Positions 1 through 52,269 of a stretch of DNA of 52,269 nt are shown in pieces. The stretch comes from Acidobacteriota bacterium. GTDB taxonomy: Bacteria; Acidobacteriota; DATKUA01; JAFGBY01. Numbering within the stretch: position 1 is the first letter of the stretch; each line of letters starts with the position of its first letter. Made by a program: the position numbers and the translations under genes. The notes below the pieces were generated by a model. That model was not told the DNA's origin, did no database searches, and saw only the letters and a program-made list of their open reading frames with translations. Location of the stretch: NCBI GenBank assembly GCA_016932915.1, contig JAFGBY010000112.1, positions 1 through 52,269 on the forward strand. The letters are read 5' to 3'.

Positions 1-62
1 CTTGAGGTTAAACCTTAAGCCGGGTGATATTTACTGATTCAGTTGGAAATTATCTGATAGTC

Positions 63-1982
63 TTACTTAATAATATCCATTACCAAATCTGTGTTTGTTT
101 CAATTTTAACTTCACGGAACATCATTTCGAGGTTTGCATACAGAGCTTTATTCTGTTTGTCCTGTAACAATCTGGACTTGTAAGATTCGGAATTCCTCAA
201 GAATTCATTAAAATCTATATCTATCTTTTCTTCGATCTGCCCGATGATGTAACCATTATAATATTCGAACGGTCCCTTCACTTCGCCTGTTCTGCCGTTA
301 AATGCTTCGTAATTAAGCTCTGCAATAGCTCCTATGCCTGGGATAGCTCCGCTCCGTGTAATTGGCTCTAATGATTCAACTGTTAAACCTGATGCAATTA
401 CAGCTTCATCGATGGGAGTACCGGCTCTGATCTTATCTGCCAGATCAGCGGACTCTTTCTCCGCTAATGATTTAGCAACTTCCTCACGGTACCCTGATTC
501 AACATCCTGCCGTACTTCTTCCATCGGTGGGATGTGACTTTCTTTCTGTTCCTTGATTTTCAGGAAAAGGATTGAATCCCCGTTTACTATAGGTTCTGAT
601 ATAGAATCTACACCTGATTTAACTGTGAAATCCATTAGTTTGTCTGATGGAGGGACACCCTGCGGCAGGCCGCCCTGGGGGAAGAATTCGGTCTGGCGGA
701 AGCTTAAATTTTCTTTTTCAGCTGTTTTATTCCAGTCCTTGCTGTCTTCAAGTACTTCTGTAATCCTCTCTAGATCAGCATCTCTTTTTTCGGTTGCCTT
801 GAATTCTTTCAATTTTTCCATGATTTCATTTTTAACATCAACATATTTAGTATATTCAGAGCTTCTGGTATCTTCGAGTTTAATAATATGATAACCGAAT
901 ACGGTTTTGATCGGCCCTACGATTTCACCATTTTTCATACGCCATAGAGCTTCATCGAATTCAGGCTGGTATACTCCTTTAGCTGCATAATCAAGTAAAC
1001 CACCATTTACAGCGCTTGCGGTATCCTCTGAAACCCTCGTTGCGATTGCTGCGAAATCCTCGCCTGATTTGACCATTTCCAGAACCTTATCGGCTTCTGC
1101 TTTGATTCTTTCTGCTGTAGCTGCATCCGCGTCTCTGGGGACTTTTAAAAGAATATGCCTGGCCTGTCTTTTTGCAGGTTCTAGATAATTATCTTTATGG
1201 GTTGTATAATAGTTGTACGCTTCTTCTGAGGTTATCTCAATTCCCTCCAGGTACTTTTTCAGATCAATATTCACTATTTCATATTTATTGGAATCCGGAC
1301 GGCGATAGTCTTCTTTATGCTCATTATAAAAACTATTTAAAGCTTCATCAGTGACTTCAACACGGTCTTTCAGTTTATCGATGCTTACCTTTACTATTTT
1401 AAGGCGCACTTTTTCATTTTCGAGTTTATATTGATCAAGAGCTTCTTCGTCGGTCACATCAATGCCGATAAGCAGTAGGTTTTGAAGCTTTCTGAGTTTT
1501 ATTTCGTCTTTCAAGCCGGATTCAAAAGCAGCAATACTCTGCCCGCTACCTTCGATGATCCTCTTATACATAGCATCTTCAACCAGTTTTCCGTCTTTAT
1601 CTCGGAATATATAATTACCGGCTGAATCTTTGAAGTTCATTATAGTATCGTATAACTCATCCGGGCTGGTCACGATTCCAAGTTCATCAGCTTCTTTAAG
1701 CCAGAGTTGCTCACGAATAAATTGTGTGATTATTTCGTTTGCGATCATCATACGCGATTGTTCGTCCTGAGCATCCTTGGCGTACTGTTGGAAACGAGTA
1801 CCAAACTCATACCTATCCATTTCTACATCACCGGCTTTAACAATTACATTAGGATTTCCCTGGATACCCTGGCTGCCGCTTCCCCAAATCAAAAATACGC
1901 CGGCTATAAATGAGAAAATGACGGCCCATAACAGTCCTTTTATGAATTTCGATTGAACATTTTCACGCATTACCTTTAACAT
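63..1982 (-). CDS. ppiD: PpiD-like periplasmic chaperone / parvulin PPIase with SurA N-terminal domain
   Basis: N-terminal TM anchor (KGLLWAVIFSFIAGVFLIWG); parvulin motifs ARHILL, FAAIATRVSEDTASAVNGGLL, PIKTVFGYHII; 639 aa; SD AGGAGG upstream. Confidence 0.85.
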   Translation of the reverse strand: MLKVMRENVQSKFIKGLLWAVIFSFIAGVFLIWGSGSQGIQGNPNVIVKAGDVEMDRYEFGTRFQQYAKDAQDEQSRMMIANEIITQFIREQLWLKEADELGIVTSPDELYDTIMNFKDSAGNYIFRDKDGKLVEDAMYKRIIEGSGQSIAAFESGLKDEIKLRKLQNLLLIGIDVTDEEALDQYKLENEKVRLKIVKVSIDKLKDRVEVTDEALNSFYNEHKEDYRRPDSNKYEIVNIDLKKYLEGIEITSEEAYNYYTTHKDNYLEPAKRQARHILLKVPRDADAATAERIKAEADKVLEMVKSGEDFAAIATRVSEDTASAVNGGLLDYAAKGVYQPEFDEALWRMKNGEIVGPIKTVFGYHIIKLEDTRSSEYTKYVDVKNEIMEKLKEFKATEKRDADLERITEVLEDSKDWNKTAEKENLSFRQTEFFPQGGLPQGVPPSDKLMDFTVKSGVDSISEPIVNGDSILFLKIKEQKESHIPPMEEVRQDVESGYREEVAKSLAEKESADLADKIRAGTPIDEAVIASGLTVESLEPITRSGAIPGIGAIAELNYEAFNGRTGEVKGPFEYYNGYIIGQIEEKIDIDFNEFLRNSESYKSRLLQDKQNKALYANLEMMFREVKIETNTDLVMDIIK

Positions 1983-2231
1983 GCTCTTTTCCTCCTGGTT
2001 CTAGTTTCTCTAGTCTCGGTCATTCTATCCTACACATCTTTTTGTGTAAACAACCTTTTTAAGAGTGAAAGATAACTGCTTCTACCTGTTTATCACTCAA
2101 TAAACTCTTTCAAATCTTTATTACGTATCTCGGTAGTTAGGTGTTGAATGATTCAGCGAATAAAATATAATTACTATTCAAGGATAATAGTATTAACATA
2201 CAAGAGAAGATTGAGAAAATAGAGGAACAGA

Positions 2232-3536
2232 ATGACGGAAAAAAATGAAACGAAGCAGGAGTTCAAAGATATTACCTCTGTGCTGAAAGAGCTGTCTATC
2301 GCAGTACCGGTTTCAGAAACGAAAACGGAAGAAGAAAAGATAATCCAGACCTTATCAAAGTCTGTAAGTATAAAAGGTTTTCGTAAGGGTAAAGTACCTC
2401 TTGAACTTATTAAAAACAAATACAAACAAAACATAGAAGAAGAATTACTGGAGAAAATTATCCAGGATAAAGTAAAAAACTTCTTCGAAAAATCAGATTT
2501 GATGCCAATTTCAACACCAAGCGTAAAAGAATTGGATTATAGCCTGGGCAATCCACTCTCCTTCACAGTGGAGTTTGAGATCAGACCTGAGCTGGATATC
2601 CAGGGTTATAAAGATATAAAAGTCGATATTGAGAAAATTAAAGTTTCAAATAAAGAAGTTGATGAAGAAATTGAAAATCTCCGCAAGCGAGCCGCGCAAC
2701 TTGACCCCGTCGAGGGAAGAGGAGTTATTGCAGGTGATTTATTGACGATGAGCGGTACTTTCACGGAATCCCACGGTGACCACTCTCATACACATGAAAT
2801 CGGCAGAAGGAATTATCCTATGCCTGATCAGAAGAGTGAATTTTCCAATTTTGATAAACAAATTGAAGGAATGACCAAGGACGATGAAAAATCCTTCGAA
2901 ATTGAAGTCGATAATGAACGGCTTGGTAAGAGTCTTAAAGGTAAACATATCGAGTTCAATGTGAAAATCGAAGAAATACATACTGTCCAGCTTCCTGAAG
3001 TCGATGATGAATTCGCAAAAAGCCTTGGAGAATTCGAAGACCTGAAAACCCTGAAAGAAGAAATTAAAAACTCACTGATTGAACTAAAAAAATCGGAAGA
3101 ACGAAGAAAAGCGGGAGACACTCTTCTTGATAAAGTGATAGATAAAAACGAATTTGAGATCCCAAAGGCGTATATTGAGGATGAGATAAACAATATAATA
3201 AATTATAAAGCAACACAGCTTCTTAATATGGGTATCAATCTCAGGCATAACCCGATTGATTGGGAAAAAATGAGAGAAGATGTCCGCGAAGATGCTTCAA
3301 AAAACGTTGCGAGAATGATGACCTTGATTAATATTGCTGACAAAGAAGAGATCAAGGTAGATGAGAAGGAAGTCGAAGAGAAGGTAAAAGACATTGCTGA
3401 TCAACGAAAAGTCAGCAATACGAAATTACTTGCCGATTTTAAGAAATCTGGTGAGTATGACCGGATAAAGACCGATATTTTGTTTACTAAAACAGTTGAT
3501 TTTCTCTTTGAAATTAACCATATTAAAATTGGATAA
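2232..3536 (+). CDS. tig: Trigger factor (divergent FKBP domain with His-rich insert)
   Basis: Ribosome-binding signature GFRKGKVP; LPEVDDEFAK motif; position upstream of clpP-clpX. Confidence 0.92.
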   Translation: MTEKNETKQEFKDITSVLKELSIAVPVSETKTEEEKIIQTLSKSVSIKGFRKGKVPLELIKNKYKQNIEEELLEKIIQDKVKNFFEKSDLMPISTPSVKELDYSLGNPLSFTVEFEIRPELDIQGYKDIKVDIEKIKVSNKEVDEEIENLRKRAAQLDPVEGRGVIAGDLLTMSGTFTESHGDHSHTHEIGRRNYPMPDQKSEFSNFDKQIEGMTKDDEKSFEIEVDNERLGKSLKGKHIEFNVKIEEIHTVQLPEVDDEFAKSLGEFEDLKTLKEEIKNSLIELKKSEERRKAGDTLLDKVIDKNEFEIPKAYIEDEINNIINYKATQLLNMGINLRHNPIDWEKMREDVREDASKNVARMMTLINIADKEEIKVDEKEVEEKVKDIADQRKVSNTKLLADFKKSGEYDRIKTDILFTKTVDFLFEINHIKIG

Positions 3537-3541
3537 ATCTT

Positions 3542-4126
3542 ATGACTTTAGTTCCAATAGTTGTTGAAAATGACGGCAGAGCAGAGCGGTCCTACGATAT
3601 ATTTTCTAGGCTGTTAAAAGACCGTATAGTGATGCTTGGCGATGAGCTTGAAAGCAGACTGGCAAATCTTATTGTTGCCCAGATGTTGTATCTTGAAGCG
3701 GAAGATCCTGAAAAGGAGATCTCAATATATGTTAATTGTCCCGCTGGTGATATAAGCGCTGGATTAGCGATTTATGATACAATGAAACTGATTAAGCCTG
3801 ATATCCGTACATTATGTTATGGAGAGGCTTCCGAGATAGCTTCCCTAATTGTGGCAGCAGGAACAAAAGGAAAAAGATTTGCGCTTCCTCATTCAAGGTT
3901 TACAATGTATCAACCAACTGGAAAGCTAAATGGACAGGCAACCGATATAGATATCCAGGCAAGGGAGCTCATCAGGAGAAGGAACGAAATCATTAAAATA
4001 TTGTCAGAAAATACTAACCAGCCGATAGGTCAGTTAGAAGTCGATACGGAACGTCAGATGATAATGGATGCGCAAGCTGCGAAACAATACGGGCTGATTG
4101 ACGAAATATTGAAAGAAAGAAAATAA
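3542..4126 (+). CDS. clpP: ClpP-family subunit lacking the catalytic triad (ClpR-like, predicted inactive)
   Basis: LVPIVVE..GRAERSYDIFSRLLKDRI, AGLAIYDTM, GKRFALP, GQATDI and YGLID motifs; triad positions are E98/Y123/Q172 instead of S/H/D. Confidence 0.9.
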   Translation: MTLVPIVVENDGRAERSYDIFSRLLKDRIVMLGDELESRLANLIVAQMLYLEAEDPEKEISIYVNCPAGDISAGLAIYDTMKLIKPDIRTLCYGEASEIASLIVAAGTKGKRFALPHSRFTMYQPTGKLNGQATDIDIQARELIRRRNEIIKILSENTNQPIGQLEVDTERQMIMDAQAAKQYGLIDEILKERK

Positions 4127-4150
4127 AAATTAGCGGTTATAGAGGTTTTA

Positions 4151-5395
4151 ATGGTTAAGACAAACGAAGGATTTAACGCTCTTAAATGTTCTTTCTGTAA
4201 TAAAAGCCAGAAGGAAGTTAAGAAGCTTATCGCTGGACCGAATGTTTACATATGCGATGAGTGTGTAGAAATCTGCAATGAGATAATTACAGAAGAGCGT
4301 TTACAGGAAAAATCCAAAGCCAAACTTGGCATCCCAAAACCGGAAGAGATCAAAGAGTTCCTTGATAAGTATGTTGTTGGCCAGGAACAAGCAAAAAAGA
4401 AAATATCCGTCGCGGTTTATAATCATTATAAAAGAGTGGAATTTTATGATGAGAAAACAGATGACGTTGAGCTGAATAAAAGTAATATCCTTCTTATTGG
4501 GCCCACTGGAACGGGAAAAACTTTGATAGCAAGGACACTTGCAAAATGCCTGAAAGTCCCGTTTGCTATTGTGGATGCCACAACTCTTACAGAGGCTGGA
4601 TATGTCGGAGAGGATGTTGAGAATATAATCCTCAAACTTTTCCAGGCATCCGGGTTTGATCTCGAAAAAACCCAGAAGGGTATCATTTATATCGATGAAA
4701 TCGATAAAATCAGTAAAAAAGATGAGAATCCATCAATTACCCGCGATGTTTCAGGTGAAGGAGTTCAGCAAGCTCTGCTGAAAATACTTGAAGGTACTGT
4801 CGCTAATGTTCCTCCACAGGGAGGCAGAAAACATCCGCACCAGGAATTCTACCAGATAGATACTACTAATATTCTCTTTATTGGTGGTGGAGCTTTTATC
4901 GGACTTGATAAGATAATCAAGAAACGAATCGGCGCGCGGACTATGGGATTTAACTCTGAGAAAGAGGATATGAAAAGCATCGATGATATAGAAATCTTGA
5001 AGATGGCTGAACCTCAGGATCTAATCAGGTTCGGCTTGATACCGGAATTTGTCGGGCGGTTGCCCATCATCGGCACACTTGAAAACCTCAGCCGTGAAGC
5101 GCTGCTTACGATTCTGTCTAAACCAAAGAATGCGCTCATCAAACAGTACCAGAAGCTCTTTGATTTTGAAGGAGTGAAGTTGAATTTTTCTGAAGATGCC
5201 CTTGAGGAAATAACAGCCCTCGCGCTTGAAAGGAAAATCGGCGCTAGGGGATTAAGGGCCATCATGGAAGATTTCATGCTTGATATCATGTATGATTTAC
5301 CTTCTCAGAACGATATTAAGGAATGTGTGATTGATAAAGACGTAGTAAAGAAGGCAAAGGAGCCGATGATTGTCCGCGAGAAAAAAGCGGGCTAA
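4151..5395 (+). CDS. clpX: ATP-dependent Clp protease ATP-binding subunit ClpX
   Basis: Zn finger CSFC...ICDEC; Walker A GPTGTGKT; pore loop GYVG; IDEIDK; RKH loop; MGF ClpP-docking loop. Confidence 0.98.
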
Positions 5396-5437
5396 TCCTT
5401 GCAGAAATTTCACTAGCAGCATTTGAACAAGGATACT

Positions 5438-7837
5438 ATGATGTCAGAGAAAACCGAAATATATCAAAATTTACCGCTCCTGCCTATGCGGGACCTGGTA
5501 ATTTTTCCAAATATGATGATTCCTTTTTTTGTAGGAAGGGATAAATCTATCAAAGCCCTGGACTACGCACTTGAAAAAGACCAGAAAATCTTCTTAGCCA
5601 CTCAGAAAGATGCGCTGGTTAATGAGCCGGAAAAAGAAGATATTTACCTCATTGGTGTAGTCTCAAAAATTATTCAAAGTTTAAAAATGCCCAATGGGAA
5701 CATTAAAGTCCTTATTGAAGGTTTACACAGGGCAAAGATTATAGATTTTATAGACCAGAACGATTATCTGGAAGTTGTTACGGAAAAGCTAACTCCCAGG
5801 CCTGAGCTCTCGGATGTTCCTTCTCATCTTACTCGTGATGTCACCGAGAAACTGGAGCAATACTTAAGGCTAAGCCAGAATATTAATTCCGATGTGTTTG
5901 TTTCCACTTTAAAAGAGACTAACCCGGATAAGCTTGCGGATTCCATCGCTGCTCACTTAAATATTGAAATCAAACAGAAACAAGAACTTCTGGAAACGGT
6001 CAATCCTAAACTTCGTATGACCAAACTCCAGACGATTCTCGATATTGAAATCGAAAAGGTGATGCTGGACGAGAAGATCAACGAGGAAGTCAAAAAGCAG
6101 ATGGAAAAAGCTCAGCGGGAGTATTACCTGAATGAAAAGATAAAAGCTATCCATAAAGAACTAGGCAGGACGAAAGAAAAGGTTGATGAGATTGACCAGC
6201 TGAGGGAGAAGATAGATGAAAGCGGTATGCCCGATAAGGTCAAGGAAAAGGCAGAACAGGAACTTGAAAAGCTGGAATCCATGCCTCCGATGTCTGCAGA
6301 AGCAACAGTTTCAAGAGGTTACCTTGATTGGCTGATCTCAATGCCATGGAATAAAAGGTCTCGCGAGAAACGGGATCTTATTAAAGCGGAAAAGATATTA
6401 AACGATGATCATTATGCCCTCGAAAAACCGAAGGAGAGAATTCTTGAATTCCTGGCCGTTCGGCAGCTTGTAAAGAAACAGAAAGGTTCAATACTCTGTT
6501 TTGTCGGGGCTCCCGGTGTTGGTAAAACATCGCTCGCAAGTTCGATTGCCAGAGCCACAGGCAGAAAATTCGTACGGCTTTCTCTAGGAGGAGTCCGCGA
6601 TGAAGCTGAGATACGCGGCCACAGGAGAACATATATAGGTGCGTTCCCTGGCAGGATTATACAGATGATCAAACGTGCAGAAACCAAGAATCCCGTTTTC
6701 CTTTTGGATGAAGTTGATAAAATGAGCACGGATTTCCGTGGAGACCCGTCTTCAGCCCTGTTGGAAGTACTGGATCCGGAACAAAATCATTCCTTCCTGG
6801 ATCATTACCTGGATGTTGAATTTGATTTGTCGGAGGTAATGTTCATTGCTACCGCGAACGTTCTGCACCCGATACCAAGGGCTTTACAGGACAGGATGGA
6901 AGTTATCCATCTTTCCGGTTATACCTTAGCGGAAAAGATTGAAATAGCAGAACGGCACTTGATTTCAAAGCAGTTAAAAGAACACGGCCTTCATAAAAAG
7001 AAAATCGTTTTCACACGTGAAGCGATTAAATATATCATTGAGAAATATACACGCGAGGCGGGGGTTAGAAACCTCGAGCGGTCTATTGCTTCCCTGTTAA
7101 GGAAGATGGCTCGCCAGTATGTTACTAAGAGCATTAAAAAGACTGTAAAACTGACACCGGAGAAAATAGAGGAATATCTGGGTATTCCGAAATATCGAAA
7201 AGCCGAAAAGGAACAAAAGGCAGAAGTTGGGCTCGTTATGGGTGTTGCTTGGACCGAAATGGGTGGGGAATTGCTTGCGACAGAATGTACATTGATGCCG
7301 GGGAAAAGCAACCTGAAGCTTACAGGCCAGCTTGGAGACGTTATGCAGGAATCTGCGCAAGCTGCTATGAGCTATGTCCGTTCCAATTCACTGCAATTTG
7401 GTATCCCGTATGATATCTTTAAAAAGAATGATGTCCATATTCACGTTCCTGAAGGAGCAATCCCAAAAGATGGTCCATCAGCAGGGATTACTATGGCGAC
7501 TGCATTGGTATCCGCATTTACCAGGGTGCCTGTAAGACACGATATAGCCATGACGGGGGAAATCACTCTGCGAGGAAAAGTACTTCCTATTGGTGGATTA
7601 AAAGAAAAAGTCCTTGCGGCTCACAGGGCAGGGATCATGGAGATAATTATCCCCGCTGAGAATGAAAAAAATATCGAGGATATACCGCCAGAGATTTTAA
7701 AAGAGATAAAACTTCATAAGGTTGAAAACGTCAACGAGGTGATTAAGCTTGCCCTGACCGAGGAATTAAAGCCTATTCAAGATGTGAAAAAACTGGATCA
7801 TGATGACAACAATGTAACAGATGGAATAGCGCATTAA
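5438..7837 (+). CDS. lon: Lon (La) endopeptidase
   Basis: Walker A GAPGVGKT; LLDEVDK; catalytic PKDGPSAG and GGLKEK; start probably ATG 5438/5441 after AAGGA (ORF track uses TTG 5423). Confidence 0.97.
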
Positions 7838-7910
7838 TCCGGTCAGCGGTTCACCCGAAATCATAAAATAAAAATAAGCTTGAAAAAAAGCTGGGAATGT
7901 AATATAGTTT

Positions 7911-8498
7911 ATGTTGGACTTACACAATTACAGATACTGGGGAAGTGCTCGTTCACAGGATGATTGGCCGAAAGACGGCCTAGTGGAAGTTGGAGTTGTT
8001 GGTAGATCCAATGTTGGCAAATCCAGCCTAATAAATATGCTGCTTGGTTCCAAAAAGGCTGCACGAACAAGCAGTAATCCCGGGAAGACACGATCCTTAA
8101 ATTTCTATTTAATTGATAATAAGTTTTACCTGGTAGATTTTCCAGGGTATGGATATGCTAAGGTATCTAAGTCCGAAAGGGTGGAATGGAAAAAAGCCAT
8201 CGAACAATACCTGACTGGCAGCCGCTATTTGAAAAAAGTGCTATTGTTGGTTGATGCACGCCACGAACCGTTTAAAACAGATGTTGAAATGAAACAATGG
8301 TTTGATGAGTTCAATATTCCGGTTCTCGTGGTCGCTACTAAGTCTGATAAATTGTCAAAAAATAAACTTGCCCGGATTTGGTCAAAGAATCTTGGCAGTT
8401 TTTCGCTGAATAAATTACAGCAAATTTGTTTTTTTTCATCTATAAACGGCGAAGGAAAAAGCCGTGTAATAAAAGAAATTGAAGAAGTACTAGGTTAA
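7911..8498 (+). CDS. yihA: Ribosome biogenesis GTP-binding protein YihA/EngB
   Basis: [26 protein letters not shown]; typical position after lon. Confidence 0.95.
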
Positions 8499-8512
8499 AG
8501 GAGAGTTGCTTT

Positions 8513-9769
8513 ATGAATATTTCAGAGCTGAAAGAAAAGAGCGTACCGGAACTCATCCAGATTGCGCATGAACTTGAAGTAGAAGGCGCAGCCGGAATGA
8601 AAGTTTCCGAGCTTATTTTCAGTATTCTTCAAGCACAAACGGAAAGAAACGGACTGATTTTTGCCGAAGGCGTTCTGGAAGTTTTACCAGATGGATTCGG
8701 ATTCCTCCGCGCGCCCGATTATAATTATCTGCCCAGCCCCGATGATATATATGTTTCACCGTCTCAGATCAGGCGGTTCGAATTGCGTACCGGGGATACC
8801 GTTTCGGGCCAGGTTAGGCCGCCGAAGGAAGGTGAACGTTATTTTGCCCTAATCAAACTGGAAGCCGTTAATTTTGCTCCAGTTGAAGAACTTAAAAACA
8901 GAATTTTCTTTGATAACCTCACCCCGCTTTACCCGGATGAGAGAATCGTCATGGAAACGAAGGATCCGAAAAATATTTCGGGCCGTGTCCTTGACCTGCT
9001 GACTCCTATCGGAAAGGGGCAGAGGGGTATGATCGTTGCGCAGCCGTATACCGGTAAAACTACGCTGCTTCAATGTATCGCAAATAGTGTAACTATAAAT
9101 AATCCTGAGGTTTATCTCATCGTTCTGCTGATCGATGAGCGCCCGGAAGAAGTTACCGATATGCTTCGTTCCGTTAAAGGCGAGGTTATCAGCTCGACAT
9201 TTGACGAACCTGCTTCAAGGCATGTGCAGGTTGCGGAAATTGTTCTCGAAAAAGCGAAACGCCTTGTCGAGCATAAAAAGGATGTCGTCATCCTGCTCGA
9301 TTCCATCACCCGTCTCGCAAGAGCTTATAACACCATTCAGCCGCCCAGTGGAAAGGTACTTTCCGGTGGTCTCGATGCTAATGCCCTTCAGAGGCCAAAA
9401 AGATTTTTCGGTTCAGCCCGTAATATCGAGGGTGGTGGCAGCCTTACAATTATTGCGACTGCTCTTATCGATACAGGCAGCAGGATGGATGATGTTATTT
9501 TTGAGGAATTCAAAGGTACCGGTAACATGGAAATTACTCTCACACGTAAGTTGATGGAGAAGAGAGTATTCCCGGCAATCGATATTGCCCCATCAGCGAC
9601 GAGGAAAGAGGAACTTCTTGTACCGGAAAAAGAACTTAACAGGATCAGGATTCTGCGTAAGGTGCTCCACCCGATGTCCAGTGTGGAAGCGATGGAGCTT
9701 CTTATTGATAAATTGTCTCAGACAAAGTCAAATGGCGAATTCCTTGAATCTATGAGTAAAAGCCGTTAA
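8513..9769 (+). CDS. rho: Transcription termination factor Rho
   Basis: [49 protein letters not shown]; SD AAGGAG. Confidence 0.98.
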
Positions 9770-9773
9770 AAGC

Positions 9774-9802
9774 TTGCATGCGAATTAAAAATATTATATA
9801 TT
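9774..9802 (+). promoter_or_regulatory. Putative sigma70 promoter for rpmE
   Basis: TTGCAT-N17-TATATT. Confidence 0.5.
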
Positions 9803-9847
9803 TCGAATTCGTTTTTGAGTTAGATGTGTACGCATGAGAGGATAGAA

Positions 9848-10060
9848 ATGAAAGACAAAATACATCCGGAACTTCACACAGTTGATGTTACGTGTGCGTG
9901 CGGCGCTACCTGGAAGACTCGTACTACGAAGAAAGAATTAACACTCGATATTTGTTCGAGCTGTCATCCTTTCTATACCGGAAAACAGAAACTCGTTGAT
10001 ACAGCCGGAAGAGTAGAGAAATTCCGTAAAAAATACGCTGCAAAAAAAGAAGATCAGTAG
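9848..10060 (+). CDS. rpmE: 50S ribosomal protein L31 (Zn-binding, C+ type)
   Basis: [30 protein letters not shown]; SD GAGG before ATG 9848. Confidence 0.97.
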
Positions 10061-10070
10061 AATTATAAAC

Positions 10071-10126
10071 ATTCCCCTTATTTTCCTGGCAGGAGTGTGC
10101 CATGTGAAAGTGAGGGGATTTATTTT
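10071..10126 (+). terminator. Long stem-loop after rpmE (terminator/attenuator or mRNA-stabilising hairpin)
   Basis: TCCCCTTATTTTC..TGGCA/TGCCA..GAAAGTGAGGGGA followed by TTTATTTT. Confidence 0.5.
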
Positions 10127-10140
10127 ATAGTCAGGACGAT

Positions 10141-11187
10141 ATGCAGGGAAAAAAGACCGAATGTAAGCTCCCGGGAATCGATACTATCGGTGGTCAGGCG
10201 ATCATCGAAGGCGTGATGATGCGCTCACCCAACGCGATGGCGGTGGCCGTGAGGAGAAAAAGCGGCGGCCTCGTGATTCGGAGCGAAAATGTAAAACCCA
10301 GGCCCGAAAACAGTATCTGGAAAAAGCCGTTTTTTAGAGGTGTTGCCATGTTGGGTAGTAGCCTGGTAATCGGGATGAAGGCGATAAACTTCTCCGCTTC
10401 AGTATATGAAGAAGAATTGATCAAAGAAGAAGAGAAGAACCCCAAGAAAAAGAAACAAAAAGAAAAAAAGATAAAAAAGAACAAGAAACAGGTAGAGAAG
10501 CCGAAGCGCGATGGAATGTCTCCATTCGAACTTATCTTTTCAGTTACAATTGCCCTGGGAATGGTTATTGTTCTTTATAAAGTGATACCTTTGATTTTTG
10601 CCGGATGGCTGAAAGATCTCTCACCGTTTTTCGCAAACACAGTGACTTTTAATCTTGTGGATGCGATTGTAAAGACTTGCATCCTGATTATGGTTCTCTG
10701 GGGAATGTCCATTATGAGCGATGTGAAGAGAATGTACCAGTATCATGGCGCTGAACATATGGCGGTTTTCACGTATGAAGCTGATAAATCCTTATCGGTT
10801 GATAATGCCTGGGAGTACGATACCCTCCACCCGCGCTGCGGTACGAATTTTCTTATTTTAGTATTTGTTGTCAGTCTGTTTTTCTTCCTGGCAATAGACC
10901 CTGAATGGCCTTTCGTATGGAAGTTGAGCCTTCGATTATTGCTTCTTCCTGGTATTGCAGGAGTTACTTATGAAGTGATGAAATGGGGTTCCAAACATAT
11001 GGATAAACCTTTTGTCCGTGGATTAATGGCTCCTGGATTGGCTCTGCAGAGAATTACCACCAGTAAACCGGATAAAGGACAGGTTGAAGTGGCCCTGGCA
11101 GCGGTGAAGGAAGTCATTGAACGTGAGAAGAATCCTTCTGACGGTAAAAAAGTTTATGAAATACCGCAGGACTCTTTATCTTATTAA
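10141..11187 (+). CDS. DUF1385 family membrane protein (putative metal-dependent enzyme)
   Basis: IGGQAIIEGVMMRSP, YHGAEH, HPRCGTNF, PGLALQRITT motifs; conserved context rpmE-DUF1385-prfA. Confidence 0.88.
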   Translation: MQGKKTECKLPGIDTIGGQAIIEGVMMRSPNAMAVAVRRKSGGLVIRSENVKPRPENSIWKKPFFRGVAMLGSSLVIGMKAINFSASVYEEELIKEEEKNPKKKKQKEKKIKKNKKQVEKPKRDGMSPFELIFSVTIALGMVIVLYKVIPLIFAGWLKDLSPFFANTVTFNLVDAIVKTCILIMVLWGMSIMSDVKRMYQYHGAEHMAVFTYEADKSLSVDNAWEYDTLHPRCGTNFLILVFVVSLFFFLAIDPEWPFVWKLSLRLLLLPGIAGVTYEVMKWGSKHMDKPFVRGLMAPGLALQRITTSKPDKGQVEVALAAVKEVIEREKNPSDGKKVYEIPQDSLSY

Positions 11188-11208
11188 ACCTTTTTAGCAG
11201 GTGTTATT

Positions 11209-12288
11209 ATGTTTAAAAAGCTTGATGAACTGGAGATTAAGCATCAACAATTAACCGAACGTATGGCTGACCCAGAGGTCATTGCCAACCAGGAATTGTA
11301 TAAAACTTTACTTGGTGAATATTCGGATATCGCACCCACAATTAAGCTTTACAAGGAATATAAAAAACTTGAGAAGAAGTATGTTGAAGCCGAAGAACTG
11401 CTGAAAGATAAAGACCTTGATGATGAAATGAAAGAAATGGCGCAAGAGGAAGTGGAAACTCTGGAAGAAAAACGCGGCGAACTGATCGAAAAGCTGGAGC
11501 TGAGCCTGGTGCCCACTGATCCAAAGGATAAGAGCAACGCGATCCTCGAAATACGTGCCGGAACGGGTGGGGATGAAGCGACGCTTTTTGCTCAGGACCT
11601 GTTCCGTATGTATACGCGTTTTGCTGAACGCGAAAACTGGAAGATGGAGATACTCAACTCCAATTATACAGGAGTTGGAGGGGTGAAAGAAATAATTGCG
11701 CAGTTAAACGGTAAAGGCGCTTACGGGATGCTGAAATATGAAAGTGGTGTCCATCGAGTACAGAGAGTTCCAAAAACCGAGGCAAGCGGAAGGATTCACA
11801 CCTCCGCAGTTACTGTTGCGGTTTTACCGGAGATCGAGGATGTGGAAATCGAAATTGATGAAAATGAACTCCGGATCGACCGTTTTTGTTCGAGCGGCCC
11901 TGGTGGCCAGTCTGTAAACACGACATACTCTGCAATCCGCATCACACACCTTCCCACAGGGTTAGTTGTAAGCTGCCAGGATGAAAAATCACAGATCAAA
12001 AACAAGGAGCGGGCGATGAAGGTCCTTCGTTCCAGGTTATATGAGATGAAACTCCGTGAACAACAAAATGCAGTTGCAGCGGAACGCAAAAGCCAGATCG
12101 GATCGGGCGACAGAAGTGAGAAAATCCGTACATACAACTTTCCCCAGGGACGGGTAACCGATCACAGGATAGGCTTGACCTTGTACAGGCTTGAAGGAAT
12201 CCTCGACGGCGATATCTATGAATTTTGCGAAAACCTTCATGTTCATTACGCGAAAGCGGCCTTGGAAGAAGCCGTTAAAAAACTGTAA
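11209..12288 (+). CDS. prfA: Peptide chain release factor 1
   Basis: [14 protein letters not shown] recognition motif, [18 protein letters not shown]. Confidence 0.98.
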
Positions 12289-12317
12289 TATTTTCCTCTG
12301 TAATATGAGGTCCTCAT

Positions 12318-13211
12318 TTGTGTGGTAAAACCATATCCGAGCTTATCAAACAAGGCACTGAAATTCTTAAATCAGCTTGTGATACCGATGCACCTAGAAC
12401 TGCAAGGCTTATTCTTGGGCAAGTACTCAGTTTTACTGAAACTCAGCTGATCGCTCATTCGGATGAAAATGTTTCCGGATATTCAGAAGAAAGATATCTC
12501 GATTTGATATCGCGTCGGGCAGCAGGCGAACCACTTCAATATATCCTTGGTGAGTGGGAATTCTATGGCAGGAAATTCATCACAAATCCAGGGGCGTTTA
12601 TACCGAGGCCAGAAACGGAATTTATTATCGATGCAATCAAATCACGTGTTGATAACAATAGATTACTGAATATCCTTGAGATAGGAACGGGTAGTGGAGC
12701 AATCTCTGTAACCCTGGCCGCTGAATTACCGAAAATCAGGATTATCGCTACGGATGTCAACCCGGCATCTTCTGAGTTGGCGAAACAAAACGCGGCTTTA
12801 AACGGAGTCGAGGATAGAATATCATTTCTTACAGGGGATGGCCTGGATGTATTCAGGAAAAAAACATACTTCGATATTGTGGTCACAAATCCGCCTTATG
12901 TTCCTGATGCTGCGTTTGAGAGGCTACAGCGGGAGATTATTGAATACGAACCGAGAGTAGCGTTTGTTGGAGGTCCGGATGGGCTGGATTTTATACGAAG
13001 GATTATACTTCCAGGTTTTTCGGGCAATAGTGATCATCCGATTGTCAGTGATATTCTAAAACCTGAAGGGTTATTTGTCTCTGAAATCGGCTGGAGCCAG
13101 AGGCAGGGGTTCAGCGATATTATCGAAAATTCAGATTCAATGGTTCTCGAAGAAGTCATTGAGGATTATAATGGCATCCCCCGCACGATGGTCTGCTCAA
13201 GGAAATACTAG
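12318..13211 (+). CDS. prmC: Release factor glutamine methyltransferase
   Basis: GEPLQYILG, IPRPETE, EIGTGSGAI, NPPY; TTG start after GAGG; follows prfA. Confidence 0.95.
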   Translation: MCGKTISELIKQGTEILKSACDTDAPRTARLILGQVLSFTETQLIAHSDENVSGYSEERYLDLISRRAAGEPLQYILGEWEFYGRKFITNPGAFIPRPETEFIIDAIKSRVDNNRLLNILEIGTGSGAISVTLAAELPKIRIIATDVNPASSELAKQNAALNGVEDRISFLTGDGLDVFRKKTYFDIVVTNPPYVPDAAFERLQREIIEYEPRVAFVGGPDGLDFIRRIILPGFSGNSDHPIVSDILKPEGLFVSEIGWSQRQGFSDIIENSDSMVLEEVIEDYNGIPRTMVCSRKY

Positions 13212-13268
13212 GTTTTTTTTTCTGTCCACTTCTGGTAAAATGTCTTTAATCATTGGAAGGAATACATT

Positions 13269-13742
13269 ATGTCTTCAGATATCGTAAAGCTCATTGTATC
13301 AATCATCATTTGTCAACTTGCTGGTGTAATTGGTTCATTTTTCACTATCAGTTCCGTTAATTCATGGTATGCAGGGATCAATAAACCTTCTTTTACGCCT
13401 CCAAGCGGTGTTTTCGGCCCGGTATGGATAAGTTTTTTTATATTAATGGGGATTTCACTGTTCCTGGTCTGGAGAAAAGGATTACAAGCCGACTATGTAA
13501 AAACGGCTTTAATCATTTTCGGAATCCATCTAGTTCTTAATACCCTATGGTCCATAATGTTCTTTGGTCTTAAGTCGCCATTATTGGGTTTGATAGAGAT
13601 TGTGATATTGTGGTTTGCGATTGTCCTTACGGCATTTTTTTTCTGGAAGGTTTCCAGGCCGGCTGCATTATTGCTGATTCCGTATTTCTTGTGGGTTTCT
13701 TTTGCGACATTTTTAACGTATTCAATCTGGAGATTGAACTAA
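13269..13742 (+). CDS. tspO: TspO/MBR family tryptophan-rich sensory protein
   Basis: WYAGINKPSFTPP..VFGPVW, LNTLWSIMFFG, LLIPYFLWVSFA; 5 TM segments. Confidence 0.93.
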   Translation: MSSDIVKLIVSIIICQLAGVIGSFFTISSVNSWYAGINKPSFTPPSGVFGPVWISFFILMGISLFLVWRKGLQADYVKTALIIFGIHLVLNTLWSIMFFGLKSPLLGLIEIVILWFAIVLTAFFFWKVSRPAALLLIPYFLWVSFATFLTYSIWRLN

Positions 13743-13760
13743 TTTCGACTGTACCATTTG

Positions 13761-15098
13761 TCAGGGATAAAGCGTTATATACTTTTCAACGTCGAATTTT
13801 CTCTTGGCGCCGTTAAAATTCATATAACGGATTTTACCGAATATTTCACGCTCCCTCCACGGCCTGTCGTGCAGCCCACCAATGCTCCAGGCGATGCCTG
13901 TGTAACCGTTCGGGTCTCGTCCGTCCAATTCGTATTTATCATTAAGGTAAATTGCTATCTCATATGCTTTTTCCGGTGATTCACTCCATTCGAGGATTTT
14001 TTTCGCCCAATACATTCTCATATATCCATGCATTTTCCCGGTAACGACCATTTCATTCTGAGCAGCGTTCCATAACCTGTCATGTGTTATACCCTGTTCA
14101 AATTCCTCCAGGGAATAGATGTATTCTCGCCTGTCTTTTCTGTGGTCGTCAAGAGTCTGTTTTGCCCATGTATGTAGTCCGTTAAAATTATCGTAATCAG
14201 GATTGTAATAGCAGAAGTTATCCGCCAGTTCTCGTCTTACTATTAATTCTTCAAGGAATCCATCTATAGTGTCTGAGTCCATGCCTGCTTTTTTTACCTC
14301 CAGCGCGACCTTTTGAGCTGATATCTGGCCGAAATGCAGATAAGGAGATAAACCTGAAACTGCATTCGCAGTGGGGTCATTCCTTTTATCGTTATAATGT
14401 TCTAGTTTTGTATGTATAAATTTGTCTAATACTTTTCGTGCTTCTTTTTCACCTGATTTAAATGAGATAGGGGTTTCGGAGTCGGCGGAGTGAGGAATGA
14501 AGCTATACAACTTGTTCCAATCATTGATAATCTCCGATTCGACTGTTTTCGGTTGATAATCCAGTTCCGGGAATTCGACAAGGTAATCCGGAAGTAGTTT
14601 TTTTATTTTAGGCCGTATTGTATATGCGCCATACTCCTGTTTACTTGATGCAGTCCATATAGGAACTATGTTATGAGTATCAACTTCAAAAAAAGGAATT
14701 GAAATAAGGTGAGAGATTTCATCTTTCCATTTACGTTTGATTTTGAGGGGATCAAAATCTGTGACGAGTGTTCCGGCAGTGACAGAGTTCAGGAAAGAAG
14801 GAATTTCTTGTATCGGATTACCGGAAAGTATAATAAATGGTATCTTTTTCTTTCTTAGCGATTCTTCGGTTTCCTGCAAACCATCCAGCATAAAACGGTA
14901 CTGGCGCGAACCAGCTCCCAGGAATTCCGGTATGAGACAGAAAATGACCAGGCATCCGACATTATTTTCTTTTGCCAGAGAAATTGAATATAAAAGAGCC
15001 CAGTTGTCACTGGCCCGTTGATCCCTGCTCATCCAATAGATAACAGGGCCATTTACTGGCTTATCCAGGTTGTTGAGGTTTTTTACCCTGTCGTTCAA
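13761..15098 (-). CDS. phrB: Class II CPD DNA photolyase
   Basis: [63 protein letters not shown]. Confidence 0.95.
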
Positions 15099-15108
15099 AT
15101 CTTAGTTA

Positions 15109-16167
15109 TTATCGCTCCATTTGATATTGGCTGGTTATCATTGGCATTAAATCATCAAACATACGGAGGAGATCATCCCAGTACGTATCGAAATCATATT
15201 TCATATATGTTGAAACAGATTTGTTTTTTTTATCAATTTTGATTTTTACATCCTCGAAAGCCTTACATATTCCAGGATAATTAGAATACATTCCCTGTGC
15301 CATTTTAAAATACCCGGACAAATAGCTTTTTAATGGCTCTAGCCGGTTTTCATCATTTAGGTACATAACCATAGTTGATGCACTGTTTTTTCCGGCTACT
15401 AGTCCATCAGCATAGAGACAATCAAGCCCTTTTAATAACGGATTTGAATCGAATCCATTTTGCATTTCTGGATATGCCTTGATTTCTTCAGGGATTGTCA
15501 TTAATAGCCAATATGTTTTATCCTGGGTTTTTATCCTATTTAGTTCTTTCAGACGGGGATTTTTACTTTCCGAATCAGAAGCTGGTTCTAACAAAGAATA
15601 TCCCCATTCCATTGAATCAATATTAGGTGTAACCATAAATAGGTTTTCTGTTGGGAAAGAAACAATCAGTTCTTCATTATTAGTATAGTACTTCTTACCC
15701 GCTATGCTCTTTTCAATTAAGGGAGTAGATAATAGATCATTTAGAGCTTTTATAATTAGTTGGTTTTTACCTTTTATGTTACCTTCCAGGATAAAACTGA
15801 CCATAGGTGAATCAGGTGTCTCAAGTTGCATTACTGCGATTACGCTGTAGATGTCCCGTTCAATATCGAGCTTAAGTTTGCTCATGAAATCTTTAACTAT
15901 TTTCCTGGAATTAATCGGTTCATTTTCTGTATTGGCTACTATTTTATCAATAAGCTTATATGTATCATCCAGGATATCAGTTTGTACTATATCCAGCCAT
16001 TTAAGGTAAAAGCTCATTGTTAATGTGTCTTCATCGAAAATCTTTTCCAGATTGATAAAACTGTTTTCGTGGACTGATATGTTTTTTGTAGCTTGATTAT
16101 CTGAATTTTTACAGGCAAACAGGCTTAGAAGTATAATAAATGCGATTATAAATACTTTATTCTTCAT
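15109..16167 (-). CDS. Uncharacterised lipoprotein (paralog B2 of duplicated pair)
   Basis: Lipobox-like LSLFAC after hydrophobic stretch; clearly homologous to 17359-18432. Confidence 0.8.
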   Translation of the reverse strand: MKNKVFIIAFIILLSLFACKNSDNQATKNISVHENSFINLEKIFDEDTLTMSFYLKWLDIVQTDILDDTYKLIDKIVANTENEPINSRKIVKDFMSKLKLDIERDIYSVIAVMQLETPDSPMVSFILEGNIKGKNQLIIKALNDLLSTPLIEKSIAGKKYYTNNEELIVSFPTENLFMVTPNIDSMEWGYSLLEPASDSESKNPRLKELNRIKTQDKTYWLLMTIPEEIKAYPEMQNGFDSNPLLKGLDCLYADGLVAGKNSASTMVMYLNDENRLEPLKSYLSGYFKMAQGMYSNYPGICKAFEDVKIKIDKKNKSVSTYMKYDFDTYWDDLLRMFDDLMPMITSQYQMER

Positions 16168-16173
16168 TTGTGT

Positions 16174-17307
16174 TTATTCCCCCTCTTCCATGAATGGGTC
16201 ATCCGGCATTTCTTCCTCTGGAAAATCATAGTATTCATTGTGGCCGGTCATTCTCTTTTTAAATTCTCCAACAGTTTTGACAAGGACTGTTCTCATATAG
16301 ACTTTCATATCGGAGAGGACTTCCTTGACCGAATATTTAAGGTGATAATTAACAGTATTCTTTTCCGGGTTTTCGCTGATTTTTGTCAGCTTTGAGATTT
16401 TTTGGGTGTAGGGATCATCACTATACTCACTTGTTGATATCATGTAATAGCCGTAAAACACCTGGTATAGTGATTTCCTTTTTTGAGGATTTGTTACATA
16501 AATATCGACATTTGATTCCTGGTAAGTTCCGTCATAGTTATCGGTAAATGTGATATAGTCAAAATAAAACAGATTGGCGAACATCATGGCTTCGGGAGCC
16601 TCACGCATTTGAAGCATAGCGAACTCTGAGAGATGTGCAATGCCCCATACTGCCGCATCTGTATCCAGGTCGTTCCATGTTTGATTGAACCTGTTGTCAT
16701 ATGCTGTTGGCTCGGAATCCATTTTTCCCAAGTTAAACAATTGTGACATAGATTCAGGAGTGAAAGCTATAATCAAATTCCCAGCAGTATCGAATGCGAA
16801 ATTGATACTTTTAAAATCGTCGTTAGTTGAATAGACTTTATACTCATTTATTGTTTTTTCTGTTAGTTCCACTTCCGCTGTTTTCTTAAACCAGCTGATC
16901 ATTTTTTCTTTATTGAAATTGCCTTCTAAAACTATAAAACCAAATAGATTCATTTTTTGGAACGACATCGAAAAGTGCATCATGAATTTACTGATGTCTT
17001 TCCTTATGTCTATATTCATTTCTTGAAGCGCTTTTGTTACGGTATCGATAGTTTGTTTCGCATAAGATTGATCAGATTGTTCAAGGCCTTCTATTGCATA
17101 TTGCAGCATGTTGGAAGATATGTCGTACATATCTGTCTTGTTATATTTCGCCCAATCAAGGACCAAGGTAATGGAAATATCATTGTCCGTAATAAGGGGC
17201 TTTAATTCTATTCCGCAGACCGTGTCTTTACATAAAACTCCCTGGGGTAATAATATAATTATTAGAATTAACAAATGTATTAGATTTATTCGATTGGATG
17301 AAATCAT
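16174..17307 (-). CDS. Uncharacterised exported protein (paralog A2)
   Basis: Signal peptide; 377 aa; strongly similar to 18439-19572 (DWAKYxKTDMYDIS, FTDNYDGT, KLTKISENPEKNTV). Confidence 0.8.
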   Translation of the reverse strand: MISSNRINLIHLLILIIILLPQGVLCKDTVCGIELKPLITDNDISITLVLDWAKYNKTDMYDISSNMLQYAIEGLEQSDQSYAKQTIDTVTKALQEMNIDIRKDISKFMMHFSMSFQKMNLFGFIVLEGNFNKEKMISWFKKTAEVELTEKTINEYKVYSTNDDFKSINFAFDTAGNLIIAFTPESMSQLFNLGKMDSEPTAYDNRFNQTWNDLDTDAAVWGIAHLSEFAMLQMREAPEAMMFANLFYFDYITFTDNYDGTYQESNVDIYVTNPQKRKSLYQVFYGYYMISTSEYSDDPYTQKISKLTKISENPEKNTVNYHLKYSVKEVLSDMKVYMRTVLVKTVGEFKKRMTGHNEYYDFPEEEMPDDPFMEEGE

Positions 17308-17358
17308 GTTTTTACTCCATTTTGTACGGGTTTTTAATATTTGTGTTTAAGATTTATT

Positions 17359-18432
17359 TCAACGATACCTTATATTTTCATAGCTGCCTAGCATAGGCAG
17401 CATATCATCGAGTTTCCTCACAAGGTCTTTGATAGAAACATCAAGATCAAATGTTGTATCCATCGAGACGGACTTCAGTTTTTTATCAATATTGTAATTC
17501 ATATTTTTTGAATGCTGCTGCAGCCCGGGATAATTAGATTCCATCAAACTGGTTTTTTCATTATACTTTTTCATGAAAGATAATGTTTCGTTAAGTATTT
17601 TATCATCGGAAACGTAGAAAACCATAGATTCTGTACTGTTTTTCCCGTTCATCTTTGAATCTCCACATATATACCTGATGTCATCCAGGTGTGGAAAAGC
17701 AATCAGACCTGATTCTTGCATTGATTCTTTTATAACTTCTCCAGGTTCCGTAACTAATATCCAGGCTGTATTATCCTTGTCCCTTAGCCTACAAATATCT
17801 TTAATAACAGGATCTTCTATTGATTCTTCTTTTCCGGGAAGTATCAAGTTCAATCCCCAATCCAACGATTCTTTATTGAGAGCGATCATAAAGGTTTTAT
17901 CATCGATAAATGAAAAAACCGGCATTTCTATACTATAGAGAGTGTGATAAACAAGGCCGCCAAAGGTTTTCTTTTCTGAAAGAGGATAAAACATCAGAGG
18001 GCTTATAGCATCAATAATTTGTTTATGCTTACCCTCGAAATTTCCCTGTATGATAAAAAATACATTCGGTTCATCAGGGTCATCGAGTTGAAGCACCGCC
18101 ATAAGATTATATATATCTTTCTCAATATCCAGTGACATTAATCCCAAAAACTCATCGACTGTATTTTTACTTTCAACTGAGGAGTAACTAACTCTGGATC
18201 CAATTTTATCTATCATTATATACAGATCATCCAATACTCCAGCAGCGACTACATCTTTCCAATTGAGGTGGATTGCGAAAGTGATTCCATCACAGTCTAA
18301 AAATCTTTCAATATCTAAAACATGTTTACCTTCTGCGAGTTCAATTGTCGGGTCCCATATCTTCCTTTCATTACATCCATAAAGGCAGAATAATATAAGA
18401 ATAGATATAATAACTATGTAATTTTTCTTCAT
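17359..18432 (-). CDS. Uncharacterised lipoprotein (paralog B1)
   Basis: Lipobox LYGC; LDIEKDIY..QL motif shared with 15109-16167. Confidence 0.8.
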   Translation of the reverse strand: MKKNYIVIISILILFCLYGCNERKIWDPTIELAEGKHVLDIERFLDCDGITFAIHLNWKDVVAAGVLDDLYIMIDKIGSRVSYSSVESKNTVDEFLGLMSLDIEKDIYNLMAVLQLDDPDEPNVFFIIQGNFEGKHKQIIDAISPLMFYPLSEKKTFGGLVYHTLYSIEMPVFSFIDDKTFMIALNKESLDWGLNLILPGKEESIEDPVIKDICRLRDKDNTAWILVTEPGEVIKESMQESGLIAFPHLDDIRYICGDSKMNGKNSTESMVFYVSDDKILNETLSFMKKYNEKTSLMESNYPGLQQHSKNMNYNIDKKLKSVSMDTTFDLDVSIKDLVRKLDDMLPMLGSYENIRYR

Positions 18433-18438
18433 AGCTTA

Positions 18439-19572
18439 TTATTTCTCCTTTTGTATAAAGGGGTCAGTTGATTTATCTCCTCCAGTTTTACCGTAGTATT
18501 CCTTCCCCTCGAATATTCTCTGCTTGATTTCCCTTACAGCCTCAACAACTATTTTTCTCATATAATTATTCATATCGGATAGGTGTTTCTTAATAGGATA
18601 TTTGAGATGGTAATAAACAGTATTTTTTTCGGGATTTTCACTAATCTTCGTTAGTTTTGACATTTTATCCATATAAGGATCGTTACTATACATGCTTTTT
18701 GAAAGCATGTAGTATCCATAAAATATATTATACATTGGAGTTCTTTTTTTTGGATTTGATACATAGATATCAAACCTTGTTTCCTGGTTTGTCCCATCAT
18801 AATTATCAGTGAAAACCATGTAATCACAGTATAATAAATTAGCAAACATAGCAGTATGTTGGCTTTCACGCACTTTGCTCATGATAGATTCTGAAATATA
18901 ACCAATTCCCCAGACTATTACATCCTTATCCAGTTCCTTCCAGATCCGGTCGAAACGTTGATCCCTCGGTGTTGGCACAGAGGTTTTACCTTTTAATGAT
19001 AGTAATGGTTTTAAAGCGTCCATCCCAAATGCCAGGATCAGGTTACCTTTACTATCAAATGTGAAATTTACTGCCTCCATGGTATCTTCTACGTAATAGA
19101 TTTTATAATTGTCTTTCTTCTTAGTCAGAAATTTTACACCTGTAGTTTTTTCGAACCAAGTGACGATTTTCTCTTCATTAAGTTTTCCTTCGAGAATCAT
19201 ATAACCGAGTAGGTCGAATTTATCTGTGGTGATTGAGAAATGCATCAGGACTCCCTTGATGTCTTTTTTAATATCCAGATTCATCTCCCGGAGAGCTTTA
19301 GTGACAACATTTATAGCTTCACGAACATATTGCTGATCAGATCGATCCAAACCTTGAATAGCATATTCAAACATATCGACTGATATATCATACATATCAG
19401 TTTTCATATATTTAGCCCAATCCATTACCATGGTAAATGACAAATTCTTGCCTTTCATCAGAGGTTTTATTTCGATCCCAGCAACTTTATCTTTACATAA
19501 TGTTGATTGTGGAATTATTAGAATGAGTATTATTGATATAGATATTAAAATATTTCGGTTGGAAAAAATCAT
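18439..19572 (-). CDS. Uncharacterised exported protein (paralog A1)
   Basis: Signal peptide; 377 aa; SD GGAG; paralog of 16174-17307. Confidence 0.8.
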   Translation of the reverse strand: MIFSNRNILISISIILILIIPQSTLCKDKVAGIEIKPLMKGKNLSFTMVMDWAKYMKTDMYDISVDMFEYAIQGLDRSDQQYVREAINVVTKALREMNLDIKKDIKGVLMHFSITTDKFDLLGYMILEGKLNEEKIVTWFEKTTGVKFLTKKKDNYKIYYVEDTMEAVNFTFDSKGNLILAFGMDALKPLLSLKGKTSVPTPRDQRFDRIWKELDKDVIVWGIGYISESIMSKVRESQHTAMFANLLYCDYMVFTDNYDGTNQETRFDIYVSNPKKRTPMYNIFYGYYMLSKSMYSNDPYMDKMSKLTKISENPEKNTVYYHLKYPIKKHLSDMNNYMRKIVVEAVREIKQRIFEGKEYYGKTGGDKSTDPFIQKEK

Positions 19573-19700
19573 GAATTTACTCCATTTTTTATGTATCTAT
19601 TCTACATTATTATTGAATCAATAAACACATTTTAATAAGGTATTTTGTCTTTTTACTGTGATGGGTTAGAATTAACTGTTTTACTTATAAGAGTTAAAAA

Positions 19701-20321
19701 ATGGAAACATACCGTACCGTTGAGAAAGAAACGGGGCCTGAATTACTGAAAGAAAAAGGCTCAAAATTTATATCCTATCTCTATCCTGTGGAATCATCGG
19801 ACCAGGCGGAGAACCTGATACACAACCTCCGGAAGGAATACCACGACTCGACCCATGTCTGTTATGCCTATCGTTTGGGAGAGGGGGAGGAGACCTATTT
19901 TCGCTATAATGATGATGGAGAACCGAACGGGACAGCCGGTGTTCCTATTTATAATGAAATTAAGCGACAGGAACTGTTCAATGTCCTTCTTGCGGTAGTA
20001 AGGTATTTCGGTGGCACGAAACTAGGTACGGGCGGATTGACCAGGGCTTATGGTGGTTCCGCCCGAATGGCTGTAGATTCGGCAAAAATTCTGACGAAGG
20101 TCATTGCTACGGAAATTGAAATTGAAATCCCGTTTTCTTTCATTGGTGATATGATGGGTATTATTAATCAAATCGGTTGTGAAATACAAAACCAGGATTA
20201 TGCCGAAGACGGTGTAATCATGAGAATTGTAATACCCAGAAGTAAACTTACCTCATTCCGGGACGTCTTAAAAGATAAGAGTGCAGGGAAAATAATAATA
20301 CCTGAATCACACTCTTACTAA
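19701..20321 (+). CDS. yigZ: YigZ/IMPACT family protein
   Basis: EKGSKF, THVCYAY, DDGEPNGTAG, VVRYFGGTKLGTGGLTRAY. Confidence 0.93.
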   Translation: METYRTVEKETGPELLKEKGSKFISYLYPVESSDQAENLIHNLRKEYHDSTHVCYAYRLGEGEETYFRYNDDGEPNGTAGVPIYNEIKRQELFNVLLAVVRYFGGTKLGTGGLTRAYGGSARMAVDSAKILTKVIATEIEIEIPFSFIGDMMGIINQIGCEIQNQDYAEDGVIMRIVIPRSKLTSFRDVLKDKSAGKIIIPESHSY

Positions 20322-20349
20322 TCTGTACGTAATATAATTACGTGTAACT

Positions 20350-20377
20350 TGAAACCAGATATACGAAATTACGTATA
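20350..20377 (+). promoter_or_regulatory. ECF sigma (SigW-type) promoter upstream of DUF4097 lipoprotein
   Basis: TGAAAC(20350-55)-N16-CGTATA(20372-77), an exact match to the TGAAAC-N16-CGTA consensus. Confidence 0.65.
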
Positions 20378-20426
20378 TTAACTATTGAGACGTTATTTAA
20401 GTTTACAAACCGTGGGAGATTATGAA

Positions 20427-21374
20427 ATGTATAAAAAAGCTGTTTTAGTATTAATCGGTGTTGCTTTCCTTTTATCGGGTTGTGGTGAATTATCAACCAA
20501 AGAGGTTGCCACCTTAAAAGAAAAGAAAGAATTTAAAGCTCCGAAAGGTTACACGCTTCAACTGAAGAACAAAAGAGGGAAGGCCAATATCACTGGATGG
20601 AGCAAAGATACGATTGAAGTTGCTTATAAAGTTGTAAGCAAAGCTTCAACCTATGCTAAGGCCGATGCTGAAGTCTCGAAAATTGATGTAGAATTCAGCG
20701 AAGAAGATGGAAAACTAAAAATATTTGTCGATTATCCCCCGCAATCAGGGCTGATTCATATGGAGAGATCCTATGTAGAATTCCGTATCCAGGTTCCTTA
20801 TGATTGTAAAATAGAAGTTGACAGTTCCAGTATGGATGCAATTGTTGAGGATATCGATGCTACAGTAAAAATTGATGCATCCAGTGGCGATCTACGGGTT
20901 GAGAATGTAAAAGGTGTTATTAATCTCGAAACATCCAGCGGTGATATAACAATTCTTGAAAGCAAGGGTGATGTTAGAGCCTATACTTCATCGGGTGATA
21001 TCTATGCGAGAGATCTTGAAAGCAAAGAAATGAATCTGCGGACATCCAGCGGTGACCAGAAGATTTTTTCCAGTAGTGCCTTTTCGCTGGTAAGCAAATC
21101 GAGCAGCGGAGATATTATCTTCACTGGCGATTTGAAAGGAGAAAACTCTTCAGCGCTTAAAAGCAGCAGCGGTGATGTAATATTGAAGCTTGATCCATCT
21201 TTCACTGGTGAATTACATACCTGGACCAGTAGCGGTGATGTACGTGTCGGTTTTGAAAATGAAAAGATAAAAGAAAGCAGACGTGAATACAGGTATTTGA
21301 TTGGTGACGCAAAAAAGAAGATCGAAATTAAAACCAGTAGTGGTGATATAATCTTAAAACCAGGCAGGGACTGA
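20427..21374 (+). CDS. DUF4097 (putative adhesin / beta-strand repeat) lipoprotein
   Basis: Lipobox LLSGC; about eight [TS]SSGD[IVLQ] repeats; ATG 20427 after GGAG (ORF track uses TTG 20385). Confidence 0.85.
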   Translation: MYKKAVLVLIGVAFLLSGCGELSTKEVATLKEKKEFKAPKGYTLQLKNKRGKANITGWSKDTIEVAYKVVSKASTYAKADAEVSKIDVEFSEEDGKLKIFVDYPPQSGLIHMERSYVEFRIQVPYDCKIEVDSSSMDAIVEDIDATVKIDASSGDLRVENVKGVINLETSSGDITILESKGDVRAYTSSGDIYARDLESKEMNLRTSSGDQKIFSSSAFSLVSKSSSGDIIFTGDLKGENSSALKSSSGDVILKLDPSFTGELHTWTSSGDVRVGFENEKIKESRREYRYLIGDAKKKIEIKTSSGDIILKPGRD

Positions 21375-21487
21375 TTGATACCGATTTCTCGCGAAAGGAA
21401 TTGTTTTAAATAACCGGCTTTTCCAGTATAATCTCCAGCTGATTACAGGTATACAATGTATATTTCGACAATTAATGTGGGGATTAG

Positions 21488-22258
21488 ATGATATTTAAGC
21501 CAAAAAAAGTCAGTATTGTTATTCCTGTGTACAACGAGGAAGCAACGCTGGAAAAGCTGGTTAATGCCGTCCGTGCGGTTGATGTAAAAATACCGAAAGA
21601 AATTGTGCTGGTCGATGATTGCTCAATGGATGCCTCGGCAGCTATTCTGGATACCCTTGGAGCAATGTATCAGGATATCCGGTCCTTTCGTAATGAGAAA
21701 AACAGGGGTAAGGGTTATTCTGTTAGAAGGGGTATCGAAGAGGCTAAAGGCGATATCATTATCATCCAGGATGCTGATCTTGAATACGACCCCAGGGAGT
21801 ACCCTAAGCTGCTTAAGCCGATCCTGGATGGTAAAGCTGATGTCGTATATGGTTCCAGGTTCCTCACATCAGAACCAAAAAGAGTACTTTATTTCTGGCA
21901 TTCACTTGGTAATAAATTCCTGACAACTTTGTCTAACATGACGACTAATCTTAACCTGACAGACATGGAAACATGCTATAAGGTATTTAAATCTAATGTT
22001 GTTCAGAAAATCCGCCTTGTCGAGAACCGCTTCGGTTTTGAGCCTGAGGTGACTTTTAAGCTGTCCCGCATCAAGGGGCTCCGTATTTATGAAGTAGGCA
22101 TTTCTTATTACGGCAGGACATACAGCGAGGGTAAGAAGATTACCTGGAAAGACGGATGGCGGGCGCTATACGTCATTTGTAAATCAGTTTTTGTATACCT
22201 GTTCAGAAGAAAGAAAGCAATCTTTAAGGATATTTCGAACCAATATTCAGCTGATTAA
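21488..22258 (+). CDS. GT2 polyprenol-phosphate glycosyltransferase (DPM1/ArnC-like)
   Basis: [53 protein letters not shown]. Confidence 0.92.
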
Positions 22259-24492
22259 TTTCCCAGGATCATTGATATAGAGTGCACTCTCATTATTGGC
22301 GCTACAAGCCCGATTTTCTTATAGAAGAACGTTCCGTTTTCAGTGCTGTACCTTGTCCGAAGAGAGAGATCGTTAACTTTTCCCGCTCCAGTAAATAGAT
22401 CGTTACCTGGTAGCCTGAATCTTATCCTGGCCTTCCTGTTCGGTACCAGTTTGACCGATTTTATATTTTTCCCGTTTAAAGAAATATCCAGGAATGCCAC
22501 AAGGTGTTTGTTAGTCTCTTCATTGAAAGTCAGTACCTCCACATCTATCGACCGAATATCCGGTTTTTCAGGGAGTGCGAAGAAGAAATGTGCCGGTACC
22601 CATCCTATCCAACGGAAAATACCCCGCACGTCCTCTTTAGCCTGTCCCCAGGATGAATCCAGGTAGATCGCATCTTCTTTTGGGATTCCAATAGGGATCT
22701 GGTAGTTTTTCTGGATACTAAAATCAAGGACACCTTTACCTTTTGAGAATTCATAAGAGGGAACGGGTCTTACCCTGTAAATACTGAGATCCGGTCCGGA
22801 TGTTTTTCCATTGATCGGACTGAATCTGGCAATTTCTTCAGTCATATTCTGAACATGCTGATCCAGTAGGTAATCAGGTCTTCCTTCCCAGTTTCTGATA
22901 ATGATGTAATTATAACCCTTCCCCGGTTCTCTAAGGTCTTTTGCTTTTACGAGCCCGGGTTTGCTGAAATAGTCAAAGGTATATTTGCCCTCTTCGGGCC
23001 TTACGGTAAAACCTTGTATATAGAGCGCTGAACTGAGGGGGATATTTTTCAGCATCCAGTCATATGCCTGCTCAGATGTGGTAGGTTTTATGAATACTGC
23101 CGTATTTTCTATGATTTTCCATGCCGGCTGAATGAGCAACAGGATAACAATGGACCAGTAGACAATTGTTTTACGTTTTTGCAAATATGAATCAATGATT
23201 TCACGAAGGAACATTACAGTAAGAATGGCGATGTAGGGCAGGGCGGCAAGCATAAACCTGTGATGAACCTGGCGTGACCCTATCAACATGAAGAAATGTA
23301 CAAATGGGAAGAGCAACAATAGCCCTTTATCTCTATCAGGTTTGACAAGGAACTTCAGCAGTGCGGCAAGAAACAGAGCCCCTGCGAGCCAGCCGATTCC
23401 GTTAAAAAACATGAATTGCATATACCTGTTCGCAGGTGTTGTATTCAGAGATGACCAGTGTTCGTTTGCCCCGATTATCTGTTCCGCCAGGTGAGAGAAA
23501 TCTCTCATGAAAGTTGTATAATCAAGAATTATAAACGGGTTAGTCATTATAAAAACTACGGCTGTTATTACAAATGCCAATACAAGATTTTTGTTTGAAA
23601 ATCCTTTTTTATTTTTCCGCAGGAAGTGGGCGAATATCAGAGAGATAAACATGAAAAAACCGTAGAATTTTGTTCCCCCTGCAAACGTGATAAAAACAGA
23701 AGCCCAGATATAATCTTTTTTCTCTCCTTTTTCCTTGATATTCCAGATGAAGTAAAAAGCAGCAGAGGTCAGCAGCATTACGAGGATATCCATTCTGACA
23801 GTAACCGAATTCAGGAAATGTGAGAGGCTGAGGCCTACAATGGCAGCCGCGGCAAGGCCCGTGTCCTTATCTCTCACCTTTTTTCCGATCAGGTATACAA
23901 GCAGAACGGAGAATATCCCGATACATGAATTTACAATCCGTGCCACCTCGTAGAATTGACCAAGAGGCACTGAATGCAACTGTGCAAACGGAATAACAGG
24001 AGCATGCTTCAGGAGAAAATAGACTGTGAACACGGCGAACATGATGTAATAATAAGTTCCGCCGTATTTGAAATATTTGTGGTTCAGCGTCCCGTCTTCC
24101 ATCATGGTCACAACTTTAGGGACTACATAGCTCTCATCGATATCGTATAGATGTGGCAGGCCATAGCCTACGCTCATCAGGCGCGGAATTAGGAGAATAA
24201 TAAGCAAAATAAAAAGAAGGATTTCGTGTTTGTGTTCCGCCCATATCTGGCGAAAAGTTGGTAATGTTTCCCTGGTTTTAAAGATCAATTCAAGAATCAA
24301 CAGGATTATCCACAACAGGAGAAGGTGGCGCATTTTAAACAAGTTGATCTGTTTTTCGCCGAGATGCAGAGTCAGCTGCCCAAACAGTAAATGCGCGATA
24401 ATAAAAATGGAATCTAGAAGAAGTAAGAATTTTAAAATGATGCCGGTTTTACCTGCCCCGGTGTCTTTAAAAATGCCGGTGATAATTTTCAT
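22255..24492 (-). CDS. GT-C fold (ArnT/PMT, GT39/GT83-like) multi-pass membrane glycosyltransferase with C-terminal soluble domain
   Basis: DIDE motif after early TM; [22 protein letters not shown]; many TM helices. Confidence 0.8.
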
Positions 24493-24551
24493 AAATCCCA
24501 GTCTCCTGAATCATGAATATTAAGGAGAAATATAAATTTCCCGCGCCCGGG

Positions 24552-24580
24552 ATTTTATCATAGACCGGGTATCATGTCAC
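24552..24580 (-). promoter_or_regulatory. Putative sigma70 promoter for the GT-C gene
   Basis: GTGACA-N17-TAAAAT with extended TG. Confidence 0.5.
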
Positions 24581-24598
24581 CGTGTTTCAAGTCGCTTA

Positions 24599-25858
24599 CT
24601 AATCCGGCTCCTTGTATGCAACTTCAGTATCGTGGGAGAGAGACTGGTGTCCATCGGTTATTACGATATCGTTTTCGTGCACGCCGAATATCCCAACTGT
24701 CGAATCGGGGATAATTTCCACATATTCTTCATTCTCGAGTCCGCTGTGGATATATTCCCACTTGGCACGTCCGTCTTTAACTATGAAAACAAGTTTTCTT
24801 CCGTCCCTTTCCAGCACCGCCGCCCTTGGTACAAGCAGGCGGTTTTCAAATATTAATGAGTCGAGCCTTACCCTGGCGTTCATACCCGGTTTTATAAGGA
24901 GATCGGGATTATCTATGAGAATCTCGACTTTTCCGGTCTTTTTTTCTTCATCAATTATCGGGCTGATGTGATTAATCGTTCCGTTATATATTTTCCCCGG
25001 TATTGCAATGAAATCGATTTTTACATTTCTTCCCTTTTCGAGGGCGGGAATTTCGCTTTCCATAACTTCAGCGGTAATTCTGATTGTGCTGTAATCAACG
25101 AGTGTCATCACTTCATCAGCTGATGAAACAGACTTGCCTAATACAAGATTCAGGTCCGTTATAATACCTGAGAATGGAGCGCGGCTGACAGTTTTCTTCA
25201 ATGTGAGTTCTGCTGATTTGACAGCCAATTCAGCGTCGGTCAGGCCGGTCTGGCTTTTCACGACTGTTTCCCTGTCCAGTTTTGCGGCTTCAAGTGTCAT
25301 ACGGTAAACCCGCTCAGCATTTTTAAATTCTTTTTCGCTTATCAGTCCTTCGTCATGTCTTTTTTTTATTTGGAGGTATTTTTTCTTCACCTCCGTGATA
25401 CGTTTATCCGAATCGTCCGTATCATCCCTGTAATCCATCTCCTGGATCAGGAATCGTGAATAATTCTGGATTCTGGTATCTTGCGCTCGTTCCAATGCCA
25501 GCAGCGCTTCGGTGTCGTCAAGTTTAAAGAGGATTTGGTCCTTCTTTACTAAATCACCGTTTTTTACCGTTATCGACTTTACTCTTCCCTGTGTATCAGG
25601 CAGGATTTTCAATATCCTCGTGGCATCGGCTATTCCAAATGCGGTGATTCTTTTTACGAGGTCTCCACGTTTTACTTTTTCGACCGTTACTCGGACACTG
25701 GTTCTACTCGAATTTCCTGTATTATTCTCCAGTTGGCTGTTTTCGCCGGTGTTTTTGTTATCCCCGTTTTCAGCCGGTTGATGAATAAAAATGAAGTATA
25801 TCGCGGCAAAAATAACAAGGGCGAGAATAATGAACATTATTTTCTTTGAATATATCAT
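24599..25858 (-). CDS. RND efflux periplasmic adaptor (membrane fusion protein)
   Basis: N-terminal TM; GRVKSITVKNGDLVKKDQILFKLD lipoyl-like half; RAPFSGII; IKPGM; VPRAAV. Confidence 0.92.
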   Translation of the reverse strand: MIYSKKIMFIILALVIFAAIYFIFIHQPAENGDNKNTGENSQLENNTGNSSRTSVRVTVEKVKRGDLVKRITAFGIADATRILKILPDTQGRVKSITVKNGDLVKKDQILFKLDDTEALLALERAQDTRIQNYSRFLIQEMDYRDDTDDSDKRITEVKKKYLQIKKRHDEGLISEKEFKNAERVYRMTLEAAKLDRETVVKSQTGLTDAELAVKSAELTLKKTVSRAPFSGIITDLNLVLGKSVSSADEVMTLVDYSTIRITAEVMESEIPALEKGRNVKIDFIAIPGKIYNGTINHISPIIDEEKKTGKVEILIDNPDLLIKPGMNARVRLDSLIFENRLLVPRAAVLERDGRKLVFIVKDGRAKWEYIHSGLENEEYVEIIPDSTVGIFGVHENDIVITDGHQSLSHDTEVAYKEPD

Positions 25859-28800
25859 CTAACTAATCTCCCAGATTTTTTTATACATTTTCTTTTTTGT
25901 CTCAAGAATACTTTTAAACCTGTATATGAACCGGTAGAGTATCGGTATGAAAGTTATTGTAAACAATGCGGAACCGAGTAAACCGCCGATAGCAGCAAGC
26001 GACAGGCTGAACCAGATATCGTTTCGCGTTCTCTCAGCAAATAGCGCAAGGGGCAGTAGCCCGCCAACAGTAGTAACGGTTGTAAGCACAATGGGCCGAA
26101 GCCTCGAAGTGGCTCCTTCGATGAGGATTTTATCCATTGATTTATACTGCGCGCCCAGCGTGTTAAAACGGTCGATCATTATTATCGGGTTATTGACTAC
26201 CATTCCGCAGAGTAATATTACACCGATATAAGCGGAGGAATCAAATACGCCTGATGTCCATGAAAAGATCAGGAATACTCCGATTAGCGATAATGGGATT
26301 GTTAAAAAGATGATAAACGGTTGCAGGAAAGATTCATAAAGTGATGCCAATATCATAAAAATTGCCAGGAGTGAAACAAGGAGCACTTTCCCGATTTCCT
26401 TTTCTTCTTCCTCAGTCATCATGAATCTATCATCTTTTGATTTTGTGTAACCGGGTGGTAACTCGATGCTGTTATAGATATTATCGAAATATCTTTCCCC
26501 GGCTTTATATGGCCCCCTGAATTCCCAGCCAAGTGTCATCTGGTATTGCTGGTTTTCTCGGTAGATAGATTCGGATTGCTGTCTCCAGGTTGGCGTAAAA
26601 AAGTTTCCAAGCTGCCTGATACCTTTATCAGAGAAAACATCTTTTTTATTCTCCAGGTCTTCCAGCTGGCGTGCTCCGGAGAAGGATTCTTCGATCGTGA
26701 TATCGTAATTTTTTTCTCCCATCCGCATTGAAGAGCATGGCTGTGAGTTTTGAAGGAAAATGGAGATATTACTTACTATTTCATTTGGAGTAATTCCTTC
26801 TGAGCAAATCCTTGCCATATCAAGCTTCATCACAAGTTCATCAATGGAACCGTAATATCTATATTGGCCCGTTGTTGCATTTACTTCCCTGACCCGGAGA
26901 TTCTTTAAAATACGCTTGGAAATATTATCCGCAATTTCTCTCAATTCGGTGAGGTTATATCCTTTTATTGTCAGCCTGCTGCTGCCCCCGCTGCTTCCGC
27001 GCATAAATCCACCAGCGCTGAGACTGTCACCGAAACCGGATACCCAGATGTGTACTCCCGCATGCTGGAGAGCGAGGTTGTTGACGTCTTCCCTGTACTG
27101 GTATGGGAGGGCGCTGTTTAATGCTTCATCTGTGAATAGTGCTTGTACGTATGCATTTTCTGAGTCAACCGAAGTGGATACTGTTTTAACTCCTTGGGCT
27201 CCGTTCAGGACTTTTTCGAATTTCCTGGCGATTTCATCCGCACGTGATATTTCTGAACCCTCTGGAAGATTGATACTTATTCTAAGTGGCTCGTCGCTCT
27301 GCATCGAAAACCATCCGCCCCTATCAACAGTTTCGAATTCCTTAAAAGAATAATATCCTATTAAAAGAATAAGTATCACGACTATGTAGGAATACTTGAG
27401 TGTCCAGGCCATTATTTTTTGATAAAACCTGACGGATTTTTTGATTCTTTTTATCTTTTTGATTCTAAGGAAAAGGGTGGACACAGCCGGAATAAAAGTA
27501 AAACTTACCAGGATTGAACTGATAAGAGAATAAATCATCGCCAGGGCAAGCGGGAGGTAATATTCTTTCAACCTTCCGCTGAAAAGTACAAACGGGATAA
27601 ATACCGCAAGGGTAGTGGATGTGGAGGCAAGGACAGGGCGTATCATCTCCAGTGTACCTTCCTTGATGGCTTTTATTCGCTCCTCTCCTTTTTCCATTTT
27701 CTGATAGATGTTTTCGAGTACAACTATGGAATTATCGATAACAATTCCCAGCCCGATTGCCAGGGCGGCAAGAGTGATAAAGTTTACCGATACATCGGTG
27801 AAATATAGAAAGTTCAGTGTGATTGCTTCTGTAAGGAGTACGGATAAGATAAGAATAAAAAATGATTTTGTATCCCGCATAAGCAACAGGAGGAGAATAA
27901 CGACGATTGCTATTATCAGGAGAATTCTTTCCCCAAGTTTCCTGATCTCCTGCAACATATCGGCTCCCGAATCGATTGGGATGAAATAATCAAGTTTATA
28001 AGGGAGATTAGAGAGAATTGCATCGAGCCGTGTCTTAATCTCACCTGATAGTTTTACAGCGTTTGATTGGGAATCCCGCGAAATGCGGATAGATACCTCA
28101 GGTTTTCCGTTAGTTCTCGAAAGAGAATATACTTTTTTACCGTGCAAAGAGATATCTGAAATTTCTCCGAGTTTTATTCTGTTTCCATCTCCGAAGGGAA
28201 TTTCCAGGTTTTCGAGGTCGGATAATTTTGTAAGCTTGTTTCCCTCTTGAATAAATAATTCATCGTCTCCGGATCTTATTAATCCCAGGGTTCTAATTTT
28301 ATTTGTGGATGATATTTCTCTTGCTATTGTACCTATGGAAATATCCAGTTGCTGGAGCACATTTTTATGCAGCTTGATAAGTACCTCTTCTTCGCGGCCG
28401 CCAAGAACATCAACATCAGACACACCTTCAATAGCCAGGAGAGGGTTTTTTATATTTTCGGTAACGATATTCCTGATCTCGGCAAGGCTGTAATCACCGA
28501 TTACCGTGACCGACATAAATGTATCGGTACGGCTATTCCTGGACCTATTACGAGGTCGATACCGCTGAATCTGTGGCCGGCCGCATTCCTCAGGTAATTC
28601 GTTTATAATCGAGCGGAGACGCTCTTTTAATTCCATCCTCACAAATTCGATATCTGCGTTATCGGAAAATTCTACAGTGATTAAGCTGTTTCCTTTACTT
28701 GATGTCGACTTGATGTCCTGTACATATGAAACCTGGGAGACCTGTTCTTCGAGGAGTGATGTTACTTCCTGGGCTACGAGTTCGGGGCTTGCCCCCGTCC

Positions 28801-28939
28801 ATGAGGTGCTGATATTAAGCGTCAGGGAATCTTCCGAGGGATTTACTTCTATGGGTATGTTCATCACGGAAAATACTGACGGCAGGACGACGGCAAGCAG
28901 AACCAGAATAACGGCTTTTGGTCTTTTAATCTGGATCAT
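25859..28939 (-). CDS. RND efflux permease (AcrB/AcrD/AcrF family)
   Basis: GASPELV, GLGIVIDNSIVVLENI, LASLYESFLQP, SRLRPIVLT; 1026 aa. Confidence 0.92.
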   Translation of the reverse strand: MIQIKRPKAVILVLLAVVLPSVFSVMNIPIEVNPSEDSLTLNISTSWTGASPELVAQEVTSLLEEQVSQVSYVQDIKSTSSKGNSLITVEFSDNADIEFVRMELKERLRSIINELPEECGRPQIQRYRPRNRSRNSRTDTFMSVTVIGDYSLAEIRNIVTENIKNPLLAIEGVSDVDVLGGREEEVLIKLHKNVLQQLDISIGTIAREISSTNKIRTLGLIRSGDDELFIQEGNKLTKLSDLENLEIPFGDGNRIKLGEISDISLHGKKVYSLSRTNGKPEVSIRISRDSQSNAVKLSGEIKTRLDAILSNLPYKLDYFIPIDSGADMLQEIRKLGERILLIIAIVVILLLLLMRDTKSFFILILSVLLTEAITLNFLYFTDVSVNFITLAALAIGLGIVIDNSIVVLENIYQKMEKGEERIKAIKEGTLEMIRPVLASTSTTLAVFIPFVLFSGRLKEYYLPLALAMIYSLISSILVSFTFIPAVSTLFLRIKKIKRIKKSVRFYQKIMAWTLKYSYIVVILILLIGYYSFKEFETVDRGGWFSMQSDEPLRISINLPEGSEISRADEIARKFEKVLNGAQGVKTVSTSVDSENAYVQALFTDEALNSALPYQYREDVNNLALQHAGVHIWVSGFGDSLSAGGFMRGSSGGSSRLTIKGYNLTELREIADNISKRILKNLRVREVNATTGQYRYYGSIDELVMKLDMARICSEGITPNEIVSNISIFLQNSQPCSSMRMGEKNYDITIEESFSGARQLEDLENKKDVFSDKGIRQLGNFFTPTWRQQSESIYRENQQYQMTLGWEFRGPYKAGERYFDNIYNSIELPPGYTKSKDDRFMMTEEEEKEIGKVLLVSLLAIFMILASLYESFLQPFIIFLTIPLSLIGVFLIFSWTSGVFDSSAYIGVILLCGMVVNNPIIMIDRFNTLGAQYKSMDKILIEGATSRLRPIVLTTVTTVGGLLPLALFAERTRNDIWFSLSLAAIGGLLGSALFTITFIPILYRFIYRFKSILETKKKMYKKIWEIS

Positions 28940-28940
28940 A

Positions 28941-31900
28941 TTATTTTCCGGTTTTTACTTGTTCTTTTTCGTTTTTTTTGTTGAAAATTTCATACATCAC
29001 AGGGATTAAGAATATCGTCAGTATTGTACCGATAGATTCACCACCGATTATAACCCATGCCAGCGGCCTGTAGATTTCGGATCCTTCTCCCGGGATTATC
29101 GCCATCGGCAGCAGGCCGAATACAGTTGTAACCGTAGTCATGAGGATCGGCCGGAGCCTCTGCAAGCCGGCAGTGATGATCGATTCTCTTAATGCCATAC
29201 CTTCGTCGCGGAGCTGGTTGATACGGTCTACTTTCACAATCGCATCGTTGACGATTATCCCTGTGAGAACTATAAAACCTATGATTGAGATGATATTCAT
29301 GCTCTGAGAAAAAATGAGCAGTGTAAATACTGTCCCGATAAATCCGAGCGGGATTGTGCAGATGATGATAAAAGGATTCTTAAGCGATTCGAATTGCGCT
29401 GCGATTATCATGTAGATCAGGAATGCCGAGAGCAGTAACGCCAGAGAGAGAGACTTGAAGGAATCCTTCATCTCCTCATATTCTCCTGATACATTGATGT
29501 TCACATCATCCGGGAGGTCTATTTTAGTTCTGATCCGGCTTATGAATGCCCGTGCCTTGTTCAGTGAACCGGTCAGATCCATGCTGATTTCGATAAAGGG
29601 TTTGCTTTCATCGCTATGAATAGCCGAAAGGTATTCATCTTCCTTAAAACTGCACAGGGATTCCAATGTGAATTTTCTTCCGGTTTTATCCGAATAAACG
29701 ATGTTTTTTAATTCAGTGATATTTTTATAATCCTCTAGTCCCGTTTTTAGGCGGATAGTTATCTTTTCTCCGACTTTTTTAATACTCAGTGGCACTTCGC
29801 CCTGGAGGTTACTTACAATAAAATTGGAAATATCATTTTTATCCAATCCATTGATGAAGATGATATCCTCTTTGAATTCAGCTTTCAGGATTTTTTCCGT
29901 TTCGTAATTTGTGATTTCAGGATTTTCAAAAAGCCCGGTTTCATTTTTTAATGTTGTGAGCACTTTCAGTGCTGCCTTATATGCTTCATCAGTGTCATGT
30001 GCATATACTTTAATGGAAAACCTGCTTTTCAGTATCATAATAAGTTGTTCAAGGATGGAGTATTCGGGCTCGATTGTGTAGCTGAAACCTTCCAGGTGTT
30101 TTATCTCTTTCAGTAATACAGGTAAATCATCTACTGTATAACCTTTTACTAGCTGGATTTTAAAGATAAGGTTTTTTCCGCTTTCGGAGTTTTTGTCCAT
30201 CACGGTGAAGATGTTTTTTACGGCTTTCGAATTCTGGAAATCTTTCTCTATTTTTGCTGCTTCCGATTCGATTTTTTCGGCTACCAGGTTATCCGGCAAG
30301 TTCAGTACTATTCTGTATATACCGGTATCTGTCTCAGGAATGAGCCTTGTTTCCATATTGAAGGTGATGAACAGTGCAGCCAGGAAGAGTCCCAATATAG
30401 TCAGTAAAACAACAGATTTTTTCTCCAGCGCTTTTATTTCAAGGTTATGATAGAGGTCTTCAATTTTCTTATAAAAATCCTGGAATCCATTTCCTGCGGC
30501 AGAAAAAAGAGAGGAAAGCAATGATATTATTTTCTTAACCGGTGGGATGATTATCTGTACGATAAAATCCGTGATGGACTCAAGGATGAAGAATATGAAT
30601 AATAGGAATATTTTTATAATTTCGGAGAAAATGTAAAACGCGGTATGCAATAGGAAAATGATTACAATATAAATTTTCCATATTTTAAAATTATGAAAAC
30701 GGCCGGTTATTTGCTTCCAGGAATCTGCTTTAAAAAGGCTGATAGATTCGGCGTACCTTTTCCACTGTTCCTTGAATCCGAACTTGTCTTTTTTATCCGA
30801 AGTTCGTTTGGACATCAGTTTCATTGAAAGGAGTGGGATAATTGTCAGGGAAGTGAGCAAGGAGATCAGGAGTGCGAAAGTTATAGAAATTGCTTGATCC
30901 CTGAAGAGTGCAGCTGCGACTCCCCTCACATATACTATCGGCAGGAATACAGCGACTGTAGTTAAAGTAGATGCTGTAATAGCCATACCTATTTCCGAAG
31001 TTCCTTTGAAAGCAGCATCGTATGCCTTTGTTTTACCTGTTTTATACCGGAAGATATTTTCAATTGTAATAATGGCATTATCGACAAGCATACCTACAGC
31101 AAGGGCCAGCCCTCCAAGAGTCATCAGGTTTATATTTACTCCTGCCAGGTAAAATGCCGTAAACGTGCCGATGATCGATACTGGAATAGAAATACCTATA
31201 ATCAGTGATACCCTGAAGTTATTGAGGAACAGGAAAAGTACAATAAATGCAAGGATGCCGCCTATTATAAGCGACTGGATAACCGAATTGATTGCTCCTG
31301 AGATAAAATCATCTTGCCTGTTGATGATCTCCACATTAAAATTCGGGTAGGTTTTATTAAGCTCTTCAACAACCGTTTCAGCTTCTTTTGAAACCAGCAT
31401 AGTATTGCGGCCGTATTCCTTGTAGATATCAATCGAGATTATTTCCTTGCCGTTCCATCTTGAAAAATTATTCAGTTTTACAATGCGTTCCTGTATGTCT
31501 GCGATATTCGATAGGGGTACAATCAAACCGTTTTCAAGTTTTATTTCGAGAGCTTTTAAATCAGATATATCCTGCAATGTCCATTCAATAATGATGGAAT
31601 AACGGTATTCTCCTTTTTTAATTGTTCCGCTTGACCTGGTTTCAAGCCGCTTAATTATGCTGCTTATTTCATTTGGTTTAATGTTGTACAGCTCCACCAT
31701 TTCCGGTATAAGGCTGATCTGTATTTCTTTTCTCCCGATGCTGTTCACCTCAGCCGAAGCTATCCCTCTTTGCTGTTCAAGCCGTGGTTTGATTATGAAT
31801 CTTGCGGTATCTTGAAGTTCAGCCAGTGAACTCGTAGTTGAAGAGACACTGAGAGTCATTATTGGGCTTGTTGCAGGATTTAACGGAGTGATTATCGGCG

Positions 31901-32273
31901 TTTCTGCTTTTTCAGGAAATCTATCGATGACCTTGTCGACTTCCTCCCGGATATTGAGGACGGCGTATTTTATATCGGCGCCCCAGTGAAAATTGACAGT
32001 GACTGTTGATAGTTCTTTCTCGGAAATCGAACTGATTCTCCTGATATTCGGTATACTTTTCAACCCTGATACAAGGATGGTAGATATTTCTTCTTCAACG
32101 TCACTGGCGGAAGCATCCGGGTATTCGGTTGTTATTGTAACAGTCGGAAATTCGATATCAGGAAGCAGGTCAATTGAAAGCTCCTTGTAAGAAGCAAAGC
32201 CGAAAATAATAATTGCCGAAACCAGCATAAGCGTGGTCACCGGCCTGTTCAGTGAAAATTGAGTGACCTTCAT
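28941..32273 (-). CDS. RND efflux permease (AcrB/AcrD/AcrF family) with central hydrophobic insertion
   Basis: RPVTT, LLPDIEFP, GMLVDNAIITIENI, AAQFESLKNP, RLRPILMTT; 1110 aa. Confidence 0.92.
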   Translation of the reverse strand: MKVTQFSLNRPVTTLMLVSAIIIFGFASYKELSIDLLPDIEFPTVTITTEYPDASASDVEEEISTILVSGLKSIPNIRRISSISEKELSTVTVNFHWGADIKYAVLNIREEVDKVIDRFPEKAETPIITPLNPATSPIMTLSVSSTTSSLAELQDTARFIIKPRLEQQRGIASAEVNSIGRKEIQISLIPEMVELYNIKPNEISSIIKRLETRSSGTIKKGEYRYSIIIEWTLQDISDLKALEIKLENGLIVPLSNIADIQERIVKLNNFSRWNGKEIISIDIYKEYGRNTMLVSKEAETVVEELNKTYPNFNVEIINRQDDFISGAINSVIQSLIIGGILAFIVLFLFLNNFRVSLIIGISIPVSIIGTFTAFYLAGVNINLMTLGGLALAVGMLVDNAIITIENIFRYKTGKTKAYDAAFKGTSEIGMAITASTLTTVAVFLPIVYVRGVAAALFRDQAISITFALLISLLTSLTIIPLLSMKLMSKRTSDKKDKFGFKEQWKRYAESISLFKADSWKQITGRFHNFKIWKIYIVIIFLLHTAFYIFSEIIKIFLLFIFFILESITDFIVQIIIPPVKKIISLLSSLFSAAGNGFQDFYKKIEDLYHNLEIKALEKKSVVLLTILGLFLAALFITFNMETRLIPETDTGIYRIVLNLPDNLVAEKIESEAAKIEKDFQNSKAVKNIFTVMDKNSESGKNLIFKIQLVKGYTVDDLPVLLKEIKHLEGFSYTIEPEYSILEQLIMILKSRFSIKVYAHDTDEAYKAALKVLTTLKNETGLFENPEITNYETEKILKAEFKEDIIFINGLDKNDISNFIVSNLQGEVPLSIKKVGEKITIRLKTGLEDYKNITELKNIVYSDKTGRKFTLESLCSFKEDEYLSAIHSDESKPFIEISMDLTGSLNKARAFISRIRTKIDLPDDVNINVSGEYEEMKDSFKSLSLALLLSAFLIYMIIAAQFESLKNPFIIICTIPLGFIGTVFTLLIFSQSMNIISIIGFIVLTGIIVNDAIVKVDRINQLRDEGMALRESIITAGLQRLRPILMTTVTTVFGLLPMAIIPGEGSEIYRPLAWVIIGGESIGTILTIFLIPVMYEIFNKKNEKEQVKTGK

Positions 32274-32455
32274 ACTTATAATACCATTAAATAATTTACG
32301 TTACTTTATCACATTCGGTTATATTGACAAGGAGTATCTTTTACATTTCCTCTTGTGGATATTTTAAATAACGTATTAAATAGTTACTGCTCAATGGAAT
32401 ACGTATGATGTCCTTCCGTAAGTTACATGTGAACATTCAGAATGAAGGAGAATAA

Positions 32456-32932
32456 ATGAGCAATCTTCCTAATGAATTATTGAAACCAGGGACCGAGGCG
32501 CCCGATTTCTGCCTGCCGTCTACACCGGATCAGAAAGTATCACTTAGCGAGTTTCGTGGAAAACCAGTTGTGCTAGCTTTTTACCCGGCAGATTGGAGTC
32601 CTGTATGCGGCGACCAGATGTCTTTATATAACGAAATCTTCAGTGAGTTTAAAGAATTTGACGCGCAGATAATCGGTATATCCGTAGATAATATCTGGAG
32701 TCATCTCGCATTCAGTAAACATAACAAACTCAAGTTTTCGATATTGTCGGATTTTGAGCCAAAAGGCCAGACAGCGAAGGAATACGGCGCTTATCGTGAA
32801 AAAGATGGCGTAACCGAAAGGGCATTATTTGTTATCGATAAAAATGGAATCATCAGATGGAGTTATCTCTCTCCCGTCGGTGTGAATCCCGGCGCAGATG
32901 GTATCCTTGAAGCGTTGGAAAATCTCGAATAA
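32456..32932 (+). CDS. Peroxiredoxin, AhpC/TSA family (AhpE-like)
   Basis: APDF, FYPADWSPVC (PxxxSxxC), GISVD, LSDF, ERALFVID; SD AAGGAG. Confidence 0.85.
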   Translation: MSNLPNELLKPGTEAPDFCLPSTPDQKVSLSEFRGKPVVLAFYPADWSPVCGDQMSLYNEIFSEFKEFDAQIIGISVDNIWSHLAFSKHNKLKFSILSDFEPKGQTAKEYGAYREKDGVTERALFVIDKNGIIRWSYLSPVGVNPGADGILEALENLE

Positions 32933-33465
32933 TGAGTGTTAAAAAAGGATTATCTCTGCCTGTCGGGGAAAGAGACTGGGTAACGGGGCCGGAAAACGCC
33001 AGGATTACTCTTGTCGAGTACGGCGATTTCGAATGTCCTCAGTGCGGAAAAGCATATCCAGCAGTTAAAGAACTGCTTGCTGATTTCCCAGAAGATGTTC
33101 GACTGGTATTCCGGCATTTCCCATTGAAAACGATCCATGACAATGCTGAGAATGCAGCGCTGGCAGCTGAAGCTGCCGGGCACCAGGGAAAATTCTGGGA
33201 AATGCACAGTATGTTGTTTGAAAACAGATTTAACCTGGAACCGGATGATCTTTTTTCGTATGGTACACAGCTTGGTCTGGATAGTGTGATGTTTGAGCAG
33301 GATATTCTTGAAAAGACTTATTCCAAGAAAGTTACTGAGGATTTCCGTAGCGGTGTGCGAAGCGGCGTCAACGGTACCCCAACATTTTTTATCAATGGAG
33401 ACAGGTATAACGGCCTGTTCTATAAATGGGATTTAAGCGAGGCAATTAAGAAATATCTCAAGTAA
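32932..33465 (+). CDS. DsbA-like thioredoxin-fold oxidoreductase without signal peptide
   Basis: EYGDFECPQC, FRHFPL, GKFWEMH, GVNGTPTFFING; translationally coupled (TAATG). Confidence 0.88.
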   Translation: MSVKKGLSLPVGERDWVTGPENARITLVEYGDFECPQCGKAYPAVKELLADFPEDVRLVFRHFPLKTIHDNAENAALAAEAAGHQGKFWEMHSMLFENRFNLEPDDLFSYGTQLGLDSVMFEQDILEKTYSKKVTEDFRSGVRSGVNGTPTFFINGDRYNGLFYKWDLSEAIKKYLK

Positions 33466-33489
33466 TATATTAAATTGAAACATATTATC

Positions 33490-33751
33490 GGAGCAAGTGG
33501 TCTTCGACACATCCTGCTCCTGCCAATGAAAAAATCAGGGCGTGATAACATATCACGCCCGACAGAACAATCGTCATTCCGGCGGTAAAACAGAAACGGA
33601 AATTTATACCGTGATGTCCATATTTGATTACTGATCATCCAGCAAAGAAGCCGGAATCCTTAACTCAGTACTGAAAGTGTGTTATTTAGTTTTTCTTATT
33701 AATAAATTTCAGAATTAGTAATACAAGGATTTCCGCTTTCGCGGAAATGAC
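33490..33751. repeat. Cluster of REP-like palindromes including a CGTC-tagged REP-like dimer
   Basis: Hairpins GGAGCA..TGCTCC (33490-33520) and GGGCGTGATA-ACA-TATCACGCCC (33538-33560); CGTCATTCCGGC(33572-83)..GCCGGAATCC(33650-59)..GGATTTCCGCTTTCGCGGAAATGAC(33727-51). Confidence 0.6.
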
Positions 33752-33847
33752 TACCTTTTTTATTATATCCTATGGAGCAATCCAGTAGAAAAATTTTGCT
33801 TATAATTATAAATATCGTATCTTGTTAACTCGTTTTTGGAGAAAAAG

Positions 33848-34417
33848 ATGTCATTGATTGAAATTATCGCGCTGGCCGGAGCACTTGCGGTAGATGCTTT
33901 CTCAGTAGGCGCTGCGGTCGGTATAATACATAATACCCGAAGAGAGATATTGCGGCTTTCTTTCCATTTTGGCCTTTTTCAATCACTGATGACTGTAATA
34001 GGATATCTTGCAGGGTCATTGCTGATTGTCTATATATCCGATTATGACCATTGGATTATCTTTAGTATCCTCGCTTTCCTGGGATTCAGATTTATTGCCA
34101 CAGGCCTTAAACACAAAGATGATGTGAAACCTGAAAATTCGGTTAACCTTACAAAAGGTATTACAATGATAGCGCTGTCTCTTTCTGTGAGTATCGATGC
34201 GCTTGGCGCCGGGATTGGGTTGAGAGTAATCGATGTTAATGTGCGTCTTGCAGTCGCCTTGATCGGGATTGTATCTTTAATTGCCACTGCAATAGCCATG
34301 AATCTTGCCAGGAAGATTTCACCAAGGAGCAGATCAATGGCTATAATTATTGCCGGTATCGTACTCAGTATCCTTGGATTGAAAATTCTGATCGAACATC
34401 TTTGCGGTTTTTGCTAG
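33848..34417 (+). CDS. mntP: Manganese efflux pump MntP family protein
   Basis: ALAVDAFSV, FGLFQSLM, DHWI, SVSIDAL; ATG 33848 after GGAG. Confidence 0.9.
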   Translation: MSLIEIIALAGALAVDAFSVGAAVGIIHNTRREILRLSFHFGLFQSLMTVIGYLAGSLLIVYISDYDHWIIFSILAFLGFRFIATGLKHKDDVKPENSVNLTKGITMIALSLSVSIDALGAGIGLRVIDVNVRLAVALIGIVSLIATAIAMNLARKISPRSRSMAIIIAGIVLSILGLKILIEHLCGFC

Positions 34418-34419
34418 AT

Positions 34420-34453
34420 AAAAAAACCGCCCGATTATTTTAAATCGAGCGGT
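34420..34453 (-). terminator. Intrinsic terminator of tricorn gene (between convergent genes)
   Basis: Minus strand ACCGCTCGATT-loop-AATCGGGCGGT followed by TTTTTT. Confidence 0.7.
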
Positions 34454-34494
34454 ATCAGTGAAAATATAAAAAGGCTTCTGTTGCCCTTCCTTAT

Positions 34495-37400
34495 TTACTT
34501 TATTTTAATTGGATCAGCCGGTTTAGGTGGTAGTTTAACTGGCTCTTCCTGGATCTTCTTCATGATGATTTCGATTGCTTTATCCATCTGAGGATCCCTG
34601 TTTTTAACCTGGTCTACCGGGTCAGTGTCGATGATTATATCAGGTGTCACTCCTGTATTTTCCATCCACCATTCACCTTTCAGGTTGTATGATCCGGTTT
34701 GAGGTACGATTTCATAACCTCCATCCATCAACGGGTGAACCTGGTAATAACCTACAACTCCTCCCCATGTCCTGGTGCCGATGACCGGCCCAAGTTTATA
34801 CTGCTGGAAGAAATTGGGGAAGTTATCCCCGTCCGATGCAGCGTAAAGGTTAGTGAGCATTACAAGGTGCCCTGCGAATGCTGCATTCGGATAAGTTCCT
34901 CCACCGAAGAGGCGATTGTAGCGCATACCCACTACGATTCTTCTCAATCTCTCGAGAATCATCTGGCTTACGAATCCGCCGCCGTTGTAACGGTCATCAA
35001 CGATTATTCCTTCCTTGTCAATCTGGGCATACCATGTTTTTACAAACTGGTTGAGGCCATGGCCTCCCATGTCGGGAACATGTACGTATCCGATCCTGCC
35101 GTTTGTCTTTTTCTGAACATAATCGTAGTTTTCCTGTACCCAGGTGAGGTAGGCGATTTCGCCTTCATCCGCGATAGGTTTAACGCTCACTGTCCATGCG
35201 CCTTTTTCTTCCGGCTTGTCGTTCAGTTTAAGTACAACTATTGTTTTTAGTGTCTTTTGCAGAAGGCGATAGGGATTTTCCGGGTATTTCAGCTTTTTGC
35301 CATTAATTTCAAGGATGTAATCACCCGCTTTTGCTTTCACCCCTACTTCTACAAGAGGAGATCTTGCTGCATCGTTCCAGTTTTCGCCTTTGTAGATTTT
35401 TACTATTTTGTAGTAACCATTTTCGCCAACTTCAAATTCCGCTCCCAGCAGCCCAACGTCCGCTGTCTGGAGTTCGGGCAGGTCACCACCGCCTGTATAA
35501 GAGTGGCTTGTACAGAGTTCACCGATGGTTTCACCAATCAGGTAAGTCAGGTCACGCCTGTGCGACAGCTGGCCTACCAGGGTAGAATATCTTTTAAAGA
35601 TACCATCCCAGTCAACTCCATGCAGATTGGAGATATAGTATGTTGCTTTAGGTAATCTCCAAGCTTCAGTGAAAATCTGTTTCCATTCTGTTATTGGGTC
35701 TACAAGGGTTTCCAGCCCGGAGATATCAACAAGGCCTTCACCGGTATTGATTTTATCAGTTTTTGCTGGGGCAATGCCCATTGTCGTTCCCTTTTGCCAG
35801 AGGATATTTTTCCCATCCGGTGAAAGACCATAATTTCTTATTCCTTCAAGGATAAGTGTTTCTTTTTTCTTCTCCAGATCGAACGCATAGAGATTGCGAG
35901 CATTATTCTCTGCCTTGATATAGTAGAGAATACCAGGGATCGCGCTGAGGCCGAATACCTGGCTAGGAGTGACCGGCAATGCAGCTACCCTCATGCCAAG
36001 GTTTTTAATATCTATCTTGATATCCTTGATTTCCTTTTTATCTGCATCTTTCTTGTCGTCTTTCTTTTCATTCTTGAGTACCACTTCGTCGCTCTCAGGT
36101 TTGAATAGAGAATCGGAACCATCAGAAAGAGTAGCGACATAAACTCGATCTAAATTGTCATAATGGAAATTGGATTCAAAATTGCTGAACTGAGGGCTGA
36201 AATCTCTTGAAGAGATAAAGAAGAGGTATTTACCATCGATATCGAATACCGGTTCTGTTTCGTTTGTTGCCCGGCTGGTAACCTGATGGATTATAGCATC
36301 TTCCAGGTTATAAAGGTAAATCGATGAGAAAACCTGATCATGTTGTTTGCTGTACGTGAGCCATTTACTGTCCGGGGACCACATATAGTCCCTTATACGT
36401 CCGACTTCAGCAGTATCGACTTTGGTTATCTTCTTAGTTTTTACATCGATGTAATAGAAGTCGTGCATCTCACCCCAGAAAGCGATTTTGTTTCCATCCG
36501 GTGACCAGGAAGGATTCCTTAGAATCTGGTCTCCACCGGATGTCAACTGTGTTGTCGATTCACCCATGGCATCGGTTATATAGAGTTCTTCTTTTCCGGT
36601 TTTATCTGAGATATAAGCGATCCATTTTCCATCCGGGCTCCAGTTCACGTCCCTTTCCCTTGCTCCTGTGCTTTCTGAAAGGTTGCGGGTGTTGCCTTTT
36701 TCTGCTGGAACTGTAAACAGCTCACCACGCGCCGTGAGTGCTACTCTTTTTGCTCCAGGAGCGAGAGATGAAGAATCAACTCTGGACGCTAGTTTCATGT
36801 AATAAGGCCTGAGGCTTGCCCTGTCGTACTTGATATTGAATGTGAGTGGCGCAATTTTTTCATCAGAATAAGCCATTTTGTAAAGTTTCCCGCCCATCTC
36901 AAAGATAATGGCATCCGGCCCATGGCCAGGCCACTTAATATCCCAGTCTTTATAATCGGTAACCTGGGTAATCTCCTTGGATGTGGTGTTGTATTTATAG
37001 AGGTTGGATTTTCCAGTTTTATCCGCCACGAAATAGATATTATCCCCATGCCATATCGGATGATGTTCTGTGCCTATCCAATCGGTTATTTTTTCAATTT
37101 TGTCTACATTATAATCATAAATCCAGATATTCTGGGCCATTCCGCCTTTATATCTTTTCCAGGTACGGAAATCACGGTATACACGGTTAAGTGCAATCTT
37201 TTTCCCATCTGGAGAGAAAGACATCGAACCGCCTTCCGCAAATGGCATCGGCTCAGGAAATCCGCCGTTAATGCTTATTTTATATAACCTACCGACAAAC
37301 GCATCCCAGAAACCTTTAAAACCACGGAAAATTATATATTTCCCGTCCGGGGTCCAATCCATGACATGTTTGTCATACCCGAATCTGTCCGGCAGCTCAG

Positions 37401-37728
37401 TTGTGGGGTAGTAGGTCAATTGTTTGGGTTCTCCACCATCCACAGGGATCAGATATACCTGCCAGTACCCGTCGTACTGACCGGTAAAAGCGATCCATTT
37501 CCCATCTGGCGAGAATTTAGGAAAGTACTCCACGCCCGGGTGGGATGTAAGCCTTTTAATGTTTGTACCATCTACATTTGCAGTCCAGATATCCCCGGCG
37601 TATGAAAATGCGACTGTATCTTTATAGATATCAGGATACCTGAGCATAAGTGTCTCATTTTCCGCTGTAGCATAAAGCGGCAGCAGCAGAGATACTAAAA
37701 GAATCAGAAAAAGTTTTTTCTTTAACAT
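34495..37728 (-). CDS. Tricorn protease (S41 family) with signal peptide, beta-propellers and PDZ domain
   Basis: PD40/WD40-like repeats (FSPDGKWIAF, WSPDGK), ELCTSH, GYVHVPDM, DDRYNGGG, catalytic AASDGD, GTRTWGG. Confidence 0.93.
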   Translation of the reverse strand: MLKKKLFLILLVSLLLPLYATAENETLMLRYPDIYKDTVAFSYAGDIWTANVDGTNIKRLTSHPGVEYFPKFSPDGKWIAFTGQYDGYWQVYLIPVDGGEPKQLTYYPTTELPDRFGYDKHVMDWTPDGKYIIFRGFKGFWDAFVGRLYKISINGGFPEPMPFAEGGSMSFSPDGKKIALNRVYRDFRTWKRYKGGMAQNIWIYDYNVDKIEKITDWIGTEHHPIWHGDNIYFVADKTGKSNLYKYNTTSKEITQVTDYKDWDIKWPGHGPDAIIFEMGGKLYKMAYSDEKIAPLTFNIKYDRASLRPYYMKLASRVDSSSLAPGAKRVALTARGELFTVPAEKGNTRNLSESTGARERDVNWSPDGKWIAYISDKTGKEELYITDAMGESTTQLTSGGDQILRNPSWSPDGNKIAFWGEMHDFYYIDVKTKKITKVDTAEVGRIRDYMWSPDSKWLTYSKQHDQVFSSIYLYNLEDAIIHQVTSRATNETEPVFDIDGKYLFFISSRDFSPQFSNFESNFHYDNLDRVYVATLSDGSDSLFKPESDEVVLKNEKKDDKKDADKKEIKDIKIDIKNLGMRVAALPVTPSQVFGLSAIPGILYYIKAENNARNLYAFDLEKKKETLILEGIRNYGLSPDGKNILWQKGTTMGIAPAKTDKINTGEGLVDISGLETLVDPITEWKQIFTEAWRLPKATYYISNLHGVDWDGIFKRYSTLVGQLSHRRDLTYLIGETIGELCTSHSYTGGGDLPELQTADVGLLGAEFEVGENGYYKIVKIYKGENWNDAARSPLVEVGVKAKAGDYILEINGKKLKYPENPYRLLQKTLKTIVVLKLNDKPEEKGAWTVSVKPIADEGEIAYLTWVQENYDYVQKKTNGRIGYVHVPDMGGHGLNQFVKTWYAQIDKEGIIVDDRYNGGGFVSQMILERLRRIVVGMRYNRLFGGGTYPNAAFAGHLVMLTNLYAASDGDNFPNFFQQYKLGPVIGTRTWGGVVGYYQVHPLMDGGYEIVPQTGSYNLKGEWWMENTGVTPDIIIDTDPVDQVKNRDPQMDKAIEIIMKKIQEEPVKLPPKPADPIKIK

Positions 37729-37775
37729 CTTTCCTCCTATGATAAAAAATTATACGAAGTTTCTGGTTATTCTAT

Positions 37776-39203
37776 TCAAGAATAAATTGCGGTTTTAACC
37801 TTGTGAAAATCATGTTTTCCACAGGTCAATATAAAGAGCGCGGGTGCTTGTTTCCGAAGTATATCAAGCATCTTATTAGCTAAATTGCGGATATCCCATT
37901 GAGCATGTTCGTCTTCACGGAGCCTGGAGAAGTGATATATCTCTCGTGCGTTCATTTTTATCAGGATTTTTCTGCGGTGAGAATTAAGCAGCGCATAAGG
38001 TGTAGCTGCCGGAGTGTAATCTATTATTTTATCGAAAATCAGTTCGGCCTTTTTTCTTATTTCATCCAGAAGACCTTCCTGGTCTGTTTCTAGTATGGAT
38101 TCCGGTATCGTTATTCCGAGTTCGGGATTATATCCAGAGGTCAGTATCGTCGCCATCCGGTGCCGTTTCATCTGAGCGAAACAGCTGGAGCTGATTGTCA
38201 GTTCAAAGGTAAATTCTGCAAGCTCGAATTCTCTTGGTACCTGATCCCAGGGCTCCATGTTTGCAAGCCGTTTTATAATGAAATTCTTTTTTTCTTCCTG
38301 GCTCATTTTGGATGCTGTATCAATTGCTATTTTCCATGATCCCGTCTGTGGGAACAGAATTGCTGCGATGATTTTTTCCTCAGCATTCTGAGTTTCGTCC
38401 AAAAGAAGTACTTCTTCCGAACCAGCAGCGATTTGATTTACAGTTTTTCTGATTTCTGAATCCAGAGGTGCCGGGCTGTACTCTCTTGGTTCGATATATT
38501 TAATAAGTGAGGGAGCGAGTTGATAGACTATATTGTATATTTTTCCTGAGAGTTCCTGAAGTTCCAGGAGTTTTTCTCCATTTAGTCTTCGGAGCATATA
38601 CTCCAGGTTTCTTGCGTTTATAGTCATTCCAAGCTGAGATGTTGTCGAAAGGGGAAGCAGGTAGCGGGCATCTTCTTTTGCAAGCCCTTCGATCATTCTC
38701 ATTTCAGATTTTTTATTTTTAGCTTCCGGGTATTTATCGAAGAAATATGGCTTAAGTTTTCCCAGGGCTTGATTATACGCTTGGAAACATTCATGGACGA
38801 ATTCGTTATATTCTTTTTCGATTGGTTTGCCCTTGATCTCCTGAGGTGTCACAAAATCTTTTCCGATTTCGATGTATCTTTGTGATTTTTCTGTATACGA
38901 ATTTAATCGGTGAGCCTGTATTGCCTCAACCGCCAATCTTGATACACCTAATATATCCAGGTTAAATACAGCATGTTCTGCTACCGAGGAATGACCAAGA
39001 CCGAATACTATAGTCTGGTTGGATTTCCTTGCTTTTTCTACATCATGTAATGATTGTGCCCTAAGCTCCGGTATGGGACGGGGGTCCCTGCTGATTCTCG
39101 CATATGCTGCTGAAAGAGTTTCCGGCGTTACTGATTCATTGTTCCTGGCAATTTCAGCCAGTAATTCAGAATCTATGTTATAGCCGGCTATCAGGACTTC
39201 CAT
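37776..39203 (-). CDS. thyX: FAD-dependent thymidylate synthase, tandem double-ThyX-domain type
   Basis: GHSSVAEH, HRLNSYTEKSQRY, EDARYLLP, NARNL; second domain RHRMAT, NAREIYHF, HAQWDIR; 475 aa. Confidence 0.88.
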   Translation of the reverse strand: MEVLIAGYNIDSELLAEIARNNESVTPETLSAAYARISRDPRPIPELRAQSLHDVEKARKSNQTIVFGLGHSSVAEHAVFNLDILGVSRLAVEAIQAHRLNSYTEKSQRYIEIGKDFVTPQEIKGKPIEKEYNEFVHECFQAYNQALGKLKPYFFDKYPEAKNKKSEMRMIEGLAKEDARYLLPLSTTSQLGMTINARNLEYMLRRLNGEKLLELQELSGKIYNIVYQLAPSLIKYIEPREYSPAPLDSEIRKTVNQIAAGSEEVLLLDETQNAEEKIIAAILFPQTGSWKIAIDTASKMSQEEKKNFIIKRLANMEPWDQVPREFELAEFTFELTISSSCFAQMKRHRMATILTSGYNPELGITIPESILETDQEGLLDEIRKKAELIFDKIIDYTPAATPYALLNSHRRKILIKMNAREIYHFSRLREDEHAQWDIRNLANKMLDILRKQAPALFILTCGKHDFHKVKTAIYS

Positions 39204-39283
39204 AGTAACGGGAGTATATCAGAAATTTCTGGAATTGAAATTGATATAAGGATAGAGCACATTGAAAATAGAAAAAAAGAAAG

Positions 39284-40003
39284 TTATCTTTTCCTTGCAG
39301 CGCTCTGTTTTGCCGCTTCTTCTTCCTTGCGGAGAAGCTGGTACATTTTTTCTATATTTGTGATAATAATTTTACGGCCGTTGAAATCAATTAATCCATC
39401 TTTTTTAAACTGGTTTAATACGGTCGAGGTCGTCTCGCGTGTTGCGCCTATCAGATTGCCCAATTCATACTGAGTGATTTTTATATCGAGTAGTATTCCA
39501 CCGTTTCGGGATAAACCATATTTTTTAGCCAGTTCGACAAGATTCCTGATGGCGCGAAGGCTAACATCACGGAAAACAAGTTCAGCAAGGTGATTTTCCA
39601 GGTCGATATTACGGGTCAGGAGCATCTGTGTAAACTTCAGGAAGAAATCCGGTTGTTTTATCAGTGCCTGTTTAAAATCAGCCCTGTTTATCATCAGTAT
39701 CTCGCAATCTTCCATTGCCTCAACTGATTCATAGCTGATACCTTCACCTAGAAGGGCATATTCACCGAATATGTCATAGGGTTTTAGTAACCTTACAATT
39801 TTCTCTTTGCCTCTCTTTGATAGCCTGTATACTTTCACAACTCCCTGACAGAGCATATAAATATACCTATACGGGCTTTCCGGCAGAAGTATCGTCTCCC
39901 GTTTTTTATACTTGTTTATGTTTCCGATAGAGCGCAAACTGTGAAAGTCCTCTAACGTAAACACAGACGGAACATACTCAAAACTCTGATAATTACTCAG
40001 CAT
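39284..40003 (-). CDS. Crp/Fnr family transcriptional regulator
   Basis: cNMP-binding fold (GVVKVY, GKEKI, DIFGE); HTH ITQYELGNLIGATRETTS. Confidence 0.93.
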   Translation of the reverse strand: MLSNYQSFEYVPSVFTLEDFHSLRSIGNINKYKKRETILLPESPYRYIYMLCQGVVKVYRLSKRGKEKIVRLLKPYDIFGEYALLGEGISYESVEAMEDCEILMINRADFKQALIKQPDFFLKFTQMLLTRNIDLENHLAELVFRDVSLRAIRNLVELAKKYGLSRNGGILLDIKITQYELGNLIGATRETTSTVLNQFKKDGLIDFNGRKIIITNIEKMYQLLRKEEEAAKQSAARKR

Positions 40004-40150
40004 ACAAGATAACCCATTAATTGTAATCTATTTAACATATTTTAGGTTAAAAGTCAAGTTCTGTGTTTTTGGCCTAACTTAGCATTAAATAAGAGGAAAT
40101 TCAGGATTTTGTTGATATTAGGAAGAGTAATTAATCGTTCATTCTGAGAA

Positions 40151-40894
40151 TTATTTCTGTCCCGAGAGATAATCAAGCACATAATCTTTTGCCAATAACG
40201 CTGATTCGTTCAGGAAAACTCCTTTTGAGAGGTAATATGTCAGAGCGGAAGAATGGCGGCAGCCAGTACCGTGAGTATTTTTTGCCTTGATGTATGTGGT
40301 CTGTATGATATTAGTGTTTTCCCCATCATAAACAAGATCAAACGAAGAACCTTTTCCTTCGTTGCCTGTGATAATGACTGATTTCAGGCAATATTTTTCG
40401 TGCATTTCGACTGCCATTTTAGTTGGTGAGATGTCCTTTCCGGTTTTGCCAAGTAGTTTTTTCGCCTCACCGCTGTTAGGGGTAATAACAGTAGTGTATG
40501 GGAAAATACGCTCTTTAATAACGTTAAAAGTCATATCATCGTTGAGGATAACTCCAGTCGTAGATTTAAAAATGGGATCCAGTACTACCTGCGGAGGCCG
40601 GTTTTTTTCGAGGACATCTGCTATTGCTCCGGCTATTGCCCGATTCCCCATCATCCCGATTTTTACTCCAACTATGCGAAATTCATCGAAGATTATTTCC
40701 AGCTGGTTTCTAATACTTTCTGGTTGCAGTGGATTAAATTCCTTGAAAGTTTTGCTGTTTTGGATTGTTATTGCTGTTACTACAGCAGCTGCTTTACCGC
40801 CGAGTTTATTAATAGTCTCAAGGTCAGCGACCAGGCCAGCTCCACCGGAAGGATCAAAACCGGCGATTATCAGTATCTTCGAATCTTTAGCCAT
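40151..40894 (-). CDS. thiD: Hydroxymethylpyrimidine/phosphomethylpyrimidine kinase
   Basis: IAGFDPSGGAGLVADL, TIQN, VKIGM, VLDP, ITPN, HGTGC. Confidence 0.9.
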   Translation of the reverse strand: MAKDSKILIIAGFDPSGGAGLVADLETINKLGGKAAAVVTAITIQNSKTFKEFNPLQPESIRNQLEIIFDEFRIVGVKIGMMGNRAIAGAIADVLEKNRPPQVVLDPIFKSTTGVILNDDMTFNVIKERIFPYTTVITPNSGEAKKLLGKTGKDISPTKMAVEMHEKYCLKSVIITGNEGKGSSFDLVYDGENTNIIQTTYIKAKNTHGTGCRHSSALTYYLSKGVFLNESALLAKDYVLDYLSGQK

Positions 40895-40900
40895 CTGATT

Positions 40901-42190
40901 TTATTTGTTTTTGAATGCCCGGTTGATTCCTTTAATAGCGCAAAATTCACCGCACATCGAGCATACGCTTTCTTCACCAGATGGGACTTTCCCTTTGAAT
41001 TCGCGTGCCTTTTCTTCATCCATGGCAACTGAGAACATACCTTCCCAGTCTAACTCCCTGCGGTAGTTTGCCATACGATCATCAATTTCCCTCGCGCCGG
41101 GATATCCTTTGGCGATATCAGCCGCATGGGCGGCGATTCTCGAGGCAATTACGCCTTCCCTGACATCCTGAACGTCGGGAAGTTTCAGGTGTTCGGCTGG
41201 GGTTACGTAACAGAGGAAATCCGCTCCTGCCATCGCTGCAACAGCGCCTCCGATAGCGGATGTAATATGATCATAACCGGGTGCTATGTCAGTAACAATC
41301 GGCCCCAGGACATAAAACGGGGCATTGTTGCATAATGCCTTCTGGATTTTAATATTTGTTTCGACCTGGTTTAGGGGTACATGCCCTGGCCCTTCGATCA
41401 TCACCTGGACGCCAGCTTCCCTTGCTCTTTGCGCAAGTTGGCCGAGTACCATCAGTTCGTGGATCTGAGCCCTGTCAGTTGCATCTGCGAGGCAGCCGGG
41501 CCTGAGGCCATCGCCCAGAGAAAGTGTCATGTCATATTTGTGGGCGATTTCAAGCAATCTGTCGAAACCGGAATACAAAGGATTTTCCTTTTTATGGGCG
41601 ATCATCCATTCCGCAGTGAAACATCCACCGCGGCTCACGATGTTGGTGAGCCTGCCTTGCTCACGGAGGTGATTTACAGCATCCATGGTCAACCCACAAT
41701 GTACTGTGATGAAATCGACTCCGTCCTTGCCATGCTTTTCAATATTGTTAAAGAGGTCTTCGGGATCAAACTTGATCAGGCTTCTTTTCTTTCTGGCGTT
41801 CTCGATCATCGTTTCATAGATTGGTACAGTTCCGATTGCGACTGGTGAATGGGAGATTATTGTTTTTCTTATTTCATGGATATCTCCCCCAGTGCTCAAA
41901 TCCATTATTGCATCTGCGCCATACTTTACGGCTGTTTCCATTTTCTGGAGCTCTTCCTCCAGATCGATCTTATCCTGGGATGTGCCAATGTTGGCATTGA
42001 TTTTTACTCTGAGCCCCGAACCGATACCGATTATTTTTTTCAGGTCGTGACTGTTATTTTTAGGTATTACAACCTCTCCGGAAGCGACGAGATTCATTAT
42101 CTCTTCCGGTTTTTTATTTTCATCTTCTGCAACCTTTACGAATTCATCTCTTAACTCGCCTTTTATGGCTGCTTCTAAAAGCGTAGACAT
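40901..42190 (-). CDS. thiC: Phosphomethylpyrimidine synthase ThiC (short form)
   Basis: KINANIGTS, MDLSTGG, GTVPIY, SRGG, SLGDGLRPG, EGPGH, CYVTPAEHL, CSMCGEFC; adjacent to thiD. Confidence 0.93.
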   Translation of the reverse strand: MSTLLEAAIKGELRDEFVKVAEDENKKPEEIMNLVASGEVVIPKNNSHDLKKIIGIGSGLRVKINANIGTSQDKIDLEEELQKMETAVKYGADAIMDLSTGGDIHEIRKTIISHSPVAIGTVPIYETMIENARKKRSLIKFDPEDLFNNIEKHGKDGVDFITVHCGLTMDAVNHLREQGRLTNIVSRGGCFTAEWMIAHKKENPLYSGFDRLLEIAHKYDMTLSLGDGLRPGCLADATDRAQIHELMVLGQLAQRAREAGVQVMIEGPGHVPLNQVETNIKIQKALCNNAPFYVLGPIVTDIAPGYDHITSAIGGAVAAMAGADFLCYVTPAEHLKLPDVQDVREGVIASRIAAHAADIAKGYPGAREIDDRMANYRRELDWEGMFSVAMDEEKAREFKGKVPSGEESVCSMCGEFCAIKGINRAFKNK

Positions 42191-42220
42191 CCAATTAACT
42201 CCTAGGTATTGCCTTTTATA

Positions 42221-42466
42221 TCAATTCATATTGTTTCGTTCATTTTTGAAATACTCGATTATACCGTTAAACGCAACTACCAGTGTGAGTATTCCAAGTG
42301 TACTTACCAGGAGGCGAAAAGAATATGAAAGATATATCCGGGAACCGAGGTTTCTCATCGATGCAAATACCGATATATTCCATAGGTGCGACCACGGTGT
42401 GGCTATCAGAAAAACCGATAGCGCAAACCGGTAAGCGAAAAGAAACAGGTTTTTCCAGAAATTCAT
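42221..42466 (-). CDS. Small membrane protein (81 aa)
   Basis: SD GAGAGG before ATG 42466; two hydrophobic segments with a PWS.LW motif; fills the gap co-directionally between NUDIX and thiC. Confidence 0.6.
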   Translation of the reverse strand: MNFWKNLFLFAYRFALSVFLIATPWSHLWNISVFASMRNLGSRIYLSYSFRLLVSTLGILTLVVAFNGIIEYFKNERNNMN

Positions 42467-42565
42467 CCTCTCAACCTTCCTGTAACATGGACATGATAAC
42501 ATGTCATGCAAGCTGTTAAAAGTTCTTAATTTAGAGGAGAAAATGCTGTAGATGCATAGGAGTTA

Positions 42566-43033
42566 TTAATGGGAAAATTTGGCGGTAAAATACTCATGGA
42601 TTATATCTGCATGATCAAAAGCTATATCTTTGGGCAGGTTATCCCTGGTGAAAATCTGTACATTTACGGCATCGTCTCCCGCTTCAGGTTTTCCCTTTGC
42701 TGTGGCGATAAAAACTGTCGTTATTGTATGAAACCTTGGGTCCCTTCCCGGTTTGCTGTAAACACCTAGCAGACCTTTGAGTGTAATTTCCAGTCCAGTT
42801 TCTTCTTTGGCTTCCCTGATTGCGGTATTTTCAACTGATTCGCCGTAATCTACAAAACCACCGGGTAATGCCCAGCCATATGGTGGATTTTTTCTTTCGA
42901 TTAGGAGAAGGTTATCCGGTTCGGGTTGATCTTCAAGACGAATTATAATATCCACGGTAGGGTAGGGATTCCGATATTTTAATACAACCTCGCCACACCG
43001 GGGGCAGATTATAGGTCCTTTATCATCACTCAT
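42566..43033 (-). CDS. NUDIX hydrolase (ADP-ribose pyrophosphatase-like, N-terminal CPRC)
   Basis: Nudix box [23 protein letters not shown]; RDPR; FDH; start ATG 43033 overlaps the mltG end. Confidence 0.9.
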
Positions 43034-44105
43034 TTTGTCCGCCCTGAGTTTTTTCCTGTTTTTCTTTAAGCCATTTATCTTGCCAGTACTTTTTCTGCCA
43101 GATGTATACCGCTTTGTTATGTTCTGCTGAAGTCGCGGAGAACTGATGGCTTCCGTCGTTCTTTGATACATAATAGATGTATTTCGTATCATCCGGTGTA
43201 CATGCCGCTGACAGCGAATGCAGACCTGGGTTACCAATCGGCCCTGGAGGTAATCCCCTGTATTTATAAGTGTTATACGGGGAATCAAGCTGCTTATGCG
43301 CTCGTTTTAAATTACCGTCATAAGCACCATCCATTTTAAGTGCATAAATGATCGTTGGGTCGATTTGAAGTCCCATCCCAATTTTTAGACGGTTATAAAT
43401 TACTGAAGAGACTATCGCTCTTTCGCTGTCCAGGGATGTCTCCTTCTCGATCAGCGAGGCTATGATGACCAGTTCGCGTGGAGTATATTTAGCTTTTTCT
43501 GCTGAAGAACGGATGTGTTGTTCGTACTTTTCTTTAAAGTTCGAGACCATCATCCCAAGTATTTCCTCTGCGTTCATCGATCTGGAGACCAGGTATGTAT
43601 CAGGGAAAAGATAACCTTCAAGAGTCTCAGCATCCGGTGAGAACTCACTTATGAGTTTTGTGTTTCTGATAGCGGCTGATATCTCTTCATCCGTTGCCAG
43701 TTCCATTCCAGTAATCTTTTCAGAGATATCAAAAATATCCTCGCCTTCGATAACTGTCAGTTTGTGATAATAAATATCGCCACGCATGAATTTTTCATAA
43801 ACATCGGCAGCGCTCATCGGTATATCAAAGAGATATTCACCGGCTTTGAAATTATTTTCGCCCCCTTTGAGTTTTAACAATATTTTAATCCCACTCCGGT
43901 TTTTAAGAATACCCTCCTTGCAGAGTACATTGATAATTGAGTCTACCGGCATGCCTTTTTCTATCAGGATAATCCGGGAATCTTCGGTATATCCTTTGTA
44001 TTCGGAATAAATCAGTGAATGGACAAATAGCCATCCGACGATCAGAAGGCAGAGAAAGAGCAAAACAATTGCTAAAACAATGCCTTTTAGTTTTTTATTC
44101 TTCAT
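43026..44105 (-). CDS. mltG: Endolytic transglycosylase MltG
   Basis: [41 protein letters not shown]. Confidence 0.96.
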
Positions 44106-44566
44106 TCCTTTACTTCATGCTTGAGGCTTTTCATACTGTTTATAAAATCCAGGTAGCTCTGTAGCATAATGGAAGCGGCCAGTTTATCTATATTTTTCTT
44201 TCGCTCTTTACGTGTGGCACCACCTTGAAGCATAACTTTTTCGGCCTGCGCGCTACTCAAACGTTCATCCCAGGTAATGATCTCCAATTGGGGATGTTTT
44301 TCCTGGAGTATCTTGACGAATTCCGAGACTTCCTGGCCCATCATACTAATTGTATCCCGTAAGGTGATGGGGATTCCAACGACTATCTTATGCACGGATT
44401 TATCTTCGATTACTTTATTTATGTGTGCAAAGAGATCATCTTTATTTTTGTATTCAACTGTTTCAAAAGGTTGCGCGGTTAGGAGTAGTGGATCGCTCAG
44501 GCTAAGCCCAACCCTTTTCTGGCCATAATCGATACCTAGAATTCTATATGAAGAATCAGAAGGCAT
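44102..44566 (-). CDS. ruvX: Holliday-junction-resolvase-like / pre-16S rRNA nuclease YqgF
   Basis: LGIDYGQKRVGLSLSD, VVGIP, WDERLSS, IDKLAASIMLQSYLD. Confidence 0.95.
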   Translation of the reverse strand: MPSDSSYRILGIDYGQKRVGLSLSDPLLLTAQPFETVEYKNKDDLFAHINKVIEDKSVHKIVVGIPITLRDTISMMGQEVSEFVKILQEKHPQLEIITWDERLSSAQAEKVMLQGGATRKERKKNIDKLAASIMLQSYLDFINSMKSLKHEVKE

Positions 44567-44580
44567 TTTTCTCCTGATAT

Positions 44581-45396
44581 CTATTCCCTGGATTCAGGGG
44601 TGTTTTTATATTTAGCTTTATATTCTTTTATCTTAGATTCAAGTTCAGATAAGTCTGGCATATCTTTTTTTGATACTTTTTCCAGCTCAGCTTCTATTTT
44701 TGTGATTGCAGCTCTTACTTCATCACCATTACCTTCAGCATTTAAGATATCCAGATATAATCCAAGGAAACTATACCTATACTCAGGACTGTCGACAAGT
44801 TCAAGTGCTTTCTCTATGCGGCCTTTTGCTGCAGTTACTTTATTTGTGCTAAAATAAAAATCAGCAATATAAGCTTCATGCCTACCAAGTTGATTCCTGG
44901 CTTCACTATAAATCTCTTTAACTTCATCCATATATTTGCTGTTTGGATATTTCTTTAGGAAGATATCGAGCTCTTGCAGGGTTCTCCTAGTTTCTCCTTG
45001 ATCATTTTTTATGCTTCTTATCCGTTTCCAGTGGCAGAGAGCAATCTGTTTTTGAACATAATCAAGGTTTTCGGCGGTTGGATAAAGAGTGATGTAAGCT
45101 TTATATTCAGCTTCGGCTTCTATAAAAACACTTCTCATGTTTCTACTGAACATTGCATCGGCTCTTTTAAGACGAACCTGTTTGTAATAGACGGAGTTCG
45201 GGAAATTTGTTTCAAAAGTGTTGAATACTGATATTGCATCCACCCAGTCTTCGTCTTCCATATATTTGAGGCCTGCGTTGAACAGTGCTTTATCGCCAAG
45301 TTCAGGGCCTTCCTGACCGGCTTGCGTCCCGCAGCTGATCATCGTTATCAGCATTATGATAGATGTGATAATTATCGCGGCATTGATTCTCTTCAT
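44581..45396 (-). CDS. bamD: Outer membrane protein assembly factor BamD (lipoprotein)
   Basis: Lipobox ISC; TPR-like helices; FPNS, YPNSKY, HEAYIADFY. Confidence 0.82.
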   Translation of the reverse strand: MKRINAAIIITSIIMLITMISCGTQAGQEGPELGDKALFNAGLKYMEDEDWVDAISVFNTFETNFPNSVYYKQVRLKRADAMFSRNMRSVFIEAEAEYKAYITLYPTAENLDYVQKQIALCHWKRIRSIKNDQGETRRTLQELDIFLKKYPNSKYMDEVKEIYSEARNQLGRHEAYIADFYFSTNKVTAAKGRIEKALELVDSPEYRYSFLGLYLDILNAEGNGDEVRAAITKIEAELEKVSKKDMPDLSELESKIKEYKAKYKNTPESRE

Positions 45397-46358
45397 TATT
45401 TTATCTCCTCAGACTCTTTTTTGATCCATTCCCATTCGTTTTTCAAACCCTGATCCAGATTGAATGCAGGTTTATAATTTAGATCTCTCGCGGCCCTGTT
45501 GAAATCAGCATAAGTGTGGGTCATTTCTCCTTTTTGTGCCGGAATATGTTTGATCTTGATATCTTTCCCCACTATATCGCCAAGTTTATTTAGGAGTTCG
45601 TTCAGGGATATTCTGTTCCCCCCCCCGATGTTGTAGATTTCACCAGGTTTACCTTCATGTGCTGCGTTGAGGAACGCTGTAACTACATCTTCGACATATG
45701 TAAAATCCCTTGTCTGCTCTCCATCACCATAGATTTCTATCTCTTTATCACTCAAAATATGTTTCATGAATTTATTGAAAGCCATGTCAGGCCGTTGTCT
45801 TGGACCATAGACCGTAAACAGCCTCAGTGAGACAGTTGGTACTTTAAAAGCCTTGTAATATAGAAATGCCAGGTTTTCTGCAGCAAGTTTAGTCACGCCA
45901 TATGGAGAGACAGGTTGAATAAACTGATCTTCTTTCATGGGTAGTTCCGGAGTTTCGCCATAAACCGATGAGGAAGATGCGTATACAAATTTTTTAATGT
46001 TTTTGTTCCTTAAGGCTTCCAAGAGCTTCTGAGTCAGCCTGATGTTCTGATGGATATATACTTCAAACTCTTCACCCCAGCTACGCCTGACTCCCGGTTG
46101 TGCGGCAAGATGAATTATATATTCAATTCCTTCAAGTATTTTTTCGAGATCCGCTTCTACAAGGTCGGCTTCTATAAATTCAAAATTTTCATTCTTTAGA
46201 GCTTCCGAGATGTTTTTACGTTTTCGCTCCAGTGGATAATAATCACTAAAACAGTCCACGCCTTTAACCGCTTTACCCTCACTCAGCAGTCTGTCGCATA
46301 TTGTTGAACCCAGGAAGCCGGCAGCTCCGGTCACCAGGTATTTTGCGCTCTCTCTCAC
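45396..46358 (-). CDS. NAD-dependent nucleotide-sugar epimerase/dehydratase (UDP-glucuronate/UDP-glucose 4-epimerase-like)
   Basis: TGAAGFLG, HLAAQPGVR, SSSSVYG, SPYGVTK, GPRQRPDM, RDFTYV; GTG start. Confidence 0.92.
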   Translation of the reverse strand: MRESAKYLVTGAAGFLGSTICDRLLSEGKAVKGVDCFSDYYPLERKRKNISEALKNENFEFIEADLVEADLEKILEGIEYIIHLAAQPGVRRSWGEEFEVYIHQNIRLTQKLLEALRNKNIKKFVYASSSSVYGETPELPMKEDQFIQPVSPYGVTKLAAENLAFLYYKAFKVPTVSLRLFTVYGPRQRPDMAFNKFMKHILSDKEIEIYGDGEQTRDFTYVEDVVTAFLNAAHEGKPGEIYNIGGGNRISLNELLNKLGDIVGKDIKIKHIPAQKGEMTHTYADFNRAARDLNYKPAFNLDQGLKNEWEWIKKESEEIK

Positions 46359-46777
46359 TTATCAATCTCCATTCTACTCTCAATCTCTTTTATGTTCAGT
46401 TTCCTATCCCCTTCAAACAAGGAATGAACAGTATATCCGGTTGCAAGGATTTTGCCATGATTTAAGTCTGTGATTGTGTAATTAAACCTTATTTTATCAT
46501 CTTTTATAAACCGCAGCTCCGCATTTGTGACAGCGCTATCGTCATATTGGCATAGAAGAGGTTCTGTGATCTCAAAAGACATTTGTTCGATTCGAAGACC
46601 AATGGAACCGTCTTTTAAAGAATTCATTAATTTCTTAAATTTTTTAAAACACTCGGTGCGGGCAGCATCAAACCAGAAGAGGATTACTTTTTCGTTGAAA
46701 TACCCGCTTGTATCTGTTTCATGGTAGCGTATATTCTGTTGGATGGATTCTGTTATAATCGGGGTCAGGTCCTGCAT
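46355..46777 (-). CDS. Hot-dog fold acyl-CoA thioesterase (YbgC/4HBT-like, divergent)
   Basis: IRYHETDTSG..WFDAART, YDD, ATGYTVH. Confidence 0.7.
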   Translation of the reverse strand: MQDLTPIITESIQQNIRYHETDTSGYFNEKVILFWFDAARTECFKKFKKLMNSLKDGSIGLRIEQMSFEITEPLLCQYDDSAVTNAELRFIKDDKIRFNYTITDLNHGKILATGYTVHSLFEGDRKLNIKEIESRMEIDK

Positions 46778-47424
46778 TTTTCCCTCATTGCACTGATTGT
46801 TGTATTCGGGTTTTCGGTTTTAAAGATACCTGATCCTGATACAATCATCGTTGCCCCGGCATTATAAACAATATCGATATTATCCAGTGTTACTCCACCG
46901 TCGATTTCAATAATTACCTCTGGCTTTAATCTTTCAGTCATTTTTACAAGAGCTTCAATTTTCCTCAGAGAATTAGGAATGAATTTCTGTCCTCCGAAAC
47001 CGGGGTTAACAGACATGAGAAGAATATAATCCAGGTATTCAATAGCATATTCTATTGTTTCCAGAGCCGTGGCCGGATTGAGTACAACCCCGGCCTTTGC
47101 ACCTCTTTCTTTTATTCGAGTGAGCGATCGCTGTAGGTGAATGGAAGCTTCCTGATGAATTGATAGCCAATCCGCACCAGCATCAATAAAAGCGTCAATA
47201 TATTTTTCCGGTTCTACTATCATCAAGTGCACATCAAGAGGTTTATCGGATATTTTTTTTAATGTCTTCACTATAAGTGGGCCGTATGTAATATTGGGGA
47301 CGAAACGCCCGTCCATCACGTCGACATGTAATAAATCCGCCTCCGATATTTTTTCTAAAGAAGCAGTGAGGTTTGCAAAATCTGCTGACAGGATTGATGG
47401 TGCAATTAATAATTCTTTGCTCAT
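46765..47424 (-). CDS. rpe: Ribulose-phosphate 3-epimerase
   Basis: IAPSILSADF, HVDVMDGRFVPN, DVHLM, MSVNPGFGGQ, IDGG. Confidence 0.98.
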   Translation of the reverse strand: MSKELLIAPSILSADFANLTASLEKISEADLLHVDVMDGRFVPNITYGPLIVKTLKKISDKPLDVHLMIVEPEKYIDAFIDAGADWLSIHQEASIHLQRSLTRIKERGAKAGVVLNPATALETIEYAIEYLDYILLMSVNPGFGGQKFIPNSLRKIEALVKMTERLKPEVIIEIDGGVTLDNIDIVYNAGATMIVSGSGIFKTENPNTTISAMREKCRT

Positions 47425-47425
47425 T

Positions 47426-48289
47426 TTATTCGCTGACCCATAGATTAATAATGTCAGTTTTACTTACCGAGTAACCAGCTTTTGGAAATTGCATTATTAT
47501 TGTATCTTTTTTTGCTCCTGGATAATACCTGTGGAATGTATTGCCTATCCGGAATCCGTTTGCGCTTAGCTGGTTTGTTACCATGTCGTAATCCTTACCG
47601 ATCAGATCCGGCATGACAAAAAACTTTTCCCCAGGTCCAAGAGACACAAGAATGTTTACCCGGCTTCCCCTGATTAACTCGCTGCCCTGGGCAGGTTCCT
47701 GGGCGATTATATTGTTCATCACGACAAATTCACTATGAACCTGTGATATCATATGCAGGTTTAGTCCTCGGTCAGAGAAGACAGCGGAAGCGTTTCTTGC
47801 GCTCTGACCTATCATCGACGGTACGGTTATCAATCTTGTTCCAGCGCTAAGGACAACTTTTACCGAATTGTTTCGTTTAACCGAAGTCCCGGACTCAGGC
47901 TGCTGTTGAATGATTTTTCCTTCTTCGATTCCTTTGGAATATTGTCTTTTTTCATCTATTTTAAGTTTGAGGTCAAGCTCCGTGAGGACTTCCACAGCTT
48001 CAGTCGTTGTCATCCCTTCGAGGTCCGGTATCCTGACTTCTTCTCCCTTGATTGTCATAACCATAGTAATATATGCAGCAATAGATGTCACAAGTATCAG
48101 CCCGAAGAGTATGGCAGTAGTCGATATCAGGCGCCATAACCATTTCCGTTTCTGAAGTTTGATAAGAAATCCGGGTTTCTTTGAGCCGAACACCGTTTCT
48201 TCGCTGTCACGGTGTCTCAGGGAACGGATAAAATGTTTTATCTTTTGAATTATATTTCCAAAACTTATCGGAAGCTTAACCCTGATCAA
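47426..48289 (-). CDS. PASTA-domain membrane protein (three PASTA repeats)
   Basis: One TM then IPDLEG, VPSMIG, MPDLIG repeats with IIxQxP motifs; TTG start after AGGAG. Confidence 0.88.
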   Translation of the reverse strand: MIRVKLPISFGNIIQKIKHFIRSLRHRDSEETVFGSKKPGFLIKLQKRKWLWRLISTTAILFGLILVTSIAAYITMVMTIKGEEVRIPDLEGMTTTEAVEVLTELDLKLKIDEKRQYSKGIEEGKIIQQQPESGTSVKRNNSVKVVLSAGTRLITVPSMIGQSARNASAVFSDRGLNLHMISQVHSEFVVMNNIIAQEPAQGSELIRGSRVNILVSLGPGEKFFVMPDLIGKDYDMVTNQLSANGFRIGNTFHRYYPGAKKDTIIMQFPKAGYSVSKTDIINLWVSE

Positions 48290-48313
48290 TTTTAACTCCT
48301 TTTAAGAAAGAAA

Positions 48314-48347
48314 AGATTATCATAGTGACTGTTTGCATGCAAACAGT
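48314..48347 (-). promoter_or_regulatory. Putative sigma70 promoter overlapped by a perfect 20-bp palindrome
   Basis: TTGCAT(48342-37)-N17-TAATCT(48319-14) with extended TG; palindrome ACTGTTTGCATGCAAACAGT at 48328-48347. Confidence 0.55.
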
Positions 48348-48403
48348 TTGGATGTATCATGGTCTTGAGTATGGTAATTAATTCGGATTATTAATAATGA
48401 GAT

Positions 48404-49210
48404 TTAATGGAGAGTTTCATCGGATTTTAGTAAGGGAAGCATTGATGGATCGATAACCAGGATGATCGACCCGAGTATCTTTCCAAGTTCATCTGTAAAC
48501 GGTACGATTCTTGATGGAATTTTAAGCTGCCGGATATTCCCTGAAGGTGCTTGAAAGCTTATAAATGTATTAACAGGTGATGCTCCGGTAAGTGATTTTT
48601 CTAATTTACTCTTAAGATCACCATCAGGGACTTCTAAAATTTCCCAGGCAAATTTACCAATTGCCATCTCATCTTTGATGCCGCAGATTTTTTGAATCTG
48701 TTTGCTCCACATCAGAATTCTGCCGGTATCATCAATAACACAAAATCCTTCAAACATATTCGATACGATGTTGTTATTGAAGCTTTTAGTGTATTCAAGG
48801 TCTTTGAATGTATCGAACTTCCTGACGGAGTTTTTAACGGCGTTAATTAATTTTGTAAAATAAGCAAAACCAACATCTTTAGTGAAATAATCATCAACAC
48901 CGTTTAAAAATGCTTCTCTGGCAAGTTCCTCATTACCTTGACCGGTAAGAAAAATGAAAGGTTTATGGACTCCACGCCTTCTGAGTTCCTTAAAAAATTC
49001 AAGGCCATTCATACCGGGACTCATTTCATAATCCGATACGATACAATCGACTTCCAGTTTTGGTAGTGTTTCGAGCGCTCCTTCTGCAGAGCTGGCTATT
49101 ATCACCATCAAACTTGGATCTTCCGATTCAAGTTTACTTTTGGTAAGAAAAAGATGATCTTCAGAATCATCCACAAGCAGAAGGTTTAATTTTGATTTTT
49201 GTGATGACAT
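48404..49210 (-). CDS. Response regulator: receiver domain plus PAS domain, no output domain
   Basis: LLVDD, phospho-Asp in DCIVSDY, FLTG, YFTK; C-terminal PAS (EGFCVIDDTGRILMWS..AIGK). Confidence 0.85.
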   Translation of the reverse strand: MSSQKSKLNLLLVDDSEDHLFLTKSKLESEDPSLMVIIASSAEGALETLPKLEVDCIVSDYEMSPGMNGLEFFKELRRRGVHKPFIFLTGQGNEELAREAFLNGVDDYFTKDVGFAYFTKLINAVKNSVRKFDTFKDLEYTKSFNNNIVSNMFEGFCVIDDTGRILMWSKQIQKICGIKDEMAIGKFAWEILEVPDGDLKSKLEKSLTGASPVNTFISFQAPSGNIRQLKIPSRIVPFTDELGKILGSIILVIDPSMLPLLKSDETLH

Positions 49211-49269
49211 CTTTACTATATTTTCACTACCTAGTATTTATGAATAATACCACCTCACCGGCTAGTAAT

Positions 49270-49298
49270 ATTATAGAACCCTGGTTGGCCTTTTTCAA
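49270..49298 (-). promoter_or_regulatory. Putative sigma70 promoter for REC-PAS gene
   Basis: TTGAAA-N17-TATAAT. Confidence 0.6.
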
Positions 49299-49348
49299 GT
49301 TTTATATAAAAGTTATCTTTAAGTAATAATTCTTTAAAACAAACAACA

Positions 49349-49377
49349 TTGCATATTTATTGTTGTGGTTATATAAT
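49349..49377 (+). promoter_or_regulatory. Putative sigma70 promoter for the hypothetical gene
   Basis: TTGCAT-N17-TATAAT. Confidence 0.6.
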
Positions 49378-49424
49378 TGATATAAGTATATTACTTCAAA
49401 ACTAAAATAAGATTGGAGGTAAAA

Positions 49425-49928
49425 ATGATACGCGCGAACGTCTTCTGGTGTTTGTTACTCTGTGTCCTGACATTAATTCTCAGCCTGCAATTCATTATAC
49501 CGCAGGAACGCGAAACAGCGATAATCCAGATGACCGAATTAGTAAAACTTTTCAATTTATTGAGTAATCTGGAATTATCTATTGCCAAGCATGAATGGAG
49601 TATAATTTTTTCAGCATTTCTGGATCCTGCATATGCTGAAACATTAAAAGCCGGTAATAAATGGCAAGATCTGGAATGGGTTTCAAAGGCATTTTATCCG
49701 GAATTTGCTCCGGCCACTCCAGATGAATCACAGAAAAGAGCAAATAGTATTACAACTCTTAAGCATTTTTTATCCGATGTGAAAATCTATAAACAGGATG
49801 GTTGCGATTTTTACGTTATATTATCAGGTATCCGGACGATTGAATTTGACCTGGGTAAAAAATATATTCCTTTTGAAACAGCCTTTTGCTTGAAAAATAA
49901 TAACTGGCTGATACAGATACCTCAATAG
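49425..49928 (+). CDS. Hypothetical exported/membrane-anchored protein
   Basis: SD GGAGGT before ATG 49425; N-terminal hydrophobic segment; own promoter. Confidence 0.65.
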   Translation: MIRANVFWCLLLCVLTLILSLQFIIPQERETAIIQMTELVKLFNLLSNLELSIAKHEWSIIFSAFLDPAYAETLKAGNKWQDLEWVSKAFYPEFAPATPDESQKRANSITTLKHFLSDVKIYKQDGCDFYVILSGIRTIEFDLGKKYIPFETAFCLKNNNWLIQIPQ

Positions 49929-49977
49929 ATATTTAATGAATTCAATCTAATCCCCAGTAATAGAATAAAATTCGTTC

Positions 49978-50006
49978 TTGGCAATATGTGCGCCGGGTAA
50001 TATAAT
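49978..50006 (+). promoter_or_regulatory. Putative sigma70 promoter for serS-murB
   Basis: TTGGCA-N17-TATAAT. Confidence 0.6.
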
Positions 50007-50033
50007 TATGCCCCTGGAAGGGAATAAATTGTT

Positions 50034-51311
50034 ATGTTAAGTATCGGATACATTCGTGAAAATGAAGACGAAATAAGGAAGATGTTGGCGAACAGGTCCA
50101 ATAATGCCGACCTGGATAAATTAATTGAACTTGATGAAAAGAGAAGGATCTTTACTCAGGAGATAGATGATTTTCGCCATGAAAGAAAAGAACTCTCAAA
50201 ACAGATAGGCCTATTAAAGAAGAATGGCGAAGATGCTGAAAAAGAGATGGAAAAGGCGGCAGAGCTGAACAATGAACTTGCCAGCCTTGAAGAAAAGCAG
50301 AGAGAGACAGACGAAGAATATCAGAATCTTATTCTGACCTTCCCGAATATACCGGATGAAAGCGTCCCTATTGGGAAAGATGATTCATTTAACAGGGAAG
50401 AAAAAAAGTGGGGTGTCAAACCGGAATTTACTTTCGAGGTCAAATCTCATGATGCCCTGGCAGAAAAACTTGGGATTATAGATTTTAACAGGGCTACAAA
50501 GATTGCAGGCAGCAGGTTTGCCACGATGGTCGGAACCGGCGCCAAGCTGGAACGGGCATTGATTAATTTCATGCTGGATGTACACACACACGAACATAAC
50601 TACACTGAGATTATGCCACCGGTAATTGTTAACAGTAAGAGCCTGACCGGCACAGGCCAGCTTCCCAAGTTCGAGGAAGACCTTTTTAAACTGAATTACA
50701 GGGATTATTATCTTATCCCTACAGCTGAAGTGCCGGTGACCAATCATTTCGCGGATGAAATTTTATCTGAAGACGATCTGCCGGTTAAATTTGTAGCTTA
50801 TACACCTTGCTTCCGGAGTGAGGCCGGTTCCTACGGGCAAGATACAAAGGGATTGATAAGGCAGCATCAGTTTAACAAGGTAGAGCTGGTCAAATTTGCG
50901 CATCCCGATAAATCCTGGCAGGAGCTGGAAGCACTGCTAGCGGATGCCGAAGAGATTCTACAGGAACTCGGCCTGCACTACCGTGTGGTTACATTATCGA
51001 CAGGCGATATGGGATTTGCCTCTGCGAAGACGTATGATATCGAGGTTTGGTTACCTTCGTTTAATACTTACCGCGAGATCAGCTCCTGTTCGAATTTTAC
51101 CGATTTTCAGGCGCGCCGGGCATCGATAAGGTATAAAGATAAATCAACGGGGAAGAACAATTTCGTCCACACATTAAACGGATCCGGATTAGCGGTCGGT
51201 CGGACTGTTGTTGCAATTCTTGAAAATTATCAGCAGGAAGACGGTACTGTCATTGTACCGGAAGTACTCCGGCCTTATATGGGCGGAATGGATAAAATTT
51301 CACCGGAATAA
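50034..51311 (+). CDS. serS: Serine--tRNA ligase
   Basis: N-terminal coiled coil; [48 protein letters not shown]. Confidence 0.98.
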
Positions 51312-51315
51312 GAAT

Positions 51316-52218
51316 ATGGACGCAAGCGCATTATCCTCAATACCAGGGGTAAAACCTGATATACAGCTTCGCGATTATTCCTGGTTCAGGATAGGGGGTA
51401 AGGCAGATTATTTTTATACAGCCCGGAATATTGATAGCTTAAGGGAAGTACTCGGTGCCGCCTATTCATTAAAAGTCCCTTGTTTTTTCCTTGGAGGCGG
51501 TAGTAATATTCTATTCAGCGATAAAGGCTTCAGGGGGCTTGTCATCAAGAATGAATTGAAGGGACAATCTTTCGATGGGCAGACGCTTATCGCCCAGAGC
51601 GGGAATGACCTTGGTGCCCTTATAAAAGCTGGGATAGAAAATAAACTTGGTGGCTGGGAAGGGTTATATGGTATTCCCGGGACGCTTGGCGGAGCTGTAA
51701 GGGGAAATGTAGGAGCATACGGGCATGAGATCTCACAGGATATCCGTTCCGTGGTTTACCTGGATAACGACTTGAATGAAAAAAAGGCCAGTGTGGAAGA
51801 TCTCAGATTCAGATACCGGTATTCGTTTTTTAAAGAAAATGGTTTTTTTATTCTAAGTGCCACACTGCATCTTGAGGAAGTTGATGCAGAAACATCAAGA
51901 GAAAAAATTAACGAACTTCTTTCAATCAGGAACAGCAGACATCCATCACGGCTTACCGCAGGATGTTTCTTTCAGAATCCAAAGGAATACGGAGTCCCAG
52001 CAGCGCGTTTAATCGAAGAGGCAGGGCTGAAAGGTAAAACAATCGGCGGCGCAAGTATTTCCGATAAACATTCGAATTTTATAATTAATTCCGGTAATGC
52101 AAGCGCGGAGGATGTTTTGAGATTGGCTGATTTCATCAAAGAAGAAGTTTTTAAGAAGAACGGTGTACTTTTAAAAGAAGAAGTACAGGTTGTACCGGAA
52201 GTTCCCACCATTAATTGA
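51316..52218 (+). CDS. murB: UDP-N-acetylenolpyruvoylglucosamine reductase
   Basis: FRIGGKAD, LGGGSNILFSD, GIPGTLGGA, FRYRYS, AGCFFQNP, HSNFIIN; start ATG 51316. Confidence 0.95.
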   Translation: MDASALSSIPGVKPDIQLRDYSWFRIGGKADYFYTARNIDSLREVLGAAYSLKVPCFFLGGGSNILFSDKGFRGLVIKNELKGQSFDGQTLIAQSGNDLGALIKAGIENKLGGWEGLYGIPGTLGGAVRGNVGAYGHEISQDIRSVVYLDNDLNEKKASVEDLRFRYRYSFFKENGFFILSATLHLEEVDAETSREKINELLSIRNSRHPSRLTAGCFFQNPKEYGVPAARLIEEAGLKGKTIGGASISDKHSNFIINSGNASAEDVLRLADFIKEEVFKKNGVLLKEEVQVVPEVPTIN

Positions 52219-52269
52219 CTCCGGTTGTGTAAGTATTCAAAATATATTGCCAAAGGGCGGAAAATGATA

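Follow-up and report, generated by a model that had tools for sequence, protein, structure and literature searches.

The window (the whole stretch of 52,269 nucleotides that was analysed) contains, between the genes for trigger factor and ClpX, a full-length gene of the ClpP family whose product is, judging by its sequence, a catalytically dead ClpP: the serine triad is gone, and Glu98, Tyr123 and Gln172 stand in its place. The earlier note had proposed a pseudo-protease that is under selection and whose scaffold is intact. This was supported, namely by the presence of the same three residues in 23/23 sequences of its clade, by a gene order kept at five loci, by dN/dS values well below 1, by a single origin of the dead form and by the retained docking loops of the neighbouring ClpX proteins. 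The gene and its product are referred to below as the window clpP and the window ClpP, and the relatives with Glu/Tyr/Gln at the triad positions as the clade. The following features were annotated in the locus:

2232–3536, + strand: tig (trigger factor), 5 bases upstream of the window clpP; syntenic in 5/5 clade loci
3542–4126, + strand: the window clpP, a full-length ClpP-family gene (194 aa plus stop) with Ser/His/Asp changed to Glu/Tyr/Gln
3833–3835, + strand: GAG, Glu98 replacing the nucleophile Ser (codon read and alignment); E in 23/23 clade sequences, S in 105/105 canonical ones
3908–3910, + strand: TAT, Tyr123 replacing His (codon read and alignment); Y in 23/23 clade sequences, H in 105/105 canonical ones
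4055–4057, + strand: CAG, Gln172 replacing Asp (codon read and alignment); Q in 23/23 clade sequences, D in 105/105 canonical ones
4151–5395, + strand: clpX, with zinc finger, GYVG pore loop, RKH loop and MGF docking tripeptide; 81–83% identity in the clade loci
4943–4951, + strand: codons of the ClpX MGF tripeptide (residues 265–267, ClpP-docking loop), MGF in the window
5423–7837, + strand: lon, all four Lon domains found
7911–9769, + strand: engB and rho, with which the conserved gene order ends downstream

The window ClpP was matched to positions 2–181 of the 182 positions of the PF00574 (CLP_protease) profile (231.8 bits; cut-off 20.2) and to 110 distinct PDB sequences (E ≤ 0.001). The best solved chain was 6mx2_A (E = 1.5e-69), residues 1–193 of which were aligned with residues 1–193 of the window ClpP without gaps. 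Identity to canonical ClpPs was 55–61%, also in ungapped alignments. The catalytic columns were read from four PDB alignments: GEASEIA over G[MQ]AASMG gives E at column 98, TMYQP over [MI]IHQP gives Y at column 123, and TERQ over T[ED]RD gives Q at column 172. The numbering is that of S. aureus ClpP and is based on 3qwd_A (1–190 aligned to 1–190), which we take to be the S. aureus chain. The alignment to 6mx2_A and the other PDB alignments, together with the codons, confirmed the earlier observation that the protein aligns with canonical ClpP without gaps and that all three triad residues are exchanged. The features described as retained in the full-length reading frame (LVP, RLLKDRI, Y63 and E170-R171) were all found as well. 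The altered YVNCPAG motif, in turn, is present only in the window ClpP and in its 98% identical twin; most other clade members retain YINSPGG, with G69 invariant.

The window ClpP agrees with canonical ClpP (MEROPS S14; E. coli, S. aureus) in length and, as judged by sequence, in fold, and its gene likewise stands between tig and clpX in the operon. Unlike canonical ClpP, the protein does not contain Ser/His/Asp and falls below the cut-off of the NCBIfam clpP equivalog model TIGR00493 (259.8 vs. 308.6 bits; the canonical control P0016 scored 346.6). The cut-off of the broader subfamily model NF001368 was exceeded (267 vs. 249).

A search of 5.8 billion proteins revealed, in the 120 matches listed of 8000 scored, one sequence with 98% identity to the window ClpP and 14 with 71–76%, followed by canonical ClpPs with 61% or less. 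The clade alignment was composed of 23 sequences from several sources (search matches and members of their clusters, 71–98% identical), and E98, Y123 and Q172 were invariant in all of them. The 105 closest canonical ClpPs from the same search all contained S/H/D. Note that just over half of the clade columns (100 of 193) are invariant and the chance that three given sites are all among them is about 0.14; the invariance of E/Y/Q is therefore weak evidence that these exact residues matter. A profile search of a library of 1.84 billion proteins was also performed; E/Y/Q was absent from its best 150 representatives (top score 280 bits), and the clade had no representative of its own among these. 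About ten of the same 150 contained other altered triads, and some of these resemble broken sequences.

The genomic context of the gene was compared using a scan of metagenome contigs, in which 595 stretches were matched; 90 of them were relatives, 80 of these were kept, and five clade loci were obtained. The order tig-clpP-clpX was found in all five, and lon-engB-rho followed in the four loci that reached further. Relative to the window, the clade loci encode ClpP with 72–75% identity, ClpX with 81–83%, Lon with about 79.5%, Rho with 89%, EngB with 55% and Tig with 36–45%. The same tig-clpP-clpX(-lon-engB) locus was found in G001–G003, the nearest genomes compared, which belong to the same class as the window genome (G000). 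The latter comes from an uncultured bacterium of sediments and is the sole member of its order among the genomes compared. There, the locus encodes a ClpP with S/H/D that is 50.5–51.5% identical to the window ClpP. Thus, by gene order and sequence, the window clpP occupies the position orthologous to that of the housekeeping canonical clpP of its relatives.

The dN/dS ratios were estimated by the Nei–Gojobori method for three pairs among three close, related loci, in which synonymous sites were unsaturated. The values were 0.054–0.124 for clpP, and in the same pairs 0.011–0.026 for clpX, 0.027–0.045 for rho and 0.096–0.260 for engB. The clade clpP is under clear purifying selection; its constraint is about fivefold looser than that of clpX and comparable to that of engB. 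The comparison of orthologs at tig-clpX loci proposed in the earlier note therefore gave both conservation of E98/Y123/Q172 and a dN/dS of 0.054–0.124.

A ClpP without a triad could also result from an assembly or sequencing error, or be a recent pseudogene that drifts neutrally. The exact window sequence was found only in the probable source run, where an identical contig was present (0 other letters, depth 8.77), which is not an independent confirmation; sequencing run X2 covered only the end of tig and one conserved stretch. An error or recent decay would be indicated by S/H/D in close relatives or by a dN/dS near 1. Instead, E/Y/Q was shared by 23 protein clusters, which come from several sources, and by five metagenome loci that had each been assembled separately, the clpP frame was open and full-length everywhere, and dN/dS was well below 1. 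These results rule out artefact or decay as far as the data allow, and we regard such an origin as extremely improbable.

In a scan of genome contigs for further members of the clade, only canonical ClpPs were found among the matches listed, the best being 59% identical to the window ClpP. In 400 genomes of the same phylum the best ClpP was 58% identical, and no further clade genome was found in this sample. Unpublished genomes (G026, G049 and G151) are included in this phylum sample and in the survey of class relatives; the conclusions are independent of them. Two metatranscriptome runs, which belong to the same study as the probable source run, gave no transcript of the window clpP.

To evaluate the origin of the dead form, a maximum likelihood tree of 95 rows was constructed (quick IQ-TREE mode, SH-aLRT support only). 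It comprised 20 clade rows, 10 rows from class relatives, 35 canonical rows and 30 rows from genomes of the phylum, one of the latter being the unpublished G026. The genomes G001–G003 contributed further paralogs: each contains one or two ClpPs in addition to the housekeeping one (2–3 in total), all with S/H/D. The first type of paralog is located just downstream of gltX (0.06–2 kb) in all three genomes, and the second, in G001 and G003, adjoins a gene for a divergent Hsp100 of 815 residues. The dead clade was monophyletic (SH-aLRT 100) with a stem of 0.79 changes per column, and it fell among the housekeeping ClpPs, which form a large group with poor resolution, apart from both clades of accessory paralogs. 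Because of this monophyly, long stem and placement, the dead form can be read as having arisen once, from the housekeeping ClpP linked to tig and clpX, through a burst of change that was followed by conservation. The phylogeny suggested in the earlier note thus gave a single origin within the housekeeping ClpPs of the same phylum. Although the tree contains no ClpR sequence, this placement and the tig/clpX gene context make it most likely that the window clpP originated independently of the ClpR of cyanobacteria and plastids.

Comparison of the clade with canonical ClpPs showed where this change occurred. Positions were considered clade-defining if the clade-typical residue was shared by no more than 5% of canonical sequences (23 clade vs. 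105 canonical sequences). There are 21 such positions (17, 31, 35, 83, 89, 93, 95, 98, 99, 120, 122, 123, 128, 143, 157, 162, 164, 167, 172, 174 and 175), with substitutions including F31M, Y83L, M93Y, Q95E, M99I, I120F, G128K and F174I. Twelve of the 21 are located no more than five residues from one of the triad residues, in a region that comprises 33 of the 193 columns (p = 9e-6); with the triad itself excluded, the figures are 9 of 18 in a region of 30 of 190 (p = 3.5e-4). Within the clade, the mean column conservation of the active-site segments was 0.91–0.94, compared with 0.76–0.92 in canonical ClpPs, and E98, Y123, Q172, K128, E95 and Y93 were fixed. Since the substitutions cluster near the triad and these segments are as conserved as in canonical ClpPs, the alignment indicates that the former active site was first remodelled and has since been kept constant, and that it is not drifting.

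Outside the old active site, several features were retained. In residues 1–30, the region of the axial loops, the clade majority coincides with the canonical residue at 24 of 30 positions. Both Y63 of the docking pocket and G69 of the oxyanion hole were invariant in 128/128 aligned sequences, and the ring-sensor residues E/D170-R171 were retained in the clade. The ATPase-binding pocket positions of the window ClpP are S61, Y63 and L83; the third pocket aromatic is replaced by Leu83 in 23/23 clade sequences, and F31 is replaced by Met. In E. coli ClpP, three pocket aromatics are described as binding the ATPases (PMC9765437). The docking tripeptide of ClpX is MGF in the window (residues 265–267), as had been claimed in the earlier note, LGF in the clade loci L224, L226, L227 and L228 and IGF in the class relative G001.

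Modeling with AlphaFold2 led to models with low confidence (mean pLDDT of 42.5 with the 23-row alignment and 52.2 with the 128-row alignment), probably due to alignments that hold only close relatives. The ClpP fold is therefore assigned here from the sequence identity to solved ClpPs. The newly acquired charged and polar groove residues E95, E98, K128, Y123 and Q172 may mimic an occupied active site and thereby hold the ring in an extended, assembly-competent form.

A fixed and rebuilt pocket could also indicate that the active site was re-tooled and that the barrel hydrolyses its substrates by a non-serine chemistry. For example, Glu98, beside the retained oxyanion-hole glycine, could activate water with the aid of Tyr123, Gln172 and Lys128, the last being a new residue that is fixed in the clade. 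The fold and the oxyanion hole of ClpP are also those of the crotonases, in which a Glu serves as catalytic base, and a Glu/Gln pair is used by glutamic peptidases. The six fixed pocket residues, the clustering of clade-defining changes at the triad, with or without the triad positions, and the invariant G69 all agree with this explanation. However, more than half of the clade columns are invariant anyway, both structure models have low confidence and hence offer no usable geometry, and we know of no precedent for non-serine chemistry in the ClpP family. Hydrolysis of this kind is considered improbable.

The explanation that we prefer, although we place it slightly under an even chance, is that the window ClpP is a docking ring paired with an active ClpP that has not been seen. 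The window ClpP would form a heptameric ring on which ClpX and ClpC would dock and through which unfolded chains would pass uncut; in a barrel of two rings, it would be the one that docks the chaperones and does not cut. Cutting would be left to the other ring, formed by an active ClpP paralog whose gene would lie in the approximately 24% of the genome that is not assembled. Such an arrangement would bring to its end point the functional ClpP1P2 scheme of Mycobacterium and Streptomyces, in which only one ring needs to cut. The retained docking surfaces argue for a docking ring, namely residues 1–30 and Y63 of ClpP, the MGF or LGF loops of ClpX and an LGF found after the SNIG motif in a ClpC-like ATPase encoded on contig C91 of the window genome; we presume that the latter site corresponds to the docking-loop position. 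Because G001–G003 carry two or three ClpPs with S/H/D each, a paralog could have taken over cutting. A partner is plausible given that the window genome, the only available genome of the lineage (178 contigs, 2.33 Mb), is 75.55% complete and that its tmRNA tag still ends in ALAA. This ending is a ClpX degron.

Against a partner stand the searches for a second ClpP in the window genome, all of which were negative. The PF00574 profile gave one match, with two candidates scored. A maximum-sensitivity HMM search of the 23,856 stop-to-stop frames of at least 40 aa gave one real match, and tblastn with 10 paralog queries (E ≤ 1) gave the window locus and two chance-level matches. The site of the first paralog was also inspected: gltX-trmH is intact in the middle of a 57.5-kb contig and is followed by an acidic ORF of 98 residues and unrelated genes, with no ClpP. 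Since this intact locus sits mid-contig, the gltX-linked paralog is truly missing from its site and was not lost in a gap. The AAA_2 proteins of the genome (ClpB-like, ClpC-like, ClpX and HslU) include no counterpart of the Hsp100-linked ClpP module that G001 and G003 contain. The 52-kb window and the 8–20 kb flanks around each of the five clade loci were likewise inspected, and neither contained a second ClpP. Thus, the genome search for a triad-intact clpP, which had been proposed earlier, revealed the window clpP alone and no intact copy, in a genome of which about a quarter is missing.

These negative results are what would be expected if the window ClpP were the sole ClpP of its lineage. 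In this case, the lineage would have no active ClpP, and ClpX and ClpC would dock on a chamber that does not cut. This chamber could be a cage for regulated unfolding or holding, or an allosteric partner of the ATPases, while bulk proteolysis would be carried out by Lon, HslUV and other proteases. In addition to the single ClpP-family gene revealed by three methods, the empty gltX site and the lack of a counterpart of the Hsp100-linked module, the presence of HslU and HslV (both encoded on contig C4) and of Lon (in the window) is in agreement with this explanation. The pocket segments are as conserved within the clade as in canonical ClpPs, which suggests that the pocket has a role of its own, and the estimated genome is smaller than those of class relatives (2.33 Mb at 75.55% completeness vs. 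3.5–3.9 Mb). On the other hand, a single gene has about a one-in-four chance of being unassembled here, and every conclusion on absence is drawn from a single, incomplete genome. Continued degradation would explain more simply why the [I/L/M]GF loops and the ALAA tag are retained. Furthermore, searches of open-access papers and preprints revealed neither a dead housekeeping ClpP nor a case in which the sole ClpP is dead. ClpS and SspB were likewise not found in the window genome; since this genome is incomplete and both families have a patchy occurrence (controls detect them in 5 and 2 of 14 genomes, respectively), their absence carries no information. A sole dead ClpP is thus regarded as a serious but minority possibility.

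These likelihoods were obtained by weighing a strong prior for a partner against an approximately fourfold penalty for the fact that none was seen. By this reckoning the docking ring with a partner ranks first, the sole dead ClpP follows, and the re-tooled site is far behind. The broader proposition that the lineage has no serine-active ClpP at all falls somewhat short of even; the window ClpP would then be a conserved non-serine chamber and the sole docking ring for ClpX and ClpC, acting either as an unfolding or holding cage or through a new Glu/Tyr/Gln/Lys chemistry.

A comparison with known systems indicated that the window ClpP belongs, as a functional class, with the ClpR-type non-catalytic subunits, being by its sequence a triad-less homologue kept by selection; it probably does not share the descent of the cyanobacterial ClpR clade. 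In Synechococcus, ClpR is described as part of mixed ClpP3/ClpR rings that work with ClpC, besides a separate active ClpP1/P2 (PMC13689560). The window clpP differs from the ClpR genes of cyanobacteria, plastids and apicoplasts in that the housekeeping gene next to clpX has itself become the dead copy. The statement of the earlier note that non-catalytic subunits are found mainly in these three groups proved too narrow, as triad-less paralogs are reported in Actinoplanes and Streptomyces (PMC13689560). These are ClpP3 of Actinoplanes and the Streptomyces proteins SCO7280, SGR6291 and Sven0839, which the authors of that work read as ClpR-type. Like them, the window ClpP is bacterial, non-cyanobacterial and triad-less. 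According to the same source, the actinomycete proteins occur as additional paralogs, their genomes encoding four or five ClpPs, whereas the window ClpP is the housekeeping copy; Actinoplanes ClpP3 has no pocket aromatics and its N-terminus is disordered, whereas the window ClpP retains its N-terminal region and Y63 (PMC13689560). The triad-less ClpPs described in PMC7966870 and PMC13689560 all accompany active ClpPs, which speaks for a partner here as well.

The closest functional parallel to the docking ring that we favour is actinobacterial ClpP2. In M. tuberculosis, only the activity of ClpP1 is described as essential; that of ClpP2 is dispensable, and ClpP2 scaffolds chaperone binding (PMC9067928). 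In Streptomyces, ClpP1 is described as the ring that cuts and ClpP2 as the one that docks all the ATPases, ClpX, ClpC1 and ClpC2 (PMC9765437). The window ClpP would resemble these ClpP2 proteins as a ring that docks ClpX and ClpC, its own cutting being dispensable in the actinobacterial cases (PMC9067928, PMC9765437). It also shares with Streptomyces ClpP2 a small first pocket residue (S61 here, S94 there) and retains the Tyr of the second position, Y63 (PMC9765437). The differences are that ClpP2 of M. tuberculosis and Streptomyces has a Ser-His-Asp triad and is encoded beside clpP1, whereas the window ClpP has neither a triad nor a neighbouring clpP, and its third pocket aromatic is replaced by Leu83, as throughout the clade. 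A milder case is ClpP1 of Listeria, described as having Asn in place of Asp172 and as depending on a partner ClpP2 ring, its activity being restored in the hetero-complex (PMC9765437). One triad residue is altered there, compared with all three in the window ClpP.

Triad-less ClpP paralogs outside cyanobacteria are thus already in print (PMC13689560). What appears to be new is that the dead copy is the housekeeping, clpX-linked gene, that all three residues are exchanged for a fixed E/Y/Q in a rebuilt and conserved pocket, and that no active copy is visible, the last point being based on one genome that is 75.55% complete. The housekeeping copy between trigger factor and ClpX died, yet selection kept it across relatives that share only 71–76% identity. 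If a partner exists, this would be the natural end point of an asymmetry in which one ring docks and the other cuts, as mutagenesis has shown for Mycobacterium and Streptomyces, and a ready system for studying what a docking ring must retain. If there is no partner, ClpX and ClpC would act with a chamber unable to cut by serine chemistry, and the ClpP-independent roles of Clp ATPases would become directly testable in a natural system. Should the lineage have no serine-active ClpP, either a cage or a barrel with new chemistry would represent an undescribed kind of Clp machine. In addition, the conserved pocket (E95, E98, I99, Y93, F120, Y123, K128, Q172 and I174) constitutes a natural experiment on the coupling between active-site occupancy and the conformation of the ClpP ring.

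Two genes at the upstream end of the window precede the altered ClpP gene (clpP*, whose product, ClpP*, has its Ser/His/Asp triad replaced by Glu/Tyr/Gln):

63–1982, − strand: PpiD/SurA-like periplasmic chaperone (639 residues), with SurA_N and a PPIC rotamase domain
2232–3536, + strand: tig, trigger factor, with profile matches to Trigger_N, Trigger_C and the tig equivalog

The PpiD/SurA-like gene is upstream of tig in divergent orientation, and the same neighbour (45% identity) was found in L228, a metagenome locus carrying a clpP* relative. Within the operon, tig evolves fastest: its product shows 36–45% identity among such clade loci, versus 81–83% for ClpX. A profile search of the window trigger factor gave no match to an FKBP-type PPIase domain, even at E ≤ 1, and the middle domain of this protein is possibly degenerate. 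As listed, the lon ORF begins with TTG at position 5423 (+ strand); since lon of the clade loci aligns to it from residue 7, the true start may lie a few codons downstream.

Elsewhere in the source genome (G000) and its class relatives (G001–G003), the following features were located:

G000 contig C140, 7765–8120: tmRNA gene, tag peptide ANSNELALAA
G000 contig C170, 16427–16720, + strand: very acidic 98-residue ORF after gltX-trmH
G000 contig C91, 74081–76510, − strand: ClpC-like Hsp100 (810 residues), LGF tripeptide after the second SNIG motif
L304 (G001 contig C53), 5081–8141, also L309 (G003 contig C15): ClpP paralog and divergent 815-residue Hsp100

The tmRNA tag ends in the canonical ALAA despite the dead ClpP. 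The acidic ORF, which has no similarity to ClpP, occupies the place where the class relatives have a second ClpP. The ClpC-like gene has bamA and a lolD-like ABC ATPase gene on its flanks, and its product would be a candidate second ATPase for docking on ClpP*. In G001 and G003, a ClpP paralog lies directly downstream of the divergent Hsp100, which has only 38% identity to the G000 ClpC; the pair may form a dedicated second Clp protease in these relatives, and neither G002 nor G000 shows it.

Other altered triads (G/R/D, G/H/D, A/H/D and S/R/D) were found among the best 150 ClpP-family representatives, namely in P0224, P0197, P0203, P0186 and P0201. The same set includes two odd, frameshifted-looking sequences (P0190 and P0222). 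The altered triads are sporadic, elsewhere in the sequence universe, and suggest that there may be further, unrelated dead ClpPs.
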